A stretch of 10,912 nucleotides of DNA from a virus, in the IMG/VR virus record IMGVR_UViG_3300045988_035343, positions 1-10,912 of that record; one strand, written 5' to 3'. The notes under the pieces are model-generated. The model searched no databases and had not been told where the DNA came from. It saw nothing but the letters and a program-made list of their open reading frames with translations. How positions within the stretch are numbered: position 1 is the first letter of the stretch; each line of letters starts with the position of its first letter. Both the position numbers and the translations under genes were made by a program. This document shows positions 1 through 10,912 of the stretch, one piece after another.

Positions 1-105
1 AGCCAAATATGCACAAACACCCCCTTTTTAACATTTCCCAACACATTTTTAACATTCGCCAATAGAGTTTGGCACGCTTTTTGCATAGGCCGTGCCAAAC
101 CTCCA
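1..105. repeat. Left inverted terminal repeat (perfect 105 bp)
   Basis: Nt 1-105 (AGCCAAATATGCACAAACACCCCC...GTGCCAAACCTCCA) equal the reverse complement of nt 10808-10912 base for base, and the match breaks at nt 106. The repeat contains an 11-bp direct repeat TTTTTAACATT at 25-35 and 46-56 (21-bp phasing). It also contains an internal inverted repeat TTTGGCACG (68-76) / CGTGCCAAA (91-99). Confidence 0.97.
70..85 (+). promoter_or_regulatory. Sigma-54-type -24/-12 consensus match (TGGCACG-CTTT-TTGCA) inside the left ITR, pointing inward
   Basis: This is an exact match to the canonical RpoN promoter consensus TGGCACG-N4-TTGCW, with GG and GC at the correct spacing. It is one of four copies of the longer motif TTGGCACGCTnTTTGCATA. 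Promoter function is not shown, and it could instead be an origin or protein-binding element. Confidence 0.4.
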
Positions 106-107
106 CG

Positions 108-147
108 AAGAAACAAAAAATAGCGTACCAAAATAGTTTGGCACGCT
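108..147 (-). terminator. Rho-independent terminator after the last (tail) gene
   Basis: The minus strand reads AGCGTGCCAAA-ctat-TTTGGTACGCT, an 11-bp stem with one G-U pair and a 4-nt loop. It is followed directly by ATTTTTTGTTTCTT. It begins 14 nt after the stop codon of the 607-aa ORF. The pairing is better on the minus-strand RNA than on the plus strand (A-C mismatch). Confidence 0.75.
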
Positions 148-154
148 ATTTGCA
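139..154 (+). promoter_or_regulatory. Second sigma-54-type consensus match (TGGCACG-CTAT-TTGCA), left subterminal, outside the perfect ITR
   Basis: This is an exact TGGCACG-N4-TTGCA match. Its TTTGGCACGCT half also forms the distal arm of the 108-147 terminator hairpin, so its role is ambiguous. Confidence 0.3.
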
Positions 155-161
155 TAGGCCG

Positions 162-1985
162 TTAATCTATAAATACACCGCTTTGCAATAAATTAACAAT
201 TTCGTTGTACTCACTTTTGGGTACATTGTCAATACCATTATTTACAATCTCGTCAAACTTGTAAAAACCTTTTGCACATTGAGAAAGTACAACTTTTTTG
301 TAGTCATTGCCGCGTGTATCGCTGTACTCATTAGTGAAGTAATTAAGCCTTATAAAAGGCTCAAGGCCGTATAAATTTTGTGCGTCCCACCTATCGCTAC
401 CTATTACGCTTGTATCGTACGTTGTGTACAATATATCCGTATTAGGTTGTACGTTATGTAATTGTATCGGTAAATCGTTGCTATCCAACAATTTACAAAC
501 CCCGTCACCGCTAATTACATTAATATCATACACTAACTTTACCGACTTACCGACATAATCAGAAGACAAATTAACAATACCCACGAACGGCAAAAATACC
601 TCGATAAGCATATCTTTGTCTAGTGTGGTGTTATCTTTACGTGGTATTGTGATACCTCCAAAATCCAACGTTATTATATCCTTTTCGGGTAACTCTGCGT
701 TAATTTCGGTATCGTAGTTGCCGCATTTTATTCGGTCCGTGCCTTTTGTAGGTATGTGCGTATAAATACGCTTAATTCTGTTAACGTACTCGCTCAAATC
801 TTGCTCGTACGTTATAAACGTACCGCTTTCCGTGAAGTACCGCTTTTTGCTGAAAGCATCGAGGTTGTCTAATGTCACAACATACACGTTAATAGAACCA
901 TAATTTTTAATACTTGGCTGTACCTCAACTTGCGCCCCTCCACGAAATTCTATGTACTCAGTTTTGGGGCATTCGGTTGCGATGTCAAGTGTTATGCTAC
1001 CTTGTTTGCCGTCTTCGCTCAGCGTGAAGAGTTTCTTTTCCACGCCCCCGAACTCATCAGTATAATGTAATACGGGGGGGTCTTGGTCGGCCTTAAATGT
1101 GCTACCTTCATTTGCGTGTATTGTAACGTTTACTTTGTCGGTCGGTGTGTAATAGGTCGGTATATTTTCGGCCGTGCAATTATATAGGGTATTTTTAACG
1201 GGTATAGCCTTAATATAAGTACCATTAATAACCACCGACACAGAAGTATCTACATTTGTTATTGCTATGGTTGCGGTGTCGCTGCTTTGTATGGTCATAT
1301 TATCAGTATGCGAAGTACCGCCCGTATCTGTGTACGTTACGTTGGTCGCTTGTATAACATAGCCGCTTTGTGTGCCCTTTAGTGTTAGGTTGAAAGTGCC
1401 ATTATCGTACGTATATGTAGCGTTTGTGCCGTCTATGTTATTTGTTATGGTAATGGTAGGTGTACTTTCGGCAACCTCCCCGTTAAGTGTAAAAGTACTA
1501 TTTTTGGCAGCGTCATCTATGGTAAAAGTAGCCTTGCTTTTGTCCGTACTTATTACACCGTTAGCTGTGGAAGTACCCCCAAAACTATCAGTGTACGCAC
1601 AAGTAGGCGCGGTGTTGAATTGATACCCAGTATCAGCGGTAACTACAATGGTATGTACATCACCGCTTACACTATATGTATAGGTAGTGTTTACTATATT
1701 GTTTGTTATCGTTGGTTCTGCGGGGGCATCGGGGTCTACCTTAGTAGCACCCGTTAAACGTATATTTGTACCGCTAACACCATTAAATTTGCAAGTTTTT
1801 AAGTCGGTAGACACTTTGCCCCTTACGCTGCCCCCTCCGAAATCATCATCAAATCGGGCGCGTGGTGTGGTTGTGGTGTCAAACAAAAATCCTGTGTCAG
1901 CGGTACTAACAATATTATACGCCCCTACACTTTCCGTATATGTAAATGTAGTGTGTGGTATTTGGTTTGTTATTATATCTGCCAT
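162..1985 (-). CDS. Tail protein, putative receptor-binding protein: four N-terminal tandem beta-rich repeats plus a C-terminal knob/anchor-like domain
   Basis: The 607-aa ORF is last in the structural module. Residues 1-355 form four diverged repeats sharing TNNI..T.YTY, TADTGY.F and YTD.FGG. The C-terminal ~250 aa contain FLPFVGIVNLSSDYVGKSVKLVYDI, which recalls the central YPY...ITD..G...L region of phi29 gp9-type knob proteins (from memory, not searched). Confidence 0.7.
   Translation of the reverse strand: MADIITNQIPHTTFTYTESVGAYNIVSTADTGFLFDTTTTPRARFDDDFGGGSVRGKVSTDLKTCKFNGVSGTNIRLTGATKVDPDAPAEPTITNNIVNTTYTYSVSGDVHTIVVTADTGYQFNTAPTCAYTDSFGGTSTANGVISTDKSKATFTIDDAAKNSTFTLNGEVAESTPTITITNNIDGTNATYTYDNGTFNLTLKGTQSGYVIQATNVTYTDTGGTSHTDNMTIQSSDTATIAITNVDTSVSVVINGTYIKAIPVKNTLYNCTAENIPTYYTPTDKVNVTIHANEGSTFKADQDPPVLHYTDEFGGVEKKLFTLSEDGKQGSITLDIATECPKTEYIEFRGGAQVEVQPSIKNYGSINVYVVTLDNLDAFSKKRYFTESGTFITYEQDLSEYVNRIKRIYTHIPTKGTDRIKCGNYDTEINAELPEKDIITLDFGGITIPRKDNTTLDKDMLIEVFLPFVGIVNLSSDYVGKSVKLVYDINVISGDGVCKLLDSNDLPIQLHNVQPNTDILYTTYDTSVIGSDRWDAQNLYGLEPFIRLNYFTNEYSDTRGNDYKKVVLSQCAKGFYKFDEIVNNGIDNVPKSEYNEIVNLLQSGVFID
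921..1985 (-). repeat. Four tandem diverged protein-domain repeats (about 91, 85, 86 and 93 aa) within the tail protein
   Basis: Repeat boundaries at aa 1-91, 92-176, 177-262 and 263-355 were found by aligning recurring motifs: ITNxI-xxTxYTY, (V/L)TADTGYxF or KGTQSGYVI, (Y/F)TDxFGG, and a Thr/Ser-rich beta-strand pattern. The repeats are visible at the protein level only; the DNA copies are diverged. Confidence 0.8.
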
Positions 1986-1986
1986 A

Positions 1987-2427
1987 CTATTTATTGCCTT
2001 TAAGTGTTACCATTATAATACTACCTTCTTTGTCAAAAAGTTTTGAAGTAGGAAAGTTTAATATTTCCGTATGTGGGAAAACGTTGAACACGTTACTATT
2101 TACTGATAAATCGCGGTTTGCGTTGTCGCTCTCCACTATTAACGCGGTACTTTGTAAGATAACATCTTTGTACGTCTGTAGTACATCGAGCGACAGAGTA
2201 AGTAAATACGTATTACCACCCACGTATCTAAAATTGTCTACAAAGTAGTATTTTTTGAAATCCTCCAAGTAAACGTAATTAAACCCATACATATTAGGGG
2301 GCATTTGTATTTTTAGCGTTGGATTATGTACATTTAATTCGGGCCGCAAAGCAACGTTAAGCGTACCCAATGGCGTAAGTGCTTTGTTTATCGTGTTCGG
2401 TTGCCCCTTATAGTTATATAAAATCAT
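1987..2427 (-). CDS. Tail knob/tube protein, N-terminal-domain-only homolog (phi29 gp9-like)
   Basis: In the 146-aa ORF, FNYVYLEDFKKYYFVDNFRYVGGNTYLLTLSLDVLQTYKDVILQSTALIVESD resembles the recalled phi29 gp9 segment YIMFQN..GNKWFYAFVTELEF...[26 protein letters not shown]. phi29 gp9 is about 600 aa, so this ORF covers only its N-terminal part. It ends TAG-T-ATG directly before the 607-aa ORF. Confidence 0.65.
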   Translation of the reverse strand: MILYNYKGQPNTINKALTPLGTLNVALRPELNVHNPTLKIQMPPNMYGFNYVYLEDFKKYYFVDNFRYVGGNTYLLTLSLDVLQTYKDVILQSTALIVESDNANRDLSVNSNVFNVFPHTEILNFPTSKLFDKEGSIIMVTLKGNK

Positions 2428-2430
2428 CGT

Positions 2431-2467
2431 AATAAAATTAAAAAAAGGTGGTGTATATTACACCACC
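2431..2467 (-). terminator. Rho-independent terminator immediately after the capsid gene
   Basis: The minus strand reads GGTGGTGTA-ata-TACACCACC (9-bp GC-rich stem) followed by TTTTTTTAATTTTATT. It lies between the capsid gene stop (2489) and the start of the next gene (2427). Confidence 0.85.
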
Positions 2468-2488
2468 TTGAGCCACAATATTAACTAA

Positions 2489-3661
2489 TTATGCAACAAA
2501 GAAAACAACAAAGTTTTCGTTTGTGTCATTAAAATATCCTGCGTCAAACTTGTAATAGTTATTGAAGAACTCGGCCTTAGCGTTATAGTTAGTAGTTACG
2601 CGGCGGTTGAGGTTGCACACGCCCAACGCGTCTCTATCAAACATAACGCCTAACACACCGGTAATATCAACGGGTTTGCCGCCCGTCTCCTTGATTGTGA
2701 TGTGCGCCGTACTCGCAAATTCGTACTTCGTACCGCTACCCTGCCAAAATGGAACACTTTCCGCGTTCGGCAATAGTACCTGCTCTTTGTTGTACGTATC
2801 GCTGTACAGATAAGCACGGGCCGCCTTTTCAAAATCAGAGAGTAACACGACGTGTAAGTTTTCGCGCGGTGTAAAGCGTGGCTTACCTCCAATGTTGAAG
2901 ACGCTAGAAATACTTGCAAGTCTATCAGTGTACAAACCAATTGTATAACTTGCAAACTTGATAAAATCGGGGTCGGTAAGTGCCTTTGCCGCGGTCAAAG
3001 TAGTACCTTTGTTATCGTTGTACAACTTTAGCAAATTGACGCAACGCGCGGTGCTTGCGGTTGTGTAGTCTGTACTAACGTCACCACCAAAGGCCGCGCT
3101 ATCAGCTATTAAAGTTTGCGCAATCATATTGTTAATTGTACGCATTATTAACGCGTCTGTCTTAATGGTAATAGACTTTTCAACCGCGTTATAAATCATT
3201 GAGAGAAACGCGTTTAGTTGCTCAGCGTTAGAAAAACTTTCTTTTACTTGTCGCTCGGTTATAGAAACGGGCACCTCGAAAGTTACTTTGCTATTAAAGA
3301 ACTTTGCCGTAACTTGTGGCTTGTGGAAGACGTCTTGTGAGTAGTCGGTGCCGTCCGTTAGCTCCCAACTTTTGTTTTCCTCGGCTTCGGGTAAGTCCGC
3401 ACTAATCTTTTCAAGCACTGAACCGAACTCCCACGCGTCCATAAGTACAGAGGGGATTTTGCCCGCGTAAGGACGATTGACAAACACAACTTTGCCAATG
3501 TGGTTAACAAGTGATTTAACGTAATTGTCGACTGCATTTTGGTTAAAAACCTCATTGCCCAAATCGACCAACCCCGTTAAATCTTCACTTACAAGTTCAG
3601 ATTTGCCTAAAACCTCTTTAGACACTGAATTAATAAGGGTGTAAATTTGTTTTACTTCCAT
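2489..3661 (-). CDS. Major capsid protein (phi29 gp8-like, HK97-fold class)
   Basis: The 390-aa ORF sits in the structural module with its own promoter and terminator. VDNYVKSLVNHIGKVVFVNRP, NAFLSMIYNAVEKSI and the C-terminal FFNNYYKF resemble the recalled phi29 gp8 segments NDFITSLVDRIGLVVIRQ, SFVSSIINAIYNSAE and YWNYYYHVW. There is no Ig-like C-terminal extension. Confidence 0.82.
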   Translation of the reverse strand: MEVKQIYTLINSVSKEVLGKSELVSEDLTGLVDLGNEVFNQNAVDNYVKSLVNHIGKVVFVNRPYAGKIPSVLMDAWEFGSVLEKISADLPEAEENKSWELTDGTDYSQDVFHKPQVTAKFFNSKVTFEVPVSITERQVKESFSNAEQLNAFLSMIYNAVEKSITIKTDALIMRTINNMIAQTLIADSAAFGGDVSTDYTTASTARCVNLLKLYNDNKGTTLTAAKALTDPDFIKFASYTIGLYTDRLASISSVFNIGGKPRFTPRENLHVVLLSDFEKAARAYLYSDTYNKEQVLLPNAESVPFWQGSGTKYEFASTAHITIKETGGKPVDITGVLGVMFDRDALGVCNLNRRVTTNYNAKAEFFNNYYKFDAGYFNDTNENFVVFFVA

Positions 3662-3662
3662 G

Positions 3663-4232
3663 CTAGTATATTAATTTAGTTATATCATTTATAATTGCAA
3701 AAATAATGCTTTTGCGCCAATTTTGCAAATTAAATTCAATTTCTTTTGTAAGTTCGTCCGTTGGCGATTTTGAGCCAAGGCCCACAACCTTTTGCGTACT
3801 TACAACATCGTTAGTACGTGTATTGTCGTACGTGGTACTATCTTTGTCGTACTCCACGAAATCCGTTGCGTTGTATGGTTTGTTAGACGCTACATTTGTA
3901 TTGTTATTGTTGGCGTTTTCCGTGGTCTTGTCTTCGCGCGTTGTCTGCTGCTGTATAGGGTTAAGTACATCATATTGGGCATTGTACGCATTTGCCACGC
4001 GTACCCAATTATTAACACTCAACGCAATTATATTTTTTATGTACTCATTTGCGTTTGCTTGTGTTATTGTGTTTATGCACTCGCGCTCGCTGTAGTTGAG
4101 TAGTACAAGTGTATCAAGGCCGACACTATCAAGGTCACCGAATATTGCAGCGTATTCCGTGGGGAAATTAGCCTTGAACACCTCCGTAAATAGTCCGTGT
4201 TTAGGGTCGGGGTATAGGTCAATTATTTTCAT
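3663..4232 (-). CDS. Hypothetical virion/assembly protein (scaffold or head-tail adaptor / lower-collar candidate)
   Basis: The 189-aa ORF lies between the portal and capsid genes, overlapping the portal gene by 14 nt and ending 1 nt before the capsid ATG. It has a globular N-terminus, an N/T/D-rich low-complexity centre and a helical C-terminus. No motif was recognised, so the function is inferred from position only. Confidence 0.55.
   Translation of the reverse strand: MKIIDLYPDPKHGLFTEVFKANFPTEYAAIFGDLDSVGLDTLVLLNYSERECINTITQANANEYIKNIIALSVNNWVRVANAYNAQYDVLNPIQQQTTREDKTTENANNNNTNVASNKPYNATDFVEYDKDSTTYDNTRTNDVVSTQKVVGLGSKSPTDELTKEIEFNLQNWRKSIIFAIINDITKLIY
3698..3729 (-). promoter_or_regulatory. 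Bacteroidota-type sigma-A promoter for the capsid gene (TTTG-N20-TATTTTTG)
   Basis: The minus strand reads TTTG-caaaattggcgcaaaagcat-TATTTTTG. This matches the Bacteroides consensus of -33 TTTG and -7 TAnnTTTG with a 20-nt spacer. The -7 element ends 36 nt upstream of the capsid ATG and is embedded in the 3' end of the 189-aa ORF. Confidence 0.6.
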
Positions 4233-5244
4233 TTTCTTCTTCCTTTTCTTCGTCCGTTTCGGTCTCCGTTTCGGTTTCCGTTTCTTTGTCCGTTTCGGTT
4301 TCTGTTACTTCATTTTCTTCTTGTTCAGTATAATTTTGGCTATTATCAGAAGTATTATTTTTATTATCTTCATTTTCTTCGTTTTCGGTTTTATTTTCTT
4401 CTTTTCTTATCGCCCAACTACTTGCAAGTTCAACACTTATTTCCGTTCCAAACATAGCGTTTATTTTTTCCACGGCCTTTTTGCGCTCTTGTAGCATATT
4501 GTCAACGTAGGGGTTTAGGGCGTCCACATTCATTTGCACCTCGGACGTGTTCAGCCGCTCGCGCTTTAAGTTGTAGTTTGCATTCAACCCAATTTCATTA
4601 AACGCCGACGCCTTGAAGTATTGTAATAACTCAATAAGTTGCGTTATTTGGTTGGCGCTTTGCGTGGATATGCTTTGCAAGTTCACGCCCTTAAAAAATG
4701 CGTTTTCGCCTATTACGGAAAAATCGCCCTGCAAAATCTTGTTTATGAAGTCGTCAGCGCTTTGCTTTGTCTTATCATCGCTCGCACTTATTAACATGGT
4801 GATACGAGAGAGTACAGAACACGTGTTCAGCGACAAAAGCGTATCAGAACACAATACACCATATTTACCAAAGATAGGTAAAAGACTATTTGCACCGCTA
4901 TCGTTTTTTATCAATACGCCCTCAACGTCTATTTTATACGACTTGTTGATGTTTAGAAAGGGGTTACTTACAATGTATTCTGTAGCCTCATTGTACGCGT
5001 TTGGCGTACCTCCAAGGCCGCCAGTAAAAGCGTACATTTTGCCTTCTACCTCAGTTACAAAAACATTGCCGTTTGTCTGCAAAAGATTTTCTAAATTGTT
5101 TTGCGGTAACGTATCGGGCAAACCTTTGTACTCAAACATTGCTTGTGTTATGGCTAACATTTTGCGTATGTAGCCATTTACGCTTTTATCTTTGTTTTTT
5201 ATTTGCTCTTGATACTTTAAGTATAAGTTATCTTTCTTTGCCAT
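4219..5244 (-). CDS. Portal (upper collar / connector) protein, phi29 gp10-like, with a ~60-aa acidic low-complexity C-terminal tail
   Basis: In the 341-aa ORF, MFEYKGLPDTLPQNNLE resembles phi29 gp10 LFEWENLPPTINPSFLE, and NLKRERLNTSEV resembles NLEKKERMVTDEV (recalled). The size is typical of Picovirinae-type connectors. The C-terminus is EENKTENEENEDN...TETETDKETETETETETDEEKEEENENN. Confidence 0.88.
   Translation of the reverse strand: MAKKDNLYLKYQEQIKNKDKSVNGYIRKMLAITQAMFEYKGLPDTLPQNNLENLLQTNGNVFVTEVEGKMYAFTGGLGGTPNAYNEATEYIVSNPFLNINKSYKIDVEGVLIKNDSGANSLLPIFGKYGVLCSDTLLSLNTCSVLSRITMLISASDDKTKQSADDFINKILQGDFSVIGENAFFKGVNLQSISTQSANQITQLIELLQYFKASAFNEIGLNANYNLKRERLNTSEVQMNVDALNPYVDNMLQERKKAVEKINAMFGTEISVELASSWAIRKEENKTENEENEDNKNNTSDNSQNYTEQEENEVTETETDKETETETETETDEEKEEENENN
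4254..4301. repeat. Imperfect 12-nt tandem repeat x4 (CCGTTTCGGTYT on the plus strand) encoding the (Thr-Glu)n tract of the portal tail
   Basis: The four units are CCGTTTCGGTCT, CCGTTTCGGTTT, CCGTTTCTTTGT and CCGTTTCGGTTT. On the coding strand they correspond to (ACN-GAA)n. Confidence 0.85.
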
Positions 5245-5434
5245 TTGTCAAAGTTTTTATTAAGGTGCTTAACTCGCTTAAAACTTTGGTGTTATCCTCC
5301 AAAGTTGTTCGTAGGTTGTCAGTTTCTTCTTTGTGCTGCTCATCGTGCTTTGTCATGTAGTAAAATACTATGAGACACATTGCGATAGGAAAACCAACGT
5401 TTGAAATCATTTGTGTAACTTGTGGAATATCCAT
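5228..5434 (-). CDS. Small single-pass membrane protein, holin-like (BhlA/UviB-like architecture)
   Basis: The 68-aa ORF has one N-terminal hydrophobic helix (VGFPIAMCLIVFYYM) followed by a charged, coiled-coil-like tail (KHDEQHKEETDNLRTTLEDNTKVLSELSTLIKTL). A promoter-like element lies just upstream. It overlaps the portal start by 17 nt. Confidence 0.5.
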   Translation of the reverse strand: MDIPQVTQMISNVGFPIAMCLIVFYYMTKHDEQHKEETDNLRTTLEDNTKVLSELSTLIKTLTNGKER

Positions 5435-5454
5435 TTTGTAAGGTTTTATTACTG

Positions 5455-5486
5455 CAAATGTACAGAAATTATTTTATACTTACAAT
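5455..5486 (-). promoter_or_regulatory. Bacteroidota-type promoter candidate (aTTG-N20-TACATTTG) upstream of the holin-like/portal genes
   Basis: The minus strand reads ATTG-taagtataaaataatttctg-TACATTTG. The -7 element is perfect, the spacer is 20 nt as at the other two sites, and the -33 element matches 3 of 4 positions. The -7 element ends 20 nt before the ATG at 5434 and overlaps the ATPase stop region. Confidence 0.45.
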
Positions 5487-6584
5487 GTTCGTTTTGGCAG
5501 AAGTCATTAAATAATTTCGTACAATTTCGCCAACCTCATTATTTTGGTAAAATACTTTATCAGTTGCAAAGTACCGCGCTACTTGACTCTCTAAGTACGT
5601 TGCACTACTTATTAACTTGCGCTTGTAGTTTGGTTTTCCGTTCATCTGTAGGCTGTATATTAGTGCGTTTTCGGGGTCTTTTATTGGGGTGGTCTTCATG
5701 TGGATATATGTAAAATTTTCGCCCCCGTGCTGTATTATGTTACCCTGTAGTATGTATTCGTTAAACACAATATAATACACAAATAACACGTCTTTAGGGG
5801 TGTATTTAGTGGGCAAATGTGGGTACGCTGCCATTTCCCATTTGCCGCCTGTTATCATTTCTAAATTTTGATTGTCAAAGCAAAAATACTTGTTACTTGC
5901 TTTTTGTTTAACAATGGTACTGCAATACTCCACCGCTACAACCGCGCCATGTTGCCCAAACTTGTATATGTCGATAGTGCCTTGCTCCATGTTCGTTACT
6001 TGCTTTAGGCCCATTTCGGTAAAGTAAGGGCAAAACTTGTTTATAGTATTGCCCAACATAAAAACTTTAACGTTGTCGCGCTGTCGTATTATGGTACTTA
6101 ACAAGTTCATAAATAGCATGAATTCATCGGGCAAATAGTATCTACGAGTTAAAAACTCATCAAAAACAATTGTAGTAACATTTGGGTAACTGCTGCTTTT
6201 TTCATGCTCTTGCTCTGACAAGCAAAAGCCATAGCAAAAGGGTGTAGTTTGCGGTACGTACTTCTTTTTTTCGGGGTCGTACTTTGCAAGATACCATTTA
6301 CCACCGATATAAAACACGGAGTTAAATTCTCCCTTTGTTATTTCTTCTATGTAGCCATTTGCCACGTGGTTAGCAAACAGATTTTCTGCACGTTTGCCGC
6401 GTAAATCCTCACGCCACCTACGTATATAGGCCATTTGTTCACCCGTTTGTACGTACTTCTTGATACCATACGCCAAAGTGGCGTATGTTTTGCCGTTGGA
6501 ACGCTCGCCAAATATTATATTGTAATCTGCCTTTTTGTTTAATATGTTGGTGAGTGAGTAAAATTTTATAGGTTCTTTCTTCAT
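5469..6584 (-). CDS. DNA packaging ATPase (phi29 gp16-type encapsidation protein)
   Basis: The 371-aa ORF has Walker A FGERSNGKTYA (phi29: GARGIGKSYA). Walker B YPNVTTIVFDEF is almost identical to the recalled phi29 YPNVSTIVFDEF. GEQMAYIRRW resembles GEQFIYVRRY. The size matches gp16 (332 aa). Confidence 0.93.
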   Translation of the reverse strand: MKKEPIKFYSLTNILNKKADYNIIFGERSNGKTYATLAYGIKKYVQTGEQMAYIRRWREDLRGKRAENLFANHVANGYIEEITKGEFNSVFYIGGKWYLAKYDPEKKKYVPQTTPFCYGFCLSEQEHEKSSSYPNVTTIVFDEFLTRRYYLPDEFMLFMNLLSTIIRQRDNVKVFMLGNTINKFCPYFTEMGLKQVTNMEQGTIDIYKFGQHGAVVAVEYCSTIVKQKASNKYFCFDNQNLEMITGGKWEMAAYPHLPTKYTPKDVLFVYYIVFNEYILQGNIIQHGGENFTYIHMKTTPIKDPENALIYSLQMNGKPNYKRKLISSATYLESQVARYFATDKVFYQNNEVGEIVRNYLMTSAKTNIVSIK

Positions 6585-6593
6585 TGTTCAAAT

Positions 6594-6609
6594 TGTTTCA
6601 CGTGGAACA
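6594..6609. promoter_or_regulatory. 16-bp near-palindrome TGTTTCACGTGGAACA (copy 1), candidate operator
   Basis: It lies in the 28-nt gap between the PolB stop and the ATPase start, 9 nt from the ATPase ATG. Its exact reverse complement occurs at 10252-10267. The core is CACGTG. Confidence 0.5.
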
Positions 6610-6612
6610 TTT

Positions 6613-8799
6613 TCAATCTTTTAGTTTTATACCCTTTAGGTAATTAAGGTACATAACACTTAAAGATAAGTTATAACTTGTTGGCTCTAAGTGTACACCG
6701 CTATTCTCTGCAAATGTACACTTTTTACCCCTATAGTCGGTAACTTCACCATTTATTTTGTAGTCTATGTATGTATGTATGTTTTTTCCTGTGGCCTCGC
6801 ACGGAAATTCTAAATAATTTGTAAACGCGTTAAATATGTTGTCACCATACTTTTTAACAAGATAGGGTATCGCGGCCTTTTTGTTTACACCGCTAATTGT
6901 TAAACTATATTCATAACTTTTACCGCCTACGTTTAGCGCGTTTTCTTCCTGTATCATGTACCGCTTTGCGCCTAACGTCTTAAAACGTTTATATGTGCCT
7001 TCGTAGTCCCAAACGCCTAAAGTTTTAGTAACGCCCTTAATTGTTTCGGGTTCGCATTTGGCAAAAGGTATATTGTGATGTTTACAAGCGGCCTTTAGTT
7101 TGTTATATACTACATTGTTGTACATATCAAAATACCGCTTATGTGCTGCTGCATTCTTTAACTTTATGCTGTCAGTATCGCTGTAAATGTAATCTTGCTT
7201 TGTATCATAGATAGCGGTAAATAAATTGCGCCTTGCATAGGCAGTGACGAAGACGCCCCACGGGTAAAACAAAAAGCGGTTTTTGCTTTCGTTGTACTTC
7301 TGCAACATTTCTGCTTTTTCCGTGTCTGTTAGTGTGTTTTCGTCCCAATGTCCGTCATATACAAACTCATCGCGCAAAGGGTTAGTAACACACATACCGT
7401 AGCAACTATTTAACATCTCCTTGCTATTTAGGTACTCCACTTCTTTGCCTTGCACGCCTTTTAACTTTGTCTTATTTTCGTACAAATCTAAGATTGTGCG
7501 TACAAAATCAGTTGGCAAATAGTCTGCCTTATAACAATACATCGCACCAATACGGACACCTCCCCACGTGTAAAAGTTGCGTATTATGTTGTAGTCTATA
7601 TTTGTTATTGTAGTGGCTACCTTTGCAGCGCAAACTAAACGGCCGTTGTTTTCCACGTGATTTACCTTGACATAACATTTGCTTACGCTTATTGGGTTAT
7701 CCTGTAACTCTTTTGCAAAGATGTTGGTAAATTCAACGTCAAAAATACAAAGGTACTTACTTGTGTAGTACTCAAATTCTTTCATGTTTTTAGGCTGTAC
7801 CCTTACACCTTTCGACATAGGGAATTTTTCCGACACCATAACATAAGGGTAACTACTTGTAAAATCGTAACTTGCAACGTCTTCACAAATTTCGTCTATG
7901 TGGTTAGCGTTTCCATGAGTAAAGCCGCCACTAAACGCCCTTTGTAACATATTAAATTCATGCAGGCCGTTGATAGTTAGCGAGTGGATTAAATTTATAC
8001 ACTGCCAATTACGCTCGGTTTTGCCGTTTACCTTTTTACTTAACATCGCTTTGCGGCAATGCTTACGTACATAACCCGTTTTTGTTAGGGGCAATCTTGT
8101 TATTAACTTGTTTTGCTCTAATTGCTCTTGTATGTAGTTCATAACTACTTTTATATCATTCACGCAATAAAGCAATTCTTTCGGGGTTAGTTCGGTTTTG
8201 GTGTGTCTTATTTTGGTGTAGTCCAAATCTCCAACCATTTTTGCACACTTGTACTTTTGTAGTTGTTCGCCTAACTTTGCAAGGTTGTAGCCGCTTAATA
8301 AGTAGCTGCACCTAAATTCTATGCCTATTGTAGTAGTTGCGTATAATGGTTTGCGTAAGTCAATGCTAAAAACCTTTTCCCACTCAAATAAGGTACGCAA
8401 AAATTGAAATTCATAAGATAAATTGTGTATATACACAATTAGTTTTTTGTTGGTGGATAACTCCAAAGTTTTTTCTATAGTGTTACACATGGCGGTAAAC
8501 TCGTCCCATGTACGGCCTACTATTACGTACCCATTTATACCAAATTGCCACACGTACATAATAGCACACTTTTCCATTTTTACGCCTAATTTGGTGTACT
8601 GCTCGTATGTGTATGTGTTGCCGTCTTCGTCTCGATAAAAACTACTTACTTCAATATCAAAGGCACAAGGGATATTGTAAAACTTACACCCTTTGTTATT
8701 GCTTATTACGTTCTTTTCGTTTACGGCCAACTGCAAAATATCTTTTATGTCGGTGGCCTTATAAATTCTACTATGTTGCGCATATTGTACCTTTTTCAT
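6613..8799 (-). CDS. Protein-primed family-B DNA polymerase
   Basis: The 728-aa ORF carries all expected motifs:
- ExoI: AFDIEVSS.
- ExoII: YIHNLSYEFQF (phi29: FHNLKFDGAF).
- ExoIII: YCVNDIKVV.
- Motif A: DFTSSYPYVM.
- Motif B: KEMLNSCYGM.
- Motif C: YIYSDTDSI.
- KxY: LGAKRYM.
There is room for TPR1/TPR2-type insertions. It sits on an ITR-bounded linear genome. Confidence 0.97.
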   Translation of the reverse strand: MKKVQYAQHSRIYKATDIKDILQLAVNEKNVISNNKGCKFYNIPCAFDIEVSSFYRDEDGNTYTYEQYTKLGVKMEKCAIMYVWQFGINGYVIVGRTWDEFTAMCNTIEKTLELSTNKKLIVYIHNLSYEFQFLRTLFEWEKVFSIDLRKPLYATTTIGIEFRCSYLLSGYNLAKLGEQLQKYKCAKMVGDLDYTKIRHTKTELTPKELLYCVNDIKVVMNYIQEQLEQNKLITRLPLTKTGYVRKHCRKAMLSKKVNGKTERNWQCINLIHSLTINGLHEFNMLQRAFSGGFTHGNANHIDEICEDVASYDFTSSYPYVMVSEKFPMSKGVRVQPKNMKEFEYYTSKYLCIFDVEFTNIFAKELQDNPISVSKCYVKVNHVENNGRLVCAAKVATTITNIDYNIIRNFYTWGGVRIGAMYCYKADYLPTDFVRTILDLYENKTKLKGVQGKEVEYLNSKEMLNSCYGMCVTNPLRDEFVYDGHWDENTLTDTEKAEMLQKYNESKNRFLFYPWGVFVTAYARRNLFTAIYDTKQDYIYSDTDSIKLKNAAAHKRYFDMYNNVVYNKLKAACKHHNIPFAKCEPETIKGVTKTLGVWDYEGTYKRFKTLGAKRYMIQEENALNVGGKSYEYSLTISGVNKKAAIPYLVKKYGDNIFNAFTNYLEFPCEATGKNIHTYIDYKINGEVTDYRGKKCTFAENSGVHLEPTSYNLSLSVMYLNYLKGIKLKD

Positions 8800-9434
8800 A
8801 GTCCGAAGTTATTGAATTCGTCTAATATGCTGTTAATCTCGCTTTCTACTTCGTTTGTTAGTTTGTTGGCCTCGCTTTCAATATTGCTATCTATAGCATT
8901 TTGTAGGCTTACGGCTTCACTTTCAATTTGTTCGCTAGCGTCTCGTGCGCTTTGTTCCAAATCTCCTGTAAAATCTTTGTACTTCATCAAATACTTTTCT
9001 ACAAAATCGCTATCGCTTAGGCTAGTTAGCTTTTCGTTTAATTTGTCGGCCATTAAATTAAATTCTTTGTCTGTAAGGCCGTACGCGGTTTTTAGGTGGT
9101 CATTGTACGTTCGTGTGCCTTGGGCGGTACTCGTAGGCTGTCTTAAAAAAGATACGGCCTTTGCGTACTCTGTTTTTATTTCGTCCCAACTTTGGCCGCT
9201 TACAGAAAATTTGCTATAGCCTTTAATATCTCCTTTGTTTAAGGCTGTTACCGCGGGGCTTAATAACCCTTTGTCTTCAATGTTTTGTATTCTTCGGTTG
9301 GCCTGCTGAAATACGCGTCTTACTTCCTTTCTTAGTTCGGGGCTACTCTCAACGCTTTGTATGATATCCTGCCTTAACTCTGTACGTTGAGTTGCTGTAA
9401 ATACGCTTTGTTTGTATCCTATCTTGTTAGGCAT
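8796..9434 (-). CDS. Terminal protein candidate (replication primer)
   Basis: The 212-aa ORF is immediately upstream of the polymerase and translationally coupled to it by an ATGA overlap, as in the phi29 gene 3 - gene 2 order. It has a basic N-terminal half (ELRKEVRRVFQQANRRIQNIEDKG) and an acidic helical C-terminal half. The pattern is loosely similar to the phi29 TP N-terminal region. No diagnostic motif exists, so the call is positional. Confidence 0.55.
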   Translation of the reverse strand: MPNKIGYKQSVFTATQRTELRQDIIQSVESSPELRKEVRRVFQQANRRIQNIEDKGLLSPAVTALNKGDIKGYSKFSVSGQSWDEIKTEYAKAVSFLRQPTSTAQGTRTYNDHLKTAYGLTDKEFNLMADKLNEKLTSLSDSDFVEKYLMKYKDFTGDLEQSARDASEQIESEAVSLQNAIDSNIESEANKLTNEVESEINSILDEFNNFGL

Positions 9435-9437
9435 AGT

Positions 9438-9479
9438 CTTAAAATTAAAATAGGTAGGTAGTTATATGCTACCTACCTA
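9438..9479 (-). terminator. Rho-independent terminator/attenuator between the early cassette and the replication genes
   Basis: The minus strand reads TAGGTAGGTAG-catataa-CTACCTACCTA (11-bp stem) followed by TTTTAATTTTAAG. The next ATG (9434) follows within 16 nt. The design (hairpin + TTTTAATTTTA + start codon) is the same as the terminator at 2431-2467. Confidence 0.75.
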
Positions 9480-9492
9480 TATTGTTGTATGT

Positions 9493-9846
9493 TTACTTGT
9501 CCTTAAAGGTTATGGTATGGCAGTCTCGGCCGTGGCTCTCGTACTTTCGTACTACAAAACCAACTTTGCCGCCCTTGATGTCATTTACCGCGTCCGTATT
9601 GTTTACGATGTCATTAAATACCTTTGTTAGGTATATAGGCATATCAACACGCTTTTTAATGTCAGACATCACTATCACGACTTTTACACCAAATTTGCCG
9701 CGTGTGAAGTAAAAACCATCGAGCGCGTGTACCTTATTAGGGTCAGCGTTGTATAACTCTTTAAGGCTCGTAAAGTCGTATCCTTTAAGGTTAAACTTAA
9801 AAGGGTTAACATTGCCCTTATTATACGTTTCTGCAAAACTTGTCAT
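9493..9846 (-). CDS. Hypothetical early protein (possible ssDNA-binding protein, by position and size only)
   Basis: The 117-aa ORF is the last gene of the early cassette, just upstream of the TP/Pol genes, where phi29 encodes its 124-aa SSB (p5). It looks beta-rich (FGVKVVIVMSD, GKVGFVVRKYE). No sequence motif was recognised. Confidence 0.45.
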   Translation of the reverse strand: MTSFAETYNKGNVNPFKFNLKGYDFTSLKELYNADPNKVHALDGFYFTRGKFGVKVVIVMSDIKKRVDMPIYLTKVFNDIVNNTDAVNDIKGGKVGFVVRKYESHGRDCHTITFKDK

Positions 9847-9857
9847 AACTGGGTACT

Positions 9858-10028
9858 TTAATTGTTAGCTGTATGTTCGTTGCTTAGGTTCATCAAGAAG
9901 TTTCTAAACTTCGAGATTTTAAGAAGTGTGCGAGTATTCGCGTTAACTTCTTTGGTGGTCATAAGCTGGCCTAATGATGTACAAGCGGTAAATATCGCTT
10001 CATCAAATGCGTTTCTTTCTTCGTTCAT
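9858..10028 (-). CDS. Hypothetical small early protein, 56 aa (absent from the supplied ORF track)
   Basis: Manual translation gives MNEERNAFDEAIFTACTSLGQLMTTKEVNANTRTLLKISKFRNFLMNLSNEHTANN*. Its ATG overlaps the TGA of the upstream 69-aa ORF (ATGA). It fills an otherwise unexplained 178-nt gap in a tightly packed same-strand operon and stops 11 nt before the next ATG. Confidence 0.6.
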   Translation of the reverse strand: MNEERNAFDEAIFTACTSLGQLMTTKEVNANTRTLLKISKFRNFLMNLSNEHTANN

Positions 10029-10234
10029 TTTTTCTGATACTTTAAAAGTGTGTTGTGATTAATATGTGTCGTGTCGGTGGTTACGATTGTCGTGCGGCCG
10101 CTGATGTCGGTTTGTCGGTACATTGAGCAACTTTGCAAAGCCATGCAAAGGATGTAAAGTACAGAGACCAAAACAAGCACATAAGAGATACAAAAAAGAA
10201 ATGTACCTACGCTCTTTAAAATCTTCTTTTTCAT
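10025..10234 (-). CDS. Small membrane-anchored early protein (possible lipoprotein)
   Basis: The 69-aa ORF has an MKKK start and a ~24-aa hydrophobic segment (GTFLFCISYVLVLVSVLYILCMAL) followed by LQSC, which is lipobox-like, although the segment is long for a signal peptide. The tail is Thr-rich. This ORF was preferred over the overlapping alternative-frame ORF 10059-10268. Confidence 0.6.
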   Translation of the reverse strand: MKKKILKSVGTFLFCISYVLVLVSVLYILCMALQSCSMYRQTDISGRTTIVTTDTTHINHNTLLKYQKK

Positions 10235-10251
10235 TTCGTTTTGTTGGTTTG

Positions 10252-10267
10252 TGTTCCACGTGAAACA
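10252..10267. promoter_or_regulatory. 16-bp near-palindrome TGTTCCACGTGAAACA (copy 2), candidate operator
   Basis: It is the exact reverse complement of 6594-6609. It lies in the 48-nt gap between the 83-aa ORF stop and the 69-aa ORF start, 17 nt from the ATG. Confidence 0.5.
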
Positions 10268-10282
10268 TTTATATGATAGGTT

Positions 10283-10534
10283 CTAAACTCGCTTATTGAA
10301 ACGCTGCATATAAAAGTTGTTGGCGTTGTTTCGCTCACTCTCTTTCTTGTGCGAGACTTCAAGCGCCTTTAAGTCGGTGCTTATATTGTCTACTAATGTA
10401 GCCAAGTTGCCGAGCGTTGCCGCAACATCAAAAAGTAATTGCGATTTGTTACGGTCTGCTTCATACTCGACATTGTTACGAGTTACGCGCAAAATACGTG
10501 CAATTTCATCGTACATTTGTGGGGTGGTTGCCAT
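10283..10534 (-). CDS. Hypothetical early protein, all-helical, with a weak helix-turn-helix-like segment
   Basis: The 83-aa ORF is the first sizeable gene downstream of the right-end promoters. YDEIARILRVTRNNVEY loosely fits an HTH pattern (hydrophobic-A-x-x-L-x-V-T-x-x-x-V). This is speculative. Confidence 0.55.
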   Translation of the reverse strand: MATTPQMYDEIARILRVTRNNVEYEADRNKSQLLFDVAATLGNLATLVDNISTDLKALEVSHKKESERNNANNFYMQRFNKRV

Positions 10535-10552
10535 TGTATTATTGTGTTGGTT

Positions 10553-10573
10553 GCCCCACTGGTTGGGTGGGGC
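10553..10573. other. GC-rich hairpin GCCCCAC-N7-GTGGGGC in the right-end leader region
   Basis: The stem is 7 bp and entirely G/C-rich, in an otherwise AT-rich region 19 nt upstream of the 83-aa ORF ATG. On the plus strand it is followed, after 6 nt, by TTTTTATTT. On the minus (sense) strand no U-tract follows. It may be an RNA structure or a plus-strand terminator. Confidence 0.4.
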
Positions 10574-10674
10574 GTTACCTTTTTATTTAGTAAATAATTT
10601 ATCATTAAGCAGGTCAAACGTGTAGTTGGCTACTTGTTTCATAATCGTTTGCTTATTGTTTTATTTTTATATTG

Positions 10675-10706
10675 CAAAGGTAGTTACTTTGTACTCTCTA
10701 TGCAAA
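10675..10706 (-). promoter_or_regulatory. Bacteroidota-type sigma-A early promoter (TTTG-N20-TACCTTTG)
   Basis: The minus strand reads TTTG-catagagagtacaaagtaac-TACCTTTG, an exact -33/-7 consensus with a 20-nt spacer. It lies in the noncoding right-end region and is oriented toward all the genes. Confidence 0.6.
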
Positions 10707-10755
10707 TTTTTAGTCTTAAAATATCTTAAAAGGTTATTTTTTTGTTTTGTCGATA

Positions 10756-10771
10756 TGCAAAGAGCGTGCCA
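10756..10771 (-). promoter_or_regulatory. Sigma-54-type consensus match (TGGCACG-CTCT-TTGCA), right subterminal, oriented with the genes
   Basis: This is an exact TGGCACG-N4-TTGCA match on the minus strand, about 50 nt upstream of the sigma-A-type -33 element. It sits at about the same distance from its terminus (about 141 nt) as the left subterminal copy (about 138 nt). Confidence 0.4.
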
Positions 10772-10807
10772 ATATTATTTTTTAGGTGTTGCTTTTTCTT
10801 GCTATTT

Positions 10808-10912
10808 TGGAGGTTTGGCACGGCCTATGCAAAAAGCGTGCCAAACTCTATTGGCGAATGTTAAAAATGTGTTGGGAAATGTTAAAAAGGGGGTGTTTGT
10901 GCATATTTGGCT
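10808..10912. repeat. Right inverted terminal repeat (perfect 105 bp)
   Basis: It is the reverse complement of nt 1-105. Confidence 0.97.
10828..10843 (-). promoter_or_regulatory. Sigma-54-type consensus match inside the right ITR, oriented inward and with the genes
   Basis: This is the mirror copy of 70-85: TGGCACG-CTTT-TTGCA on the minus strand. Confidence 0.4.

Follow-up and report, generated by a model that had tools for sequence, protein, structure and literature searches.

The termini of the Bacillus phage phi29 (Salasmaviridae) begin with 5'-AAA and carry inverted terminal repeats (ITRs) of 6 nt. The window, by which we mean the whole 10,912-nt stretch of viral DNA analyzed here, shares this AAA terminus (at base 5) and has the PolB catalytic motifs, gp16-type ATPase, and connector and capsid families of phi29. 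In contrast to phi29, it has ITRs of ~100 nt in a genome about half the size, a PolB of ~25% identity, a tail knob divided into two genes, a single transcription direction, no head fibre, appendage or gp13-type genes and no detectable prohead RNA.

Phi29-like phages of Gram-negative hosts with genomes of 11–14 kb have been described as the Astrithrvirus-like group (cluster 23 of Evseev et al., 2024; PMC11476376). We compared the window with its nearest cultured relatives, which belong to this group: Salmonella astrithr, Astrid and assan, Pectobacterium DU_PP_III, Acinetobacter Phanie, Shigella vB_SHGBLB0004 and Vibrio K58 g2. These phages are likewise linear (10.4–11.9 kb), with ITRs of 66–247 nt (only 18 nt in the astrithr record). 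Five of them (astrithr, Phanie, DU_PP_III, the Shigella phage and K58 g2) have the same order of nine core genes: terminal-protein candidate, PolB, ATPase, small membrane protein, connector, ~185-aa protein, capsid, ~146-aa knob part and large Ig-like knob protein. Protein identity to the window is only 41–60% (PolB 41–46%, capsid 55–60%), and a nucleotide-level search found no match to it among the cultured relatives. By these sequence comparisons, the window belongs to a lineage sister to the Astrithrvirus-like group. Furthermore, the CHAP endolysin of the cultured relatives is absent after its tail gene, and their reversed cassette of small genes at the far end is replaced by four unrelated small genes located upstream on the same strand.

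An uncultured sister clade (L013, L014, L015, L023 and L024; IMG/VR and MAG contigs of 11.4–12.2 kb) is closer, with 66% identity in PolB and 76% in the capsid protein. It shares the core genes, the promoter type, a 117-aa early gene and the ITR anatomy of the window (AAA terminus, TTTAACAT boxes and a TTTGGCACG...GTGCC element). However, its ITRs are longer (~250–275 nt) and include the promoter, which is therefore present at both ends and would let transcription enter from both, whereas genomes of the window's clade combine a short ITR with a single promoter and a single direction of transcription. The sister clade also carries an M15 endolysin (M15 peptidase) in its reversed end cassette, unlike the window's clade, which has no lysin. 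Taken together, the window very probably represents an uncultured podophage of the phi29 type whose linear genome is complete here. The phage comes from a gut lineage sister to the Astrithrvirus-like phages, with Bacteroidota as the most likely host.

Genome ends and completeness

A perfect inverted repeat of 105 nt (positions 1–105 and 10808–10912, 100% complementary) touches both ends of the window and extends to ~120 nt when mismatches are allowed. The minus strand has 13 non-overlapping ORFs between the repeats; together they fill 93.2% of the window, with intergenic gaps of −17 to +61 nt. The contigs of four relatives (L007, L009, L010 and L019) start exactly at AAATATGCAC, which is found at base 5 of the window. 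In three others (L006 at both ends, L008 and L024) the end of the TruSeq adapter (...GATCT) is joined directly to AAATATGCAC or to its clade equivalent, AAAGGTACAC. The outer 4 nt of the window (AGCC at the left, GGCT at the right) lie beyond this common terminus and occur in no relative. Because the relatives stop at the same nucleotide and adapters are fused to it, bases 1–4 and the last 4 nt are probably non-genomic, the true termini are probably bases 5 and 10908, and the real genome length is probably 10,904 bp, the perfect repeat being 101 nt long. The AGCC present at both ends was counted against our preferred reading.

These outer bases, and the presence of a few relatives within chimeric contigs of greater length (L040, 33.9 kb; L007), could also indicate that the repeat is an assembly artefact or that the contig is only part of a larger element (a prophage, plasmid or longer phage). 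We consider this highly improbable. Assemblies made independently (JGI, ENA, Logan and NCBI MAGs) have the same ends and the same size (10.3–12.2 kb), adapters adjoin the terminus in relatives, and the gene set is complete for a phi29-type phage of this group. One junction of L040 cuts through the middle of the ITR and its other end has the exact terminus followed by unrelated DNA, a structure that points to a chimera rather than integration. The terminus was joined to unrelated DNA in two assemblies, as expected at a free DNA end. Completeness of the genome is thus well supported by sequence comparison. The original prediction of an entire, ITR-bounded, protein-primed phi29-type genome holds in this respect, as does its description of about 13 tightly packed minus-strand genes. 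The one-strand layout that it contrasted with phi29 also differs from that of the nearest relatives.

Replication genes and elements of the terminal repeats

The genes named in the original prediction for PolB, packaging ATPase, portal, capsid and tail-knob-like proteins were all recovered in Pfam, PHROGs and profile searches. PolB (6613–8799, minus strand) matches PF03175, phrog_1907 (6.7e-71) and the phi29 polymerase 1xhx (2.1e-11), and the Pfam and PHROGs matches confirm it as a protein-primed polymerase. It retains all of the catalytic residues of the phi29 enzyme except Asp66 of Exo II, which is a glutamate in 34 of 34 family members and in the Astrithrvirus-like polymerases.

The upstream gene (8796–9434, minus strand) codes for an all-helical protein of 212 aa with invariant T101, S102 and Y148. 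It belongs to a family of 2993 database homologues on contigs of up to ~11.6 kb. The 4-nt ATGA overlap with PolB that led to its proposal as a terminal protein is present. However, sequence-profile and fold searches with the protein did not retrieve the phi29 terminal protein and gave no match to any solved or predicted terminal protein. Its position and family conservation make it a candidate for this role. By analogy with phi29, replication would initiate at both ends, with the 212-aa protein priming opposite the terminal 3'-TTT and PolB copying by strand displacement.

Inside the left repeat are two TTTAACAT boxes 21 nt apart (27–55, plus strand), which are mirrored at the right end and nearly invariant across clades (conservation of 90% or more per column among 11 sequences). 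They are candidate binding sites of replication proteins. Next to them is a palindrome, GTTTGGCACG-N14-CGTGCCAAAC (67–100, plus strand; mirrored at 10813–10846), that contains an inward-pointing sigma-54-type motif (TGGCACGCTTTTTGCA, 70–85, plus strand). This ITR motif is absent from the cultured phages. A second sigma-54-like copy at the left end (139–154, plus strand) forms one arm of a hairpin at 118–151. At the right end, a second motif (TGGCACGCTCTTTGCA, 10756–10771, minus strand) points inward upstream of the early promoter.

Expression signals and host

A Bacteroidota-type promoter (TTTG-N20-TACCTTTG, 10675–10706, minus strand), which sets the window apart from the cultured relatives, lies upstream of all genes. 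Every complete contig of the window's clade keeps it ~200–300 nt from the end, and in the various clades the conserved form TTTG-N19-21-TAnnTTTG stands where a promoter would be expected. Shine-Dalgarno-like sites precede 0–1 of 13–16 genes, versus 5–10 of 13–15 in the proteobacterial relatives. A TTTG/TAnnTTTG promoter and scarce Shine-Dalgarno sites are typical of Bacteroidota. These expression signals suggest that the host is probably a gut Bacteroidota. The relatives come from gut and faecal MAG bins; however, the taxa of these bins are inconsistent (Prevotella, Scatosoma, Melainabacteria and several Bacillota), which was counted against a Bacteroidota host.

Transcription would proceed in one direction from this promoter near the right end, beginning with four early genes on the minus strand. 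The first codes for a helical protein of 83 aa with no assigned function (10283–10534); hhalign links it weakly (61%, 8e-5) with a gene of 82 aa that the L013 clade carries in its reversed end cassette. It is followed by a small lipoprotein of 69 aa (10025–10234), whose signal peptide has a lipobox, LQ[SG]C, conserved in 16 relatives and for which family searches gave no match. A 56-aa protein with no assigned function (9858–10028) comes next. The fourth, of 117 aa (9493–9846), is found only in the uncultured clades and has no family or PDB matches; its position and size suggest an ssDNA-binding protein.

A pattern scan identified 15 hairpin sites, against 11.0 expected in shuffles. Three minus-strand hairpins may be terminators, judging from their positions. 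The first, of 12–13 pairs (9450–9480), separates the early and replication genes and is a candidate attenuator. Another, with 11 pairs followed by TTTTTAATTT (2445–2469), comes directly after the capsid gene. The third, at 118–151 (15 pairs and a T-run), directly follows the last gene and pairs better on the minus strand, with a G-U pair in place of an A-C mismatch on the plus strand. They would divide the transcript at 9480–9450, 2469–2445 and 151–118 into early, replication/packaging/head and tail blocks. In addition, a quasi-palindrome, TGTTCCACGTGAAACA (19 nt, 95%), occupies the PolB-ATPase gap (6591–6609) and recurs at 10252–10270 between the 83-aa and 69-aa genes; the pair is a candidate operator or late-promoter element.

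Packaging, head and lysis

The following genes, all on the minus strand, code for a gp16-type DNA packaging ATPase (371 aa, 5469–6584; PF05894, 3.1e-22; phrog_2150), a 68-aa holin-like membrane protein that is syntenic in all relatives (5228–5434; phrog_4898, 3.1e-11) and a portal or upper collar connector (341 aa, 4219–5244; PF05352; phrog_2038, 7.8e-37). The connector has an acidic C-terminal tail rich in E, T, D and N, which derives from a 12-nt tandem repeat (4221–4304). A 189-aa protein (3663–4232) keeps its position across the whole group and forms a single-linkage cluster with proteins of the cultured relatives. A PDB profile search with it returned no match, and the function assigned in PMC11476376 indicates that it is probably a short lower collar or tail tube. 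The phi29-type major capsid protein (390 aa, 2489–3661; PF25622, 6.8e-54; phrog_2006) is the one that shares 55–60% identity with the Astrithrvirus-like proteins.

DNA would be packaged by the ATPase through the connector into a small phi29-type capsid. A search of the genome found no prohead RNA. Phi29 packaging requires this RNA, and its absence was counted against our preferred reading. Lysis would involve the 68-aa holin; Pfam, PHROGs and family searches recognized no endolysin among the window's genes as its cell-wall-degrading partner.

A divided tail knob and possible helper dependence

The tail is predicted to be minimal, with a short collar (the 189-aa protein) and a knob split into proximal and distal proteins. 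In profile searches, the proximal protein (146 aa, 1987–2427, minus strand) matched the N-terminal region of picovirus tail knobs, with hits to the major tail protein of phage C1 (4eo2, E=1.2e-5) and to the corresponding chain of 8egs, also a major tail protein (3e-4); its match to phrog_2248 (tail) was weak. The distal protein (607 aa, 162–1985, minus strand) has four tandem Ig-like domains (residues 1–350) and a C-terminal knob domain (366–607). AlphaFold2 modeled residues 1–350 mostly at 82–95 pLDDT per 10-residue block, and Foldseek matched tandem Ig/FnIII arrays. The C-terminus is homologous to those of the large knob proteins astrithr gp10, Phanie gp10 and relatives (hhalign 99.1%, E=1.8e-18).

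Phanie has this split knob and Ig-like array as well, and its virions reportedly require the contractile tail of the myophage Aci01-1 (Pourcel et al., 2024, as cited in PMC11476376). PMC11476376 proposes that this requirement may extend to further phi29-like phages of Gram-negative hosts in which the knob is split. By extension, the window could represent a helper-dependent, satellite-like phage, its virion becoming infectious only once the knob has attached to the tail of an unrelated phage infecting the same cell. Such a helper may also provide the missing endolysin. This reading would add to the preferred explanation rather than replace it, and we regard it as tentative and on balance unlikely. 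In its favour, fibre and spike genes are absent from the window and no endolysin is recognizable. In addition, L006, L010 and L012 have exchanged the whole knob module (the 146-aa and large proteins), whereas the remainder of the genome keeps ~95% protein identity, a pattern expected of a specificity determinant. One cultured relative, an Astrithrvirus, came from a nine-phage cocktail (PMC13097653), and the name 'K58 g2' could be read as pointing to another genome in the same lysate. However, the case for the window's lineage is indirect, and Salmonella phage Astrid, with the same knob architecture, was called a non-satellite in a 2025 preprint (10.1101/2025.06.18.659913). Furthermore, Phanie retains its own lysin, so lysin loss would fall outside the known satellite pattern. 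The original prediction had passed over the published helper dependence of Phanie, the absent endolysin, the Bacteroidota-type expression signals and the sigma-54-like ITR motif.

Genome size and place among tailed phages

The original prediction took the window for an autonomous tailed phage of a new miniature type, at or below the lower size limit of tailed phages. The window is indeed smaller than every retrieved cultured relative whose record shows terminal repeats (11,151–11,885 bp; deposited cultured isolates, 11,145–11,885 bp) and than the smallest isolated tailed phage cited in a 2025 preprint (11.6 kb). However, Vibrio phage K58 g2 (OZ195715) has 10,390 bp in a permuted record, in which two 232-nt ITRs joined head to head indicate that the sequence is complete. 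The metagenomic relative L037 has 10,298 nt with an ITR of ~133 nt and only ~18 nt missing at one end. 'Mini' genomes of 5–11.6 kb with HK97-fold capsid proteins have already been surveyed, the gene content and order of the window are those of the Astrithrvirus-like group (PMC11476376), and same-genus contigs are already present in IMG/VR (80–88% coverage x identity). K58 g2 and L037 already contradict the claim on size, and a limit set or broken by a new type is improbable. The window is a real genome, among the smallest of the tailed phages, but it sets no size record and represents no new virus type.

Genome ends and completeness

The window is a complete, end-defined linear genome with a phi29-type set of replication, packaging and head genes. 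A repeat search found that nucleotides 1–105 and 10808–10912 are fully complementary and extend to both ends of the window; with few mismatches allowed, the match is ~120 nt long. Whole genomes of 10.3–12.2 kb, each with inverted terminal repeats (ITRs), were also present in IMG/VR (13 contigs), in several ENA and Logan contigs and in MAG-binned contigs. Four of the related contigs (L007, L009, L010 and L019) start exactly at 5'-AAATATGCAC. Three others (L006, at each of its ends, L008 and L024) have the end of the TruSeq adapter (...GCTCTTCCGATCT) joined directly to that nucleotide or, in the sister clade, to the equivalent terminus AAAGGTACAC. The sister clade is a group of uncultured genomes of 11.4–12.2 kb (L013, L014, L015, L023 and L024). 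On comparative grounds, we take the ends to be real. The perfect ITR, together with the common start points and adapter junctions in relatives, supports the original prediction of a complete, ITR-bounded genome and agrees with the linear organization of the phi29-like class, with ITRs at defined physical ends.

Adapter remnants are found in both IMG/VR and MAG contigs (TruSeq at positions 1–49 and the other end of L006 and in L008 and L024; Nextera at positions 1–50 of L012). These database records are contaminated, yet the TruSeq cases usefully mark physical ends. In two contigs (L040 and L007) a phage terminus is joined to unrelated DNA. Phage termini are assembled onto non-phage DNA in L040 (1–960 and 12000–12161), a 33.9-kb contig that carries a SecA gene, and at the far end of L007. 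One side of the L040 junction cuts in the middle of the ITR and the other follows the exact terminus. Both contigs are chimeric assemblies, as expected at a free DNA end, and not cases of integration.

The terminus begins with AAA, the same start as the phi29 terminus and compatible with the sliding-back initiation of phi29. The outermost bases of the window, AGCC (1–4) and GGCT (10909–10912), are the same at both ends, sit outside the terminus common to all relatives and match none of the adapter ends of the relatives. Because AGCC lies beyond the shared terminus, we treated the outer four nucleotides at each end as probably non-genomic, which would leave a genome of 10,904 bp with a perfect ITR of 101 nt.

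Replication, packaging and head genes

The 13 ORFs are all on the minus strand, cover 93% of the sequence and are separated by gaps of −17 to +61 nt. Searches of Pfam and PHROGs assigned five of the genes to families: a protein-primed DNA polymerase of family B (PolB; 6613–8799, minus strand; PF03175; phrog_1907, 6.7e-71), a gp16-type packaging ATPase (5469–6584, minus strand; PF05894, 3.1e-22), a holin (5228–5434, minus strand; phrog_4898), the phi29 connector (4219–5244, minus strand; PF05352, 7.5e-17) and a phi29-type capsid protein (2489–3661, minus strand; PF25622, 6.8e-54). The core set of PolB with Exo and Pol motifs, portal, ATPase and capsid that had been read from the sequence at the outset was thus confirmed by these matches and by alignment of PolB to the phi29 polymerase structure (1xhx). 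Both the protein-primed polymerase with its Exo and Pol motifs and the trio of phi29-type capsid, connector and gp16 ATPase are defining features of the phi29-like class. Fourteen of 15 catalytic or motif residues of PolB are identical to those of phi29 in an alignment with the phi29 polymerase sequence. The exception is the Exo II aspartate (Asp66 in phi29), which is a glutamate at residue 130 of the window PolB and in 34 of 34 polymerases of the group, those of cultured phages included.

The portal has a C-terminal peculiarity of its own. A 12-nt tandem repeat (4221–4304) encodes a strongly acidic tail rich in E, T, D and N and runs into the beginning of the gene that follows. The length of this tail is variable, with portal-position ORFs of 296–345 aa in close relatives, and tblastn coverage of the window portal in relatives is merely 82–98%.

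The gene preceding PolB (8796–9434, minus strand) codes for a 212-aa protein whose ORF overlaps the polymerase ORF at an ATGA. The protein is homologous to the gene product encoded before PolB in all relatives, and this position is conserved. T101, S102 and Y148 are invariant in the family, and the AlphaFold2 model is all-helical (pLDDT 80). A nine-sequence profile searched against PDB sequences gave a best E-value of 0.12 and no terminal protein, and the model had zero matches at E ≤ 0.001 in PDB and BFVD; the top BFVD matches in the fold search were uncharacterised podovirus proteins. Profile and fold searches with this protein alike failed to recover the terminal protein of phi29, or one annotated as such elsewhere, so we infer its role and designate it a candidate terminal protein, which would prime DNA synthesis.

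An Rfam scan of the window for a prohead RNA (pRNA) returned no family at E ≤ 0.4; pRNA sequences diverge quickly. The sole large non-coding stretch (10535–10807) is not conserved, and relatives have a gene there. The window also has no tRNA genes and no Rfam families.

A split and exchangeable tail knob

The tail knob is split over two genes. The profile of the 146-aa protein matches the N-terminal region of PDB chains annotated as "major tail protein" from phage C1 (4eo2, 1.2e-5) and from entry 8egs (3e-4); these chains are the knob proteins of the C1 and Andhra tails, respectively. For the 607-aa protein, AlphaFold2 gave four Ig-like domains modelled with confidence (residues 1–350), followed by a poorly modelled C-terminal part, which is weak at residues 356–435 and 515–562. 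Foldseek searches with this model retrieved only generic tandem Ig/FnIII arrays, and neither sequence profile nor fold gave a direct PDB match for the C-terminal part. Residues 366–607 nevertheless share homology with the C-terminal ends of the large knobs in astrithr, Phanie and their relatives (hhalign 99.1%, E = 1.8e-18). Homology of the knob to phi29 gp9 and C1 gp12 was established in this way, through 4eo2 and 8egs for the N-terminal part and through the astrithr and Phanie knobs for the C-terminal part. The profile of the 189-aa collar candidate had no match among PDB sequences.

The two knob genes have been exchanged as a unit in three close relatives (L006, L010 and L012), and the gene of the terminal-protein candidate has also been exchanged in L006 and L010. 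The exchanged genes have 30–65% identity to those of the window, versus 91–97% protein identity in the remaining genome.

Relationship to cultured phages and genome size

No nucleotide match to the window was found with megablast in 50,697 GenBank phage records. The nearest records by protein include Enterobacter phage Entb_47, Shigella phage vB_SHGBLB0004 and Vibrio phage K58 g2, and identity to the nearest cultured records is 41–46% for PolB and 55–60% for the capsid protein. A core of nine genes in the same order and the split knob are shared with the annotated Astrithrvirus-like relatives. These phages belong to a group of Gram-negative phi29-like viruses (cluster 23) with genomes of 11–14 kb, a short lower collar, CHAP-like lysins, a knob in two pieces, the N-terminal one small and the C-terminal one large and carrying Ig-like domains, and no fibre genes (Evseev et al., PMC11476376). 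The lineage of the window is a new addition to this already described group. The genus threshold is ~70% nucleotide similarity (ICTV, as quoted in PMC11476376). Similarity to Astrithrvirus astrithr did not reach this level: there was no megablast match, no blastn alignment to the retrieved relative L001 was among the best matches, and protein identity is 33–59%. Nine fetched contigs (eight from IMG/VR and one from ENA) have 80–88% coverage × identity to the window and by the usual thresholds represent the same genus but different species.

The cultured phages and L013–L015 of the sister clade carry a reversed cassette of small genes at the far end, whereas in the clade of the window the small genes are four unrelated ones that lie upstream, on the strand of all the others. 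The single-strand layout, first noted as a departure from phi29, thus distinguishes the genome from its cultured relatives as well.

The genome is small but not at the limit for tailed phages, contrary to the original prediction that it would sit at or below it. The GenBank record of Vibrio phage K58 g2 (OZ195715; 10,390 bp) is circularly permuted, starting at the ATPase gene and cutting PolB. Its two 232-nt ITRs abut head to head in a perfect palindrome (7031–7494), which indicates a true linear genome of ~10.39 kb. A metagenomic relative (L037) of 10,298 nt, with an ITR of ~133 nt and ~18 nt short at one end, carries every gene of the set, its knob protein being shorter. Both are smaller than the window. 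Furthermore, deposited isolates of 11,145–11,162 bp are on record, and the 5–11.6 kb zone has already been surveyed in metagenomes (2025 preprint). Database homologues of the 212-aa protein number 2993, on contigs that top out at ~11.6 kb. Queries for exact copies of the PolB, capsid and 607-aa proteins of the window returned no record, but a 10,912-nt JGI/ENA contig carries a 100% match to the 607-aa protein.

Putative terminal promoters and probable host

Four elements of the ITR are conserved across clades: AAA at the terminus, a pair of TTTAACAT boxes (21 nt apart), the element TTTGGCACG...TTTG, which is invariant, and a GTGCC half-site downstream. The third is an exact fit to the sigma-54 promoter consensus (TGGCAC-N5-TTGCW). 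The window has four exact copies (TGGCACG-N4-TTGCA), two on the plus strand (70–85 and 139–154) and two on the minus strand (10828–10843 and 10756–10771), and a scan that allowed one mismatch at most found six sites versus 0.47 expected from shuffles. All copies are directed inward, at distances of ~65 and ~140 nt from either end. The clade of the window has the motif, as do L013–L015, L024, L037 and L039; the cultured proteobacterial relatives lack it. Its function may be that of a promoter, of an operator or of part of an origin. Since genes of the sister clade run inward from either end, a promoter of that direction in the repeat would be sensible on both sides. In the window the copies on the left are orphans, and the second of them forms one arm of a terminator-like hairpin after the knob gene. 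A pattern scan located hairpins at module borders.

A second inward-directed element, the Bacteroidota-type promoter TTTG-N19-21-TAnnTTTG, lies 110–370 nt from the end. It is present at one end in the clade of the window (10675–10706, minus strand, TTTG-N19-21-TAnnTTTG(CA)) and at both ends, within ITRs of ~250–275 nt, in the sister clade. This suggests that the layout of the window arose when the ITR became shorter and the cassette at the far end was lost. Transcription would start at the right-end promoter. A scan of the window with the sigma-70 consensus revealed no enrichment (36 sites versus 28.6 expected). We also identified a quasi-palindrome, TGTTCCACGTGAAACA, in opposite orientations in the gaps before the ATPase gene (6591–6609) and the 69-aa gene (10252–10270), with a further copy near the end of the sister-clade genome L014. 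This sequence may act as an operator or belong to a late promoter.

The TTTG/TAnnTTTG promoter consensus and translation initiation poor in Shine-Dalgarno sites are characteristic of Bacteroidota. Shine-Dalgarno-like sites number 0–1 per 13–16 genes here, versus 5–10 per 13–15 genes in the proteobacterial relatives. The promoter type and the scarcity of these sites together make a Bacteroidota host the probable one, though by no great margin of certainty. MAG bins were set aside as a source of host information because they name inconsistent taxa, and the SecA neighbour in L040 was rejected because the junction is chimeric. Just one metagenomic phi29-like candidate had earlier been proposed for Bacteroidota (PMC11476376).

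Small early proteins and lysis

The 117-aa protein was not identified in PHROGs or PDB, including in a scan of eight diverse members, and the 56-, 69- and 83-aa proteins had no match in Pfam and PHROGs. When compared with all other gene clusters, the 83-aa protein had a single weak hhalign link (61%) to an 82-aa gene of the sister clade, which BLASTP did not confirm. The 69-aa protein (10025–10234, minus strand) has a signal peptide with a lipobox (LQ[SG]C) that is kept in 16 relatives. The mature peptide of this early lipoprotein is ~33 aa, and it could be related to superinfection exclusion or lysis.

No window ORF matched a lysin family. The gene series ends with that of the large knob, beyond which are only 161 nt of non-coding DNA, and the CHAP-type endolysin expected downstream in Astrithrvirus-like phages is absent. 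A CHAP lysin is encoded next to the knob in the cultured relatives, downstream of it, and an M15 peptidase in the reversed cassette of the sister clade, whereas the window has no recognisable endolysin. Lysis would proceed via the holin plus a further partner.

Biological significance

The cultured relative Phanie is non-infectious unless bound to the contractile tail of its helper myophage, Aci01-1 (Pourcel et al., 2024, as cited in PMC11476376). The window shares the architecture of Phanie (split knob, Ig-like array and no fibre genes). It could be imagined that the virus is an obligate helper-dependent mini-phage of Bacteroidota that shed its endolysin and receptor-binding fibres, borrows a tail (and perhaps lysis) via the exchangeable Ig-domain knob and uses host sigma-54 promoters in its repeats, a scenario that we consider improbable.

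The lineage is abundant but undescribed, among the smallest of tailed phages and apparently on Bacteroidota. Its size is not news; the value of the genome is as a reference for the lineage and as a stripped-down gene set. With its precisely defined ends, the window can serve as a complete reference for this uncultured gut lineage. It illustrates the shrinkage of the tailed-phage gene set to 13 genes, without fibres or any recognisable endolysin, as well as a way in which a protein-primed genome can have its ends remodelled, from the long repeats of the sister clade, with an inward promoter at both ends, to the short repeats and one-way transcription of the window. Sigma-54-dependent promoters in the terminal repeats, if true, would be an unusual start of expression for a phage. 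And if helper dependence like that of Phanie extends to this lineage, it would constitute a widespread class of gut phage satellites.

Follow-up and report, generated by a model that had tools for sequence, protein, structure and literature searches.

Four sites matching the consensus of sigma-54 promoters lie at the two ends of the DNA analysed here, and the question is which factor reads them and what they do there. Sigma-54 promoters form a class of host promoters that normally depends on enhancers and is under tight regulation, and to our knowledge they are hardly ever discussed for lytic phages. The window, namely the whole stretch of 10,912 bp, comprises a complete linear genome, bounded by a perfect inverted terminal repeat (ITR) of 105 bp. 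Genes for a protein-primed PolB, a phi29-type capsid, a connector and a gp16 ATPase are all encoded in it, and every gene is on the minus strand. The window is a phi29-like, protein-primed podovirus of 10.9 kb. Neither a p6 homologue in the window nor a pRNA of the phi29 type or other known RNA family at the ends was detected; the Rfam search of the ends gave a sub-threshold gyrA match alone (E = 0.4). The closest cultured relatives are the Astrithrvirus group (about 11 kb; Salmonella astrithr/Astrid, Pectobacterium DU_PP_III and Acinetobacter Phanie) and Vibrio phage K58 g2, with polymerase identities of 42-46%. Megablast gave no nucleotide-level match among GenBank phages. More than 560 relatives are found in IMG/VR, many of them from human-gut-type samples. 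It should be mentioned that adapter remnants in related contigs abut AAATATGCAC, so that the first 4 nt of the window (AGCC) may be foreign to the genome.

Promoters of the form TTTG-N19-21-TAnnTTTG precede the first early ORFs and the capsid gene. This form (-33/-7) is the housekeeping promoter type of Bacteroidota. No Shine-Dalgarno sequences were found upstream of the window's genes. These two features together point to a member of Bacteroidota as the host. Other clues were sparse: exact-protein matching gave no host clue, the tail protein showed a weak match to Enterobacter phage Entb_47 and no other, and the MAG assignments of relatives are spread over so many phyla that binning is uninformative on the host. 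In Bacteroidia, rpoN is present in 27 of the 27 genomes tabulated, and sigma-54-dependent chaperone genes have been reported in B. thetaiotaomicron (PMC12316311).

The features of the window to which the argument refers are as follows.

Positions 1-105: left ITR, found by repeat search; 105 nt, 100% complementary to 10808-10912.
Positions 49-54, plus strand: TTAACA upstream element, 21 nt before the T of TGGCAC; its mirror is at 10859-10864 on the minus strand.
Positions 70-85, plus strand: left ITR site, inward; exact consensus, 22.7 bits, exceeding all 140 training promoters.
Positions 82-97, minus strand: outward-facing site with one mismatch, palindromic partner of 70-85; 18.7 bits.
Positions 118-151, minus strand: intrinsic terminator of the late (tail-gene) operon, found by terminator scan; 15-bp stem, 4-nt loop and U-tract.
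Positions 139-154, plus strand: left subterminal site, outside the ITR; exact match, 21.4 bits; its reverse complement is the 5' arm of the terminator; predicted start near 165.
Positions 162-1985, minus strand: last late gene (from the ORF list), 607 aa, a tail/receptor-binding candidate with weak similarity to the Entb_47 tail-region protein.
Positions 10675-10706, minus strand: housekeeping promoter TTTG-N20-TAccTTTG (regex match), adjoining the first early ORFs and kept in clade relatives; predicted start near 10665.
Positions 10756-10771, minus strand: right subterminal site, ATTGGCACGCTCTTTGCATAT; exact match, 21.8 bits; predicted start near 10745.
Positions 10808-10912: right ITR, perfect partner of 1-105.
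Positions 10816-10831, plus strand: outward-facing site with one mismatch, mirror of 82-97.
Positions 10828-10843, minus strand: right ITR site, inward and in the same direction as all genes; exact match, 22.7 bits; predicted start near 10817.

The initial annotation had reported four exact TGGCACG-N4-TTGCA sites confined to the termini, and all four were recovered, at 70-85 (+), 139-154 (+), 10756-10771 (-) and 10828-10843 (-), with no others in the window. In each of them all 12 specified positions are matched, and the GG and GC dinucleotides are exactly 10 bp apart. The left ITR site has the extended form TTTGGCACGCTTTTTGCATAGG at 67-88, with a predicted start near 96. An additional TTAACA is seen at 28-33. 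The presence of an outward-facing partner within the ITR is explained by the region being a quasi-palindrome centred on TGCA. The orientation was also as described earlier: the right-end pair points along the genes, and the left-end pair faces the 607-aa tail gene from its antisense side.

The earlier estimate that the motif exceeds chance was confirmed as well. When up to two mismatches were allowed, 8 matches were observed against 0.91 expected, a number reached in none of 200 shuffles. A sigma-54 weight matrix, which had been suggested as a check, was built from 140 curated promoters (S2 table of PMC12316311). The four sites scored 22.7, 22.7, 21.8 and 21.4 bits, corresponding to the 97th-100th percentile of the 140 promoters. 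The best-scoring site outside the termini reached 9.8 bits, and none of 300 Markov-random windows exceeded 19.5 bits. A chance origin is thus ruled out by the shuffles and the weight matrix, and on this matrix the motif is indistinguishable from strong sigma-54 promoters. The motif was also considered as a Bacteroidota -33/-7 promoter itself; its spacing does not fit, and the genuine -33/-7 promoters are located elsewhere.

Related genomes were gathered with a 17-mer ITR anchor and a polymerase profile. The motif is present in the ITRs of about 150 related gut-type genomes, with one to five copies per end, all in the same, inward orientation. Its position and orientation are kept in these relatives: 355 terminal copies point inward and 2 outward, and the distance from the genome end to the first copy is most often 66 nt. 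In the interior of these genomes (2.04 Mb) merely 33 loose matches occur. The 16-mer of the ITR site is nearly invariant across all clades, and a nearly invariant TTTGGCACG[C/G]TTTTTG is found in the ITRs of all clades with polymerase identities down to about 59%, followed by C in 65% and by T in 30% of the distinct variants. The GG dinucleotide is retained in 217 of 218 family copies, and in 95% TTGC is followed by A or T, in agreement with TTGCW. Substitution of T for the C of the -12 GC is found in 18 of 114, 28 of 70, 26 of 30 and 4 of 4 copies, from the outermost to the innermost.

The conserved unit extends beyond this core. TTAACA stands at offset -21 in 148 of 192 family copies, the inner ones included, and the G[C/G]TTT spacer is conserved across the copies. 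In other words, the repeat unit is a composite, TTAACA-N15-TGGCACG-N4-TTG(C/T), larger than was recognised at first. Within the arrays the copies are spaced by 27, 43, 48, 58 or 70-72 nt without helical phasing. The variable copy number (1-5) and the unphased spacing are what independent units would show.

Relatives at 57% identity or less lack the motif, among them L142 (57% PolB identity); so do L148-L210, the cultured enterobacterial astrithrviruses and clades whose signals are of the Firmicutes type. In the ITRs of motif-less relatives, different short repeats are found that are specific to a clade: CACGTG palindromes and direct repeats of other kinds. Among the cultured astrithrviruses the sole exception is Vibrio phage K58 g2, which has a weak version, TTGGCACGATTATTGAA, 72 nt from the end (14.0 bits, 24th percentile). 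This element reads TTGGCACG-N4-TTGA, and the K58 g2 ITR is otherwise unrelated.

The same consensus was also found outside the family, in unrelated large contigs brought in by a pattern scan of IMG/VR. There the extended form, TTTGGCAC..TTTGCATA or TTTGGCA(C/T)..TTTGCATA, stands on the coding strand, 50-73 nt before an ATG. Seven of the eight sites in L270 and four of the five in L293 have this position; they are followed by a conserved A/T-rich leader, and a Shine-Dalgarno sequence is absent. The tandem copies of L250 have a varying five-base spacer and fixed TGGCAC and TTGCA, a pattern which is the signature of sigma-54 recognition; these arrays are divergent from a sigma-70 promoter. Other placements were also observed. 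In L213 one site points back into the 3' end of each gene, and in L225 about 25 sites are crowded within 750 nt of non-coding DNA. Since the same consensus occurs in an 11-kb phage and in unrelated large contigs, the only shared reader that seems plausible is a host factor.

A reader encoded by the phage was considered and rejected. In a tblastn presence/absence matrix of motif-positive and motif-negative genomes, no phage gene tracked the presence of the motif, the sensitivity being limited for ORFs below 60 aa. Pfam and PHROGs searches of the small ORFs gave no domain of a DNA-binding protein, a sigma factor or an AAA+ activator; the one hint was a faint HTH-like match in the 83-aa protein (E = 0.12). 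As no gene co-occurs with the motif and no such domains are present in the small ORFs, the reader seems to be a host factor. Relatives with the same replication genes lack the motif, as in L142; together with the missing co-occurring gene, this suggests an accessory host-factor site rather than a core element of the origin. The sigma-54 holoenzyme is favoured as this factor, because so strong a match to an information-rich host motif would be very unlikely in an unrelated site.

The variants of the motif are compatible with this assignment. The initial annotation had taken the two subterminal copies to be conserved independently of the ITR, and this view could not be maintained: the left copy is held by RNA-hairpin covariation, as described below, and the right one is substituted in five of the eight close relatives having both ends. 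The substituted forms are TTGT, GGCCCG, GGCAAG and TTCGC, and they score at the 48th-75th percentile of the curated promoters. In E. coli, TTGT is found at -12 of the strong promoters of pspA and pspG and TTCGC in glnA, and TGGCCC and TGGCAA occur in curated promoters (PMC12316311). The C-to-T change at -12 is therefore not disqualifying.

The direction of the sites is likewise suggestive. In the larger sister clade, inward-pointing genes are present at both ends, so that the inward orientation of the sites would be the orientation of transcription. Inward sigma-70 promoters are found in the ITRs of cultured relatives, with 12 of 12 consensus positions in K58 g2 and TTGACG-17-TAGAAT in DU_PP_III. 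Taken together, the comparative data favour a promoter. The reading we prefer, at about an even chance, is that the sites are docking sites for host sigma-54 RNA polymerase that act as inward early promoters. The binding of sigma-54, the transcription, the identity of the activator and the host are what we infer here from the genomes.

In the proposed mechanism, the host sigma-54 holoenzyme would dock at the ITR copies. Upon remodelling by a host AAA+ activator, it would transcribe inward into the early genes, and this transcription would supplement that from the housekeeping promoter adjoining the first gene. The ancestral layout might have had early genes at both ends, of which the window would retain the right-end ones only. 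That is, the clade of the window might have lost the genes at what is now the late end and kept the mirror copy. The left-end ITR copy is an unavoidable mirror of the right-end copy, and the left subterminal copy owes its retention to the late-operon terminator, whose 5' arm is its complement.

Several observations speak against a simple promoter. The phage encodes neither an AAA+ enhancer-binding protein nor a sigma factor, and no enhancer sequence or enhancer-like repeat was identified in the window, in which no more than about 65 bp of DNA precede the outermost site. Throughout the family the sites occupy the outermost position and keep a distance of about 100 nt or more from every start codon, and relatives interpose CACGTG palindromes. 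For the predicted starts at the right end (about 10745 and 10817), the first ATG (10641) is about 105-175 nt away and the first substantial ORF (10534) 210-280 nt. A housekeeping -33/-7 promoter is situated between the right-end sites and the first gene. Since this promoter adjoins the gene, the sigma-54-like sites are not the sole early promoter, and perhaps not the main one. Transcription from the left-end sites would run into the tail gene in the antisense direction. The replacement of the -12 C by T, counted above from the outermost to the innermost copies, is another such point. Furthermore, the spacer and the fixed TTAACA are conserved beyond the needs of sigma-54. In a test of whether substitutions spare the sigma-54-critical positions, the value was 15.25 bits versus 14.34 +/- 0.65 bits (p = 0.08), a trend that is not significant. 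The near-constant distance to the end, together with the K58 g2 element at 72 nt, hints at an end-related function.

In a second reading, the repeats would be iteron-like sites bound by a protein that serves replication or packaging at the ends, and their likeness to sigma-54 sites would be a coincidence or an exaptation. The binder might be encoded by the phage, as the terminal protein, the polymerase or a small early protein that binds DNA, or it might be a host factor recruited to the protein-primed origin. Direct repeats in a single orientation confined to the ITR (355 inward versus 2 outward), with the first copy near-constant from the terminus (mode 66 nt), are what such sites would look like. 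The occurrence of a similar element 72 nt from the end in K58 g2, whose ITR is otherwise unrelated, agrees with it. So do the excess of the unit over a sigma-54 site, with its fixed TTAACA offset and conserved spacer, the other short repeats in the ITRs of motif-less relatives, and the distance of the sites from genes that have their own promoter. However, a match of 21-23 bits to a single host motif is very unlikely to have arisen by chance. The presence of the motif does not co-vary with any phage gene, L142 and more distant relatives have homologous TP/PolB genes and no motif, and the spacings show no helical phasing. The gene-proximal position of the same consensus in unrelated phages is also hard to reconcile with an end-related role. 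We regard this reading as a minority possibility, although a serious one.

A third reading accepts the sigma-54 holoenzyme as the reader and makes its docking non-productive. Stable closed complexes at the ends would serve as a roadblock or insulator, as a sink titrating host sigma-54 while copies of the genome accumulate, or as an anchor for DNA that is entering or being replicated. The predicted affinity is very high, there are 2-10 sites per genome, and no activator or enhancer was found; each of these would suit such a role, as would the antisense direction at the left end of the window and the non-promoter placements in L213, L225 and L250. Against this, no precedent was found in the literature searched. 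The strict inward orientation (355 versus 2) is not required by a sink or an anchor; descent by duplication could explain it. We consider non-productive docking unlikely.

A bolder proposal is put forward tentatively, as an improbable one. Small protein-primed gut phages that have no activator might load arrays of sigma-54 holoenzyme sites of the highest affinity at both ends for a use other than ordinary promotion next to genes. The candidates would be recruitment of a host factor to the origin, as with NFI and Oct-1 in adenovirus, transcription-driven entry of the DNA, and titration of sigma-54 from the host stress regulon as the genome is copied. It would be part of a wider phage habit, so far undescribed, to which the gene-proximal, antisense and sponge-like clusters of the same consensus in unrelated large contigs would also belong.

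Finally, the motif might act through secondary structure only, as DNA or RNA hairpins at the ends. At the left end, the motif had been described as forming a terminator stem, and the terminator scan and covariation in nine genomes substantiate this. The terminator at 118-151 directly follows the stop codon of the tail gene, and its DNA fold has an energy of -13.7 kcal/mol (z -5.7). In the nine genomes, 100% of the cells of the stem are paired, and 3 of the 15 pairs show compensatory double changes. None of 500 shuffles gave equally good pairing, no slid register matches the observed one, and a G.U pair of the stem is possible on the minus strand only. The complete pairing, the compensatory changes and the strand-specific G.U pair mean that the left subterminal copy, which is part of a 35-nt duplicate of 59-93 with 91% identity, is maintained as an arm of the late-operon terminator. 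The pairing of TTTGGCACG with CGTGCCAAA inside the ITR, also pointed out earlier, is real, with a DNA hairpin of -11.3 kcal/mol (z -4.4).

As a general explanation, however, structure fails. The right subterminal copy lacks a pairing partner and shows no predicted structure (-0.7 kcal/mol, z +1.4). The partner arm follows 45 of 146 outermost copies and none of the 127 inner ones, and what is conserved is the 16-mer on the 5' side rather than the pairing. The role in secondary structure suggested by the initial annotation thus holds for the copy at 139-154, the proven terminator arm, and not for the repeat in general; hairpins as the sole explanation are largely refuted and seem very improbable.

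Among known systems, the sites resemble sigma-54 promoters such as E. coli pspA (ATTGGCACGCAAATTGTAT) and glnAp2. They share the TGGCAC-N5-TTGC(W) core with exact GG/GC spacing, scores at the top of the curated range, and the same tolerated variants (TTGT, TTCGC and TGGCCC). Unlike those promoters, they form tandem arrays within the terminal repeats of a linear phage genome, and the genes, which are served by a promoter of their own, are more than 100 nt away. They also have the extra fixed TTAACA upstream, and no enhancer or activator has been identified for them. The ITR promoters of K58 g2 and DU_PP_III belong to the same lineage (42-46% PolB identity), share the location in the ITR and point inward toward terminal early genes; in contrast to the sites of the window, they are of the sigma-70 type (TTGACA/TATAAT), single, and at the inner edge of the ITR. 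The ends of the podovirus phi29 similarly combine control of replication and of early transcription, whereas phi29 has a 6-bp ITR, sigma-A promoters and p6 binding that is not sequence-specific.

It is known that the auxiliary origin in the adenovirus ITR contains sites for the host factors NFI and Oct-1 at a fixed distance from the end. The window resembles it in being a protein-primed linear genome with putative host-factor sites in the ITR at a fixed end distance. If the repeats were iteron-like, the likeness would be to the NFI/Oct-1 sites or to the packaging A-repeats. The window differs from adenovirus in that the motif is missing from relatives with the same replication genes. The element at 118-151, and this element only, is like an ordinary intrinsic terminator, with a stem-loop and U-tract just after the stop codon of the last late gene and with compensatory changes; what distinguishes it from the usual ones is an arm that re-uses a copy of the ITR repeat.

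In the literature searched, sigma-54-type sites were not found described for the terminal repeats of phages, for phi29-like phages, for astrithrviruses or for Bacteroidota phages. The signal is of a known kind; its arrangement and context are new. If the sites work as inward early promoters, a group of phages abundant in the human gut would couple their early programme to host sigma-54, as apparently would some large phages unrelated to them. Sigma-54 of Bacteroidota is reported to control chaperone and stress genes, and infection would thereby be linked to the physiology of the host. The motif would also provide a simple sequence handle for predicting the hosts and early promoters of uncultured gut phages. 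The puzzle would then be how an activator-dependent polymerase is switched on in an 11-kb phage without an activator. If the sites serve the protein-primed origin instead, they would represent a bacterial counterpart of the adenovirus NFI/Oct-1 arrangement.

The sigma-54-like motif varies in copy number among the relatives of the window. The largest array was seen in L273 (IMGVR_UViG_3300045988_014704), in which five tandem copies lie at each end of the genome. In the clade of 67% identity (L067-L134), a conserved sigma-54 consensus, perfect or with one mismatch, is found within a late coding region; it is absent from the window. The positions are as follows.

both ends, at distances of 57, 115, 163, 213 and 261 nt from the terminus: sigma-54-like motif array of L273
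minus strand, roughly 5.7-6.4 kb away from the late end: GGTT[T/C]GGCACGAAATTTGCACCA in L067-L134, antisense within a late coding region
7263-7494 of the deposited record: 232-bp ITR of Vibrio phage K58 g2

In the record of Vibrio phage K58 g2, a cultured relative, the two genome ends are joined via a run of N. Its ITR carries TTGGCACGATTATTGAA at 72 nt from the end and, further in, a perfect TTGACA-16-TATAAT promoter.

A second element shared with the relatives is the 16-bp palindrome TGTTCCACGTGAAACA. It occurs in the window at 6591-6609 and 10252-10270, in the 28-nt intergenic spacer that separates the polymerase gene from the packaging-ATPase gene, and 5' of an early ORF of 69 aa. In relatives (L011-L013, L099, L138, L142, L185 and others), two to four copies are in the ITRs, including those of clades that have no sigma-54-like motif. 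This palindrome is probably the operator for a conserved phage regulator.

At the contig ends of relatives (L004, L006, L010 and L137), Illumina adapter remnants adjoin AAATATGCAC; in another clade, they adjoin AAAGGTAC instead. This means that the true terminus may begin at base 5 of the window, and that the leading AGCC (1-4) may be an assembly artefact. A genome starting with AAA would suit sliding-back initiation.

Several other elements are located inside the window.

10675-10706, minus strand: Bacteroidota-type -33/-7 promoter, TTTG-N19-21-TAnnTTTG
3698-3729, minus strand: promoter of the same type
upstream of 5434, minus strand: promoter of the same type
10552-10574: G+C-rich hairpin (GCCCCAC..GTGGGGC)
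10582-10641: 19-codon ORF
9450-9480: perfect palindrome with a 13-bp stem, separating an ORF of 117 aa from the putative gene for the terminal protein
4221-4304: five tandem 12-nt repeats at the junction of the connector and 189-aa genes, encoding an acidic Glu/Thr-rich tail

The presence of these promoters, together with the absence of a Shine-Dalgarno sequence from all window genes, points to a Bacteroidota host. The G+C-rich hairpin lies just 3' of the 19-codon ORF, which itself follows the early promoter, and its T-run is on the plus strand, in the orientation opposite to all genes. Its role may be that of a leader or attenuator; alternatively, it may terminate antisense transcripts.

Unusual clusters of high-scoring sigma-54 sites were observed in four other large viral contigs. 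Each gene of L213 is flanked by one site before and one antisense site after it, and L225 has about 25 sites within 750 nt of non-coding DNA (5677-6428). In L250 and L290, the sites form tandem arrays divergent from a sigma-70 promoter, with GAGTTATGTAAA ahead of each copy.

In L270 (IMGVR_UViG_3300028888_000074, 116 kb) and L293, large viral contigs unrelated to the window, TTTGGCA(C/T)..TTTGCATA is located 50-73 nt 5' of the ATG of almost all genes. Downstream of it is a conserved leader, AACAATTAAAATT, in which a Shine-Dalgarno sequence is absent. This pattern looks like that of a phage using sigma-54-type promoters genome-wide.
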